Positions 1 to 64,000 of a stretch of 64,000 bases of DNA are shown here, in pieces. Position 1 is the first letter of the stretch. The number at the start of each line of letters is the position of its first letter. The stretch spans positions 109,866,001-109,930,000 of the forward strand of contig CM059431.1 in the NCBI GenBank assembly GCA_030390025.1, given 5' to 3'. Source of the DNA: Squalus acanthias. Lineage: Eukaryota. The notes under the pieces were generated by a model. The model was not told the origin of the DNA. It ran no database searches and saw only the letters and a list, made by a program, of their open reading frames with translations. The position numbers were made by a program, and so were the translations under genes.

Positions 1-2
1 TG

Positions 3-3000
3 GCAGCCTCTTGGCAATCTAAGAAATGCTTCTTTTGTGGTGATGAGTTTCACCCTCGGAAATTCTGCCCTGCTCGCAATGCGTTTTGCAGTCATTGCAA
101 CAAAAAGGGTCATTTTGCAAAGGTTTGCCTATCAAGAGCCTCTACGAGGGCTTATCAAGCTAAGTCCTACCGAACTGCCCCGGTAAGGGCCTATCAAGAT
201 GTTCCGGCTAAAATCTATCGTGCTTCCTCTCGGGTTTTCTCTCGAAGAAACACACCTAGAGTTTCAGCCACTCTTTGTGCAACGACACCAATTACAGCTG
301 CTTGTCCTCAGAACCTATTCCATGCAGCTACAAAAGCATCAATTAATGGACATACTTTAGATGCCTTAATTGACTCAGGTAGCACTGATAGTTTCATTAG
401 GGAACAGATTGTTGCAGAGTTAAAGCTACATGTTTTCCCATCGGACCAGGCAATTGCGATGGCTCAGTCATCACTTAATACCAGAATTTCTGGCTTTTGT
501 ATGGTTGAAATAACACTTAATGGTCGCAGGTATCCCTCCACCCGGCTTTCGGTGCTCAAGGACTTATGTAGTGATCTTATCTTAGGGCTGGATTTTCAAA
601 AGCAGCATAAGAAACTCACCATTGAGTTCGGCGGATCCAAACCTGAACTCACTATTTCTAATATACGACCTCGATTACCGTTCTGTGCATTGTCAGCAGC
701 TTCACTGGATGAACCCTCACTGTTTACCAGTATCCCTCCTCGATGCAAACCGATTATAACAAAGTCACGACGTTTCAGTCAGGAAGACCAGTCTTTTATT
801 GCGGCTGAGATTTCTCGGCTTTTAGCAGAGGATATCATCGAGCCTTGTTCGTCGCCATGGCGCGCCCAGGTCGTTATTGTTAAGAACCCTCTACAACCTC
901 ACAAGAAACGGCTGTGCATTGACTATTCACAGACCATCAATCAATATACGGACTTGGACGCATACCCATTGCCGCGCATCGATGATATGGTTAATAAACT
1001 GGCTGAGTACACGGTGTTCTCAACATATGATCTGAAAAGTGCCTATCATCAGGTACCCTTGAAGGTCTCAGACAAGCAGTATACGGCCTTTGAAGCCAAT
1101 GGACGGCTGTATCAATTTCGTCGCCTCCCCTTTGGGGTCACTAATGGAGTGGCTGTCTTCCAGCGAGCAATGGATGACCTGGTCAAACAGGAAGACTTGA
1201 AGGATACGTTTCCTTATCTGGACAATATTACTGTCACAGGTCGCAATCAGCGGGAACATGACGCCAATCTCCAATGATTTTGGGATGCACTCCAGCACCG
1301 TAATTTGACATTAAATGCGGCTAAATCCATTGAGTCACAACCAACCATCAACATCCTTGGCTATTGTGTGGGCAATGGCATCATTAAACCTGACCCTGAA
1401 AGGCTTCGCCCACTCCAAGAGCTCCCGCCACCTAAGAATCCGGCCTCCTTGCGCCGGGCCCTCGGCCTGTTTGCATACTATGCTAAATGGATTCCTAACT
1501 TCTCGGACCGAATCCAACCTCTACTGAAGGCCAGCACATTCCCACTAGACACAGCGGCTGTTGCAGCCTTTAACCTCCTGAAAAAACAGTTGGAGAAAGC
1601 GGCTCTTCACTCCATCGATGAGAGTCTTCCTTTTGTTGTTGAGTGTGATGCCTCGGAGGTGGCGATCTCGGCCACTCTGAATCAGGAAGGTCGTCCGGTG
1701 GCATTTTTGTCCAGGACTTTTCAAGGGGCTGAGCTACATTATCCTCCAGTCGAGAAAGAAGCTACAGCCATCATAGAGGCAGTACGGAAGTGGACTCATC
1801 TCCTAGCTCGCCAGCACTTTACCTTAATCACGGACCAGCGATCGGTCGCCTTCATGCTCGATAATCGAAAACGGACCAAAATTAAAAATAATAAAATCCA
1901 GCTTTGGCGGCTGGAATTGGCCTCTTTTGGTTACACCATCCACTATCGACCTGGCAAGGAGAATGTGGCTCCGGATACCCTCACACGAGCATTCTGCTCC
2001 GCCATGGCACCCTCTACGCTCGTAGACATCCATGATGGGTTGTGTCATCCGGGCGTTACTCGCATGCTACACTTCGTGCGGTCCCGAAATCTCCCATTCT
2101 CTACCGGGGATGTAAAGAAGATGTGCTCGGACTGCAGAGTCTGTGCGGAATTGAAACCTCAGTTTTTCCGCCCCTCGGGTGGTATACTCATACATGCGAC
2201 CCAGCCAATGCAACGGCTTAGCATCGATTTTAAGGGGCCGTTGCCCTCTTCAACTCGCAACACTTATCTATTGACCATGGTCGATGAGTATTCCCGTTTT
2301 CCGTTTGCCTTTCCCTGCCCCAATATGCTGACGACCACGGTTATCAGCTGCCTTGAGCAGGTATTTGCTTTCTGTGGCATGGCATCCTATGTTCATTCGG
2401 ATCGGGGCCCTTCTTTTATGTCAGGAGAACTCAAGGCCTATCTCTCGGAACGGGGTATTGCTGCCAGCAGAACGACGCCTTATCATCCGGTCGGGAATGG
2501 GCAAGTCGAGCGTTTTAACGCTATCATCTGGAATGCGGTACGTCTGGCTTTGAGATCTCGGGGCCTACCCAACCAGCAATGGGAAGCAGTACTTCCAGAC
2601 GCATTACACTCCACACGGTCCCTCCTTTCGACCGCCACAAATACGACGCCTCATGAACGGTTCTTCCGATTTCAGCGTCGCTCATCCTATGGGATATCTC
2701 TCCCGTCGTGGCTGACTGCACCGGGACCAGTGCTACTCCGAAGATATGTCCGGGCGTCTAAGAATGACCCCCTGGTAGATGAGGTTGAGCTCACTGACGT
2801 CAACCCTACCTACGCCTATATTCGGTATCCTGACGGTCGGGAATCTACCGTGTCATTGCGGGATCTGGCTCCCTGCCCGCCGAAACATAGAGGGACACCA
2901 GGGGATGATATTGTACCAGGCACATCGCTGGGCTCGCCAGGTGCCTCTCATCACGATCTGGATCTGACGCCGGCTGGTACCTCACTCCAGCGTGCCGACC

Positions 3001-3293
3001 TGGGGCAGACTGACTATGAGCCCGTCGGGGCTCGCACGCGCAGCCACGATCCACCCCGTATCATACGCTCGGAAACGGATCTGCCACAGCCCTGCCCGAC
3101 ACCCGTTCGGGCACCAGTACACAGTCAGGATCGTCCTGACCCCTCACAGAGCGGGCTGGATCACTCGGACTCTGGTCCACGGCCCGCGGCGGGTAAACGG
3201 GCTAGGGGCCCTCTACCACTACGAGAACCCAAACGGGTGCGGCTCTCCCTCGTCCGACGGCTACGAAATGGAGGGAGCATCCCGGCCTCCTAA
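3..3293 (+). pseudogene. pol: Gypsy gag-pol polyprotein with one in-frame nonsense codon (TGA 1275-1277)
   Basis: ORFs 459-1277 and 1305-3293 are in the same frame, separated by a single TGA (probably CGA>TGA). The frame is open upstream to the window start. Confidence 0.9.
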
Positions 3294-3311
3294 TCTTTTG
3301 GGGGGGGAGAA

Positions 3312-3505
3312 TGTGGTAACACAATACAGCTTCCTGTGACTCGAACTTTATTGCATCACTTCCTGTGATTAGTCCAGGATAAATACTGGACTGAGCAGTT
3401 GGATCCTGGAGAGGCATAGAGTAAGACCTCTTTTGTATGTAGCACCTTTTTAGTTGATTAAAGCTTACTTTAAGTTCACCACGCGTAAGGCTCATTCTTA
3501 CGACA
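3312..3505 (+). repeat. Short (~194 bp) 3' LTR of the Gypsy element
   Basis: Directly follows the polypurine tract. Termini TGTGGTAA...TTACGACA are an imperfect inverted repeat. Penelope sequence resumes immediately after. Confidence 0.8.
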
Positions 3506-4998
3506 GACACGGTCGAGGGCCATGTCAACCACAGTAGAGGGGAATCCTTGGTTGAGGAAAAAGGAAGACATATCGGAAGCACTAGTATGGAAGGTGACAT
3601 CGTCAGAACAGATGTGGCGGAGACGGAGAAACTGGGAGAATGGAATAGAGTCCTTACATGAAGCGGGGTGGGAGGAAGTATAGTCCAGGTAGCTGTGGGA
3701 GTCAGTGGGCTTATAGTGGATGTTTGTCGTTAGCCTATCCCCAGAAATGGAGACAGAGAAGAGAAGGGAAGAGTCGGAGATGGACCATGTGAAGGTGAGG
3801 GAAGGGTGGAAATTGGAAGCAAAGTGAATGAAATTTTCTAGTTCAGGGCGAGAGCAGGAAATAGCACCAATATAGTCCTCAATGTACCGGAAAAAGAGGT
3901 GAGGGAGAGGACCTGAGTAGGACTGGAACAAAGAATGTTCCACATATCCCACAAAAAGGCAGGCTAGGGCCCATGCGGGTTCCCATAGCAACACCTTTAA
4001 TTTAGAGGAAGTGAGTAGAGTCAAAGGAGAAGTTGTTCAATGTGTGAATAGGTTCAGCCAGGCAGAGGAGGGTGGTGGTGGATGGGGACTGGTTGGGCCT
4101 CTGTTCAAGGAAGAAGCGGAGTGCCCTCAGGCCATCCTGGTAAGGGATGGAGGTGTAGAGGGATTGGACGAGCATAGTGAAAAGGAGACAGCTGGGGCCA
4201 GGAAACTGGAAACTGTTAAAGTGGCGGAGGGCGTCGGAAGAGTTGCGAATGTAGGTGGGAAGTGACTGGACAAGGGGAGAAAAAATTTAGTCAAAATAGG
4301 AAGAAATCAGTTCTGCGGGGCAAGAACAGGCTGAAACGATGGGTCTACCAGAGTAGCCCTGTTTGTGGATCTTGGGAAGGAGGTAGAAGCGGGCTATGCG
4401 GGGTTGGGGGTCTATGAGGTTGACAGCCATGGAGGGAAGATCTCCATTGGAGATGAGGTCAGTAACAGTCTTGGAAACAATGGCTTGATGTTTGGCAGTG
4501 AGGTCATGGTCCAGGGGGAAGTAGGAGGAGCTGTCAGAGAGTTGGCGTTCAGCCTCCGCATGGTAGAGGTCGGTTCGCCAAACAACAAAGGCACCACCCT
4601 TGTCAGCAGGTTTAATAACAATGTTCAGGTTGGATCAGAGAGAATGGAGTGCTGCAAGTTCAGAGGGAGGTAGGTTGGAGTGAGGGGAGCAGAGAAATTG
4701 AGACGGCCGATGTCACACCAGCAGTTAGCAATGAAAAGATCTAGAAAGGGTAAGAGGCCAGAGGGAGGGGTCCAGGTAGAACGAGAATTCTGAAAGCGGG
4801 AGAAAGGGACCGCTATTCGGGGGGAAGACTGGCCAAAGAAGTGGGCACATAGACGAAGGCGACGGAAAAAGAGCTCAGCATCATGCCGAGCTCGAAATTC
4901 ATTGAGCTGGGGACGTAAGGGGATGAAGCTCAAGCCTTTGCTGAGGACTGATCGTTCGGGGTCAGAGAGGGGAAGGTCAGAGGGGATAGTGAAAACAC
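3506..4998 (-). mobile_element. Penelope-like retroelement RT fragment (decayed), interrupted by the Gypsy insertion
   Basis: Minus-strand peptides FIPLRPQLNEFRARHDAELFFRRLRL, ACLFVGYVE, FRYIEDYIG (YIDD mutated), HYKPTDSHSYLDYTSSHPASCKDSIPFSQFLRLR are typical of Penelope RT/thumb. Frameshifted. Confidence 0.9.
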
Positions 4999-5303
4999 AG
5001 AATTTCCAAAGGTACCTGCACCTTGCCTCAGTTATAGAAGCATCACATTCTCACATTTTGCTTACCACTAAATTGTATATATCCAGAGAAATAAACTCCG
5101 AAGTCTATGTAGTCAAAATGTTTTATTTTCCAGCATAATATTTTGCAAATGATAACACTAGTTTCAAAGACATACCACTATTTACTATTGTGTGTACCTC
5201 TTGTACTTAAATTCTTACTAATTCATGCTCCTAACCTCTTACTTCTTTGTGATGCTCCCTGAGTAACAGGTGGTTAAGAGATGGGTGACTGTGGACCTTT
5301 GAG

Positions 5304-5402
5304 ATAACAACAGAAAACGCTGGAAAAACTCAGCAGGCCAGGCAGCATCCGTGGAGAGAGAAACAGAGTTAACGTTTCAGGTCGAAGACCTTTCGTCAGA
5401 AC
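5304..5402 (-). ncRNA. Penelope terminal-repeat fragment with minimal type I hammerhead ribozyme
   Basis: Minus strand gttCTGACGAaaggtcttcgacctGAAAcgTTaac (5368-5402) gives CUGANGA, stem II, GAAA, palindromic stem III, UH and stem I. Flanked by the direct repeat ACCTTTGAG (5295-5303, 5401-5409). Confidence 0.75.
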
Positions 5403-5490
5403 CTTTGAGGTCTGAGGTGACTCTCAACTCAGGTGAAGCTGTTGTCCCTGAGGGTCTTATTTCTGACATCCTTTCTAGACTTAATATATA

Positions 5491-5899
5491 GACTAGAGAA
5501 GTTGGGATTGTTCTCCTTAGAGCAGAGAAAGTTAAGGGGAGATTTAATAGAAGTGTTCAAAATTATGAAGGGTTTTGATTAGAGTAAATAAGGAGAAACT
5601 GTTTCCACTGGCAGGAGGGTCGGTAACAAAAGGATAATTGGCAAAAGAACCAGAGGGGAGATGAGGAGAATTTTTTTATTTGCCAAGTTGTTATGATCTG
5701 GAATGCACTGCCTGAAAGAGTGGAGGAAGCAAATTCAATAGTAACTTTCTAAAGGGAATTAGAGATTTACTTGAGAAGGATAAATTTGCAGGGTTATGGA
5801 GAAAGAGCAGGGGAGTGGGACTAATTGGATCGCTCTTTGAAAGAGCCGGCACAGGCACGATGGGCTGAATGGGCTCCTTCTGTGCTGTATGATTCTATA
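5491..5899 (+). mobile_element. CR1 LINE 3' end fragment
   Basis: LEKLGLFSLEQRKLRGDLIEVFKIMKG-like coding remnant, then the CR1 3' UTR (atgggctgaatgggctccttctgtgctgtatgattctat). Confidence 0.85.
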
Positions 5900-5906
5900 A
5901 TTTCCC

Positions 5907-6318
5907 CAATGTTCTCCTTACCAACAACATTCCCTATAAGCTGCAGGTTGCGCAGCCGCCCAGCTCTCTGCCAGTCCTGTGCAGCCTGGGACCGGCTTTT
6001 GCAATGTTAAAGTTCGCGCACCCCCCCCACCACCCCCCAAAAAAAATTACGGGGAACATTGCTTACCAGCCTCCTATCCTTCGTCCTCCATAAACATCAA
6101 CTTGTCCAAAACTCTACTGCATGTGTCCTATCCCCCACGAAGTCCCGCTTGCCCGTGGTCACCCTTGTCGCTTCTATCACGCAGCGCTCTGGAGCTCCCG
6201 CGCAGCCGGCTCACCGGCTTTTAAACGGGAAAAACCGCGCAGGCGCGGTATTTTGAATGGGCCGCGCAGCCCGTTAAAGTGGCCGCGCACCCCCCACGAA
6301 AATTTAAAGGGAACACTG
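5907..6318. mobile_element. Cluster of small non-autonomous DNA transposon (MITE) fragments
   Basis: Termini of the CA(A/G)TGTTCCC...GGGAACA(T/C)TG type at ~5907/6061 and 6318, with GC-rich palindromic interiors. Confidence 0.4.
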
Positions 6319-7927
6319 ACCCCCCCCATCCTAAAATGCATTAAGTTTAAAATGCTCACCCACATCTTTAACTGCTTCCATGGTCTTGTCTCAGTCTGCC
6401 TTTACACTCTCCGCCATCTTTTATACGGCTGCTGCAGCCCTTTAAATAATGACTGCAACGCAGAATATCCCAACCTGAATCAGCGAAATCTCGATGAATA
6501 TCTAATGAGGAGGCAGTTAGCTTGGGAATGGCCGTGCACAAGTGGAAAGAAGAGTGTGCAACTTGGGATGATGCAAAGCCCGCTGTGCGTTGTATCGGCA
6601 CCTAAGCACCACTGAGGGAAAATCCACCTTGACGTTCAAAAAGATTAATTTGCCCATTGTTGTACTGTAATGTGTTCAGAATGGAATAGCAGCCACTGAG
6701 GAATACCATCTTGTGATGAATGATCCCTCAGCCATTGTTCATCTATTTGTGTGAATTTTACATCTGTCTGTCACAGCAACATCTGTAAGAGGAAATTGAA
6801 TTGACTGGTGTCATTAGTGGCACTGATGCAGGGTGTGTGTGGTGCTGATGTCCCTTTTGTTTGTGGTTCAGTTCTTCATGTTTCATGGTTTAATTCTTTT
6901 TGTTCAATTCTCTGAGGAACTGAAACTCAAGGAGGAACATGCATTATCAGGGTACCAATGAGCTCTTCTACATAAACATGGTGAGTTTCATTAGGCTTGC
7001 CTTTAGATTCAATACTTTATATGTAGGTCAGCAGTTTTTAAAGCTGACATTTTGGTAAATGTGGTTTCATTTTTATTACTAGGATCAAATAATTGTTAAA
7101 GTAAACATGCAGTTCCGAGAAGAATTCCACCGATTGGGAGTGTTGCAGTTGGAAAAAGATTACCTGAAAGTACTTGCTTTTGGTAAAAAAAACAAACGTC
7201 CCTTTTTCAGATTGTGGGACTAAGCCTCGCTGCACATGAAAAGGAATTCTAAGAATTATTCTCTGATAAAGATCAGTTCTGGGAGCTGATATCAAGGAAA
7301 GTCCTGAACTTGCATACACAACTATTGTTACCAAATCTGCTTTACAGTATAAACAGGTGATTTGGCATCAAGATAAGTTGGTACAATTATGGAACTGCAT
7401 CCACTATAAAAAGGTTATTAGAATCAAAGGTTATTGGTACTAAGTGGGTGCTGTTCATATAATAATATTAACTGCTTAACGTCAGCTTCTGTGGTGCTTT
7501 AGTGTTCCATTAAACTCCAATTGCAAGGTTCAAATCAAGATGAAAGAGACTTGTATCAATTTAATTATCTTCTTAAAAAGGTATGACCATTCATATCAAA
7601 TCGCACAAGGACAAGAGTGAAATAAACTTTAATTCCTTTGACCTTGTGCATAACAAGCTTAACTTGCATTGGGACTTCACAATCATTGAGAAAAGATGAG
7701 AAAGACCAAAGTGCCCCTTTCCCTTCTCAGCATGATGCTGAAGTATTATGTTCAGGTTGAAATTGGCATCCATCAGGACGTGTAGCTACTGACATGAATC
7801 AACAATGAGTCCAGGTATTCCTTGTATCGTCCCAATATATGTAGGGGCCAGTAGGTCCTTGTGTTGCACCACACAGGAGTACTACCTGCATGCAGGTGGA
7901 ACTCATCTGTGTCATAGGAATTCCCCT

Positions 7928-8332
7928 AACAACAACTTGCATTTCCTTAACATAGTAAAATGTCCCAAGGTGCTCCACTGGAGCGTTATCAGACAAAATT
8001 TGACACCAAGCCATATAAAGGACAGGTGACCAAAAGCTTGGTCAAAGAGGTAGGTTTTAAGGAGCACCTTAAAGGAGGAGAGAGAGGTGGAGAGGTTTAG
8101 GGAGGGATTTCCACAGCTTAGGGCCTAGGCAGCTGAAGGCACGGCCACCAATGGTGGAGCGAAGGAAATCGGGGATGCGCAAGAGGTTAGAATTGGAAGA
8201 GCTCAGAGAACTTGGATGGTTATAGGGCTGGAGGAGGTTACAGAGATGGGGATGGTGAGGCCGTGGAGGGATTTGAGCACAAGGATGAGAATTTTAAAAT
8301 CGAAGTGTTGCCGAACTGGGAACCAATGTAGT
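7928..8332 (-). mobile_element. L2 LINE 3' end
   Basis: (AAC)n tail plus gaccaaaagcttggtcaaagaggtaggttttaagg, same family as 15317-16168. Confidence 0.85.
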
Positions 8333-8333
8333 G

Positions 8334-8530
8334 ACTCAGGCTAGTGGGTGAAGTGCTGAATAAGAGGATAGTTTTGTCCTGGATGGTATTTCTTTTAATA
8401 CCCTGGGATGGAACCCGCCAGGTTCTGGAGATTTGCTTATCTTAAGTCCCATGTGCGCTCACTTGATTCAGACGTTTCCAATGGGCTATATACAAATTGT
8501 ATTATCCTGGACTTTCCCCAACTTAATTAA
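8334..8530 (-). mobile_element. Chimeric CR1/LINE fragment (inverted relative to 10760-11045)
   Basis: Reverse complement matches 10928-11045, including the junction between the two LINE types. Confidence 0.65.
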
Positions 8531-8939
8531 TCCTCTGAGGGAGGTGAATAACTACTGGTAAAACTTTGAGGCAGTCAAACTAAAACTCCAGAAGAGCCAA
8601 AGACATTGGAAGTTACATTATTCAGCTCTGGCCACAGAACCATAGAGCTTTACATCACAGGAGGAGGATAATTAACCCATTATGTCTGTGCTGGCTCTTT
8701 TGCTAAAGCAATCCAAAACTAATCCCACTGCCCTGTTTTCTCCCCATCGCCCTTCAAAAGTCTTTTTTAAAACTCTATCAAATCTCCTCTTAGTCTTCTC
8801 TGCTCCAATGGAAATGGCCACTCTACCACCTGCCTCTGCTCATAATTATAGTTTCTCCTCTGGTATCATTCTGGTGAATCTATGTTGTGTGGTTTCTATG
8901 ACATTCATTACCCATTGAAGACAGATGCAGGCGAGACTG

Positions 8940-10751
8940 TGTAGGCTTCGCAAAATTCCCCAGAAACTCGAATAGAACCCTAAAGGGGGTGAGTTTTGGA
9001 TCTTAACACGAATTTGGATTGATAGGACCTAAATGAAGGAATTTGAGGTCAAAACCTCAGTTTTGGACATTTTTAAGGATCAGGGAAGAAAAACCCTGAG
9101 GAAAATGACTTTGGATAATACTATACCTTTAAAAGGGCCATTGGGAAAACCTGCAGTCACAGAAACAAGACAGGCTGCGGGGAAAGGGTGTGGTGAGGCA
9201 GTGGACAGCTTTTGGATATTGGGACCAAGCCAAGCTGTCTGGGAGATGTTTGCACTGCAATCCAACCAAGGAGGAAGAGCCTCACCCAAAACCTCACAAA
9301 CACATCCAAAAAAATGAATAAACCAAGACCCCTTTTGAAATCCCCAGGTCCAAACAGAATGCTGGAAGTCTGAAAACAATTCCTAACAATAAAACTTCCA
9401 GCACACAGCTTCACAACCCATCATCCCATCAAAAACCAATTAGCCAAGTATCTACAGGAACAGACTTAACGAGCCCACCAAAAACCTAAGACAAAAGGAG
9501 CAAGATTTGGCGCGTAGATAAAGGCCCTGTCTAAATGGGAGACATCGGAAGCCATCAGGACAAGTTAACATAAAGTTAAAGTCATCAGACTTAATGAGCC
9601 CGCCAAAACCTAAGACAATAGAATAAACAGGCCTCAACTGAAACCTAAATCACTTCAACACGAAACCGATTTAGTAAAGTGGTTTTGGCGCGAAAAACAC
9701 AATAGGCCTGAACAGTATAATTGAGGGCCTAATCCCCCAAGAAGCGGAGAGTTACACAAACGGGTCTACACACACGACACAAGCAGGAGGAGAGACAAGC
9801 AGCCAGGCCACGAGGCAGGCAGACCCGAGGCGAGATCAGAGGCAGGGACAGACAAGACCAGGCAAGGGCTGGAACTGAGACCACGAGCTGGGAGCGAGTC
9901 GGCATCGCTCAACATACGGTCCAGCTCTAGCAGACACTAGCAAAGGTCATTGGAAGCTGGGAGTGAGTCGGCATCACTCAACACACGGTCCAGCTCCAGG
10001 AGGTACCGCCCCGACAGGCCTCCAACGCAACGAACCAACAACAAGAGCCGCCAAGGGCTCCACGAGGCAAACCGACACTTGAAAGTACCGCGGAAACCAA
10101 GGCCCCGCGCAGCAACCAATCACCTGGCGACACCGAAAGACCAACACCAGGAAAACCCGAAGACACGCAAGTTTCTACGCTACAAACTATTCCTGACTTA
10201 CCCCAGGGTAAGACTTTCCCTTAAAAAACTCTAAACCCTACCTCTAAGGAAGAAAATCGGGTACTCACCTGATACATCCAATACGCACCTTACTGCATCG
10301 GCGGACAGACCCAAACTGACCTGGAGTGCAGCTGAAGTCTTCCACCACGTCCGGGGTACGGCAGGCGCCAACAACCAAAACCTCAGTGAACCCCGAAATC
10401 GCGAAATACCTCAACTGTCAAGAACTGTCAATTGGTGAGCATTATCCCTGATCCTCTGGAATTAAACCTAGCTAGGCAATGGGATTGGGAGGGATAAGGG
10501 GTTTTGTATATTGTAATTCTCCCTCGCCTGTACCGTGTGTTCCCCAACCTGTGTTTAAGCATTAAGTGTGTTTTAAGTTTGTTACCTTTTCTTTAATAAA
10601 AGTCAAAACTCTTTCATCAAAACCTGTTGTCTACTGCATCTTTGTTCACAACCCCCAAATAAGTCCAAGGTCTAGAACCAGGGGCGTGGGAGTGATTCGA
10701 ACTGCTCACTGAGTCAGAGGTGAAGCTGACCCTACCACACCACCCCCTACA
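8940..10751 (+). mobile_element. Solo LTR (~1.8 kb), related to the LTRs of the 18975-31754 provirus
   Basis: TGTAGG...CCTACA termini and 4-bp TSD ACTG (8936-8939, 10752-10755). TATAAT ~9716, GTGAGC donor 10435, AATAAA 10595. Extensive similarity to 40912-42565. Confidence 0.9.
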
Positions 10752-10759
10752 ACTGTAAT

Positions 10760-10992
10760 GGACAATAAGGAAATGGCAGACTTGTTAAATTAATATTTTT
10801 TATCTGTCTTCAGAGTAGAGGACAAGGACAAAATACCAGTGGTACAAGGCGATCTAAAAATAAGTCAAAGGGAGGAACTTGTTGGATTTAATATGTTAAA
10901 AAAAAAAATAGTAATGGAGAAAATAATTGGACTTAAGATAGACAAATCTCCAGAACCTGATGGTTTCCATCCCAAGGTATTAAAATAAATAC
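10760..10992 (+). mobile_element. CR1 LINE internal fragment
   Basis: Remnant DNKEMADLLN.YF.SVF...GLKIDKSPEPDGFHPKVLK, typical of CR1 ORF2. Confidence 0.8.
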
Positions 10993-11410
10993 CATCCAGG
11001 ACAAAACAATCCTCTTATTCAGCACTCCACTCACTAGCCTAAACATCCACCCCTTCCACCACCGGTGTACCGTAGCAGCAGTGTGTACTATCCACGGATG
11101 CACTGCAGCAAGTCGCCAAGGCTGCTTCGGCAGCGCCTCCTGAACTCGTGACCTCCACCACTCAGAAGGACAAGGGCAGCGGGCGCATGGGAATACCACC
11201 ACCTCCAAGTTCCCTTCCAAGTCACACACCATCATTGCTGGGTCAAAATCCCAGATCTCCCTACCGAACAGCGCTGGGGAAACGCATTTACCACACAGAC
11301 TACAGCGACTCAAGAAGGGTCACCACCACCTTCTCAAGGACAACTGGGGATGGGCAAAAAATGCTGGCCTTGCCAGTGCCGCCCACATCCCAAGAATGAA
11401 TATAAAAAAT
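10993..11410 (+). mobile_element. 3' end of a CR1/Jockey-group (Zenon-like) LINE
   Basis: Same family as 58783-60122: accatccaggacaaa...gatgggcaaaaaatgctggccttgccagtgccgcccacatcccaagaatgaa plus A tail. Confidence 0.85.
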
Positions 11411-12560
11411 ATTGTGGTTACTAAGACAGAAAATGGTTAAAGACAGCAGTATGGCCAGTTACTAGGGAAGAGAAAGCGGAGGGGAAAAAAAGCAAGATTT
11501 TAAACAGTCAATTCAAGTTCTGATTGATTTAATGTCACCTGCTGTAAGTAATCAAATACCAGAACTTTCAGTTATTGTAGTATTAAAATAATTATTTTGA
11601 TAACATAATATGTTCTACTGCAACCATTCTTTTTCCTTTTTTGGCTCCGTTACCATTTCTGCTGGCGTAAGTCACATTTCCCTGCAGCATTATTGCAATT
11701 CCGTCACACGCACTAAGATTGTGCTGGCTAGCCTAAATCGTGCCCTGTATTTTTCCCCCGTAAAGCCAATGATCAGATTACAAATTTCTCTGCACCTTGT
11801 TTTTTAAACTTAAATTGCTGACAATTCTTTCTGAAATATGACCCTATGGCTAATAATTTCACTGGAAAATCAATATTGCCCAGTAATCTGGAGTGACACG
11901 AATGAAATAATACAAGTGACAGCACATTTTTATTCACTTGCTTATTCCTTTATACTCTGTTGAAATCTGCTAAATTTCATGAGCCAGACAGCAGTCTCTG
12001 CTCCCTGGACTTTTTTTTTTTGTTTGTGTTTTTTTTTCCATTCTAAAGTAATTCTGATTTCTGACTTGCCTTGCTTGGCGTTCGAAGGAGAAATTGAGAA
12101 TTCTTACAAAGACCATTGCTTTTTTTTTAAGTTTGTTCTCCAAAAATCAATGCATTGTTTTAGGATTTTAGCGAGCTAGTTACCCAGGAATGGTGAAATG
12201 CTGAACTGTAGCTGATTTGTAAACAAAGGTTAATTCCATGTATTCACCTCGCTCTGTTGTCTGTGATCTAATACTGGAACTGGCTGAACCAGAGGAGATC
12301 CCGATAAGATCTTTGTCACGCTCCCAATCAGCATTGTGCTGTTAGCAGAAGACCAATTACAACTTTGAACGTTTTTGCCGCATAATTGTTACAACATTGG
12401 ATGGAGAATAACTTACCCTTTATCCAAACTGATGGTTCAGTAGATACCAACTTTGCTAAGAACAAGTCTTTTTCTTATAAATTTCCAATAATAAACTAGA
12501 AACTTTGAGCTTAGCCAAGTGTTCACTTCATTGCTGAGCTGAAGGATGGAATAGGGATTT

Positions 12561-12781
12561 CAACAACAACAACAACTTGTATTTATATAGTGCCTTTAAC
12601 GTAGTAAAACATCCCAAGGCGCTTCACAGGAGTATAGTAAGACAAAAGAATTGACACCGAGCCACAAAGTTAGGGCAGATGACCAAAAGCTTGGTCAAAG
12701 AGGTAGGTTTTAAGGAGCGTCTTAAAGGAGGAAAGAGAGGTAGAGAGGCGGAGAGGTTTAGGCAGGGAATTCCAGAGCTTT
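12561..12781 (-). mobile_element. L2 LINE 3' end
   Basis: (AAC)n tail and near identity to 15317-15545. Confidence 0.85.
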
Positions 12782-13619
12782 CAGAATTCCCTCGAATTAT
12801 TTAAGTTCTAATTCTGAAGTGGATTGCCTTGATAAACAGGATGATGAACGGTGTTATACTGTTCTTCAGCAGTCAGTGTTCTGTAATATTCAAAATGCCA
12901 TCAAATCCACACACACACACATCAAATAGTAATGATGAGGCAGTGAGAAAAATGGAAGTAAAAGCTCTCTCTAGATGAGGTGGAATTTCCACGATGATCA
13001 TGGGGACAGCAGGAAAGTTCTGGTGCATAATTTGCACCCAGCCAAATTAGGCACATCGCATTAAGTCCCATCTTGCAGGTCACGGTTCATTATGTATGCA
13101 GAGTGAGCTCCCTGCATGATTTGAACTTACTGCTGGTAACTCGAACAGTTGGCTGGGGCGGGGCAATTTAAGGGTAAATTCACCTACTGTACAGTTAAAG
13201 GCAGTACAGGCAGCGACTTTTAAAGTGAAGCTTTGATGGAGCCACGCCAAGGAAAACTGGATGGTTGGCAGATTCTGAACTGCCAACAGTGCTATGCAGC
13301 GCATATTAGGGCAGTTGCATAAGAAATTTTCGGGCGTCACAAACGTGCCAAGGTAAGGCTACCCAACACTTAATCTATACCAAGATGAGCAAAATATGCA
13401 TGGCATAAAGCGCTTCTTCTCAACCTGCTGCACATTGATTATGGCTGGATGCAAAGCACTAAGATAACTGTACTTCTTTCATTACTTAGCATGCATGCCC
13501 ATACCTGCATATTACAGTTGGAAATCTTGTTACACTTGTATCTCTAAAGGTATGTTCTCAAAAAATTCATCCGGCAAAGAACAGGATTTCATGCCTGACC
13601 TCATTTTCATCTGATTAAC

Positions 13620-14090
13620 ATCAAATTGAATATTCAAATAGTGCCTCACACATTCTGTGCAAGAGCAGTTAATACCAGTCAAAAGGGCTGGCAGGAAATT
13701 GTTTCACAGTGAAAGTTGAGCAGAGGTCCAGCAAAATGGATGCTTGTCTGATTTCCCAGCTCCTGTACACCCATTCCCCATTGGTACAAATATTGAGGCC
13801 GACCAGAATTTCTACCCGAAAGTGCCTTCTTCGCTCTGGAGGCGGGTGAGCAGAGCACTCCATACTTTGTGGTCTTTGCACAGCTAGATTGTATCAGTCC
13901 TTGAAGTTACACCAACCCATTGCATCGCATCATCTGGCCATGTCCTTCTTTGCTTTGCTCTTGATATATTCCCATCAACTTTCCCAGACAGTAAAAAACT
14001 TCAACAGCTTTCCTTGTGCCTCATGAATTACGTGCACCTGGAATGCAATGTTCTTCTTTCAAGAAAGTCTCATCATTTTTCTCTTTCCTT
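13620..14090 (-). pseudogene. Possible highly decayed hAT transposase remnant
   Basis: Minus strand gives a broken 'D..RGQ..D.A.AMG...LQGLIQ...CSAH' pattern resembling the hAT DGA..M.G / CxxH region. Many stops and frameshifts. Confidence 0.25.
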
Positions 14091-15316
14091 TTGCTATTCA
14101 AGGACCCCCTTATTAGTTACACTTGATCAACTAATTTCTAGCAATAATATCTGTAACAACATGAGGTGGATTTTATGAATTTCCGCTTTCGGTACACAAA
14201 GTTCCAGTCTGGGAGTGCAAATTTGGAAAATCTTTGTTTCTATGCACATGCTTTAATGTATTTCAATTAATAGATTTGATTTAAATTCTGCACATCAATC
14301 GTAAAATTTTAAAATAACTAAGTGCGGAAACGTAATGTAATCTGATAAAATACAATGTTGTCTACATAGGAGAAGCATTTCTGTGGTGCAATATGTAACA
14401 AGCACTTCCAGTCTTACTTCAGCATTCAAGGCGAAATATCAACTAGGTTGGATGGGAAGGGACGGGAAGGCAAGCGAAGAGAAACGAAAAACCTGATCTA
14501 TAGTTGAACACAACCCTCTCCATTCCCCTCCCTCCAAAACTGGCCACTCTAACAAAACACACTTTTCAAAATTATAAGTTATTCATACTGTTATCTTAGT
14601 TTTGCTTTGCTGCATTTTGGGAAATGTCCAGGAAGCCCAATAACCCATGTGGGGCATTGTGCAAAATCTACATCAGTTTAACCTGCCCTGTGCCAAGGCA
14701 AGGTGCATAATCGGCAGCAAAATGTAATCATTTGCAAGTGACTTTCTTCAACAAGGATTCAGTAAACTTATGTAATTTACTACCCCTCGCCCTCATTTCT
14801 ACTTCTTGACTGGGAACCACAGGATGAGAATATCTATGGATACGATGGATTTGTGGTCCGGGTATCAGCAAACTGGCAGCGTTCGCTGTCATTCCGCCTT
14901 TGAAACTGATGCAGCTTAGGGATCTGCGGAATGCCTGAGGTTGGGGGTCTGTCATTCACTGCTCCGACACAGGCTGCACTGTGCACCCCGCCCCAATCCC
15001 CCACAGAGCCGGCAATCAGTGTAATCACTCAAATCATGGAAACTGAGGAAAACTTTGGCCGAATTTTGCCGGTCCTCTGAGTGTGGGATTGGAGGCGGGA
15101 CCGCTGTCAAAATCGTAAAGTTTGACAGCGGGCAGGAAACCCGCTGTCAACCCACCTCCAATCAATCTTCCCAAGTGTCGGGTCCCCTGATTTGCGCATC
15201 AACGTAAAATCACGTCCGTTGGCCAGATGCAGTTGGGGGGCGGGACTGGAACCCGGAAACCAGCTGACCCGCTCCCTACCGCATCCATTTGCAAAATCAC
15301 AGCCGTTGGCTCCTCA

Positions 15317-16168
15317 ACAACAACAACAACAACAACTTGTATTTATATAGCGCCTTTAATGTAGTAAAACGTCCCAAGGCGCTTCACAGGAGTGTTATAG
15401 GACAAAAAATTTGACACCGAGCCACATAAGGAGAAATTAGGGCAAGTGACCAAAAGCTTGGTCAAAGAGGTAGGTTTTAAGGAGCTTCTTAAAGGAGGAA
15501 AGAGAGGTAGCGAGGCGGAGAGGTTTAGGCAGGGAATTCCAGAGCTTAGGGCCTAGGCAACAGAAGGCACGGTCACCAAAGGTTGAGCGATTATAATCAG
15601 GGATGCTCAAGAGGGCAGAATTAGAGGAACGCAGATATCTCGGGGGGGTTGTGGGGCTGAAGGAGATTACAGAGATGCGGAGGGGCAAGGCCATGGAGGG
15701 ATTTGAAAACAAGGATGAGAATTTTGAAATCGAGACATTGCTTAACCGGGAGCCAATGTAGGTCAGCGAGCACAGGAGTGATGGGTGAACGGGACTTAGT
15801 GCGAGTTAGGACACGAGCAGCCGAGATTTGGATGGCCTCAAGTTTACGTAGGGTAGAATGTAGGAGGCCAGCCAGGAGTGCATTGGAATAGTCAAGTCTA
15901 GAGGTAATAAAGGCATGGATGAGGGTTTCAGCAGCGGATGAGCTGAGGCAAGGGCGGAGATGGGCGATGTTGCGGAGGTGGAAATAGGCGGTCTTAGTTA
16001 TGCTGCGGTTATGTGGTTGGAAGCACATTTTAGGGTCAAATATGACACCAAGGTTGCAAACAGTGTGGTTCAGCATCAGATAGATGTTAGGGAGAGAGAT
16101 GGAGTCAGTTGCTAGGGAACGGAGTTTATGGCGGTGACTGAAAACAATGCTTCGGTCTTCCCAATATT
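15317..16168 (-). mobile_element. L2 LINE 3' portion (RT C-terminus and tail)
   Basis: Peptides NLGVIFD, TAYFHLRNIA.LRP.LS..AAETLIHAFITSRLDYSNALL, HWLPVKQ, RAF..LGPKLWNSLP, LKTYLF; (AAC)n tail. Confidence 0.92.
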
Positions 16169-16695
16169 CCGCAGTAATTACGCTGTTAAATTCCCCACTA
16201 AAAGTTAAACCCAAAGGGATTCGGTGTAACTGGGGTTTTAACAGCGTATTGACTGCTAAACAAAGGTTATGGGCCTGAAAAACAAATTCTAATTTTGTGC
16301 AGTGTCAAATTTATCCATTTTAATACAAATGAAACATTTTTAAGAAACTTAAAAAAAAAAGTTTAAGTTTGTTCATCTTTATTTCAGGTTTGCCTTTTCC
16401 CCATGTGAGAGCCCCAATCTTTGTTTTGCTCTCTCTAACATTTTTAGTAAGTTAGAATTTACCCACTTCCTTGTTTGCTGTCTGTGAGAATTCTGCCTTT
16501 TGATTGGCTGCTTAGACAGCTTGTTGGCATCACAGCAGCTCGCGCTAGGGGATCCCCACTGTACTCCGTTGATTTGAATTGAACGTCGGAAAACCCAAAC
16601 TTCTCGACACAGAGATCGCGAGATCCTTGTGGGAAGCTTACTCAGGGGCCAACGGCGAACGCCTTTGCTCCGCCGCTGACCGCAAATTCCGAGCC
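16169..16695. mobile_element. Truncated Harbinger-like MITE fragment
   Basis: Ends in cgcaaattccgagcc, a terminus like that of 38837-39466, with an AT-rich interior. Confidence 0.4.
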
Positions 16696-17058
16696 TTTGT
16701 GTCGTGAAATTGCAACTGCATTTGTAGAGATTTCCTCTTTTTGGGATTTGTCACAAAAATCGTAAATGCATTCTTTTAGCACATGCTTGCATTTTTGCTA
16801 GAAAACAGCAAACTGAGGAAATCTTCATAATTGCAATGACAACGTTGTTACATGTTGCACCACAGAAATGCTTCTCCTATGTAGGCAACGTTGTATTACA
16901 TAAGATTACAAGGACCTTATGTTTCTGCATTTAATTTTTTTACAATTGAGGAGCAGGATTTAAATTAAATCTGTTAATTTGAAATAGATTACAGCATATG
17001 CATAAAAACAAAGATTTTTGATTTTACCATCCTCTCTGGTTTATTATGCATCTGTTCT

Positions 17059-17885
17059 TAGAACATAAGAACATAAGAATTAGGAACAGGAGTAGGCCAT
17101 ATGGCCCTTTGAGCCTGCTCCACCATTCAATAAGATCATGGCTGATCTTCGACCTCAACTCCACTTTCCCGTCCAATCTCCATATCCCTTGATTCCCCTA
17201 GAGTCCAAAAATCTATCTATCTCAGCCTTGAATATGCTCAATGATTCAGCATCCACAGCCCTTTGGGGTAGAGAATTCCAAAGATTCACAACCCTCCAAG
17301 TGAAGATTTTCCTCCTCATCTCAGTCTTAAATGGCCGACCCCTTATCCTGAGACTATGCCCCCTAGTTCTAGACTCTCCAGCCAGGGGAAACAACCTCTC
17401 AGCATTTACCCTGTCAATCCCATTCAGAATCTTATATGTTTCAATGATATCACCTCTCATTCTTCTAAACTCCAGAGAGTATAGGCCCAATCTACTCAAT
17501 CTCTCTTCATAGGACAAGCCTCTCTTTGCAGGAATCAATCTAGTGAACCTTCGTTGCACTCCCTCGAAGGCAAGTATGTCCTTCCTCAGATAAGGAGACC
17601 AAAACTGTGCACAGTACTCTAGGTGTGGTCTCACCAAAGCCCTGTTCAACTGTAGTAAGATTTCCTTACTCTTGTACTACAACCCCCTTGCAATAAAGGC
17701 CAACATGCCATTTGCCTTCCTTATTGCTTGCTCTACCTGCATGCTAACTTTCTGTGTTTCCTGTACGAGGACACCTAAATCTCTCTGAACACCAACATTT
17801 AATAGTTTCTCACCATTTAAAAAATATTCTGTTTTTCTATTCTTCCTACCAAAGTGAATAACCTCACATTTCCCCACATTATCTT
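17059..17885 (-). mobile_element. CR1 LINE 3' portion
   Basis: KCEVIHFGRKN, RDLGVLV, LVRPHLEYCAQFWSP, RTRGHSL..., WNSLP; (ATGTTCTT)n tail on the minus strand. Confidence 0.95.
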
Positions 17886-18129
17886 GAAAAATTGCATGCA
17901 CCTGCATTTTTATTCAGTTACTTATACAGGATTTTATAAAATGAATCTTCAATTCTGATGAGGGGCATTTATGGACATTTTTTAAATTAGCATATTTTAT
18001 TTAATACTGTATAAATGCACCTATAATAATAGTGTTCTGTCTAATAATCATTTACCATAGTAATTAATGCTGATTTCTGGGGAAACCTACTGCATTAAGA
18101 TAGCTCACAGTCAACTATTGCTTCCATTG

Positions 18130-18974
18130 CATAGTCCACAAGATCACCAAATAAATACAAATGCGGGAGGTATTTGGCCCATCTTAGGGCATCCACCCAG
18201 CATTAAAAAACTTACAGTCCTCCCTATTGTGTATTATGACTTGAATGAATCTAGGTTTTCACCTCTACTAACCAAAGAAGGCCATTCCAAATGTTGACTA
18301 CTCTTCATGTGAAAGAAATTCTTCCTGGGATCTACCCTAAGTTGACCTTTCATCAGTTTTAACCTATGCCCCCTCCTCCCACTCGCCCCTTTGAAGTACT
18401 GTTCTGGATCTGTTGCATTTAATATCGTAGATATATACTTCTATAAGATCTCCATCTCCCTCTCTTTTCAATACTAAAGAACCCAGTTTCTCCTGCCTTT
18501 GCTCATTACTCAATCCTTTGGCACCAGGGATGAGCGCCATGCCTCTTCTCTGCATCACCCCCGTGGCTCCAATATTTCCCTTATGTCTTGGTGACCAAAA
18601 CCAATTTAGTCCTCAAGGTGCCGCCTGAGCAGGGAATTGTACAGTTTTAGCATGACATCTTCTGACTTATACTCAATTAATTTAGTCATATAATTTTAGC
18701 ATTCTGTCCACTTTGTTTATAGCTGTTCCACAGTAATTTGATACATTAAGTGCTAAATCTATGATCATCCCTCACCCCCTTTCTGCTTTACTTTCAGGCA
18801 TTTCGACACCATACACAAAATACTTATGAACGCAGTTTTCTCTCAACTACCTTGCACTTGTTTGCATTGAACTTCATCTGGCACGGATTTGTCCATTTAC
18901 AAATTTTATTTAAAACCTTCTATAGGCTCCTGGCTGCTTCCTCCAACTCAATTGCCCCATTTTAGCATCATCTG
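18130..18974 (-). mobile_element. Old CR1 LINE, 3' half (target of the provirus)
   Basis: Degenerate CR1 C-terminal motifs (LIPGAKGLS.E.R.EKLG...GDLIEVY). Continues after the provirus at 31755. Confidence 0.7.
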
Positions 18975-20688
18975 TGTAAAGTTTCGCAATTATCGCGATT
19001 CGAAATAACAAGACAGAAGCAGATTCGTTTGATCAGTTTATTTAAACAAAATGCTGTCATGATATAAAGGACACAGAAGCCTGTAAAATGGCCGCCACGC
19101 ATCGTGGCAGAAGCTTCCAGAATTACAGTGGGCAGACAAGATGGCGTTCGAATAAACATTTCAATATAAGACGGGATCATACTCGATAAGCACTGATAAA
19201 GACAGGATGCAACCTGTTTGCATTTATGACAATAGCAAAAGATATGAGTGCTGGAATCGTTTTCCATGCACAAGTAAGGACCATTGTACTGGGCAATCGA
19301 AGGCCCATCCAGACACATCAATACACAAATACCCCCACGGCTCTACAATGAGAGAGCCATTCTCGGGTGATTAAACAAGTATTCGGGGGCCCCCAAAACC
19401 AGTCAAGGAGATGATTCATACGATCCTGGCTGGGCCAACAATGGGGAAAACATTAACGGGTAGTTGGCCAGTTTCAGGTGCTACCGAAACCCGTTAAAGA
19501 CAAGAATCGCCCCATGCTGGGAGTTTTAAGCGCCAATATTTCACAAAGGACAAACATTAAGATTTGGGCGGGAGATAAGGGAACACAGCACTATAACTAT
19601 AGTGAACAAATGTCCATCGGTCTCTTATCTCTGCGGACTCTTGACTCGGGCTGAACTTTTATTCTCCTATTCTGATCCTCGGGTATCACTCTGCTGGACG
19701 AGCAGCCTTCTGTGTTTTCTCTGGACTCTGTTGACTCTGGACTTTAGCCGCACTGGACGGTTATTCGAATGTTGGGTGGGGCTCAATTGGAACGAGTCGC
19801 CTCGACGAAGGCCAGTGACCGGGTGCACCATCTCGAGAGTCGGTAAACGGTGTTTGGACCCAAAGGCCCAACAAGACAAGACGAAATGACAAGAGAAGAA
19901 GAAGAATCCACGTGCCGCCGCGGTCAGTAAACCCCGACCGCGCCCGAAAATATACGACCCATTTCTTGAACTCTACAGGTTACTGCACGAACCGGTCAAA
20001 GACTCTACTTTGAATTCTACCGACAACTGGTGTCGGTACAGGAAGACTTTTCTTTGAGTTCTACAGCCGGGCCCGAGTGCTGTCGAGTTCTTCATGACAA
20101 CGGGGAGCCCAGCCTGCTTGCCGCAGCAGCGAAGATAAACAAGTGGGGTACAGAGACCCCTCCAAACACGTGACAGTCAGGCGCTGCAGCGAAACGAGCC
20201 GAGTGCCTCACTTAAAAATTCTCCGAAGTATCACGAGTGGTGAGCATGTTTCCCGATCCTACAAATCTAGACGTAGTGTAGGTATTGATAAGGGAGGGTG
20301 GTTTATTAAGGATAAAGTATAATGTGTTCCCCTTTTTACGATGTGCCGTGCGTTCTTCATTACCATAGACCAAGCTTTATGAATGTATGTATACTTGTAC
20401 TCTCGTTAATTTGCGCCTATGACATGTACTTCATGATTTTGGACGCTATGCAATAAAGATTTCCGTTTCGTACTATTCAACCGGGTCTATTTGAGTTTTT
20501 CTCTGCATTACTGCTCTCGCACCTAAGTCCAGTGTTAGAACCGTAAGGGCGAGTGGGTCGAACCACTCACAGGTGCTTATTGCAACAAGGCTGGCCGGAG
20601 ACCAGAGCAAGCAATAGTATTAGGCAATGAAGGCCTAACCTCGCACCAGCACCGTCTGCGATACAAGCACGCGACAAAACCCCTTACA
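18975..20688 (+). repeat. 5' LTR (1714 bp)
   Basis: Direct repeat of 30040-31754 (about 20 substitutions and 1 indel by manual comparison). TG...CA termini. AATAAA at 20452. Confidence 0.97.
20240..20245 (+). promoter_or_regulatory. Putative major splice donor inside the LTR (TG|GTGAGC)
   Basis: Consensus-like 5' splice site, conserved as TGGTGAGCAT in both solo LTRs (10435, 42254). Confidence 0.6.
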
Positions 20689-20692
20689 GAAA

Positions 20693-22515
20693 ATGGCGAC
20701 CACGGCAGGACACTGGCAGCGAGAGAGTAATGTTTTAGACCCTGGTGTGAATAGGCAAAATGTGATGGATGAGAGGGTAGCCGACTATGTGTTTGGGAAG
20801 GTTAACTTAACCAAAAGGTGGATAAGTGACCTGCTGATGGATAAGCGTCCGTTAGACGCAGCCATCAAATGGACAGACAGTAAAGAGCATAAGAAGTCGG
20901 TAGAGAAAGCGGTCTGGCTGATGTGCTACAAGAAGCAAGTCCAACTTTCGGACCAGGTCATTGTGGCACAGGCAGCTCAGATCAAGGATTTGGAAGTTGA
21001 GATGGAGGAAAAGATCACGGGGGACAGAAACTCATTGCATCCTTGAATGCGTTACATCAGGAACGCCAGATAGTAGCCAACCACCATGAGGCTAAAATTG
21101 ATTACCTAGAGTGTCAGGTCATGGAAGCGAAATTAAACGAGGGTAGGATTAGAGAACGGTGTGCCCGCCTAGCTAACCAGATAAAAGCCCAAGAAGAAAG
21201 CTTGAAGGGAGTTAGGGCGGCATATAAGATGGCCCTCGAGGATAGGCATGAGGGAGCCGACCACAGTGTTTGCCAGAAGGAGATAGGGAACCTAAGAGAG
21301 GCCCTGAATAAGGCAAACGGCTTGGTGTGCCTCATCAGCCCGTCAGCAAACCAGCCACAGGTGGGTAGGGAATTCCCCAAATCCCTACCAGACAAAGCAG
21401 AGGAGGTATTTGCCACTGCGCCCTCCGCGCCACCCAGCTATTCGGCAACCTGGATAAGGGAGGAAGTGGTGGAAATAGAAAGGGAGGTTCCCGAGGTAGG
21501 ACAGTCCCCGGAGGTAGAGTCGAGCCCGGGACCGATGTGTCCGCTCCGAGGTCACAAGAGAGGCCCGAACGCAGCCAATGGGGATGACGGGGATGTCCTG
21601 AACCAGCTTGTATTGCCTCACAGCTCACACCAGCTGAGAGCAATGATTAGCCATGTACGGAAGCTGTCCGAATCGGATGACCCTTCCGTACACTTTAGGG
21701 AGGTAGAACAGACCACAGCAATTAATGGCTGCGACGATGCGGAAAAGACCAAAATGTTGCTGTTCTCGTTAGATAGCTCGATCCTTCAGTGTCTCTCAGA
21801 CGAGAGCAAGAAGGGAAATAAAACCTATGGGGAGTTACGGGACGAGGTCCTAGAAGTGTTGGGGGCGGATGACGAAGGTCCGTTCGTCAGATTGGGTCAG
21901 ACCGTACAGATGGAGGGAGAACCCCCGAAGGTTTTCGCCGACAGGCTGTGGCCAGTATACCAGCGTAGCTGCCCAGGTGCGCCAGGGCGCGATTATCTGG
22001 ACGGTGCCGGTTTTACTCATTGGCTCAGGTGTTTAGTAGCCAACAGTTTGCCAGCCGTCAGGGAGCAGGCCAAAGCGTGGTTTGATCCCACTAACCCCGC
22101 CACAACAGAGGAGTCAGTCCTGAATTGACTCACCATAGGGTATCGGAACACTAGGAGCACGGGAGTGCATCCCCTTAAGGGAAAGGTGCATGAGGCACGG
22201 CCCGCAGCCCCGGCTCAAAAGGAGTGGCATCAGGAGGGAAACCGCGCCCCACAGGCCAGTGGTGCTTGTTACGGGTGCGGGAAGACAGGTCACTGGCGTA
22301 AGAACTGTAGGAACCCCTGGAAGGACCCCAGGGATAAAAATCCTGCAGCCCTAACCCAAGCGCCTGTCTCTGAGAGAGGAGCTGGTGTGCCTATCCATCC
22401 CGATGCGATAGAATCAATGTTGGGAGCTATGCGGTCCCTTATGATTTCGCAAGGAAGGGTGGCAGTCGCTACCGGCCTCACAGATGCCACAACCCCGTCC
22501 ACCAGTACCCAATGA
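20693..22515 (+). pseudogene. gag: gag (N-terminal coiled coil, PSAP/PPSY late domains, capsid-like region, CCHC zinc knuckle)
   Basis: ORFs 20693-21046, 21043-22128 and 22165-22515 join via one frameshift (~21010) and one in-frame TGA (22126). Zinc knuckle CYGCGKTGHWRKNC. Confidence 0.85.
20694..20711 (+). promoter_or_regulatory. Primer binding site, tRNA-Arg type
   Basis: TGGCGACCACGGCAGGAC, 5 nt after the LTR. Complementary at 17/18 to the 3' end of vertebrate tRNA-Arg(TCG) (...GTCCTGCCGCGGTCG-CCA, recalled from memory). Confidence 0.8.
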
Positions 22516-22793
22516 CTAGAGCCCGCGCAGCCCGTTTACCTGTGTCCGCTCAGCTATGATGCGTGGAAAAGACCCCTGGTTGAGATGGAGGTAGAGAAGC
22601 AGAAGGGTAGTTATTTGTTGGACACAGGAGCTTCATGCACCGTGATCCATACGGATAGCCCCTTTGACTCACCACTGTCTACCAAGGTCCCATTCACATT
22701 AGCGGGGTTCACAGAAAAGAGCAGGCTGGCGCGTTCTCCATTCCGCTCTCCATTCATTTAGGAGCACTCCACACCACATGGAAGTGCATACTG
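22516..22793 (+). pseudogene. pro: Aspartic protease N-terminal half, in frame with gag after the TGA
   Basis: Reads LEPAQPVYLCPLSYDAWKRPLVEMEVEKQKGSYLLDTGASCTVI (DTG 22621-22629). A 1-nt frameshift near 22713 joins it to ...KCILMKWQ..GILGSDLL. Confidence 0.85.
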
Positions 22794-25700
22794 ATGAAAT
22801 GGCAAGAGGGGGGTGGCAGAGGTATCCTCGGATCGGATCTCCTATCGGAACACGGGATCCTCGTGGACCTTAGGAATCACTGTCTCTGGGGAGCCAAGGG
22901 TGGGAAAGGCAAGGTAGTTGTAATCCCGGGGAAGGAAGGTAAAGGGGCCCTGTGTACCATGAAGCCATCCGGAGGTTACGACCTCGGGCTTATGGTCGCG
23001 GATGTCCCAACGGACATGCAAACGTACGTGTCAGATAATATGCACGCGTTTGCAACCCACAAGCACGATTGTGGGAGGGTTACCGGGTTTGAGGTCAGCG
23101 TAGACGGGGACCCCATGACCCGGCCCCAAAAACAGTATAACTTCCCCAAAGAAGCAGAACCCGATATGGAGACAGCAATGTCCTCCTTGGTGCAGCAGGG
23201 CGTGTTGAGGCCGATAGCCACACACGTGAACTCCCCATTATGGCCGGTGAGGAAGCCGGATAATTCGTGGAGGGCCACGGTGGACTACAGAGTCCTTAAC
23301 AGTAACATCCCCGCCTGCGCGCCCACAGTAGCAGCAATTGCTGACCTGATAGGGAGTATCCCAGCGTCCGCGACCACGTTCACGGTGCTGGATATCTCGA
23401 ACGGTTTTTGGTCCATCCCGCTGCGGCGAGAGGACCAGTACAAGTTTGCCTTTACTTTCAAAGGACAACAGTACACATGGAACTGTTTGCCACAGGGTTT
23501 CCACAACAGCCCCAGTATTTTCCATCAGTGTATGGCAGGAAGTTTAAAGGAGTTTAGTCAGCCCAATCAGATAGTGCAGTACGTGGATGATTTGCTCCTG
23601 TTCACGGACTCAAGGGAGGAGCATGGACCACTGCTAGCCGAGTTATTGGAGCTGCTAGCGAGAAAGGGTTTTAAAGTGAACCCTAAGAAAGCACGTATCG
23701 GTCAGCAGGAAGTAAAATTCCTGGGTCTGACCATTCGCGCTGGGGAAAGAGCCATAGATAAGGCTAGGAGGGAGTCGGTGCAGGAGTTACCGATTCCCAA
23801 CACCATAACGGGTGTGAGGTCCTTTCTGGGACTGACCGGTTACTGTAGAGACTTCATCGAGGACTATGCGGCCACAGCAGCTCCGCTGCTCCGACTCCTC
23901 CATAAGGGAGTGGAGTGGTCTTGGGACGAGGGTTGTCAGGCAGCATTCGAGAAGTTAAAAAGGGATTTGCAGACCGCGCCAGCTTTAGGGGCCATAGATG
24001 GGGGGAAGGAGTTTTTCCTGGAGGTAGCTGCCAGCGGAGACAGCTTGAGCGCTGTGCTGCTCCAAGAGCGTCACGGCAAGCTGAGGCCGGTTGTCTATTC
24101 GTCCAGGGTGTTAACGGATGTGGAAAGGAGTTTCTCCAATTGCGAAAGGCATCTTTTAGCCACGCATTGGGCTGTGAAAAGATCAGCGATCTTCACAGGG
24201 CTCTCTCCCATCACTCTCCTCACCCATCACACACCAACTAAGATGCTTCTAGATGGGAGGATTAAGGATGGGACCGTAAGCAGCGCTCGTATTGCGCGCT
24301 GGACCCTTCTCCTTTCCCAGATGGATCTTAGAGTTAAAGGTCTTTGCGAGCCCAGGCTTGCGGCCAACTTGGTATACCCCGGAACAGCCCACCGGTGTTC
24401 GGTGGAAGGGGTGTGGGAGGTCAACATAGGTTTACGGGCCGGGATACATCCCACAGGTCGCGAGATTTATGTTGATGGTTCCAGCACAGTGTCCGCTGGC
24501 GAACGACTCACAGGGTGTGGAGTTTATGACACTGCGGCAGACCTTGCCCTGGCAATTAAACTCCCCAGCACCATGAGCGCGCAGCAGGCTGAGCTGTCTG
24601 CGGTGGCGTACGTCGTTACCCACCCAGAAATTTTCCCAACCCCATACACGATTTGTTCAGACAGTATGTTTACGTGCAATTCGTGTACGGAATACCTGGC
24701 CATTTGGTCCCGCCGTGGTTACACCTCCGCGGATGGGCGACCTTTAACGGTGAAGCCCTTGCTGGAAAAGATCCTAGCAGCAGTAGGGGAGGAAGGGGAG
24801 ATTTTCATCCATAAGGTGAAAGCTCACTCCTCCACAGAGCCCCGTGGGGAGGGCAACCAGCAGGCGGATGCGCTAGCCAGGGAGGGTGCCCGCAACGGCA
24901 TTTTCTGGGACCCCTATGGACCCGGACCCGTGGCAGCGATCCAAGGCAGGGAAGGGAATCCCGGGAACACCAGGGTAGCACTGCCCCTAGACCTTAAGAC
25001 CGTCCAGAACCAGGATCCCGCCCTAAAAGCAGTTCTCAGAACGATTACTGAGGGCAAGCAGGTAGAGGGCCCGTACAGTACGGCAACCCTCTCCGTTAAA
25101 GAAGGCATGCTGTTCCGCGAAGAACAGTGGGTTGTGCCGCAGCAGCACAGGAGGGAATTCCTCCAGTTAGCTCATGAGGGGCCGGGGGCAGGACACCCCG
25201 GGCCCGAGGTTACCTGGCAACGGGTAGAGCAGGCGGGATGGTGGCCGGGACTCAGGGAGCAGGTCCGCGAGTTCTGTGCAAACTGTCTTGTGTGCGCTGC
25301 AAACAACCCAGACCCCCAGAAAAGGAAAGTGCACATGGGGCACATCAGGAGGCTGGAGGGACCATGGCAGTCGATACAGATCGATTACATAGGGCCCCTG
25401 CCCACCACCCAGGGAGGCTACAAATACTGCCTCGTCTTGGTGGATGTGTTTTCCAAATGGGTAGAAGCCTTCCCCTGTGGAACAGCTACGGCGCTGGGTA
25501 CAGCCAAGATCTTGGTCCGGGAAGTGTTCTCGCGGTGGGGACTCCCCCGTTTCGTGGAGTCAGACCAAGGGAGTAATTTCACCGGCCAGGTGATGCAGAA
25601 CACCCTCATGCTTTTGGGCATTGAAGGGAAGTGGCACGTAGCGCACAATCCCCAGTCATCCGGGATTGTTGAACGCATGAACCGGACCCTCAAGGAGAAG

Positions 25701-27005
25701 CTGAGGAAAGAGACTATGAACTCGCCCCAAAAATGGGCGGAGGTTCTGCCTCTAGTCCTCATGGGGATCCGGGCCAGCCAGTCGAAGAGTACGGGGTATT
25801 CCCCGTACGAGGTGATGACTGGTAGGATCATGCGAACCCCCACCCATGTACTAGCCCCGGTGCTCACTGAGGATCAGCTCCAAGAGGTGAAAAGGGACAA
25901 GTTTGTCCAGACCCTCTTGGAGCGCCTGAAGCAGGTTTACGAGCAGGCAGCTGGGAACATGGGAAGACAGCATCAGGGCAATCGCCTGTTGCTGGAACCC
26001 CGCAAGAAGCAGGAGTGGGAAGTCGGAGATCAGGTCATGGTTAGGAACTATGCCAGAGTAGGGAGTTTGGAACCACTGTATATGGGGCCCTACAGTATTG
26101 TAGATAAAGCGAGTCCCATGGTGTACGCCGTAAAGGTACCTCGGCGCACGAAATGGTTCCACATTAACCAGTGCAAGTTGTATAAGCCGGGTGCACAGGG
26201 GCCAATCACGGGGGCCAGACCTGCGAGTGGGGACTCGCAGCCCCGGGTAGGACCGCAGGGCACACAGACCGGTAAAGCAGCCTGCTTGAGGGGAGAGGAC
26301 ATTCTAGAAAAGTGTAGGATCTTTTCTTGGTGTTGGGATTCAGATGAGGAAGAACTCGAGGAGCTCGACCAAGGTAGTGACCCGATCGGAGAGGTGCTGG
26401 GGTCGGAGGACGAAAGTTTCGTCCTCGACTCAAGCTCAGGGGAGATAGGGGCTGCGAGTGGAGATCCACACAGGGTGGAATCAGAAACTGCAGATCCCGA
26501 GCCCAGGGGGGCGGAGCTAGGGGAGACGGAGCCAGCGGCTGTGGTAGGACCACAGGTCGTGACGGTGGAAGTCTCGGTACCCGGTCCGTCGGCCCTGGAA
26601 GTCTTGCCCTTGGGGGAGGTAGGGTTTGCGAGTGGAGGACCACATACTGGGCCAAGTAGGGTGGAGCCAGAAACTGCAAATCCCGAGTTCAGGGGGGCGG
26701 GGCCAGGGGAGACGGAGCCAGCGGCTGTGGTGGGACCACAGGCCGCGACGGTGGAAGTCTTGGTTCCTGGTCCGTCGGCCCTGGAAATCTTGCCCAAAGT
26801 AGCCCTCCGTAGGTCAAGTCGGACACCCCAGCCCAGGAAGTCGTGGTCAAGTCCCCCGTACGCCCCCAGGCGTAAGTTCAAGGTCAAGGCAGCCCAGGGA
26901 GATCCCAGTCCCAGCGCAGAGGCGACAGGCTGCGGCAGATCAAAGGAAGGGGTCAGTGCCCTCCCACCACTGGGAAAAGCTTGTGGCAGCCTTCGCAGAA
27001 TTTAG
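22794..27005 (+). CDS. pol: pol: protease C-terminus, RT, degenerate RNase H (tether), second RNase H, integrase, long C-terminal extension
   Basis: 1403-aa open frame: LPQGFHNSP, YVDD (23580), FLEVAAS (no catalytic Asp), IYVDGSS..SAQQAEL..ICSDS..KVKAH..GNQQADALA, HHCC, QIDYIG..SDQG..GIVERMNR, GPY. Confidence 0.95.
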   Translation: MKWQEGGGRGILGSDLLSEHGILVDLRNHCLWGAKGGKGKVVVIPGKEGKGALCTMKPSGGYDLGLMVADVPTDMQTYVSDNMHAFATHKHDCGRVTGFEVSVDGDPMTRPQKQYNFPKEAEPDMETAMSSLVQQGVLRPIATHVNSPLWPVRKPDNSWRATVDYRVLNSNIPACAPTVAAIADLIGSIPASATTFTVLDISNGFWSIPLRREDQYKFAFTFKGQQYTWNCLPQGFHNSPSIFHQCMAGSLKEFSQPNQIVQYVDDLLLFTDSREEHGPLLAELLELLARKGFKVNPKKARIGQQEVKFLGLTIRAGERAIDKARRESVQELPIPNTITGVRSFLGLTGYCRDFIEDYAATAAPLLRLLHKGVEWSWDEGCQAAFEKLKRDLQTAPALGAIDGGKEFFLEVAASGDSLSAVLLQERHGKLRPVVYSSRVLTDVERSFSNCERHLLATHWAVKRSAIFTGLSPITLLTHHTPTKMLLDGRIKDGTVSSARIARWTLLLSQMDLRVKGLCEPRLAANLVYPGTAHRCSVEGVWEVNIGLRAGIHPTGREIYVDGSSTVSAGERLTGCGVYDTAADLALAIKLPSTMSAQQAELSAVAYVVTHPEIFPTPYTICSDSMFTCNSCTEYLAIWSRRGYTSADGRPLTVKPLLEKILAAVGEEGEIFIHKVKAHSSTEPRGEGNQQADALAREGARNGIFWDPYGPGPVAAIQGREGNPGNTRVALPLDLKTVQNQDPALKAVLRTITEGKQVEGPYSTATLSVKEGMLFREEQWVVPQQHRREFLQLAHEGPGAGHPGPEVTWQRVEQAGWWPGLREQVREFCANCLVCAANNPDPQKRKVHMGHIRRLEGPWQSIQIDYIGPLPTTQGGYKYCLVLVDVFSKWVEAFPCGTATALGTAKILVREVFSRWGLPRFVESDQGSNFTGQVMQNTLMLLGIEGKWHVAHNPQSSGIVERMNRTLKEKLRKETMNSPQKWAEVLPLVLMGIRASQSKSTGYSPYEVMTGRIMRTPTHVLAPVLTEDQLQEVKRDKFVQTLLERLKQVYEQAAGNMGRQHQGNRLLLEPRKKQEWEVGDQVMVRNYARVGSLEPLYMGPYSIVDKASPMVYAVKVPRRTKWFHINQCKLYKPGAQGPITGARPASGDSQPRVGPQGTQTGKAACLRGEDILEKCRIFSWCWDSDEEELEELDQGSDPIGEVLGSEDESFVLDSSSGEIGAASGDPHRVESETADPEPRGAELGETEPAAVVGPQVVTVEVSVPGPSALEVLPLGEVGFASGGPHTGPSRVEPETANPEFRGAGPGETEPAAVVGPQAATVEVLVPGPSALEILPKVALRRSSRTPQPRKSWSSPPYAPRRKFKVKAAQGDPSPSAEATGCGRSKEGVSALPPLGKACGSLRRI

Positions 27006-27282
27006 GTAGACCGCCCTGGGAACGGGCGGCGCTGTACAGTTTAAGTTTAGGATAAGTTTATAAGTTTAAGTTTAAGTTTTGTAAGTTTGGTAAGTTTGTA
27101 GTTTAATTTTAAAAGTAAACGGTAAAATGATGGGAGTTAGTGATAGGAATAGTTAAAGTCTATCCAGCATACATGTCGTTATACGTGAGACGAGGTCAAG
27201 GGACCCGCTCACCCTTCACAAAAGCCAGAGACTCTTGGGAGGCTGGCTACATCATTTTATCTGATCACAGGAACCAGGAAAG

Positions 27283-29628
27283 ATGGAAAGGATTCTGATA
27301 GTGCTCGCAACGATCGGATATGGATTGGCCTATCGGGGCCTCACCAAGGATGTCGTTGTGTTTGGTTGCTCCGGGACACGGGCCCCATCGCGACGGATGG
27401 GACCGGGGAGCGAAAGGCTGAGGAGACCGCCACTTATTTCCACAAGGGAAGGTGGCCGGGATGGCTGGGAACGAATTCAACGGAATACTCCAGCGCATCC
27501 GGATTTGCCTACAAAGAGACTTCTTTACTGTGCCCCAGAGTGAGGATCATTGCACCCAGAATCAGCGTCACCGTCGGCAAAAGGATTTGTTTGACATGCA
27601 ATGGGAAGGTCCCATTGAGCCGATGGTGGTGGTTACGGAAGTTAAGCAAGACTATGAGAAATTCCTCGGTTGAGTGGGAGCGATTGGGTAACAATACCCA
27701 TCGGACAATTACGGGGACTAACGGACAATTGAAAGTCTGTTGGGACAAATGGTGGGAACCGGATGAGGGAATATGTTTGTATGTGGGGATCGAAGTACGT
27801 TTGCCCCAAGGGTATATCCATATTTTTCGTACACCAGTGGCAGGATAACGGGAAAGGGATGAGGTGGGATGTCAGCACAAAGGGGTGCGGAGCTCCATTC
27901 TCCCCGATCCCGGTAAACGCCACTGAACTCATCACGCGCCCACGCAAGGCTCCGCCCATGATTCCGGTGGTTTTGGCTCAGGAGGAAGGGTGCCCTAAAA
28001 CCACTAAGGGGCCCGGGAATGGTTTGGTACTGGTCCCAACAGACCAGATACTATTTCAAGGGGTACATTACGCGGTGGCTTCGGTGATTCTAAATCTCAC
28101 CGAGGTGCGGTTACCAGAGTGGTGTCCCAAAGAAACGGAACAATTGTACCAGGTCCTGTTAACAAACATGTTCAGACAATTCTACGAGTTTGATTTTGCA
28201 GAGATTGACAAAACAAGCTTGTACACCACATGAAGATTTGGGTCAGGTGGGGAGACAAAGAAGGGGTATTGTGAACGATATGTTCACCGCCTTTAATACA
28301 GGAACATCTGTGGTCAACGCTCTAGACAACGTGGAGCTGCAGACCCAGGTCAATGGTTTAAAAACACAATTAAAAAGCATCCTCACAAGCAAAAACAAGG
28401 TAGTAGGGTCTGAGTTACATGAGGACCAGGCCATGACACTACACTTAAAAAGGAGATTATAGCAGAGCTGGAGAAGCATGCGAGAACGGTAAATGCCCTG
28501 ATTAGGGAAGATCGGAATGCATCCGATCAAGCTGCGCAGAACGAGGTGTGCGTACTATACGGGGCGTGGTTACTGGGCGAGGGCCGCAGTAATTTGGAGG
28601 ATTTAAAACAAGGTTTGGTCCCGTCCTGAATAAGTAACAAACACCTGCAGGCGCTCCACCCTTTTCAGAACACATTAAGCCCGTGCCAGCTCAGGCTAGC
28701 CTCAGAGGCATACCCAGTCCCCGTGGACTGCGGATGGTCAAACCATACCATCATGGGTATAGTACTACGTATGCCGGTTTTGGGCGACACAGCAAAGCCC
28801 ACCCCGGTGTATCGGGTAGAGAACATGGGTGTCATTCAGGGGGGAGCCCACGTTCGCTACGCAGCGGTCCCACCTTACGTCATCCGCTGGGAGCAAACGA
28901 TGACAGGTACCGACCTATCGGGTTGTCGTGGCCGGGGAGCACACATAATACTGTGTCCCCAGCACTTGAATGCCTTTTTAACACCGCAATGCGGGTTCAG
29001 AACGGCTGGCGCGAAGCCCATGAATTGCACCATGGAGGCAATGACACAAGATCATGTGCCTCCGCAGGTGGCATACATAGGGGGTGGAACATATTGCGTT
29101 ACCACTGCAGCGCAACACTACCAGCATGGAAACCACAGCCGCTGTCCAGTGAGTGACAGCAGTTTCTGTTTTAAACCCAGGGCTGAAGTTCAAGTGGCAC
29201 AACAGCGAATTGTCCCGATCCCTGAACCATCCACTGTTCATCTTACAGTAAAAGAGAATTTCACCGACTTGCAGCGATTCGTCGCGCATTTCGGATACAT
29301 CATTTCCCCTCTCCCTGAACACCTCACCAAGCTTTTGAAAGCCGTCACGGTATCACAAAAACATTTTTACACCCTGGAACAAAAGACTGTCGAGATAGGG
29401 ACAGAAATTTTGGACATAGTAATCCCACCGTGGTGGGATCTGTTCACTAATATTGAAGTTCCTTCATGGATCAGGATAGCCTCCCACATTTTGGTTGTGT
29501 GCCAAGTTATAATAGTAGTGTACCTATTGGTCGTACACTGCAAGAGAGGCAAACGCCTCACAAAGCAGGAGAACACAGGGGAGTGGAGAGAACGTTACGT
29601 GCGCGTGAATGAAGAAAGTGCCGCGTAA
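27283..29628 (+). pseudogene. env: env: class I fusion glycoprotein with signal peptide, Ig-like domain, furin site, fusion peptide, heptad repeats, TM
   Basis: Signal-like MERILIVLATIGYGLA; RQRR|GIVNDMFTAFNTGTSVVNALD (28253-28264); Cys-rich ectodomain; TM WIRIASHILVVCQVIIVVYLLVVHC. Broken by about four frameshifts (~27362, 27769, 28228, 28450) and TGA 28627. Splice acceptor ttttatctgatcacag ends at 27270. Confidence 0.85.
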
Positions 29629-30026
29629 ACGGCCAGGATGACGCCGCTCCATTTTTTTTTTTACCATGTGTGTTTTCGTAATTGATTGTTGTTTATGAAT
29701 ATGTGTAACTAAGTTTGGAACTTTTGTATTTTTAAAATAGTTGTTTTGATTATTTTATTATTTTTCCTTGTATAATAAAAACATGCATATACAGGTGGTG
29801 CGCGAGGCATCGGCCTCTTGCACCTGGAAGGCGTATTCGCAATGCAAGTTTAAAGGCAATACTGCCTACGATTTGTCCAAGTTTAAACAATGTAATTTCT
29901 CTGGGAAATGAGGACGGCATGGAGGCCATAGATAGTTTAAGTTAAGGGAGTGTTTGGATGTGGAGAATCGGGATAATTTTGCTCACCACCACTTTTAATT
30001 GATACGATAAGCGGAGTTATTCGCAT

Positions 30027-30039
30027 CAACAGGAGGGAC
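30027..30039 (+). promoter_or_regulatory. Polypurine tract
   Basis: caacaggagggac immediately before the 3' LTR. Confidence 0.7.
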
Positions 30040-31754
30040 TGTAAAGTTTTGCAATTATCGCGATTCGAAATAACAAGATAGAAGCAGATTCGTTTGATCA
30101 GTTTATTTAAACGAAAATGCTGTCATGATATAAAGGACACAGAAGCCTGTAAAATGGCCGCCGCGCATCGTGGCAGAAGCTTCCAGAATTACAGTGGGCA
30201 GACAAGATGGCGTTCGAATAAACATTTCAATATAAGACGGAATCATACTCGATAAGCACTGATAAAGACAGGATGCAACCTGTTTGCATTTATGACAATA
30301 GCAAAAGATATGAGTGCTGGAATCGTTTTCCATGCACAAGTAAGGACCATTGTACTGGGCAATCGAAGGCCCATCCAGACACATCAATACACAAATACCC
30401 CCACGGCTCTACAATGAGAGAGCCATTCTCGGGTGATTAAACAAGTATTCGGGGGCCCCCAAAGCCAGTCAGGGAGACGATTCATACGATCCTGGCTGGG
30501 CCAACAATGGGGAAAACATTAACGGGTAGTTGGCCAGTTTCAGGTGCTACCGAAACCTGTTAAAGACAAGAATCGCCCCGTGCTGGGAGTTTTAAGCGCC
30601 AATATTTCACAAAGGACAAACATTAAGATTTGGGCGGGAGATAAGGGAACACAGCACTATAACTATAGTGAACAAATGTCCATCGGTCTCTTATCTCTGC
30701 GGACTCTTGACTCGGGCTGAACTTTTATTCTCCTATTCTGATCCTCGGGTATCGCTCTGCTGGACGAGCAGCCTTCTGTGTTTTCTCTGGACTCTGTTGA
30801 CTCTGGACTTTAGCCGCACTGGACGGTTATTCGAATGTTGGGTGGGGCTCAATTGGAACGAGTCGCCTCGACGAAGGCCAGTGACCGGGTGCACCATCCC
30901 GAGAGTTGGTAAACGGTGTTTGGACCCAAAGGCCCAACAAGACAAGACGAAATGACAAGAGAAGAAGAAGAATCCACATGCCACCGCGGTCAGTAAACCC
31001 CGACCGCGCCCGAAAATATACGACCCATTTCTTGAACTCTACAGGTTACTGCACGAACCGGTCAAAGACTCTTCTTTGAATTCTACCGACAACTGGTGTC
31101 GGTACAGGAAGACTTTTCTTTGAGTTCTACAGCCGGGCCCGAGCACTGTCGAGTTCTTCATGACAACGGGGAGCCCAGCCTGCTTGCCGCAGCAGCGAAG
31201 ATAAACAAGTGGGGTACAGAGACCCCTCCAAACACGTGACAGTCAGGCGCTGCAGCGAAACGAGCCGAGTGCCTCACTTAAAAATTCTCCGAAGTATCAC
31301 GAGTGGTGAGCATGTTTCCTGATCCTACAAATCTAGACGTAGTGTAGGTATTGATAAGGGAGGGTGGTTTATTAAGGATAAAGTATAATGTGTTCCCCTT
31401 TTTACGATGTGCCGTGCGTTCTTCATTACCATAGACCAAGCTTTATGAATGTATGTATACTTGTACTCTCGTTAATTTGCGCCTATGACATGTACTTCAT
31501 GATTTTGGACGCTATGCTATAAAGATTTCCGTTTCGTACTATTCAACCGGGTCTATTTGAGTTTTTCTCTGCATTACTGCTCTCGCACCTAAGTCCAGTG
31601 TTAGAACCGTAAGGGCGAGTGGGTCGAACCACTCACAGGTGCTTATTGCAACAAGGCTGGCCGGAGACCAGAGCAAGCAATAGTATTAGGCAACGAAGGC
31701 CTAACCTCGCACCAGCACCGTCTGCGATACAAGCACGCGACAAAACCCCTTACA
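30040..31754 (+). repeat. 3' LTR (1715 bp)
   Basis: Direct repeat of 18975-20688, followed by TSD TCTG. Confidence 0.97.
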
Positions 31755-32985
31755 TCTGTGATTTTAACTAGTTTACATTAGGTTTCTGAATCCAAGACAT
31801 TGGGGCAACTTTTGTCTGGTGCTGGGAACATGCCACCTGCCCAATCGCACCAGGGAAGGACCCGAACCATCTTCTTGGTTGGGCCTCATTAGCATGCAGC
31901 TGGCAAAGCTGCGAGCACCGAAAGAATGCTCTGAGGCAGTGGCCGGTCCAGGGGTGGGTGGGTTGGAAAACATCTAGCTCCTACGCTGAGCTGGCAGAGC
32001 GTCCTGTCTGAGGGCGGGGGGGGGGTGGGGGGTTGGTGCGAGGGGGAGTTGGTGTTGACTCCTGCTCCTCCTGGCCCAACAAAGTAAAATTTTAAAAATT
32101 TGCCCCATTTTTGGAGCAACCTATAGCGGTTCCTTTAAGGACTGTTCATTAGACCTCTCCATGCCAGGGACCGATGGGCGATGCCATCTGCTGGGGTCCT
32201 ACAACAATTTAAATATTGTAATAAGACGTCCACCTATTGCTGATCGTCACTTTCAAGGCCTGCTCGAAAATAGAGGCGGGCAAATTCAGGCAGCCAATGG
32301 GCACAACTTGTTTCTTCTAACCTTTATTTGCCTACTGCTCCATTTTGCAGTGTAAATGGGGCAGTAGCCATTCAGAAATTGCTCCCACAAATGTAGATTA
32401 AGTATCGCTAGAGGTCCAGCACTGATCCCTGGGGTATTCCATTCAGTACTTCCCCACCCCTGATCTCCCGGACATGTACTGATTGTTTCATTTACTTCAG
32501 CCAATTCTTTATCCACATTCAGGATTCTCCTTGAACCTCACTGCTTTCATTTGCAGTAGCAGACTTTAGTAGTGAGGAACTTTATTAAAGGTTTTTGGGA
32601 AATCTAAGAACGCCATTGATTTTGGGTTTCCACTCCACTATCTACTTGAGATGTCACTTGCTTATCTATTATTTACTGGACTATTTGCACAAAGATAGCC
32701 CTCAAATTTACTCTTGAAGATCGATTCAATTATTTCACCAGATTTTGATTCGAGGCTAATGGGTCAGTAGACACCTGGATTAGACTAGTATCTTTCTTGA
32801 ATTTGGGTACTACATAAACTTGTTTCCAATCCAGTAGGATCTCCCAAACATTTCAGTGACCTCTTCAAGGTGATTTTAAACATTTTGCAGGTTTCTTCCC
32901 CATTCTTTCTTTGTAAGCTTGGATAGATACCATCCATCCCTGCAAATTTGTTCACTTTGAATGCTCTAAGGCTGTCTAGAAGCCT
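31755..32985 (-). mobile_element. Old CR1 LINE continuation (RT region), with an unrelated GC-rich insert at ~31790-32385
   Basis: Minus strand VLNGIPQGSVLGPL (~32400-32450) and LDFPKTFNKVPH (~32570-32610). KLVKI(T)DDAK spans the provirus insertion point. Confidence 0.7.
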
Positions 32986-32989
32986 TTTA

Positions 32990-33392
32990 GAATTTTAAAA
33001 TTCTCATCCTTGTTTCAAAATCCCTCCATTGCTTCGCTCCTCCTTATCTCTGTAACCTCCTCAAGCCCCACAGCCATCCAAGATCTCTGCACTCCTGACA
33101 ATTCTAACCTTTTGCGCATCCCCGATTTTCATCGCTCCACCATTGGCGGCCGTGCCTTCAGCTGCCTGGGCCCTAAACTCTGGAATTACCCCCCTAAACC
33201 TCTCCACCTCTGTACCCTTCTCTCCTTCTTTAAGACGCTCCTTAACAGCTACCTCTTTGACCAAGCTTTTGGTCATCTGCCCTAATATCTCCTTATATGG
33301 CTTGGTGTTAAATTTTGTTTGATTACGCTCCTGTGAAGCGCCTTGGGACATTTTACTATGTTAAAGGTCCTATATAAATACAAGTTGTTGTT
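32990..33392 (+). mobile_element. L2 LINE 3' end
   Basis: GGRAFSCLGPKLWN..., YLFDQAFGHLP, (GTT)n tail. Confidence 0.88.
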
Positions 33393-34626
33393 ACTGTCAA
33401 AGTTTGTAAATCTACATGGATTATTTCCATTGATGGAGGGCATATTGCTGTAATCTTCTCTAGGGACGATTTAAAGGTTAAAATTTTTAGGGAGAACTGC
33501 CCAGGGCCCGAGCGCATGTTTTTTTTTTTAATTTTATGCTTCCACGCTTTATTTTATTTAAAAATTTGAACAAGTGGTAGATTGTCTTCCTTGTAAAACA
33601 CCTGTGTAGTATATGGAGGACAAAGACTCATATTCAGCAGGGGTAGTTACCAGGCCGTTATTACTGCATGTGATGGGAGCCTGTCAGCTTCAAACAGAAC
33701 ATTCTTGGGGAAGATTAAACCAAATTAAGTTTTATTACATTGGCTTCTTTCGGATGGACTGAATTCCATCTGGGTCTTACACTGTTGGAATTTAAACGGG
33801 GTATTAGTGCGTTGTTTATGGGATGATTGGAGTTCTACTATCAGGCTACACTTTGAAAGGTTTTCAAAATAATGATCAGATAACAAGCTCAATGCAGCAG
33901 TTTGATTCTTTTCTTTGTTCAGATTGTACAGTAGTGGTTTTATCACTTTGTTCCAGCAGCAATATGTAGTCATGGCAGTGATTAAATTAAACTGTCAGAC
34001 AAAGCTGCTACTTGCCAGACTGTTAACTAACAGAATGAAAAGGTGACATTCTTCAGACAACTGCAACTGAAGGAAGAAAAACAACAGATATAGGATATTG
34101 CACCATTAATATTGTTCGTTCAAGAGTATGAAAGACTGCTTTCGGGAGCTCTGAAGGTCTTTCTCTCCAGTAAAAGAATGTTTGTTCACGCACCAAGTTA
34201 TGTTAGACGTATTCTGCTTTCCATTTAAAAGTCGTTCTGCACTTTGTAACACAAGCTTTAAGCAATAATTTGCACATGTTTATATATACTTTCCTAATAA
34301 ATGCAGGAGAATTAAAAGCAAGTAAGGGCATTGATATTCTTATACTACAGGTTCCAGTACCTGTTTATCTGGTAGCTGTTTGCAGCAACGCAGACCCAAG
34401 ATTTACTGCTGATTCTATGTTGCTTCTTTGCCGAGGAAAAACGGGACTATGCGCATGCATGGACCAATTTCCGCACTCTGGCATCCAAATGTTGGTTGCA
34501 TTTTAATGTTAACAGCAAACCAAAAATTGGATCTGTTAACACTAAGAAAGTTAAATGTTTTGAACTTCACTTTGTAAAGCTATACTGGAACCAGCATGAA
34601 ACCCAAGGTGTGTGAGACTGTCACAT

Positions 34627-36162
34627 AACAACTTGTATTTATATAGCGCCTTTAGTGTAGTAAAACGTCCCAAGGCACTTTACATGAGCGTTATCAAACA
34701 AACTTTGACACCGAGCCACATAAGGAGATATTAGGGCAGATGAGGTAGGTTTTAAGGAGCGTCTTAAAAGGAGAAGAGAGAGAGGCAGAGAGGTTTAGGG
34801 AGGGAATTCCAGAGCTTAGGGCCTCGGCAGCTGACAGCACGGCCACCAAAGGTGGAGCGATTAAAATCGGGAATGCGCAAGAGGCCAGATTTGGAGGAGC
34901 ACAGATATCTCAAAGTGTTGTAGGGCTGGAGGAGGTTACAGAGATAGGGAGGGGCGAGGCCATGGAGGGATTTGAAAACAAGGATGAGAATTTTAAAATC
35001 GAGGCATTGCTTAACCGGGAGCCAATGTTGGTCAGTGAGGACAGGGGTGATGGGTGAACTGGACTTGGTGCGAGTTAGGGCACGGGCAGCAGAGTTTTGA
35101 ATGACCTCAAGTTTACAGAGGGTAGCAGATGAGTGGTCGGCCAGGAGTTCATGGAATAGTCAAGTCTAGAGGTAACAAAGGCATGGATGAGGGTTTCAGC
35201 AGCAGATGAGCTGAGGCAGGGACGGAGTCAGGCAATGTTACAGAGGTGGAAATAGGCGGTCTTAGTGATGGCATGGATATGTGGTCAGAAGCTCATCTCA
35301 GGGTCAAATACGACACCAAGGTTGCGAACAGTCTTCTTCAGCCTCAGACAGTTGCCAGGGAGACGGAGGGAGTTGGTGGCTAGGGAACGGAGTTTGTGGC
35401 GGGGACCGAAGACAATGGCTTCGGTCTTCCCAATATTTAGTTGGTGGAAATTTCAGCTCATCCAGTACTGGATGTTGAGCAAGCAGTTAAGACAATTCAA
35501 GGACATTGGAGGGGTCGAGAAAGGTGGTGGTGAGGTAGAGCTGGGTATCATCAGCGTACATGTGGAAACTGACGCTGTGTTTTTGGATGATGTCGCCAAG
35601 GGGCAGCATGTAGATGAGAAATAGGAGGGGGTCAAGGATAGATCCTTGGGGAACACCAGAGGTAAAGGTGTGGGAGCGGGAAGAGAAGCCATTGCAGGTG
35701 ATTCTCTGGCTACAACTGGATAGATAAGAATGGAACCAGACGATTGCAGTCTCACCTAGCTGGACGACGGTGGAGTGGCGTTGGAGAAGGATGGAGTGGT
35801 CAACCGTGTCAAAGGCTGCAGACAGGTCAAGAAGGACGAGGAGGGATAGTTTACCATTGTCATGGTCACATAGGATGTCATTTGTGACTTTGATGAGAGC
35901 CGTTTCGGTACTGTGGCAGGGGCGTAAACCTGATTGGAGGGATTAAAAAATGGAGATCCGGGAAAGATGGGCATGGATTTGGGAGGCATCAGCACATTCA
36001 AGGACTTTGAGAGGAAAGGGAGGTTGGAGATGGGGCGGTAGTTTGCAAGGACGGAGAGGTCAAGGGTTGTTTTTTTTGAGAGGCGTGATGATGGCAGATT
36101 TGAAGGAGGGGGGGGGGGGACAGTACCTGAGGAACGAGAACCATTAACAATATCAGCTAACA
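34627..36162 (-). mobile_element. L2 LINE, ~1.5 kb of RT and tail, decayed
   Basis: LANYRPISNLPFLSK, LDLSAAFDTVDH-like, GVPQGS.L.P, FHMYADDTQLY on the minus strand. Same tail as the other L2 copies. Confidence 0.92.
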
Positions 36163-36477
36163 TAGATCATATTGGATTGGCCGTTGTAGAGGTGGCCTCC
36201 AGGGAAGCCTAAAACAGGCGTTAGGCCCCTTGAATAAGCTAATCATGGTCTAATGCCTGTTTTAGCAACAAAACTGGAAATTGGTTTACACTGAACCATT
36301 AGGCCTGCTGTGTTCAAGTGTTTATAGGGACCGCTGGAGGCTGCCAACAAAAAGGTAAGTTTAAAAAAAATTCTTACCTGAATATTAAAGTGGGAGGAGC
36401 AGGAGTGCTCCACCCGGCTCCACATTACAAGTGCAGGGATTGCCGGCCACTGCTCACCTCCTCCTCCTTCATCAGTT

Positions 36478-36830
36478 GAGGTGGTGATCAGCAAGAGGTT
36501 TCCTTGACTTTGTTTGACCTGAAGCTATGAGATTTCATGGGTTCTGGAGTCAATATTGAAGACTCCCAGGTCACTCCCACCTGACTGGATATCACTGTGC
36601 CCTCAGCTCTGGTGGGTCTTGCCTGCCAGTGGGAGAGGACGTACCTAGGGATGGTGATGGAGGATTCTGGAATGCTAGCTGACAGCTATGATTCTGTTAG
36701 TATGGCTATGTCAAGCTGTTATTTGACTAGAATGTTGGGCAGCTCTCCCAACTTGGGCACCATTTCCCAGATGTTAGCGAGGAAGACTTTTCAGTGTTGA
36801 CTAGCCTGAGATTGCCTAAGATTTGTCCTG
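36478..36830 (-). mobile_element. Endonuclease-region fragment of a CR1/Jockey-group LINE
   Basis: Minus strand NIWEMVPKLGEL...DIAILTES.L...SSITIP.Y.L.H.QAR.TR..G-like APE endonuclease start. Confidence 0.55.
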
Positions 36831-38836
36831 ATCTGATGTCTCAATCATTGCCAAGAGGTCCAATACCATTGATTAGAAGAAATGAGAGTTACTGACATCC
36901 AAAATCATCGAAATAAAAAATGGATAAGATTGTTCATGGGGATTTTGTATAGCAGGGCAAAGATCTCAACATTGATTAATAGCCAACACAGTGATACCAA
37001 AACTGTGTGTCCCCTCATTTGAGGAAACACACAAACAAAAGTTGAAAGAAACTGGTTGCAATTACATTAACGATTAGCAGTGTGTGGCTGTCTTTGAGTA
37101 ATGTAATCATAATCAATAAAAGACACAGAATACACTTCTGATAAAACAACAAGCATATTGCGCAAACTGTTCATTATGTCATCTTCCTTAGCCAGACGCT
37201 CCTAGCTCAACCACTATGTATTCTTCCTGTCTCAGTGAGCTAGCTGACTGCATCTGTCACAACACATAAATTTTGACGCATGTAACTGCACCAACTTTAC
37301 AGTAACCCTATTCTTTCTTTCCAGCTGTCTTTTGTTCTCTTTCATGGAATTTTTAATTTTGATGATTTTTTTTTTTAGGAATGAATTAGTGACTGAAGGT
37401 TGAAATTTGGTTCTGGTTTAATTGACGGGAGATGTTTTCCTGCCCGAGAAACAATTGAAGTGGGCTCTTAGTTAAGCTTTAGAATATGAAAGGCTGGGTT
37501 TTGATTGCTTAGAAATGCATTTCTAAATCAGTTGAATGGGACAATTCATTCTAGACCCGTACAAAGGCCTCATACAAGCAAACCCTGTCTTTTCGAAAAG
37601 AATGACACTAAAAAGCAATGGCTGAAAAGGCCTGGAATAAGAAGAAATAAATTTAACTTGAAATGGTACTTTAAGTGAAGAAACTGCATCAGCTGGACTC
37701 TGATTTGGAAATACACGAGCATCTTATCAGTAACTTTTAATAAAACTGAACTATAAGCAAATCTTGAGTCTTTCTGGTAATCCTTTGAGAAGAAGTAATT
37801 CCGGGATTGTCGTTCTAGGTCAGGTGCTGCCTGATGTCGAGCATTTTTCTCCTTGGCACTATTTGCACAAGGTTCTTCAGAATGGATTACCTTTTTTGAT
37901 GGAAGCTACAACATCCAAAATTCCATCTTTTTAATCATTATAGTTCCTTCCAATTTTCACAGGTCCAGCTTTACCTCATGCCCACGTGACTTGAATGGAG
38001 TTTTTATATCTATCACATTAATGAGCAGCATACTTTCAGGTAATCCTTTTAATCATTGTCCTTGTTCCCTTGGCAATGCACTTTCTTTCTTTTCATCTTG
38101 GCTGCTTTTGATTCTGTTGGCTATCTGCTATGTCAGTGATTTTCACCACAGTTATACGTACAGAGATACTGATATTTCCCGAGACAAAGGTAACATGTTC
38201 ACCCATATAAGATTGTGGCCAAACTGTTCAAGCCCTCCTCTAATGTAGTTTGTTTACCTCAGTGCCTATACATTTACCTATTATTTCAATCTGTTTCCTC
38301 CCCTGCATGATATAGCTAGTGAATATCTAAATCTGAAACTGTGCTACAAACAAATAAACATTATTTTGGAATAGTCAAAAAACCATATTCCAACCAACGA
38401 GTTTTTCAAATGTTCTTTAGGCTGACTCTTTTGTAAAGGTGAATTATTTCTGATATGACAAAAACTATAATCTTGCAAATAATGCATGCTTTCTAAAATG
38501 AAGACAAGCTGACAGTTTCAGTTGTTACACAGATTGTAATACTCCTCTAATGTGAGGTCTACTTTCAGGAGGGGGGGAAGTTATTCTAATCAGCTCTCAG
38601 TACATCCAAAATGGGAACATCTAATTTAATTTCAATACACTAACTTAAAGCAATACTCTAGATTGGATGCTGTCATTTAACTAAACAGGATTTGCAGCAA
38701 TGACTACATATCTACCAATTTTTCCCATGTGCGTAGTTTCACTTTTATTGCTAAAGAAAATCACTTTGCAATTTATATCACATGTAGAGGATGCCTTGAA
38801 TGGGTACTGCCATCAATTGCGCCTCGTTCAAAATTT

Positions 38837-39466
38837 TGGCCCAGAATTTGTTGTGGGTATGACGGTGTACTCTGAGAGTATGGCATCATACTGCCTTTGA
38901 AATGGCCCACAGGATCGGGATTTCCGCATGCACTAAATCCCGAACTTGCGATCTGTCAAGGAAAAACCAATTGCTGGTGCAGAGTTGGGCTATTTGCCCA
39001 CCAACTGCCCAGCAATTGCATACAAAAATTTCATGGTTGATGCAAACAGGCACAGGACCTGTTTGCATCAGCGTAAGGAGATACCTCAGGCATGTTTTAA
39101 CCTGGAATTTTAATGATGTCGATAATTATTATCAGCAAAATTAAATTTTTACTAACAGAACTAAGATGTAGTGAAGTTTTTTGGAATGAAGCTAATTAGG
39201 AATTAAATTCCAATCCTGTAAAGTAATTGTAATTAAATATGATGACGGGATTCCCTTCTGAAATGATGTAAAATCTAATTCTGTTTCCTGATTGGAGCAC
39301 CAGGCCCATGTGATCCCAGGATCCGTGGGCCATTACGCTGCCCTCTGGCACGCAGCGTCAGTGCGCAAGTTTACAAAGGAGGGCCCCCCATTGGGTAGGT
39401 GCGAATTCTTTTCGCATGTCCGCGGCGTACTCCGGAGCCACGCCGCGGACCGCAATTTTTGGGCCA
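38837..39466. mobile_element. Harbinger-like MITE
   Basis: TIRs tggcccagaatttg / caatttttgggcca with an AT-rich core. Confidence 0.65.
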
Positions 39467-40287
39467 TAGTTCTCCAAGTGATATATCAGTTGCGATCACT
39501 TCCCTGCCTATTGAACGTTCAAAAAGTTAGCTCAGTACTGCAAAGGGATCCGCCAAGTAAGTATCCCAGCCACAAAATGTATGTAAAATTGTAAGGATAG
39601 GAAATAGATAATTGGATGCAAGCGACAATGAAAGAGCAGCTGCAACACAGTGCTTACTGGCAATATTGAATCCAATGTTTAAAACAGTGCCTCAATTTAT
39701 TTCCTTTCTGATTTAGTTTAATGAAGTTATAGAACAGGTCAGCAGTTGTGGTATGGAGTTTACTCTTTGGTTTAAACAGATCACACTGGTATAAATATAA
39801 CTGCTTTATAAGAGAGTTTCTATAGCAGATCTGAGGGAGCCATGTTTTTGGATGGATAGTGCCTTGTAAAGTGTTTCCCTCAGGGTACTTTTGTTCAGCC
39901 ATTTCAGCAATAGTTATGAATCTAAAAGAATTTTACATAGAGGAACATTAATGCATGTCACATAGCACAGTGATCCATCATAAAACTCAGTAAATGGACA
40001 TTATAAATAAATTAATACACTACTTTCTCTAAAAGACATTTTTGCCAAAAGGGCTCTAAAAATTGCAGTAGCTTTCAGAAATAGTCACACATACATTTTT
40101 TCACACTCTTAACAAAGCATGTACTGAGTCTGGCGACAGACCATAACACATTAAGAAATGAATAAATGAAAGTGATAAATAAATGAAAACTACTTACCCA
40201 TAAAGAATAGGATTCCCTAAAAAAAAACACCGCAGCTTTTTGAAGTATAAGATTTCTGTGAAGTGCGGAATGGTGTAATTCTATTAA

Positions 40288-40422
40288 AAGAAAACCTTGC
40301 ATTTATATAGCAGCGTATCACTTCTCTCAGACATGTCTCAAAACACTTCGCCTACAATGAATTACTCTGAAGTGCAGTGAATGCTGTTATGTAGGTAAAC
40401 AAGACAGCTATTTTATGCACAG
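40288..40422 (-). mobile_element. Deu-domain/L2-tailed SINE fragment
   Basis: ttgcatttatatagc...tactctgaagtgcagtga...tgcacagc, similar to 54320-54580. Confidence 0.5.
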
Positions 40423-40712
40423 CTTTACTGAACTTACCGCACTTCAAAAGTTAAATAATAAAGTTGTCGGTTCAGCTAGAGCTGTGGCAGAGCTCCATTA
40501 TGCCTTCAAAAGGAAAATTTCTGTATGATGTCTTTATATGAATTTAGATAGACAGCGTAATATGAATGAAAGTCTGGCTTTGCGTTAGCTGTGACTTTGA
40601 AAGATAATTCAATTTATCTTGGTGACCAGGAGGGTAGCCAATATATGAAATTGTCTAGAAATATCTACTTTTTCCATGGGGGACATCTGGCCTAGCTGGT
40701 TTTCCCCCCATT

Positions 40713-42760
40713 TGATGTTTTTACGCAGCGAGTTGTTATAACCTGCAATGCACGACCTGAAAGGGTGGTAGAAGCAGATGCAACAGTAACTTCCAAAAGG
40801 GAATTGGATATAGAATAGAATCATAGAATAGTACAGCACAGAAGGAGGCCATTCAGCCCATTGAGTCTGCGCCGGCTCTTTCGAAGAGCAATCCAGTTAG
40901 TCCCACTCCCCTGTAAGGTTTCCAAAATTTGCAAATCCCCAAAAACCTAAGGAAAAAGGACTTTGGAACTACCTCAGAGTGATAAAAATGCATTTGGGCC
41001 TAACCTAAAGAATTTAAGACCAAATCCCAAGTTTTGGCATTTTAAAACTATGTCTGGGCCTGTAAAGGGACAAGGAGGTGGGGTCGACCTCTGTAAAAGC
41101 AGTTTTGGTTATTGCAGTTAATTACACTGTCTGGGGAACCGGGATGACCTCACTCAAGCCCCAGCAGACATTAACATTTGAACAATAGACCCTGGGAGAA
41201 GACAGTCCCACCCAAAATACAGGCCCCATCAAAACCAATTACAGGGCCCATCAGAATCATGCATAATAAAACCCACTCAGGACCATTCTATAGAAAAGAC
41301 CGAGTCCAGCCTAGAGACCCAAAACACGAAATCAATCACCAGTGATCAACCAAGGAGATAGACAGGATGCAAACCATCCAAAAGGCCATTTGACACTTAC
41401 AGAGCAGTTACTGGTAACAGGCCCACCAAAACCAGACAATGAACTGAGTAGATTTGGCGGGTAGATAAGGCCATGTTCAATGGGTGAGATTGAAGGCCTG
41501 TTAAAAAAACAATTAACGCGCTAGTAAGTCGTTACCGATTTACGAGCCCGCCAAAAACCAGACAATGAACTGAGTAGATTTGGCGGGTAGATAAGGCCAC
41601 TTCAATTTAGTATAATTGAAGGCCCGTTAAGCAGTTCAAGGTCAGTCGCAGTCGGTGGTCATCAGAAGAAGAAGAAACCAGAAAGAAGACAAGCCGAGCT
41701 GGAAGCGAGTCGGCATCGCTCACCACTCAGACACACCGGAGTCCAGCCCGTGAAGATACCACCTCGACGGACCTCCAACAATGGTCCCAACACAGTCACC
41801 CGGAGCAACAAGCAGCAAGAAGACATCGACGGCTCCACAGGGTCGACCGACACACTAGACAAGGCCTAAAGCCATCGCGGAAACCAAAGGCCTCACGAAA
41901 CCAACAACCGCATATTACCCCCAACTGACCAGGTAATAGCAGGCCACCGCGACCAACAAAGACCAACTCAAGGAAAGAAAACCCGAAGAACCGCAAAGTT
42001 TCCACGCTACAAACTATTCCTGACTTACCCCTGGGTAAGATTTCTACCAAAAGACTCTAAACCCTACTCCTAACCAAAGGAAATTGGGTACTCACCTGAT
42101 AGATCCAAAATGCACCCTACCGCATCAGCGGACTCGTGAAGACTGACCAGAGACGCAGGTGAAGTCCTCTACCGCGTACGGGGTACGACAGACACTAACC
42201 GCCATAAACAGCGAACCCCAAAACCGCGATTTAGCCCAACTGTCAAAGGATTGGTGAGCATTATCCCTGGTCCTTCAAAACCTAACTTAGCTGGAAAAGT
42301 GGGGTTGGGAGGGGTGAAGTATTGTTCCACTGTCGTTTCCCTCGCTTGTACCGAAGTGTTCCCCACCTTTAGAGTGTTAAGAGTGTTGTCATTTGTGTTT
42401 TACCTTTTGAATAAAGATTGAAGTTCTTTTCATCAAACTCAGTTGTCTGCTGCACCTTTTGTCACAACCCCCAAATAGGTCCAAGGTCTAGAACCAAGGG
42501 AGTGGGAGCGATTCGAACCGCTCAGAAGTCAGAGGTAAAGCTGACACAAACCACCACCCCCTACACCCCGGCTCTTTCCCCATATCCCTACAATTTTTTC
42601 TCCTTCAAGTATTTATCCAATACCCTATTGAAGGCTACTATTGAATCTATATATACTTGAAAAGGAAAATTTGCCCGGCTATGAGGAAAGAGCAGGGCAG
42701 TGAGACTAATTTGATCGCTCAATGGGCTGAATGGCCTCCTTCTGTGCTATAAGATTCTAT
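40713..42760. mobile_element. Nested CR1 3' fragments: + copy (40713-40812, 42650-42760) interrupted by a - copy (40813-40911, 42566-42648)
   Basis: Both halves of each CR1 tail rejoin when the inner elements are removed. Confidence 0.75.
40912..42565 (+). mobile_element. Solo LTR (~1.65 kb), same family group as 8940-10751
   Basis: TGTAAGG...CCCTACA termini and TSD CCCC (40908-40911, 42566-42569). Splits a CR1 tail. Shares acgctacaaactattcctgacttacccc, gggtactcacctgat, ttggtgagcattatccctg and the U5 region with 8940-10751. Confidence 0.9.
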
Positions 42761-43615
42761 GGGCGGAATCTTACCTGGAAGGCTAAGTTCGAGGCGGGAC
42801 TGCTGGTTTTCGGATTCCAGTCCCGCCCCCAGTGACGTCTGACGAACAGACGCTATTTTGCCCTGATTGGCCTTGTTAAGCCCACCCTGCGGGCTTGCCA
42901 GCCAATTAAGGGAAAGCCGGTGTCAGATGACGTCAGTTGATGACGCTTCATCTGCCGGTTTTATTAAAGGCATATGCACCACACTTGTTTGACAGATGAT
43001 TTGACAGTGTTTGACAGCATTGAGGTGCTGTCAAACACTGACAATCACTGTCCAAAGGTGAGCCCTTGCACCCAGACTCTCCAATTATTCTCTCCTTAGG
43101 ATAAAACAGATGGCAGCTGCAGCTGAGATTGCAGAAGCCATCTGTCACTTCTCCTGATGAGATGAGGCTACACAAACACTTCACAGCTTGTCACCTGCAG
43201 AAACATCTAACCACATTAAAAATTACTTTCACAACATTTCCTTACCTCTGATACTCACCAGTGTCCCATTGCATCCTTCACACCACTTCTGCAGCTGTCA
43301 TCCAAACACCAACATAACAACAGACCCACAGCACGCCTCACTTACCCTGGCGGGGTTTCCCGATGTCGGGAAGCCTGCAGCAGCAGTCGAAAAATTGGAA
43401 AAAGCCTCTTAACTGCCTGTTAACTACCTGTTAAAGGGCAGTTAAGTGGCTATAATCCTCTTCCCGCCGCTAGGAGCCGGGTCTCTGCGCAAATCGGGGA
43501 CCCGACTCCCGGGAAGATTGGTTGGAGGCGGGTTGGGACCCGCTCCCAGTTTTGGGGATTTTCCCAGCAGTCCCGCCTCCAGACCCACCTCCTCAGGGCT
43601 GGTAAAATCCAACCC
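42761..43615. mobile_element. PIF/Harbinger-like non-autonomous DNA transposon
   Basis: TIR gggcggaatcttacc / ggtaaaatccaaccc and 3-bp TSD TAT, inserted in a CR1 tail. Confidence 0.75.
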
Positions 43616-44364
43616 TATGATTCTATGAGTGGATTTTCAGGGGCAAACTGGTAGAAATAGTTAAGGTTTTAGTTCTCCGACCATTGCGAAGAAAATGACA
43701 GGAACATAACAGAGGAGTTCTTCGCTCTCTGCTTCACATTGCCTATTGCTCAGTGCGGTAGCATAGAGGGATTCTGTTGAGTTACTGTCCACACAACATT
43801 TCATCAGAAACCCAAATAAATTAGATTTAGGTTGGGACATAGAGCGGATGGTTAATTCTAGTTGTGGAATGATGTGACCCATTAATGGTTTCATGTTGCA
43901 CCTGAGAGTATCTATTAATTATGAAGGAGTAGTGCCGTGATAAGTGTTAGCAAACAACTTCAGAAACATTGTATAATGTATTTTTCCCTCTTTACCATTC
44001 CTCCTTAGCATTTGTTTTTCTGATCTTAAACCAGCAATGCATTTTTTCGTTTGACTCCATGGCTGCTTATATGTGTGGAAATCAACAGCATTGTTTCATT
44101 CTGTTCGCTGTACGGTCATTCTTCCCTTTCAGTCACATCTGGCACCAGGATTTGACCTTTCTGCATCACATTCTCAGCAACACATGCATTTGATAACATT
44201 AAAAAAAGCCCAGATCAAAGCTAGCAGCATTGTGAAACAAGTGTAGTCAGCTGAGTCCGCACATTAGAGTGAAAGGATTCTTCTGATAGTACATTCAGGA
44301 ATCCTAATATAGTACTTGATTGAACGTGAGTAGGCTGCTATTTCTTGAGAAAGCCGCATCAGAG

Positions 44365-44665
44365 GAGCAGTGAGTTAGATATTGGTCTTTCACCCTAGGG
44401 CCTGGTTCAAATTCACCCGATGAGGTGCAAGCCTTCTCTGCCTGTTGGTTGCCGCAGTCCCACATGAAACATGTTGGTGCAGTTCCTAGTTGACATGGGT
44501 CAACAGCAGAGATCTGCCTCCAATTTGGGAAACTCCCACAGAGAGGTTGCAGGATGGCTGATTTGGGAAATGAAAAATGATACACTGGTGCAGCATTTTT
44601 CCAACTTTGGGGCTGAGACGCATTGTTGGGGAAGAGCAGATGGAGCGTTATTCTGCAGCTGACCT
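44365..44665 (+). mobile_element. Ancient tRNA-derived SINE resembling LF-SINE
   Basis: tttcaccctaggg..ctggttcaaattca (B-box-like), then ctgttggttg...atgaaacatgttggtg and a ggaagagcagatggagc tail. Resemblance recalled from consensus, not aligned. Confidence 0.4.
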
Positions 44666-45192
44666 CTATTGGCTCGGGAATTCTTAACACCGACAATGGA
44701 GCTTTAAATGGAAAAATGTTTCATAACCCTGCACGAACAACCTTCACCCTGATGAAAAAAGTGAAAAACGATTGAAGCATTTATGTCCTCATAGAAGAAG
44801 CATCATGTTGGATTCTTTTCTCCAATGTTCTCCTGCCTCTTCTAAAGGTGCTGACTCATGCTGAGGCATTGATCCACTGGTGCTGGCAGTCCCCCAGTAC
44901 TTCATCCAAATTCTATTCTTCATCTGTGATCTCAGTTGATGCTGGCATACAATTTGACCATAGAGTCAATAACAACCAAGCACAATTTTCTCCTCACTTA
45001 ATGTTTGTTCACCCACACATGCACATGCACACGTTTCAATGAGAGTCAGAGGATAGCAGTCAAGAATAAATTCATCAGCTGTTTTCTCCATAACCTAGAA
45101 TACACTCAGGCTAATTGCAGTCCTTCCAACTTCACTGCAGCTAACGCAATACAGGATTCCAACCTAGGATCTGTATGTCTGTCGTGTACCAT

Positions 45193-45625
45193 ATTTTTTT
45201 TTGATTCATTCACAGGATGTGGGCATCGCCTGCAAGGCCAGCATTTATTGCCCATCCCTAGTTGCCCTTGAGAAGGTGGTGGTGAGCCGCCGCCTTGAAC
45301 TGCTGCGGTCCGTGTGGTGAAGGTACTCCCACAGTGCTGTTAGGGAGGAAGTTCCAGGATTTTGACCCAGCGACGATGAAGGAACGGCCGATATATTTCC
45401 AAGTCAGGATGGTGCGTGACTTGGAGGGGAACTTGCAAGTGTTTCCCTGTGTCTGCGGCTCATGTCCTTCTATGTGGTAGAGGTCACGGGTTCGGGAGGT
45501 GCTGTCGAAGAAGCCTTGGCGAGTTGCTGCAGTGCATCTTGTAGATGGTACACACTGCAGCCACGGTGCGCCAATGGTGGAGGGAGTGAATGTTTAAGGT
45601 GGGGTGGAGTGCCAATCAAGCAGGC
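45193..45625 (-). mobile_element. 3' end of CR1/Jockey-group (Zenon-like) LINE
   Basis: Reverse complement of the 59700-60120 family sequence with a poly-T. Confidence 0.88.
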
Positions 45626-47682
45626 GTGATATGATACACTTCTCCATTGAGCTATCGGAGCATATTAAGATGGAATGCAGCAGTGTGACAAAGCGCTCAG
45701 TCACATACTTGTATCCTCGCTCATTGACGAGAAAAGCAGTTGCACATATACATAATAATAATTCAGCTATCAACTCAGAGATTCTCTTCTTCTAGGTTTT
45801 AGGCACACCGAGGATCACCCATCATTCACTTTTACTTGGTAGCAAAATTGTTACTGATTTTCTCATGTTAGTCTCTCATCTTCTTTAATGCTCTTCACCT
45901 ACTTGCATCAAATTATTTTTCATTCTACCTTTCGGTTTGGCATTTTTTGTTTTCTATTAGTTTTAATATCTTCCTTGATTTCCTTAGTTGATTTTTTAAA
46001 AACTTTTTACTTTTCTGTCCGATGAGTGACTCCAAAAGCAATTTTTGAATCCAGGAGATTCCGGATTTGGACAAGATGGTTCCAATATTGCCCTTCGGCT
46101 AGAAGCTGGATCTTCTCTTCATTCACATTCTGGACTCGAGGGGAGATAACCCACATGAGTATTTCTTTGAAACCTAATTATATGGTTTCTGTGACCCCCT
46201 TACATGAATCAAGCCAGACTATTTCAGCAAACAGCCTATTAAACTTAGCAGAAGGTGGGACCCAAACAAAAATAGGCCAAGTCAAACTGTAAGAAAAGTT
46301 GAGTGAGCTCTACTTGTACCAATTGGAAAGAGGTCACATTATGACAGAGACACAAGATAGTCTTTTGTAAAGCAAGCCACATAGACTATGCCCAATTTAT
46401 AAAAACCAGTATCAGCATCTGTTGCACTCAATGCAGACTGGTAGCTATGTACCTACCATAACATGCAATCCTTCTGAACAGCAATAACTCTCACCTTTCT
46501 ATGAATTAGCAGTCCTTGGCTACCTACTAATAATTCACATAAAAACAAAAGAAAAAATGGTTCCAGGTCTTTCTTATTTGACAACAAAAAGCCTGTAACC
46601 TATCCCAGTCTCTAGATTGTGAACGAGTACATATGACCCTTGGTCTCGGAGTGAATAATATTTCACCTGCATTCCAAGAAAGCTCTTCAATAATATAGTG
46701 AGCATCTTTTGTGGAGAAAAAAGAGAGATTCATGAAAGGTGCAGCATGTTCTAGCCTTCCCAGTGAAAATCTATCACCCCAGTCCCTTTCTGATTTCAAT
46801 CATCATCAACAGGATCATTAGACATTGCCAGCTCAAATCTAGAGCCAATCTTTGATAGAGAAAAAATTAGGAATCACAGTCATACATTTCAGCATAAAAC
46901 ACTGCCAGGAGAGTACTGATGAGAGGTAGTGCAAAGCTCCCTCTACTCTGCCACAGCAACTTGTAAACTCCAACCTTACTAAAGCACACATTACTGCATC
47001 AGTGTGATGTTTTCATTTCCCATATTGGCAGCGACCTCTTTGAATGAGACGACCAATTTATTGCCAGTTAATGCAAATGTCTGAGTAAATTTGTGCTGCG
47101 GACTCATGCCAGTTATCTACTGGAATAAAATTGTCCAAAGACATTTCACTTGGGAACCGGAACCAAGCTAGCGTTAGGGAGAGAAGGTAATCGCCTAAGT
47201 TTTCCAAGTTTGGGCTGCTAGTTGGTATGTCGCCCACCACCAACCCATATTAAAAATCTTGTCCCAGATTTTCCGATAGCTGCTGTTGATGGGTGAGATA
47301 CCGTGCCATCTGAACTGGGAAAATTTACCTCCACATCTCATCTCTCTGGGTCTGCATTTGGTGAGTTTGTTGTTGTGTAATGTATGCCTAATATCAACCT
47401 GAATGTTAAAGAGGTCAACATCTATCTTCACCATGTTCTATATTGTTTTATTTAGGGCAAATTAATAAAATAATTAAAAAGTCAACCTAGTTATTGTGAT
47501 TTATTAGTTATATTACACATAGTAAGGTCCGGTCACTTATCCATCTGGGAGGGTAGGGAAGATTTCCCATGTTCTTTATTTGTAACTAAATCATAAACAC
47601 ATGTATAAAAAACATATTTACAATTTTGCTGCAAATAGTTAACAGAGGAAATCTTCCAGAGTCTGGGGGCATTGACTTCAAG

Positions 47683-48897
47683 TTGGGATAAATGGTTCAT
47701 TCTCAGACTGGCAATCAGTAACTAGTGGTGTTCCACAGGGGTCAGTGCTGTGTCCCCAACTCTTTACAATCTATATTAACGATTTGGAGGAAGGGACCAA
47801 GTATAACATATCAAAATTTGCAGATGATACTAAGATGGGAGGGAAAGTAGTGAGTGAGGAGGACATAAAAAACCTGCAAGGGGACATAGACAGGCAAGGT
47901 AAGTGGGCAGAGATTTGGCAGATGGAATGCAACACTGGAAAGTGTGAGGTGATGCACTTTGGCAGGAAAAATCCTAGAGCAATTTATTATCTTAATGGCA
48001 AGAAATTGGAGAGTACTGAAGTGCAAAGGGATCTGGGGGTCCTGGTGCACGAAACTCAAAAGGTTAGTATGCAGGTGCAGCAAGTGATTAAGAAGGCAAA
48101 TGGAATGTTGGCTTTCATTGCTAGGGGGATAGAATATAAAAATAGGGAGGTATTGCTTCAGTTGTACAAGGTATTGGTGAGACCGCACCTGGAATACTGC
48201 ATACAGTTTTGGTGTCCTTACTTAAGGAAAGACATCCTTGCTCTCGAGGCAGTGCAAAAAAGGTTCACTTGGTTAATCCCGGGGATGAGGGGGTGGTCAT
48301 ATGAGGAGAGGTTGGGTAGATTGGGACTCTACTCATTAGAGTTCAGAAGAATGAGAGGCGATTTTATTGAAACATATAAGATTGTGAAGGGGTTGGATCG
48401 GGTGGATGCGGGGAGGATGTTCCCGATGACGGGTGAGACTAGAACTAGGGGACATAGTCTTAGAATAAGGGGCTGCTCTTTCAAAACTGAGATGAGGAGG
48501 AACTACTTCACTCAGAGGGTGGTAGGTCCATGGAATATGCTGCCACAAAAAGCTGTAGAAGCTATATCATTAAATAAATTTAAAACAGAAATAGACAGTT
48601 TCCTAGAAGTAAAGGGCATTAAGGGTTACGGGGAGCGGGCAGGAATTTGGACATGAGTCTAGGTTCGGATCGGTCATGGCCCTGTGGGTAGTGGAGCGGG
48701 CCCAGGGACCGTGTAGCCTGATTCTGCTCCTATTTCGTGTGTGCAATTCTGTTAGATGCAGGAGATGGTTCTGTGATAGTAGATAGTAGATTGGCGGTTA
48801 GGATCAGATCAGCCATGATCTTATTGAATGGCGGAGCAGGCTCGAGGGGCCGATTGGCCTACTCCTGCTCCTATTTCTTATGTTCTTATGTTCTTAT
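47683..48897 (+). mobile_element. 5'-truncated CR1 LINE with an open 303-aa RT C-terminus
   Basis: ORF 47745-48656: FTIYINDL, KFADDTK, RDLGVLV, RPHLEYC; ends in (TATGTTCT)n tail. Confidence 0.95.
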
Positions 48898-49782
48898 CTC
48901 AGTTCTTGGTCGAGAGGCCCCGATTTGAACTCTACGTAGATTCCCCACTCTGGTCTGAGTTAAAATTACAGTCGGGTCTCAATGATGTCATTGGGCTGTA
49001 ACAGGCGTATGTAAAGAAGCACCCCATCGGCTCCGGGCCGCGTGTCCTTGCTGCCTGCTCAGGGGAGCAGGTTAAAAATTGCAGGTGTTGCAATCATGGC
49101 GGCTTTCGCACAGGTAAGAGCCAGGGGCGATTTTAATCGCCCGCCCGCCAGGTTTCTGCTGAGCGAGTAGGGTTAAAATCGCCCGCGGAAAGGATGCTGA
49201 TCTGAGATTTCTGAGCATTCGTATTCGAACTCAGCTTGTGGGTTGCTGTCAACTTTCCTGCTTTCAGGCCCTCTACTCAACTTGAAATGTCAGATCTCCT
49301 CAGGGTATAGGGCGGTGATGTGATGCAGCATTTCTTCTAGCACGTGGTTTTTTTTTTTAAGTACCTGTACGTGGGGGGAATAAAAGGGAGAAAGATTTTG
49401 TATTATGCCATTCTTTATTAATACTACACAAAGAGGTTTCCTCTGCTTATTAAGAGACATTACTGCAGCATAGACTGTGCATAATATGTAGAAAATAGGG
49501 AAATAATGAATATAGTCATCTTAGTCCTCCAGTTAGAGTGTAGGACATTTCTCCTCCACTCATCCACGGGTCATACTTCCTACCCTCATCTCTAGACTGG
49601 TGATTTATCTGTCTGCCCTTTGGTTGTTAAGGGTCTGTTTCACCTGTTCTGTTTGTATATAGGTGTCTGTTTATTTATATGGTTCTCTGTTTATGAACAT
49701 AACTAAAGAATCCCTTTGGTTTGAATTGTAACTATTGCACAAAAATGTCTCCACCTGTACTTCCACTATAAGGGTATTGAAA

Positions 49783-50520
49783 GGGGGAAAAATTCGGTTG
49801 ATTTGCACCTCCCATTAGCGCCCTAAGAGGGCGCCAACGGGGTGCAAAGCAACTTGCGCCTGGGCGCGGCGCTGCTAAACCTCCCGTGAAATTCAGCGGG
49901 AGGTGGCGGTAACCGTTAGCGCCCCGCGTCGCTGCGCCTCCAGCGATCATGTCATCGTCGTGCGCAGCGCCCCGGCCGCGATCTTCGGTAGCACCCCCTG
50001 ACTTACCGCCGGACGCTATGTCCAACAGGGTCAAGGGGGCCTACCTGCGGCCGGGGCGGCGCTAATTAAAGGGGAGGTGCTGGGCGTCCATTTTTGTTGC
50101 TGGCCGCCTGCCAGCACCTGCCCCCATTGCTGTCCCCGGCCTCCTCTGCAGCCCCCCCCGCGGGGTGCCGGCTGCGCTCCGTGAGCCTGACACTTCTCGA
50201 GTGCCGGGCTCTTTTGCCGGCACTCCGATCCCTGGTGGCCCAGCTGGGCCCCGGGTGGCGCTGCGCTAGGCCCTTCCCCTTTAAGAAGGGGTGGAAGGCC
50301 TGCAGTACTGTGGCGCGGCGCGGCGTGCCGCAGAGCGTGGTGCTGCTGCACGTAGCGCCGCAATATTCACTCGCAGCACCCCAAGAGGGAGACGGGGCGC
50401 TTCCAGTAGCACCCGCTTCCCTCTTGGGGCGCTACCAGTGAATTTCGGGCACGGGAGTGCTAACTTTTTCGGGGCGCTAAAAGTAGCACCCCAGAGGGGG
50501 TGCGACCCAATTTTGCCCCC
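49783..50520. mobile_element. GC-rich Harbinger-like MITE
   Basis: TIR gggggaaaaattcggttg / cgacccaattttgccccc. Confidence 0.7.
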
Positions 50521-51298
50521 GATTTTCCTGGATTATTTATAGTCAGAACAGCTACTCTGCTGAACGTGGGTAATAAATTCTGTGCTCAAAGGCATGCTGT
50601 TGAGTATACTGCATGCGTAACAAAACTTTATTTGAAATTAAGTTCATTTTCAAATGGATATTAATACTCTGTCAGGTGGTGATGATCTCATCAAATTAAT
50701 AATGCATGATCATCTCCATTGGTAATTTTTTCATCTATGCAAATGTGAACAACTTGAGATTTCTTTTTCAACTGATCATAACAAGATTAATGGTGACTGG
50801 CCAGAGAGGAGCTCTATGTCTCCCGTTTCCAGACTAGCTTCATAGAACATGCTTCGATATGCCTGGCGCGCATGCTGATTACAGTCACTTCTTTTCCTCA
50901 CCCGTATCTGATGACAACACGGCATTTTTTTACTAGACAGATGCAACGCTGGCCCCTTTGCCAATAACTCTGCTGCCAAATTACACTTAGCCAGGGAGAT
51001 GAAATTTGTTCCCCATATGTCCTTTCTAAATATCATACGCTACAAGTTCAAAATTATTTCTAAACTTGTTTCCCTACTGCGCCTCTCCTCCAATCCAGAA
51101 AGAGACAAAGCTAGATAATCAGTTTAAAATGCTTGGAACAACTAGTATTCAATTTCCTTCATCATAGTGTTGTTTTTATGGAAGCAGCTTAGGGTACATT
51201 TTTCTATTCTCTGAATTCCAAGTTGAGTTAACGTAAGCATTAACTTGAAGATTTTGTGTTATAGCACAAAATGTGTGCCTTTTGCTTTAGTAACAATA

Positions 51299-51660
51299 CC
51301 GTGGATGCAGCGTGTTCTATCTACAGGATGCACTGCAGCAAGTTGCCAAGGCTTCTTCGGCAGCACCTCCCAAACCTGCGACCTTCACCACATCGAAGGG
51401 CAACAGCGGCAGGTGCTTGGGAACACCATCATCTCCAAGTTCCCCTCCAAGTCACACACCATTCCCACTTGGACATAGATTGCCGCTCCTTCATCGTGGC
51501 TGGGTCAAAATCCTGGTACTCCCTCCCTAACAGCACTGTGGAAGTACCTTAATCATATGGACTGCAGCAGTTCAAGAAGGCGGCTCCTTCTCAAGAGCAA
51601 CTGGGGATGGACAATAAATGCTGGCCTTCACAGTGATGCCCATATCCCAAGAATGAACAG
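51299..51660 (+). mobile_element. 3' end of CR1/Jockey-group LINE
   Basis: Same family as 58783-60122. Confidence 0.85.
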
Positions 51661-52566
51661 ATTTTTGTTTAAAAGCTGTATGTAGGATAACTGCTGCATG
51701 TACTGGCCATACCTTCCATCAGTTTATCCCTTCAGTAGTTAAAAATACCCGCTGAGATGATGACCTTTTTATTGTTATATAATAATGGGCATATTTTATG
51801 GACATTTATCCATAATATCTAAAAATACTTTTTAAACTGAAAAGCTAGGCTTTTTTTTTTATACGGTAGGAGTTCTGATTTTCCCATGGGTGCTGGTCTT
51901 TGTTTGTCGTTGATCAGCGTCATTATCAATGCAGCAGTGTAAATCACTGTGGGATGTGAGTGTCAATTTAACCTGGGAGTCAGGTCAGCAATCTGATGCC
52001 TGAATGCATTGAAAGCAGGAGACACAAGACCACCTCTCGCAGGTAGTGTCATATTGGTTGGTCTTTACACTGGCTGCAGTATAACTCCAGTCCAATGTGA
52101 AGCACGTGTTTGAAAGTGTCCAGGCAGTCCGTCTGGAAGCTTTTTAAAATTTGGTATGGAAGAGAACAGTAACGCTCTCAACTGCACTCTCATAACTGAA
52201 AAATCAATCCCCGAGGGGTGGAGCTCTGTGCATGTCTGTCACTGCTGGCTGCACACTCTACAGGTACCAGTTTAAAGACCAATATTTGTAGTACAACACT
52301 TTATGATTATTGGGTTGCACTTACTTATTGAATATTTCAATGACTGTGTAGTTACATCCCAGATGTATATTCCCTCACTTCTTGGAACCAGTGGTCAGGA
52401 TTCAGGAAAGGGATGGATCCATGTGAGTGAACTACTGACCATTTACTAATTTTCCCAATTTTTTGGTTTGCGTTATTAGCAACAGGGAAAAAGAGAGAAG
52501 TTGGCCTAATCTTCTCTACTGTTAAAAAAAACCCCCGTCTTCTTCTTGGGTCTCTCCCAATGTTTG

Positions 52567-52662
52567 TAGATCATAGAATCTTACAGCACAGAAGGAGGCC
52601 ATTCGGCTCTTCGTGCCTGTACCGGCTCTTTGAAAGAGCTCTCCAATTAGTCCCATTCCCCC
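52567..52662 (-). mobile_element. CR1 3' tail fragment
   Basis: catagaatcttacagcacagaaggaggccattcggc... Confidence 0.7.
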
Positions 52663-54317
52663 ATCAGTCATTTCAGTCTAGATTCATGTCCTCAGTGGAA
52701 CAGAGCTCCAGCAAGCAGACTAAAGTTTCCTTTGAAGCAAAATGTTTTAGAGAGAGTGAAATAGAATTACCCTAAGCTCGCAGGCAGAACTACAGCCTTC
52801 TATTCTCTAGTGTCGGACAGAGAGAAAAATTATCAGCAGTGCAGAAAAATCACTCAGTGGATGTTTTCATTTACACAGATTCCTATTAAGGGCAAATACA
52901 TTTATTGGGCAGAAGTGGTATTGTCAGCAGAAAAATCAATGATAAGCCCACTACAACCTGCGAAGAAAAACATTGTGGCCACTTTAGACCTGAATTATGT
53001 ATTCTAAATATATTGGGCTCCTCTCTTAGATGTCCTACAATGGGTTTTGCAATAAGTGTTCAGCTATGGGTAGCTCTAACATCCCATTGTAGGCCTATTG
53101 TTATGAACTGATTAAAGGAAACAGTGATTACAATATTTTGTTGCTCAGAAAGGGACCAAGATAAGATGGATTAGAATGCTGTCTTCTACTTCCAGGACCT
53201 TTTTATTCCCTGTTTCTTTTCATTCAAAGTATCACCTGCAGAATATGTTGATATAAAGAATGATCCACTGCAAATACTTAACAAAGATCTCATGCTGTGA
53301 ACAGCTGCGAGTTGTGTCTGAACCATATGTGAAATATTACATCCTGTTATAAAATACAAACACCCAGTCAAATCTATATGCACACATTAATGTGCATCAT
53401 AAGCATTTTTAATGAATTTGCAATCCGATTCTGATTTAGGCAGCATTTGTATAAGCTGTTCCTGTTAAATGTCTGATTATAAGCCACATTTTACTTCATC
53501 TTGACTGATTCCATGCAATAGGATTTCATTGTGTACACATCTGTTAGGAATATATGAAGAGCTCGAATAAGTTGCAGCAAAAGGCAAGGCTGCCATCGTC
53601 AGACTGAATTGAGTAGTTCTGCTTGTAATATGTATTTCTTTGGTATGGCACGATGACAAATGACTTCATACATGCTTCTGACAGACTCAAGAACATTCTG
53701 TACGAGCTTTGCTAAAGCTGAATCTGAACTCTTTCAAACTGATGCAGTACTGACATAGTCTTCTCAATGCAGAACTAGTTGATTGATGAGTGAGTGAGTA
53801 AAACAGTTTTAAAAGAGCAATGTCTGACATTTATAAGATTGTGGGCATTGTTCTACTTTATTAAGGATGTAATATACCTCCAGAATTTATAAAACATATA
53901 GAATTTCCATGAAACACAATGAAAATATATTTGTCACTGTCTCCTCCTGTCGCATGATGCAATGCTGCTGTGAATGTTGACATAATAACAAGTCTCTAAC
54001 ACAGTCTTCGGGCCCAGAGGACTTTCTATACCTTCCTTTCTTCGCGTTTGCAGTTCATGACATTACTTGAACTATGTTATGCGCTGTAGCATTTCGTGCA
54101 AAGTTGTGATGGGGTTTTTTGTGGGTTCTATTCTGACAGGCCAGAAATAAACTACAGCAGATCTTACACAGGCTAACATTGTTACCACACTGTCATTACA
54201 GCACAAAGGGCAAAATGTATCAAACTATCTGCTCATTTGGCTTCTCTTAGTAGTCTTTCCAGAAATGTTACTCATATGCTAAGCATGTGTTTTGATATAA
54301 AAGTAGACAGAAACGAA

Positions 54318-54580
54318 AAATGTGGATTTATATAGCGCCTTATCACATCTCTCAGAAACATTTCACATCACTCCATGTACAATTAATTACTTTGAAGTGC
54401 AGTGACTATTATTAGGAAAACATATTTTATGCACAGCAAGATCCCACAAGCAGCAATGAGGTGAATAACAAGTTCCTTGTTATTTGGGGGAGGGGGGTGG
54501 GGGTGTTGGTTCAGGAAAGATTGCTGGTCAGAACAATTGCTGCTCCTCTACAAATAGTGCCACGGGATCTTTACCGTCCA
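54318..54580 (-). mobile_element. Deu-domain/L2-tailed SINE fragment
   Basis: atttatatagcgcc...tttgaagtgcagtgact...gcacagcaagatcccacaagcagcaatgag...aatagtgccacgggatcttt. Confidence 0.55.
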
Positions 54581-56468
54581 CAATATTTAACAGTTTGAGA
54601 GAGTGAGGAGGAAGTTTAGGAAATAAATCTTTTTGCAGAGTTGTTGGAGCATGAGATGCTTTGCCAGAGGGAGTAGTTGTGTTCGACACCATTGCATCTT
54701 AAAGGGAAATGTAGCTACTCATTTGAAGCCAAGGAAGGTAAAGGTTTATGACAGGAAAGCTTGGGATTGCTCTAGCAAAGAGCAGACACAGACATGATGA
54801 GCTGCGTGGACCATTCTAAGCTGTAAACATCTATGGTTCTGTGGAGCTTTATCTCCATTACTTACTTCCCTGCTTGTGGCGAGTCCTGATGAGAAAACAG
54901 ATGTATGCAAAAATAAATACTGAGGCTTCCTGATCTTTGGCATTTCCAGCACATGAATTAATTTAAAAAAACTCTTATTTCAGCTCAGACATATACAATG
55001 TCCATTCGGTTCTGGGAATATAAGGGAGTTGGGGACTTCCTTCTTCCCTATTTCATTGCAGCACCTGTCTGTCCTTAAATTCTGTTCCAGATCCATTCTT
55101 TTTTCATATATACTGCTCCTCTGATTTGGTCCATTTCGATGAGTCTTCTTCACCTCCTTTCATATTGGTGTTTTTTTTTAAAACCATAGAAAGATCCGTT
55201 TCTGATCTTTGTTTTTTTTAAATTGAAGTAACAGTGGTTGGGATTCTTCTTCTTACTCATGGTGAGTCAGAGGTTAGAGTGTTGTAAAGGTCAGGTGATC
55301 TGATTTCAATGAGAAAACTGTATCTGAGCGGAGGAGTGGGGTGAGGGAGGGGGTACTTGAATGTCAAATCAGAAAAGTAAGATGCATTTTTAGTGTGTTT
55401 TTACTGTCCATAACTGTTCTGTTGTATGAATATGAGATTCAAGCCAATCAGGTGCGAATGTGACGCATATTTTGCACATCAAATATGATGGACACAGGGC
55501 ACAGATTAAATGCAAGACAAATGCTCTGAATAGCATACGCCGAAAACCAGTGGCATAAAATTAAAAATGGAACAATGTTGATGCAGAATTAAGTTATGGA
55601 ACTTTTTCAGGCACACTTTTGGGTGAAAATGTGGAAGTTAAATAAGACTCAGCTGTTAATAAAAGCTTTACATTCAAAATATCTGGATGTTTCAGATCAT
55701 TGTCTTTCATGTACTGAAGCAGAAACTAAAACACAATGTATTCTCCGTATCCCATTATTCGATCTGACAAAGCATTTTACGGTAAGTGTTTACATTGGAA
55801 TACTACATTCGCCCTCAGCAACTTAGCATTAATATTTTACGTCAGAAAATGTAAACAATATACTTACATGATGCTTGCCCAACAACACAGATAACTTCAC
55901 AATTGCATTGATTTTGGCTGACTAGAAGGCATTATTCCAACATAAACTACCAATCAGCTAGATGCCTTGATGTTTCTGAACAGCACAAAGCCCCATAGAA
56001 AGTCACACAATGAGGTTTCTATTTTGTTCTGATTTCTGCTGCTCTGTAATCAGTTGCACATTGAGTGCACCTGGACGTTTTTTATAGAATGCCATATTGA
56101 GTGCACCTGACATGAAAGAGACTGAAAACAGGTCAGGGAAGGGAAGGGGGATACAGGTCAGGGATAAAAAGAAAACACTGACAACAAATTACTCTATTTA
56201 CAAAAAACGTATTGTCATCCTTCAAAATTATATAATAGTTAAAGCATCTTCAATGTGGAAAGATGTAAAATTGCACTTATTTGGGATCAGTGCAGATCCA
56301 CTTCAAACACTGGCAGACTTCTGTCCTGTTTACATGATTTCCAGTTGTTGTTTTGCGTTTTTTTAAACTTTCGTTCCGACAGAAATCCTGACCCTTTAGA
56401 AAGTTTGAAGTGATAATATATGTGAAAATTTAGATGCACCAGAGGTCGTTTACCAATAGGTGAGCCTA

Positions 56469-56685
56469 AAACAACAACTTGTATTTATACAGCGCCTTTA
56501 CTGTAGTAAAACGTCTCACGGCACTTCACAGGAGCGTTATCAGACAACATTTGACACCGAGCCGCATAAGGAGTTATTAGGCCAGGTGACCAAAAGCTTG
56601 GTCAAAGAGGTAAGCTTTAAGGAGTGTCTTAAAGGAGGAGAGAGAGGTCAAGAGGCGGAGAGGTTTAGGGAGGGAACTCCAGAGC
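56469..56685 (-). mobile_element. L2 LINE 3' end
   Basis: Same tail as the other L2 copies. Confidence 0.85.
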
Positions 56686-57869
56686 AAAATAAGACTATGC
56701 TTATTTTCACAAAGCTCATTTCACTGTTAAAATTATCCGTAGAAAATCAAATCTGATGATAGAGTAGGCCTTAGAAATTGACTCAAGCCCAGGTCATGAA
56801 AATACAAGCCGTCGAAGTGTACCATCACAATTTGACAAACAATGGTTATTTTCTGCCACCTAGTGGTGCATTTACATCTAAAGTCAGATCACACAGAGCA
56901 GAGCTCCAAATTCATTTATTAACAGATATGAACTTCTACAAAATAAAAAGAGCAAAATATTCATTTTGGTACAATTGCAGAAGCCATTCTAACTGAGATA
57001 TCTGTAAGCATTTGCCAATGATATTCTACCGCAGCCTCAGTTAATTTATACAAAATAATGATAAATTTTACTTTAACTTCGAATGGGAAACAGATGTGCT
57101 ATTTTTTTTAATTTATTCATTACCTAATTAACATTATTCCAACTGTTTTATCCCAAATATTTCCCTCAATTTGTGCTCATCAGTATTGATGTCTAGGTTT
57201 GTAGCAGTAATTTATGATTGGTGAGTTCTACTGCACTGAGAGCTGCTTAACTTCTTTCAAAGTTGTTCCTCATCTACATGCACCAGATCTCAGTCCCAGC
57301 TCTTTATTTTTCTTAGCTAGCCTTCCCCTATGCTGGTACTATTTGACAGAGCTCTCTGTTGTTAACAAAAGGTCTTCTAAACTCAGACCGAGTTCCGAGT
57401 GATGCTGCCTTCACACAACCTGTACCACCAATCCACCTACCATGCAACCTCTGTGCACAACTTGAGATATAGCTGTACAGATTGTAAACAATTTCATGTG
57501 GGATTGTCCTGTGTGCAACATTATATTTTTGCATTCTCAGCAGATTTTTTATTGGCCAGGGTGGGGGGGGGGGGGTAAAATGCTCTTTGATCATTGTTAC
57601 TGTTGTTACATTATGCACTGTAAATTAATCATAAGGCATAAACATTACCATCCAAGTGGGAAATCAGCATGTAAAACCAATAATTAAGGAGGAGAACCGA
57701 TACAGAAACCCAGTAACAACTTTGCAGCTTTTTTTTTGAGCTGTAAATATGTGTGAAATTTTAAAAAAACATTTAAGTATGATTTCATGTTTCCCCCAGT
57801 TAGAAAGAAGTGACATTGGTGCTAAATATATTCTGCTGCAAATGAAATTGCTGATTTATTATATATATT

Positions 57870-58602
57870 GGGCCGTATTTTCCGATGCGTACGGGCTGTG
57901 TACACACCCGTAGGGACATCGGAAATGCTGGTTTCAGGCATGCGAAGCGCATGCGCTGAAAACCGGCATTTCCGATCTGTCAAGAATGCTCTTGACAGAT
58001 CGGACGCCTGCCCTGGAGAAGGGCCTCTGCGGGGGGAGAGTTCCGCTTTCTACAGAACCTCCGCCCGCTGAAAAACCTTAGAAATCTTATGCCTGGAAAA
58101 GCAAGCGTAAGGCCTGCTTTTACCAGGATAAGAGTTTAAAAAAGTAAAAATTAAAAAAAAAAACTTTTTAAAAAGGTATTTTTATTATTTTTAGCCCGTA
58201 AAAAACTTTAATTATTTTTTTCAAAAAATTTAATTTTTGTTTAAAATATTTAATTTAATGTCATTTTAACTCATTTTAAAAACGTGATGGTTTTTAAAAT
58301 GTATTTAATGTTTTATTAATGTTTTAGTATCTTTTTGGGGTGATCCCCATTCATATATTTGACAGGTCTATCTGTCAAAAGTATGAAGGGAGATTCCCTT
58401 CTTTCATTGGCTCGCCTGGTCCACGTGATCCCAGGGACGCTTGCGAACCGCCTGCGCCCCTGGGATACGTGGGTCCTGCGCATTTCGACTGTGGAGAGGC
58501 CCAGGAGCAGAAGTGTCCGGACCTCGGGAGCCCTCAGGTAAGATTTTTTTCCGATAGGAGGCTTCCGCACGCAGGAAGCCTCCTATTGGAAATTACGGTC
58601 CA
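57870..58602. mobile_element. Harbinger-like MITE
   Basis: TIR gggccgtattttcc / ggaaattacggtcc with a very AT-rich centre. Confidence 0.65.
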
Positions 58603-58782
58603 ATACTTTATTAGCAATGACTCTGGTACATCACGCATCAGTTTACAGATTTATAAACAATGCATGCTCTTTATGATCTACTTACGATTACTAATGTATT
58701 ATGGTATAGCATATTTAAACAGCAACATAATACACATAATGGAAATGGTACTCCAGCCGTTTTGCTGAAATACCTGGCAGAA

Positions 58783-60122
58783 AAGTGCAGGGAGGTGTCG
58801 TTGACAGTGCTATCAAGCGGCACTTACTCCCCAATAACCTGCTCACCGATGCTCAGTTTGGGTTCCACCAGGACCACTCAGCTCCAGACCTCATTACAGC
58901 CTTGGTCCAAACATGGAGCAAAGAGCTGAATTCCAGAGGTGAGGTGAGAGTGACTACCCTTGACATCAAGGCAGCATTTGACCGAGTGTGGCATCAAGGA
59001 GCCCTAGTAAAAATTGAAGTCAATGGGAATTGGGAAAAACTCTCCACTGGCTGGAAAAACTCTCCACTGGCTGGAGTCATACCCAGCACAAAGGAAGATG
59101 GTTGTGGTTGTTAGAGGTCAATCATTCCAGCCCCAGGACATTGCTGCTGGAGTTCCTCAGAGCAGTGTCCTCGGCCCAACCATCTTCAGCTGCTTCATCA
59201 ATGGCCTTCCCTCCATATAGGGTCAGAAGTGGGGATATTCGCTGATGATTGCAGTGTTCAGTTCCATTCGCAACTCCTCAGATAATGCCTCCATGCAAGA
59301 TCTGGACGACATTCAGGCTTGGGCTGATAAGTGGCAAGTAACATTCACGTCACACAAGTGCCATGCAATGACTATCTCCAACAAGAGTCTAACCACCGCC
59401 CCTAGACATTCAACGGCATTACCATTGCCAAATCTCCCACCATCAACATCCTGGGGGTCACCATTGACCAGAAACTTAACTGGACCAGCCACATAAATAC
59501 TGTGGCTACAAGAGCAGGTCAGAGTCTGGGTATTCTGCGGTGAGTGTCTCACCTCCTGACTCCCCCAAAGCCTTTCCACCATCTACAAGGCACAAGTCAG
59601 GAGTGTGATGGAATACTCTCCACTTGCCTGGATGAGTGCAGCTCCAACAACACTCAAGAAGCTCGACACCATCCAGGACAAAGCAGCCCGCTTGATTGGA
59701 TCCCCATCCACCACCTTAAACATTCACTCTCTCCACCACCGGCGTACCGTGGCTGCAGTGTGTACCATCTACAAGATGCAGTGCAGCAACTCACCAAGGC
59801 TTCTTCGACACCACTTCCCAAACCCGCAAACTCTACCACCTAGAAGGACAAGGGCAGCAGGCACATGGGAACAGCATCACCTTCAAGTTCCCCTCCAAGT
59901 AACACACCATCCTGAATTGGAAATATATCGCCGTTCCTTCATCGTTGCTGGATCAAAATCCTGGAACTCCCTACCTAACAGCACTGTGGGAGTACCTCCA
60001 CCTCACGAATGCTGCCGTTCATGAAGGTGGCTCACCAACACCTTCTCAAGGGCAATTAGGGATGGGCAATTAATGATGGCCTTGCCAGTGAAGCCTACAT
60101 CCCAAGAATGAATTAAAAAAAA
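58783..60122 (+). mobile_element. 5'-truncated CR1/Jockey-group (Zenon-like) LINE, decayed RT
   Basis: QFGF, LDIKAAFDRVWH, GVPQ.SVLGP, FADD (59238), EYS.LAW; poly-A tail. A 20-bp tandem duplication at ~59033-59074 causes a frameshift. Confidence 0.92.
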
Positions 60123-61620
60123 GACTTTTCACATGGATAGGATAAGGAATTAAAGACTAAGAGGATGAAAGAACAAGAGATTGCTAGAGCACACCAGGAA
60201 GTGAAAGTAAAGGAAGTAGGCATATTTTGCAGGACTATCTTCATGCTTTTTTTCCAAACTGAATTTTGAAAAGACAATCCATTTTCTGGCATCAAGGAAA
60301 CAGATGCAGATGTAGAAGCAATAAACAATGACTTTCTATAATTTTATGTAGTTAACAATGCTGCCCTTACACAGCTTATAGCACCAAATATACAATATTG
60401 GGTACTTAAAACAAACTAGCAGTTAGCCACAACCAGTATGTGTTAAAAATTACAAACTTTTGAATGAGCTATCAGCATAAGCACTTTTGATTGGATCAGT
60501 CCCTGTGGCACACTCAAGGCTGCTCCAACACTCATCAGGCTGGTCATCAGAAACCTTGAAAGGAAATCCCACTGGTAACATCTCCTCATGGAGGAGATTG
60601 ACAGCTGGTGGATTAATGCAGTTAGCAAGTTGATGAGAAATAAAACAACTTGCATTTATATAGCACCTTTAACATAGAAAAGCATCCCAACTCCAAAAAC
60701 TCTTGGCTGGTAATGCCTAGCAAATTTACATACCATTATGCAATGTTGCGTTCATTTAACTATTTGGGGATGGCAATGGTAACTTCTGCAGGGCAGGCAA
60801 ATATGGTTTTGGATATGAAAGTATAATTGATGAATATACAATTTTAGACTTTGTAGCATAGAAGATATTTTAAAAGATTGCATTTTCATATATTTTTAGT
60901 TAGGCCAAAACACTGCTATCTTTAAAATGGAAGCCCAGGTTGCTATTCTGATAAAGTTTCCTTTGCCCATTGTCTGGAGAACCTGTAGGCCAAGTGAATA
61001 TATAATTCTGTCTGGAGGCGTTCGATGTTAATAGCAGAAATTCTCTCTGGTCTCTGATATTTGATGGCAAGTGATGCCTTGCTGACTGATGCATGTTCTA
61101 CAAATGGGGGGACGGGGACGGGTGGGGCGGGTAGTTATGGAGGGGAGCTATTTTGTTTCTTACATTCCTACACACCCAGGTGACAGTAAGAATTAGTATT
61201 GATTTTCAGGCTATTGAGAAAAGACTTTGGGTTTTCCTCGATGATACTTTTGTGAAAAGACTACTTTTGATCTGAGGTATCAGAGGCCACATGGATCCAG
61301 TATATCTAGTAAAGCATTTTGACTTCTCTTCAGTAAACTTGTTACCAACCATTTAACTCCATTTGCACAGTGGTGGAATGGAACTCAATGGATCTAAGCA
61401 CCCAAGTTACCACTTCGGTTAAGTTTGATTAAGAATTCAAAAGGCTTTTTTTAAAAAAAAATGATGGTGCCAGAAAGCATAGAGAGAGAAGTTACAACAT
61501 GGAAGCAGGCCATTCAGCCGAAGCACCTTCCACAGGAGCAAGTAGTTCTAATTACATTTATCCACCCTGTTTCCATATCCCTTCAACCACCTCTCCAATC
61601 TAATCTTAAATGTTGACATA

Positions 61621-61787
61621 AGGGGAAATTTATACCTAACTTGGTGGGCGTGTTAGAGTCAGCCACCCACTTTAAACCCTGTCTGAGTTAACTCTCCATT
61701 GATCTCAACGGAGAGTAAAATCAGGCAGGGGTGTAAAATGAGCAGCAGACCCAAAACCCACGCAGCGGATAAGGTTAAAATTACCCC
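61621..61787. mobile_element. Short palindromic MITE inserted in a CR1 tail
   Basis: Termini aggggaaattt / aaaattacccc with self-complementary arms. Confidence 0.45.
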
Positions 61788-62980
61788 GTAGTTTCTGCCT
61801 CAACCATTAAACCTGGAAGTGAGTTGCACAACCTCACATCTGTGTGTGTGTGAAGAAGTTTCGCCTGCCCTCTGTTCTAAATCTTTCACATTTAACGACA
61901 GGAAACAGTCTTCTACCTACCAAACCTATCCTGTCATAATTTTAAAGAGCAGTTTAAAGCACTGTATTGTATTTTATGTCCTATAAATGTAGTTTAGCTT
62001 GAAATATATGGTTTGCCTTGGTGATGCTTTTCTGTCTACCAGAGTGATTAGGGGAATATGGAGGGAAACATTACATATACTTTGTGTATAACTCAAGAAT
62101 AGAGTAATTGTAAATCCTACAATGCTAACTAATTCATTCCATCTGTAAACTGTCTAGGTCTGTTAATAGGAGGCACGGCCTGCTTATGGAAATTGCCTTG
62201 AACTTCCAGGGGCTCGAGAGGGCAGAATGTGGGCACATAACCACCGGGGAGGCTGAAATCTGGGTAGAATTGGATTCCGCCAGGATTCTGCCCTCTTAAG
62301 AAATTCCAGTGCGGGGGGTGGGGCGGAAAAACTGGCAACAGGGGATGAGTCTTTTGCCAACCCACCCAATGTAACGTGGGCGTCCTGGGGAGTTCCTATG
62401 CTACCCCAGGGAATTACACCCTTTATGCTTTTGTAAGGCCTCAATGAACTTCTCATCAGCTGAAAGCTGACATGAGTGCTGTTAAGGCTCTCAGATAGGC
62501 TCCAGAAGTTTCCCAGTAAGATGCCTTACTTAGGAGCTTAAGATAAATGTACTCATTTTTTTCCCCCCAGTGGCTGGGGAAGGTTTCTGGGCCCCTTGGA
62601 TGGAGCAGCTATGGCCACTCCACCTTCTACTAGAGGTTTGGGGTATAGGCCTCTGATATGCCCTCATAGATCTGGACAACCCAAAAGACCTCTGGTTAGA
62701 TTTTTTGTCTTCAGCACCTGGGCAGTAGCCAGGTTGGACAGATTGCATGTTCTTTATTCAACCTTTTCATTTAAATCAATGGAAAGAAAACGAGGCTTGT
62801 TCTATCAATGACAGGTGAAGACAAAAATCTTCCCCCATCCCTGGGATTTGGGACCAGGTCTGTATCATTCCCTGTGGGTAGATGGGAGCTCTGCATCAAT
62901 GCACTGGAGTGTCCGCAGAATAGGACAACTGGAATTTGGGTCCATTGTGGGTGTTACCATCCAAAATTGAATGAGAAGCA

Positions 62981-63075
62981 TATCTGACGAAAGGTCATTG
63001 ACCTGAAACGTTAACTCTGTTTCTCTCTCTCCACAGATGCTGCTTGACCTGCTGAGTATTTCCAGCATTTTCTCT
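62981..63075 (+). ncRNA. Penelope terminal fragment with minimal hammerhead ribozyme
   Basis: CTGACGAaaggtcattgacctGAAAcgTTaac at 62984-63015, same family as 5304-5402. Confidence 0.7.
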
Positions 63076-63204
63076 TTATATATTGTGTTAGTTGACTTGT
63101 GCGTTTGTATGCATAGCATTTTTACATAAATTATGTGGTCAGCATTTCAAAGGCATAGGAGCAGAAATTGAACCCTGTTGCACTATTTTCTAGAGGCAAA
63201 AGAG

Positions 63205-63410
63205 GACCAGCATCTGTGGAGAGAAACAAAATCAACGTTTCAGGTCGATGACCTTTCGTCAGAACTAGAAAAAGCTAGAGATACAACAGGTTTTAAGCAA
63301 GTGCAGAGGCAGGGAAACAGGTGGGGGTGGGGGGGAAAAAAGAACAAAAGGGAAGGTCTGTGACGGGGTGGAAGACAGGAGATTCAAAGACAAAAGGGAT
63401 GATGGTGCGA
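63205..63410 (-). mobile_element. Penelope terminal fragment with minimal hammerhead ribozyme
   Basis: Minus strand gttCTGACGAaaggtcatcgacctGAAAcgTTgat (63231-63265). Confidence 0.7.
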
Positions 63411-63475
63411 GGCACCAGTATTTTGCTTTTGTAATTTTTATGTTATGTTTAGCTCAAGCGAAGATAAGACATTAT

Positions 63476-64000
63476 GGGAGAAAAATTCGGTTGCTTTGCG
63501 CCTCCAGTTAGCGCCGAGGGCGCGGCCGTTTGTGCCGCTCGCAAAATTGACCAGACATTTTGCGGCGGCACTAAACACTACTGCCACGATCTCCTGCGCC
63601 CGCAGATCGTGAAGTCAGTCGAGCGTGCAACGCCCCGGTATTGCCCCGGACCGGATATTTTGAGTGGCGCACCCTGCCTTTCCGCCTGCCGCTAGCGACG
63701 ACAGGTTGAGAGGAGCGTTTTGCAGCCAGGAAGGGACTGGGGGAGCGCTATTTAAAGGTGACCGCTTCCTGCCTTTTTTTGTCGGCGACATTTTTGCACC
63801 ACGCATTCTGAGAGACTTCTGGAGAGATTAAACGCTGCGAGAAGGAGTTTTGGGTACTGAGCAGCACTTTGCAGGTTCATTTTGATTTGACCTTCCTTGC
63901 ATCGATTTAGAAGAGACTGTGGGGGCTGCACTCTGAGCTCTTTCCCTGGGCGCCTCCATTGTTCTTTCCAGCAGATTTGATGTACAGGTCCCTCCAGGCC
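63476..64000. mobile_element. Harbinger-like element, left end (runs off window)
   Basis: Starts gggagaaaaattcggttgctttgcgcctcc, matching the 49783 TIR. Confidence 0.6.

Follow-up and report, generated by a model that had tools for sequence, protein, structure and literature searches.

The envelope protein (Env) of a large family of endogenous retroviruses in a cartilaginous-fish genome probably carries an N-terminal module with an immunoglobulin (Ig)-like core, mounted on a fusion scaffold of the paramyxovirus F type, and this module is most likely the attachment part of the protein. In the proposed arrangement, a lineage-specific module of about 220 residues would sit before the F-type scaffold, a proline-rich and glycosylated linker would connect its Ig-like domain to the start of the F2-like segment, and the module would serve as the attachment (receptor-binding) part that triggers or positions the F-type fusogen. 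Paramyxoviruses rely on a dedicated attachment protein; in a retrovirus, env must do this work alone, which makes the module the most likely candidate for it, and its position, its faster divergence and its swapping among lineages all point to a receptor-binding role.

The window (the whole stretch of 64,000 nucleotides analyzed here) contains a 12.8-kb endogenous retrovirus with the order LTR-gag-pro-pol-env-LTR, all on the forward strand. The 5' LTR (18975..20688; 1714 nt with TG...CA ends, delimited by blastn of both ends) and the 3' LTR (30040..31754, with a purine-rich tract before it) are 98.8% identical over 1715 aligned columns by blastn (20 mismatches and one gap), and are flanked by identical target-site duplications of 4 nt (18971..18974 on the left and 31755-31758 on the right). 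A primer-binding-site-like TGG... lies 5 nt downstream of the 5' LTR. The open reading frame list places gag, nucleocapsid (with a CCHC knuckle) and protease (DTG) in one frame at 21001..22761; two in-frame stops (22126-22128 and 22513-22515) break it in this copy, and its gag part gives a weak match to DUF7041. The pol region (22668..27005) was assigned by Pfam to reverse transcriptase, tether/RNase H and integrase (RVT_1 at 6e-36, RT_RNaseH_2, RNase_H, Integrase_H2C2 and rve), and ends in a long Pro/Glu-rich C-terminal extension; its closest solved chains are XMRV/MLV reverse transcriptase (1e-70), Ty3, foamy PR-RT and the PFV integrase. The env gene occupies 27283..29628, as judged from the open reading frame list and from comparison with other copies. 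The element is one decayed member of a young and very numerous family.

The comparison with those copies (29 in number, L002-L030, chosen as the best among at least 40 matches and 96-98% identical) settles how the env frame of the window is to be read. The earlier note on this DNA had described an Ig-like domain divided between two frames, and both of the texts it quoted are present: the stop-to-stop frame 27189-27848 contains ...ISVTVGKRICLTCNGKVPLSRWWWLRK...LKVCWDKWWEPDEG, and the frame 27733-28233 contains ...EYVCMWGSKYVCPKGISIFF.... That the two belong together is borne out by all 29 other copies, in which the Ig stretch forms a single frame of equal length. The repair that had been suggested, a single base added at ~27769 to give DEGEYVC, was mistaken: the window copy is 2 nt shorter than each of the 29 others at about 27770, and in those copies the joint reads D-E-G-I-Y-V-C, which is the natural form. 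The full Cys...Trp...DxGxYxC pattern lies within one open frame in 25 of the 29, the remaining four having a stop codon within it, and env as a whole is open over at least 783 codons in 15. One hundred shuffles of the window yielded no open frame with the same pattern.

The frameshift account was right that the two frames join but incomplete, for the env frame of the window changes not only at about 27770 but also at about 27372, 28226 and 28447, and meets a stop codon at 28627-28629. The break at about 27372 separates the start codon and signal peptide (27283-27339, in a third frame) from the Ig frame. What had been described as a domain hidden by a frameshift amounts to the decay of a single copy. 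Among the 30 copies, pairwise pN/pS has a value of 0.26 for the Ig region and of 0.20 for env as a whole, and therefore most of the differences arose while env was in use; by this measure, many open env genes of the family appear to be under purifying selection. Public gene sets also list fragments of these env genes under host genes, which is a caution for annotators.

Reconstructed from the open copies, the protein can be divided into consecutive parts, all encoded on the forward strand. A signal peptide (residues 1-19; 27283..27339) is indicated by a hydrophobic stretch after the first methionine and by a helix at residues 2-16 of the model. It is followed by a Cys/Trp-rich N-terminal stretch (residues 20-87; 27340..27542), which is conserved in the group-A lineages, is modeled with a pLDDT below 50 and contains the break at about 27372. 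The Ig-like domain (residues 88-185; 27543..27834) was delimited by its signature together with profile and fold searches. A Pro-rich linker with one N-glycan site (residues 186-237; 27835..27990) connects it to the remainder; no other part of the protein is less conserved within group A (46-56% identity, against 68-86% for the fusion core), it is modeled at pLDDT 21-36, and other lineages have PT-rich linkers at the equivalent place. The F2-like segment (residues 238-330; 27991..28264), defined by alignment A3 and by structural matches, opens with a CPxxTxGPxNGLV motif that is conserved in all lineages and ends at a furin-type RQRR (28253-28264); the break at about 28226 falls within it. The F1-like ectodomain (28265..29475), delimited by alignment, model and fold searches, comprises a fusion-peptide-like stretch, a heptad helix (383-444), a beta-rich portion (477-645) and a membrane-proximal helix (681-712), and in the window copy it contains the break at about 28447 and the stop codon at 28627-28629. 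A transmembrane segment (residues 734-754; 29476-29538), predicted from a hydropathy maximum at 734 and a model helix at 730-780, a short cytoplasmic tail and the stop codon complete the gene (29476..29628).

The case for the Ig-like domain begins with its signature. The canonical Ig triad consists of a strand-B cysteine, a strand-C tryptophan some 10-15 residues later, and a D/E-x-G-x-Y-x-Cys motif in strand F, the two cysteines being 55-75 residues apart. All of these elements are present: Cys106 (27597-27599), tryptophans at 115-117 (Trp117 at 27630-27632), and the DEGIYVC motif ending in Cys167 (27762-27780), with 61 residues between the two cysteines, close to the figure of about 60 given in the earlier note. 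The triad is invariant in seven of seven group-A sequences (57-62% identity), and the pattern is conserved in env lineages that are 51-62% identical over the region, across which the spacing of 61 residues and the pattern of hydrophobic positions persist as well; in several lineages the Asp of DxGxYxC is replaced by Glu. The domain also departs from the textbook form, being rich in tryptophan (three consecutive at strand C, and a WDKWW) and containing extra cysteines at 103, 153 and 175.

Searches with sequences and profiles consistently returned Ig domains, at scores short of significance. Ig_3 was the only recurrent Pfam family, found in 6 of the 15 members of alignment A3 (seven of which contain the region; best E 0.015), and it matched the N-termini of all four group-A sequences (E 0.0034-0.088) and of none of four from group B. 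No curated Ig profile was matched above its gathering score, Ig_3 reaching 12.5-18.3 bits against a required 30 (E 0.0034-0.22), and therefore the domain is named Ig-like and not a member of the Pfam family. In the PDB, all three phmmer matches were Ig domains (domain 2 of JAM-A and two antibody VL chains, E 0.4-1.3), as were the top four of seven matches in a profile search (E 0.19-0.57); by their own standards, none of the three sequence tests (Pfam, PDB phmmer and PDB profile) was significant for Ig, with PDB E values of at least 0.19. A profile-profile comparison used hhalign to align the Ig region with 12 short Ig_3 exons of the host genome, and gave a P of 2.9e-4 with a probability of only 40.7%; the alignment covers 62 columns at 31% profile-level identity, with strands A' to F in register, and controls with gag, a group-B N-terminus and the rest of Env gave P values of 0.36, 0.42 and 0.049, respectively.

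Predicted structures point in the same direction. The AlphaFold model of the N-terminal region is all-beta, with eight strands in the number and order of an Ig domain; the models themselves are poor (mean pLDDT 43.5 and 43.8, rising to 50-70 in the Ig region), and alignments of 13 and 24 rows from about eight lineages did not suffice to raise their confidence. For the N-terminal model, each of the 50 Foldseek rows listed is an entry with an antibody-type V domain (target TM 0.5-0.6), the E values starting at 1.7e-3 and none reaching E<=0.001. When aligned by VIA with 48,161 chains, the top 50 were all Ig-fold proteins (rmsd 2.2-4.4 Å over 80-101 residues) at Z values of 8.0-9.0, which is little above the 7-8 that the tool gives as typical of models without a clear match. 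The two Greek-key sheets of the model superpose on solved Ig domains, to the extent that a model at pLDDT 50-70 allows. Every named neighbor in the ESM Atlas was of the ig, V-set or I-set families (scores 0.88-0.91), where, according to the notes that accompany the tools, uniform neighbor lists, like middling Z values, also arise for unrelated or shuffled proteins.

These qualifications are the substance of the best-surviving alternative, namely that there is no Ig fold at all, and that a Cys/Trp-rich, beta-rich viral domain bears a chance Ig-like motif that is merely echoed by AlphaFold, Foldseek and the language model. Every sequence score is indeed below threshold, the confidence of the region is limited, the structural and language-model scores are of a kind also reported for unrelated proteins, and the lines of evidence depend upon the motif and are not independent of one another. 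A chance motif accords less well with 62 columns that run in register with host Ig exons at a P of 2.9e-4 (against 0.05-0.4 for the controls), with an all-beta model of the right strand count and order, with the retention of motif, spacing and hydrophobic pattern across lineages, or with the fact that no sequence, profile, language-model or fold search of the stretch ever returned another fold. We consider this alternative improbable, at perhaps the level of one chance among several. The Ig fold that the earlier note proposed thus fares reasonably well: a beta-sandwich, whose failure to appear had been named as evidence against it, is predicted by the AlphaFold model and the fold searches for exactly this stretch, and all searches lead to Ig, although each line is weak and Pfam remains below its cut-off. 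Residues ~88-185 are best modeled as an Ig-like beta-sandwich of the V/I-set kind, and we infer a true Ig fold from tests that are individually weak and all agree.

The remainder of the protein, from residue ~238, is predicted to be a class-I fusion protein of the paramyxovirus-F/foamy-Env type. With the Env model (mean pLDDT 43.8) as query, Foldseek found 187 matches in the PDB at E<=1e-3, and all 50 of those listed are paramyxovirus or pneumovirus F proteins (E 2.8e-9 to 4e-5, over 454-551 columns). VIA gave the foamy Env at Z 8.2 and F proteins at Z 7-8, with matches that begin at model residues 243-247, corresponding to F residues 24-36. The BFVD, with 42 matches at E<=1e-3, returned mononegaviral, baculoviral, paramyxoviral, walleye epsilonretroviral and foamy glycoproteins, and the ESM Atlas placed the protein with clusters of Baculo_F (score 0.92) and Fusion_gly (0.91), with which it shares 193-197 features. 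The F fold extends, in this low-confidence model, over most of the ectodomain (domains I-III and the heptad regions), and the linear order is that of a class-I fusogen: a furin-type site (cleavage being predicted), a fusion peptide and heptad repeat A, and then heptad repeat B adjoining the anchor. In alignment A3, residues C238, P239, G244, P245 and G248 are nearly invariant, and R330 of the RxK/RR site is invariant in the 14 aligned lineages, followed by a conserved G..ND..T..NTGTSVVN.LD. At the level of sequence profiles, PF00523 was matched by none of 15 env sequences at E<=1 (and not at E<=10 for env P0001), Baculo_F by one of 15 (E 0.18), and a PDB profile search with alignment A3 returned no F protein; therefore the core is called F-type or F-like, and is not assigned to PF00523. 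Structural similarity to F sets in only at residue ~244, which puts the Ig-like module ahead of the entire F scaffold, as the earlier note had supposed.

The behavior of this module among env lineages suggests its function. Within group A, the N-terminal module is 46-62% identical and the core 68-86%, and other env lineages in the same genome have unrelated N-terminal modules before the common CPxxTxGP start. Evidence for an Ig-like module ancestral to all lineages was sought and not obtained: the group-B1 N-terminus gave a P of 0.42 against host Ig, and for lineage L065 the match was short and confined to an A'-B-C-like part (P 0.028 with Ig and 0.12 with group A). In two group-B lineages, L067 and L068, the open frames provide only ~60-90 residues ahead of the core, and their 5' ends are possibly truncated.

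The last observation bears upon a second alternative, about as improbable as the first in our estimate, in which the Ig-like domain is real and is not a receptor binder: it would instead cap or shield the prefusion trimer, aid folding or assembly, or act as an immune decoy or ligand mimic, with attachment residing in residues 20-87 or in the F-type core. If the short N-termini of L067 and L068 are genuine, a large module may not be essential; residues 20-87 are likewise conserved and have no assigned fold; and, on our reading of one report (PMC13524379 / 10.1101/2023.10.26.564294), the F-type envelopes of insect retroelements and baculoviruses need no additional attachment protein in order to function. 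Against this, the divergence of the module outpaces that of the core and lineages exchange it, as is usual for receptor-binding parts, it is the sole recognizable globular domain outside the fusion scaffold, and the frames of L067 and L068 are perhaps truncated at their 5' ends. An attachment role for the module thus continues to be the reading that we favor.

The earlier note had also raised the possibility that the Ig fold was captured from the host, and had called for its nearest cellular homologue. None was identified: a phmmer search of the N-terminal 335 residues against 1.84 billion representative proteins found no cellular Ig relative, its 12 matches at E<=1e-3 being 11 env fragments and one bacterial repeat protein. 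Word-indexed searches of 5.8 billion proteins likewise returned only env fragments (from skate, sawshark and others) and the same bacterial protein (P0012), which matches in nine short stretches and was judged spurious. The domain is present in env fragments from skate (P0002 and P0005), in lineages that are about 50% diverged, and probably also in sawshark, where the env fragment P0003 starts within the final strand; therefore any capture must be old. Viral Ig domains are generally regarded as host-derived, V/I-set domains with such a signature are typical of animal cell-surface proteins, and Ig_3 exons of the host itself gave the best profile match, but a recent capture of a host Ig exon, with a close donor gene still present in cartilaginous fishes, is very unlikely given that none of the 12 phmmer matches is a cellular Ig protein, that profile-level identity to the host exons is only 31%, and that the domain is shared by ~50%-diverged lineages, by skate and probably by sawshark.

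A more speculative possibility, to which we give rather less than even chances, is that an old fusion joined a host cell-surface Ig domain to the N-terminus of an F-type fusogen, where it replaced the paramyxovirus-type attachment protein; the domain would bind an Ig-family or glycan receptor through its Trp-rich face, in the manner of a cell-adhesion molecule, and sister lineages would have swapped the cassette. If that were true, this superfamily of endogenous retroviruses would amount to a natural collection of exchangeable receptor-binding modules built on a single F scaffold, with many copies intact. Since the family is young and numerous, with many open env genes and sister modules on the same core, the acquisition and exchange of modules by F-type proteins becomes directly testable, both through comparison and through ordinary work on the proteins.

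Several known systems share parts of this arrangement. Cellular V/I-set domains (domain 2 of JAM-A, the Ig domains of titin and obscurin, and antibody and IgNAR V domains) resemble the module in the triad, the DxGxYxC motif, the order of strands and the fold matches; they differ in that the viral domain scores below all curated thresholds, has the Trp triplet, the WDKWW and three extra cysteines, and yielded no orthologue or donor. Among retroviruses, the lokiretroviruses of lower vertebrates (Wang and Han 2021) are described as having an Env that resembles the F of Mononegavirales, with a signal peptide, an RXKR site, a fusion peptide, a coiled coil and an anchor (PMC7947760). Their Env matched PF00523 at an e-value of 2.2e-7 (PMC7947760), unlike the Env described here, and the supplementary table of that paper records no positives in six chondrichthyan genomes, so that the present host belongs to a group from which no F-type (loki) retrovirus emerged in the published screen. 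The main text of the same paper does not contain the words ‘immunoglobulin’, ‘receptor’ or ‘N-terminal’ (PMC7947760). No literature linking lokiretroviruses with immunoglobulin was found, and titles and abstract openings likewise yielded no account of an F-type retroviral Env bearing an Ig-like domain, in agreement with the statement of the earlier note that it knew of no description of this arrangement.

The walleye epsilonretroviruses WEHV-1 and WDSV are also fish retroviruses, with an Env that is distinct from the gamma type according to a review (PMC9967133). Their predicted Env structures ranked 5 (E 6.1e-10) and 21 (E 9.8e-7) in the BFVD, a likeness of predicted structures between proteins of 1159-1317 residues and one of 783. 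Their setting is similar as well, in that the pol described here is closest to a gammaretroviral reverse transcriptase among solved chains and the target-site duplication is 4 nt.

Ig-like cores, in the form of sandwiches that serve receptor binding, are found in the gammaretroviral receptor-binding domain and in herpesvirus gD. The coronavirus spike, in turn, places a receptor-binding module at the N-terminus of a class-I fusion scaffold, as outlined in PMC11468914. These three differ from the present Env in their scaffolds or in the folds of their modules, and none of them is an F-type retroviral Env with the canonical Ig signature.

The F proteins of paramyxoviruses and pneumoviruses share the layout of this Env, in which an F2-like segment runs up to a furin-type site, a fusion peptide and a long heptad helix come next, and beta-rich domains, a second helix and an anchor follow; the lengths also fit, the F2-like segment here having 93 residues and the F1-like ectodomain ~400. 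F-type fusion proteins have long been regarded as requiring an attachment partner, and F itself has no N-terminal addition and uses a separate attachment protein; the Env described here, by contrast, is borne by a retrovirus, has no sequence match to PF00523 and carries an extra N-terminal module of ~220 residues.

The Env of foamy viruses (8rm0 and other structures) is likewise retroviral and combines an F-like core with its own receptor-binding module (a putative one in the present case). VIA ranks it first (Z 8.2 over model residues 244-563), and the feline foamy Env appears in the BFVD at E 2.1e-3; the Pfam foamy Env family gave no match at E<=10. As set out in PMC11468914, the foamy receptor-binding domain is a non-Ig domain located after a leader peptide, between the F2-like part and the furin site; the F protein is viewed there as a minimal scaffold that accepts receptor-binding modules N-terminally or internally, and the grafting of such modules on F-like scaffolds has accordingly been published for foamy Env and coronavirus spike. 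The element described here differs in having a gag with a CCHC knuckle, a signal peptide of the cleavable type in place of the foamy leader, and a stretch from F2 to the furin site of only 93 residues with no inserted domain, the module being located before the F2-like part. The foamy Env demonstrated in 2024 that a retrovirus can build a receptor binder into an F scaffold; the present element would be a second and different solution to the same problem, in which a module with an Ig signature is placed at the N-terminus and not, as in foamy viruses, a domain of novel fold within the scaffold.

The Ig-like domain examined here belongs to the env gene of a provirus of 12.8 kb, which is bounded by direct repeats (LTRs) of 1714-1715 nt at 18975-20688 and 30040-31754. 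These repeats begin with TG and end with CA, are both flanked by the same 4 nt, and are 98.8% identical (20 mismatches and one gap over 1715 columns). Between them lie gag, whose frame encodes a CCHC knuckle, a protease (DTG), pol (RVT_1, 6e-36, with RNase H and integrase domains) and, as a fourth coding region, env (27283-29628); among solved chains, pol is nearest to XMRV/MLV reverse transcriptase (1e-70), followed by Ty3, foamy PR-RT and PFV integrase. Gag, with its CCHC nucleocapsid part, and protease share a single frame, interrupted by in-frame stops (22126-22128 and 22513-22515) that may represent either family-wide read-through signals or decay of the window copy, and pol begins in a different frame (22668). 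The Pro/Glu/Gly-rich C-terminal extension of pol (about 26000-27005) harbors a 138-nt direct repeat (26472-26609 and 26658-26795; 90% identity, 186 nt apart) that codes for ...GPSALE.LP... units. Opposite the 3' end of pol, an antisense frame of 303 codons is open (26090-27001, minus strand), and most of the 30 copies have an open frame of 250-383 codons there; either a real antisense gene or a side effect of the G+C- and Pro-rich composition could account for it.

A DNA search of the dogfish's own genome with 27250-29650 (4701 first-look candidates) identified at least 40 env copies at 96-98% identity, of which the best 29 were examined. The frames that the earlier note had joined, which extend over 27189-27848 and 27733-28233, were found as quoted, and they do belong together: in all 29 other copies the stretch encoding Env residues 80-185 is of equal length and reads as one frame through the joint. 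The damage supposed there is therefore real, but the window copy, alone among those compared, has lost 2 nt rather than one, and the 29 other copies read DEGIYVC at the joint, with Ile in place of the Glu of the predicted ‘DEGEYVC’. The same gene also shifts frame at about 27372, 28226 and 28447 and carries a stop (28627-28629); the first shift detaches the Ig frame from its signal peptide and start codon (27283-27339), and on its sequence the window env copy is clearly dead. Fifteen of the 29 other copies hold env open for at least 783 codons, and one of these naturally open copies, L006, provided the reading reference (protein P0001, 783 aa) with no need for frame repair. Pairwise pN/pS among the 30 copies, a rough measure as copy pairs share ancestry, is 0.26 for the Ig region and 0.20 for the whole of env, which suggests that the copies diverged in large part while selection still favored a working protein. 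The frameshift arose by accident in the window copy alone and has no biological interest; the interesting part is the protein behind it.

In that protein the Ig-like domain occupies residues 88-185 (window 27543-27834 by residue map, nearly exactly the extent originally proposed), with Cys106, a tryptophan cluster at 115-117 and the DEGIYVC motif ending in Cys167; the spacing between the two cysteines, predicted at about 60 residues, is 61. A scan of open frames for C-x8-13-W-x35-60-DxGxYxC recovered the pattern in 25 of the 29 other copies, in no open frame of 100 shuffles and, because of the break, in no open frame of the window. The Cys-Trp-Cys triad is invariant in seven sequences of group A (the window family and related lineages with the Ig-like module) with 57-62% identity to P0001 across the Ig region; several lineages have Glu in place of the Asp of DxGxYxC. 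Trp clusters and three extra cysteines are oddities of the domain.

Sequence and feature searches each remained below threshold, yet all pointed toward Ig. Pfam Ig_3 matched six of 15 env sequences in an alignment drawn from at least five lineages of the same genome and from public proteins (best E 0.015; seven of the 15 hold the region) and, when applied to N-termini, four of four from group A (E 0.0034-0.088) and none of four from group B, the lineages with other N-terminal modules. All three PDB phmmer matches were Ig domains (JAM-A domain 2 and two VL; E 0.4-1.3), as were the top four of seven in a PDB profile search (E 0.19-0.57), and named neighbours in the ESM Atlas belonged exclusively to Ig families (scores 0.88-0.91). 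A profile of 12 Ig_3 exons taken from the host was compared with the group-A profile using hhalign, and the two aligned in register from strand A' to F over 62 columns (P 2.9e-4, probability 40.7%); in control comparisons the host Ig profile gave P 0.36 with gag, 0.42 with an N-terminal module from a different env lineage and 0.049 with the remainder of Env.

The AlphaFold model of the N-terminal part, built from a 13-row alignment, is poor (mean pLDDT 43.5; 50-70 in the Ig region) and places eight strands in the right order. Foldseek returned no match to it at E<=0.001; the 50 rows listed were all entries with antibody-type variable domains, including shark NAR (E from 1.7e-3, target TM 0.5-0.6). 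With VIA-align, the top 50 of 48,161 chains were all of Ig fold (Z 8.0-9.0, rmsd 2.2-4.4 Å, 80-101 residues aligned). The Ig fold first read from the motif has that motif, a predicted sandwich and the direction of every search in its favor, set against sub-threshold sequence scores and a poor model; a V/I-set-type sandwich appears likely, in a domain that cannot be shown to belong to a curated Ig family.

Downstream, the conserved core begins at residue 238 of P0001 with a CPxxTxGPxNGLV motif, continues through an RxK/RR cleavage-type site, in which R330 is invariant, and a fusion-peptide-like stretch that is likewise conserved, and ends in a membrane anchor (734-754). Pfam and PDB profile searches gave no sequence match between this core and PF00523 or F proteins (the fusion glycoproteins of paramyxo- and pneumoviruses) in the PDB. 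The full-length AlphaFold model, again poor (mean pLDDT 43.8, pTM 0.34), contains a long helix (383-444), beta-rich domains (477-645) and a further helix (681-712). All 50 PDB rows listed by Foldseek were paramyxo- or pneumovirus F (best hPIV3 F, E 2.8e-9; 187 matches at E<=1e-3, with alignments spanning 454-551 columns), and a second look with VIA placed foamy-virus Env first (Z 8.2), ahead of RSV, hPIV3, HMPV, Langya and NDV F (Z 7-8). Matches in BFVD comprised F-type glycoproteins of mononegaviruses and baculoviruses, paramyxovirus F0, feline foamy Env and Env of two walleye epsilonretroviruses (E 6.1e-10 and 9.8e-7); in the ESM Atlas, Baculo_F and Fusion_gly clusters came first for residues 238-735 (scores 0.92 and 0.91). 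By predicted fold the core is F-type, in agreement with the F-like fusogen that had been expected behind the Ig-like domain. The VIA alignments all start at model residues 243-247, opposite F residues 24-36, and on the predicted fold everything before residue 238 is an addition to the F scaffold. Both structural assignments, Ig-like and F-type, rest on low-confidence models combined with agreeing sub-threshold sequence scores.

Env-related loci number in the thousands in this genome (5830 and 7013 first-look candidates). Group A consists of the window family and L041-L062, whose Ig-like module is 51-59% identical over residues 20-235. Identity to P0001 within group A is 46-62% for the pre-Ig part, Ig-like domain and linker; for the core parts it is 59-73% in L060 and 68-86% in the other four lineages. 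Other loci (L031-L040 and L063-L070) and protein P0014 carry unrelated N-terminal parts, about 60 to 260 residues long, followed by a Pro/Thr-rich linker and the same conserved core, which in the lineages of these loci is 25-37% identical to P0001. One of them, L065, contains a short stretch resembling Ig strands A'-B-C (P 0.028). Receptor-binding parts are typically distal modules that diverge fast and are exchanged on a conserved fusion machine. Because the N-terminal module shows such fast divergence and exchange, and there is no second envelope gene, attachment is provisionally assigned to it; the Ig-like module would serve this role on a conserved F-type fusion core. For this explanation as a whole, we consider the balance to be modestly favorable.

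The earlier note had suggested capture from the host. Old capture from a host Ig gene is the natural guess, although a search for the nearest cellular homologue (phmmer, N-terminal 335 residues against 1.84 billion representative proteins) found no cellular Ig protein at E<=1e-3. The 12 matches at that threshold were 11 env fragments and one bacterial repeat protein, the latter judged spurious. Recent capture appears unlikely, as the Ig-like domain is present in skate proteins P0002 and P0005 and a sawshark protein (P0003) begins in its last strand; no relatives of the env protein are named apart from those of skate and sawshark, which like the host are cartilaginous fishes. Three public gene models (P0003, P0004 and P0006) fuse env fragments to host genes (‘Niban 1-like’, ‘cadherin-related family member 5-like’ and a zinc-finger array) and look like annotation chimeras from ERV insertions. 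Contigs of public runs under at least six organism labels carry env sequence 90-100% like window 27250-29650, which implies either a family common to several related species or labels that denote close relatives.

F-like Env proteins have been described for lokiretroviruses (PMC7947760) and foamy viruses (PMC11468914), and F is presented in the latter source as a minimal scaffold that bears receptor-binding modules at its N-terminus (coronavirus spike) or inside (foamy Env). The lokiretrovirus main text makes no mention of immunoglobulin, receptor or N-terminal, and none of the six chondrichthyan genomes screened in its supplementary table is positive (PMC7947760). Env of exogenous fish epsilonretroviruses is described in a review as distinct from the gamma type (PMC9967133). 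The predicted Env proteins of walleye epidermal hyperplasia virus 1 and walleye dermal sarcoma virus are among the best BFVD matches to our F-type core, which suggests that Env in this virus group may be F-type too. Within the literature covered by our search, no description was found of an F-type retroviral Env that bears an Ig-like domain. The F scaffold and the principle of a ‘plug-in’ receptor binder are already known; new, as far as the sources seen extend, are the N-terminal module with an Ig signature, the host group (cartilaginous fishes), and the presence of alternative modules on one core.

Follow-up and report, generated by a model that had tools for sequence, protein, structure and literature searches.

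F-like envelope proteins (Env) have been published for two groups of retroviruses, the lokiretroviruses (PMC7947760) and the foamy viruses (PMC11468914), and also for the errantiviruses of invertebrates (bioRxiv 2023.10.26.564294). As to how retroviral Env arose, Wang and Han leave a choice of four scenarios (PMC7947760). Surveys of anamniote Env proteins used gamma- and beta-type queries (bioRxiv 2021.11.23.469661), which would likely have missed an F-type env family of sharks and frogs. F-type or Ig-bearing Env proteins in endogenous retroviruses of sharks, or in those resembling snakehead retrovirus (SnRV), are not described in the literature covered here, which is partial, so some part of what follows may have been described earlier.

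We analysed a stretch of 64,000 nucleotides from Squalus acanthias (GCA_030390025.1, contig CM059431.1, positions 109,866,001 to 109,930,000), hereafter the window. It contains an LTR-bounded provirus of ~12.8 kb at 18975-31754, which lies, like all its parts, on the forward strand. The 5´ LTR (18975..20688, 1714 nt) and the 3´ LTR (30040..31754, 1715 nt) both run TG...CA, and TCTG, a 4-bp target-site duplication, stands just before the former and directly after the latter. The two LTRs are 98.8% identical over 1715 nt, differing in 18 transitions and 2 transversions (K2P 0.012). This distance dates the insertion to ~27 My with the shark rate assumed by Han 2015 (PMC4422223) versus ~2.7 My with the mammalian rate. 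Sequencing contigs from four runs span the whole element with summed depths far above those of the flanks; this is consistent with a high-copy family, depth not being copy number itself. No RNA run was among the listed runs that hold env, and the related-locus search found no relatives in viral or metagenome contigs. Five nucleotides past the 5´ LTR, an 18-mer starting with TGG (20694..20711) resembles a primer-binding site in sequence; presumably its primer is tRNA-Arg. No tRNA gene that could serve for comparison is found within the 64-kb window.

Other repeats share the window with the provirus. A separate pol fragment of Ty3/gypsy type (1278-3293, 671 codons open) encodes a single RNase H-like domain and an integrase. 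Dispersed repeats, likely LINE/SINE fragments, are numerous over 5800-60100; they fall into families D1-D20 and inverted pairs I1-I25. Another pair of repeats, the second, is located at about 9886-10708 and 41697-42524.

The gag gene (20693..22515) is broken by a frame change near 21020 and an in-frame stop at 22126-22128. It encodes one CCHC zinc knuckle (zf-CCHC E 4.5e-4). Its N-terminal part looks like a coiled coil by eye, the heptad shuffle test not being significant (918/5000). An ATG in the gag frame (20693-20695) runs into the first bases of the primer-binding site, and another ATG is present at 20765. At the end of gag (22510-22520), TGA is followed by CTAG and the protease continues in the same frame; the TGA-CTAG context favours stop-codon readthrough. 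The pro-pol region (22516..27005) begins with a frame-disrupted protease (LDTGAS) and continues as an open frame of 1445 codons (22668-27005) encoding RT (YVDD), tether, RNase H and an integrase with H2C2 and rve parts. As in lokiretroviruses, RNase H is dual (tether plus RH) and the integrase is NYNRIN/CGIN1-like. A Pro/Glu-rich extension follows the integrase, and the corresponding region (26200-27005) contains a 138-nt duplication (26472-26609 and 26658-26795, 90% identical).

The env gene occupies 27283-29628 (~781 codons, stop at 29626-29628) and is split into five frame pieces. It starts with a signal-peptide-like hydrophobic segment (27283..27330), which aligns with the N-terminus of a skate protein (P0007). 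A putative Ig-like domain of the surface subunit (27530..27810, in which the frame shifts near 27770) is followed by an F2-like core with a long beta strand and an HRC-like helix (28009..28230). The equivalent residues (about 188-255) of an intact bamboo-shark relative, P0030, align with paramyxovirus F2. An initial annotation of this locus had described the fusion subunit as it appears after cleavage. Its motifs were right, while the breakage of the gene, its start ~900 nt upstream, the Ig-like region and the lineage of the carrier had been missed.

The furin-type cleavage site RQRR lies at 28253..28264, and R-x-[RK]-R is found at the same place in nine of ten relatives checked. The fusion-peptide-like segment that follows (GIVND..., 28265..28321) is no more than mildly hydrophobic, with a KD mean of 0.72 (0.23-0.84 in 9 relatives). 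The long first heptad claimed in the initial annotation is present as an HRA-like helix (28322..28506; LDNVEL..LKSIL at 28322-28384, KEIIAEL..TVNALI at 28450-28503), but a shift of frame near 28447 cuts through it. Next come the Cys-rich domains III/I/II of the F1-like subunit (28507..29322), where an ectodomain of ~300 aa had been proposed; the stretch between the heptads is indeed Cys-rich, but measures 273 aa with 10 Cys, nine of which are kept in >=88% of the covering homolog rows. The remaining proposed elements were all located within 29323-29628. They comprise an HRB-like heptad helix (29323..29406; LTKLLK..KTVEI at 29323-29397, model helix 295-327) and a terminal part (29425..29628) consisting of a Trp-rich membrane-proximal segment (PPWW..WIRIAS, 29425-29484), a TM anchor at about 29476-29532 (best 19-residue Kyte-Doolittle mean 2.64), a tail of 28 aa and the stop. 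The subunit behind the cleavage site amounts to ~454 codons, an F1-like length that agrees with the proposed 450 aa, and about 327 codons with a short signal peptide precede the site. Read across the frame breaks, the order of cleavage site, fusion peptide, HRA, HRB and single C-terminal TM is that of class I fusogens. CX6CC is absent from every env piece (ISD was judged by eye), and with this and its ~454-aa post-cleavage part the protein does not conform to gamma-type Env.

Comparison with skate and sawshark proteins (tblastn) revealed frame changes near 27370, 27770, 28230 and 28447 and an in-frame TGA at 28627-28629, inside the Cys-rich domains. This env copy is defective as assembled and cannot make an intact protein. 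Five breaks in 2.3 kb are many for an LTR divergence of 1.2%; they may be assembly errors, or may be older than this insertion.

Heptad patterns alone are weakly above chance, the observed scores being reached by 439, 378 and 167 of 5000 shuffles. Real support for the post-cleavage motifs comes from conservation across 41 relatives and from fold searches rather than from heptad scores. Single-sequence Pfam and PDB searches of the env pieces returned nothing significant, and neither an env piece nor a relative matched the Pfam fusion family PF00523. With a 40-row env sequence profile, the best PDB matches were foamy-virus Env proteins (E 0.0019 and 0.0055).

Two structures were predicted, both as monomers. 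The window model covers the protein from the middle of HRA onwards to its C-terminal end; the stop was read as X, and 31 alignment rows were used (pLDDT 72, pTM 0.30). The second model is that of P0030, a natural, intact protein of 739 aa that is 26% identical (pLDDT 64, core 80-95; pTM 0.46). With the window model, Foldseek found nine chains at E<=0.001, all of them F proteins of hMPV, PIV5, measles virus or RSV (best hMPV F, 8.7e-5). Foamy Env 8RM1 followed at 1.2e-3 with the highest TMq listed (0.21), and all 31 listed rows were pneumo/paramyxovirus F or foamy Env. The model of P0030 matched hPIV3 F with E 2e-10 and 243 chains at E<=0.001. VIA, an aligner independent of Foldseek, was run with P0030 over 48,161 chains, and its top 12 rows were likewise all F or foamy Env (Z 10.3 to 6.9). 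Among the individual alignments were NDV F (Z 10.3, 366 aligned residues, rmsd 21), prefusion foamy Env (Z 7.9, 269 aligned, rmsd 5.3) and postfusion Nipah F (Z 11.5, 288 aligned, rmsd 5.3). The structural match of P0030 begins at the F2-like strand upstream of the cleavage site. Nested beta-rich domains I/II/III and the F2 strand are thus seen in the predicted models, with 270-370 residues matched at low pTM.

It could be argued that the resemblance to F is superficial, resulting merely from two long helices around a beta-rich middle. Global TM-scores are indeed low (0.12-0.32) and rmsd values large, as are pTM values low and heptad scores close to chance; F is missed by Pfam, and single helices crowded the wide VIA search with the window model, in which Z peaked at 6.7 and never reached 8. 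However, the matches also take in the beta-rich domains and the strand of F2, they were obtained with two programs and two proteins, and the sequence profile finds foamy Env independently. A merely superficial resemblance is in our opinion very improbable, and the predicted models indicate that the env fusion subunit very probably has the F-family fold.

This agrees with the comparison that the initial annotation had proposed: top Foldseek matches were pneumo/paramyxovirus F, baculovirus F appeared in the viral library, and neither a classical retroviral TM as best match nor the lack of any fusogen match, the outcomes named there as contrary, was seen. No gamma- or beta-type TM was among the listed top Foldseek matches of either model. 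The wording "F-like rather than retroviral TM" stands in its first half only, being valid in contrast to TM of the gamma/beta type. As an opposition to retroviruses in general it is false, because Envs of foamy viruses and lokiretroviruses have an F-like fold (PMC11468914, PMC7947760). Besides mumps F and baculovirus F, matches in the viral library (BFVD) included foamy Env, glycoproteins of lispi-like viruses and the Envs of two epsilonretroviruses, WEHV1 and WDSV, which in their predicted form matched the F-like model with E 1e-9 and 2.5e-7, respectively. The entries Q9WHI8, A4GTG3 and A0A2P1GML9, comprising walleye epsilonretrovirus Envs and a fish filovirus glycoprotein, match this model. 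Judging from such predicted structures, the walleye epsilonretrovirus and fish filovirus matches suggest that the F fold is spread wider among fish viruses. Feature neighbours of env in the Atlas were glycoproteins of Monjiviricetes and rhabdoviruses at low recognition, which is uninformative.

Next, we consider which retroviral lineage carries this Env. The RT of the window has the motif PQGFHNS, as in canonical retroviruses, whereas the 24 Loki RTs aligned in the PMC7947760 supplement show PFG without exception. This alignment speaks against reading the element as a lokiretrovirus. RT identity of the window reaches 52-54% with NYNRIN-like Pols of frogs and coelacanth and with one further database Pol, and 32-38% with four Pols bearing Loki motifs. 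In an RT tree of database Pols (midpoint root, without reference retroviruses), the latter four form a 100/100 clade excluding the window, the position of the window relative to this clade not being resolved.

A lokiretrovirus extending its group to cartilaginous fishes would explain the F-like Env with its RxKR-type site, the dual RNase H, the NYNRIN-like integrase and the likely N-terminal coiled coil of Gag. The undefined position in the small RT tree leaves room for it, and the group could have been missed in Chondrichthyes, of which 0/6 were positive in the original screen (PMC7947760). Nevertheless, while the Mononegavirales-F-like Env is there by structure, the RT does not fall inside the Loki clade, with PQG in place of PFG and the low identity to Loki-motif proteins given above. 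No teleost Loki Env occurs among the named env relatives (18 of 41 looked up), and the one Loki Env read, that of Loki-Xtr, has no N-terminal extension. We therefore regard a lokiretrovirus as improbable.

Equally improbable is a foamy (spuma-like) virus of cartilaginous fishes, in which case the F fold would be simply the known fold of foamy Env. Foamy endogenous retroviruses of cartilaginous fishes are cited in PMC11468914. Foamy Env is the best PDB sequence match of the env profile, and foamy RTs are the best PDB matches of the RT (E 2e-49, MLV-type 1e-42), but this contest lacked an SnRV-like RT among the PDB matches listed. Unlike in spumaviruses, Gag contains a CCHC knuckle and pol lies in frame behind the gag stop. 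There is no large RBD before the furin site (217-543 in foamy viruses), the signal peptide is short, and the 411 nt that separate env from the 3´ LTR contain no ORF of 100 aa. Zinc-finger-free Gag, non-readthrough Pol, a leader with inserted RBD and accessory genes after env, by which spumaretroviruses are recognized, are thus all missing from the element.

Instead, the RT resembles the SnRV row by eye. The motifs PACAP, LDISNGFWSIPL and HKHDCGR are common to the window Pol and CmiERV scaffold 2 (by eye), a likeness closer than that to SnRV. CmiERV scaffold 2, representing lineage I of the elephant shark, was grouped with SnRV by Han 2015 (PMC4422223), and SnRV has been placed in clade Huo (Xu et al. 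2018, PMC6001957). SnRV has a single zinc finger, a coiled-coil Gag and gag-stop suppression, and Ovex1 has an amber stop (PMC2717909). With SnRV and CmiERV-I the element shares RT and pre-RT motifs (by eye), a cartilaginous-fish host (CmiERV), the in-frame gag-stop-pro arrangement and the single zinc finger. Taken together, the sequence likenesses, read by eye for SnRV and CmiERV-I, make it quite probable that the carrier belongs to an SnRV/CmiERV-I-like lineage, being neither Loki nor foamy. As for the locus as a whole, we consider it probable that env encodes a class I fusogen of the fold family of paramyxo/pneumovirus F and foamy Env, borne on a likely snakehead-retrovirus-like lineage and left in a defective provirus.

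This env is not an isolated case. A profile search over 1.84 billion representatives yielded 41 proteins at E<=0.001, and names were obtained for 17 of the 18 relatives looked up, all from sharks or frogs. Shark genera are Chiloscyllium, Mustelus, Heterodontus, Heptranchias, Pristiophorus and Scyliorhinus, frog genera Pelodytes, Bombina and Xenopus; the skate relative, P0007, comes from Rhinoraja. The closest named relatives, from sawshark and skate, show 57-76% identity, but across sharks and frogs the family has diverged deeply (17-36% identity). A quick 16-row tree joins the window to three sawshark proteins (99) and puts one shark protein together with those of frogs. At least three copies of a distant member, nearly identical and 675 aa long (P0061, P0065, P0066), are located on different large contigs of Bombina bombina, which suggests a recently active frog element. 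Pieces of the family are also fused into the shark gene models P0008, P0031 and P0045 (named cadherin-related 5-like, Niban 1-like and fbxo15), either as annotation artefacts or by exonisation.

Closer examination of the N-terminal region of env points to a possible additional domain. About 230 residues precede the F2-like strand, with visible Ig-type motifs (B-strand Cys, C-strand Trp, D-x-G-x-Y-x-C), whereas in the Loki-Xtr Env this strand directly follows the signal peptide (PMC7947760 supplement). Signals for an Ig domain came from four tools and were weak in each, all family scores being under curated cut-offs. They include Pfam Ig_3 at E 0.16 (V-set at E 0.045 in the relative P0048), 46 weak PDB matches, mostly antibody light chains (best E 0.09), and matches of the skate homolog to V-set/I-set clusters in the Atlas at 0.90-0.91. 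BLAST of the region against P0030 gave a single 23-residue match (E 0.008). The model of P0030 gives the Ig fold no structural support, since confidence is low (pLDDT <50) over its N-terminal 178 residues. The provirus contains no gene for a separate attachment protein (HN/G). Because of this and of its position, the Ig-like domain is a candidate for the receptor-binding module, a role to which we give somewhat less than an even chance.

By analogy with F and foamy Env, the ancestral Env was most likely a furin-primed trimeric class I fusogen. A precursor of ~780 aa would have been directed into the secretory pathway by its short signal peptide and assembled as a trimer. Cleavage at RQRR by a protease of the furin type would then have produced a surface part of ~310 aa (the Ig-like domain with the F2-like strand and helix) and an F1-like part of ~454 aa. 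Upon triggering, HRA would extend, the fusion peptide would enter the target membrane and HRB would pack back, forming a six-helix bundle.

Since CmiERV-I combines a gamma-type env with a related Pol, env was likely exchanged at least once in the SnRV-like/CmiERV-I lineage, as far as sequence comparison can tell; the direction of exchange is not readable from the data. It is conceivable that F-type Env is ancestral for the SnRV-like clade, SnRV included, and for deeper retroviruses, and that CmiERV-I switched to the gamma type. F-like Envs of lokiretroviruses and foamy viruses are published, WEHV1 and WDSV Envs match the same model, and the env relatives in sharks and frogs are far apart in sequence, which all fits such an origin. 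However, SnRV Env was not among the 50 viral matches listed. This account differs from our best explanation only in the direction of the swap. We rate ancestry of the F type as possible, rather below an even chance. More speculative still, and in our view unlikely as a whole, is the broadest picture, in which the snakehead-like retroviruses of sharks and frogs would enter cells by means of a single protein, namely an F-type fusogen whose receptor-binding head is a host-like Ig domain acquired by capture. Alongside the Envs of Loki, foamy and epsilon viruses, these would then mark the F fold as ancestral, the gamma type later replacing it in sister lineages such as CmiERV-I.

F-like Env, known from foamy viruses and lokiretroviruses, is met here in what is likely a third retroviral lineage; this suggests an exchange of envelope types between retroviruses of fishes. 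The combination of an F-type Env with a canonical-type RT outside both Loki and foamy viruses, beside a published Pol relative with a gamma-type Env, can help to separate ancestry of the F fold from its repeated capture. Screens for env that use gamma/beta TM motifs miss a whole family, which in cartilaginous fishes and frogs is apparently abundant. If the Ig-like head is real, it would represent a third way of adding attachment to an F core, besides the separate protein of paramyxoviruses and the inserted RBD of foamy viruses.

The Env described here resembles several known systems. With F of paramyxo- and pneumoviruses (hPIV3 1ZTM, NDV 3MAW, Nipah 8DMJ, hMPV 7M0I, RSV) it shares the predicted fold, the F2/F1 layout and the F1-like length, at only 9-14% identity; it differs in residing in an LTR provirus, in its extra N-terminal domain and in having no separate attachment protein. 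Foamy Env (Fernandez et al. 2024, PMC11468914; PDB 8RM0/8RM1/8OZH) has the same core of domains I/II/III and a long TM subunit, but the window env shows no membrane-anchored leader peptide, and its extra domain is N-terminal rather than placed as an insert ahead of the furin site. The Env of lokiretroviruses (Wang and Han 2021, PMC7947760), a PF00523-like retroviral env with signal peptide, R-x-K/R-R site, fusion peptide, coiled coil and TM, has in Loki-Xtr (supplement) the same order of motifs by eye, the N-terminal extension with the Ig-like region being present in the window env only. Finally, CmiERV scaffold 2, the likeness of which lies in Pol, has a different primer site and an env that, by eye, is of the gamma type, showing CX6CC and an ISD-like motif.
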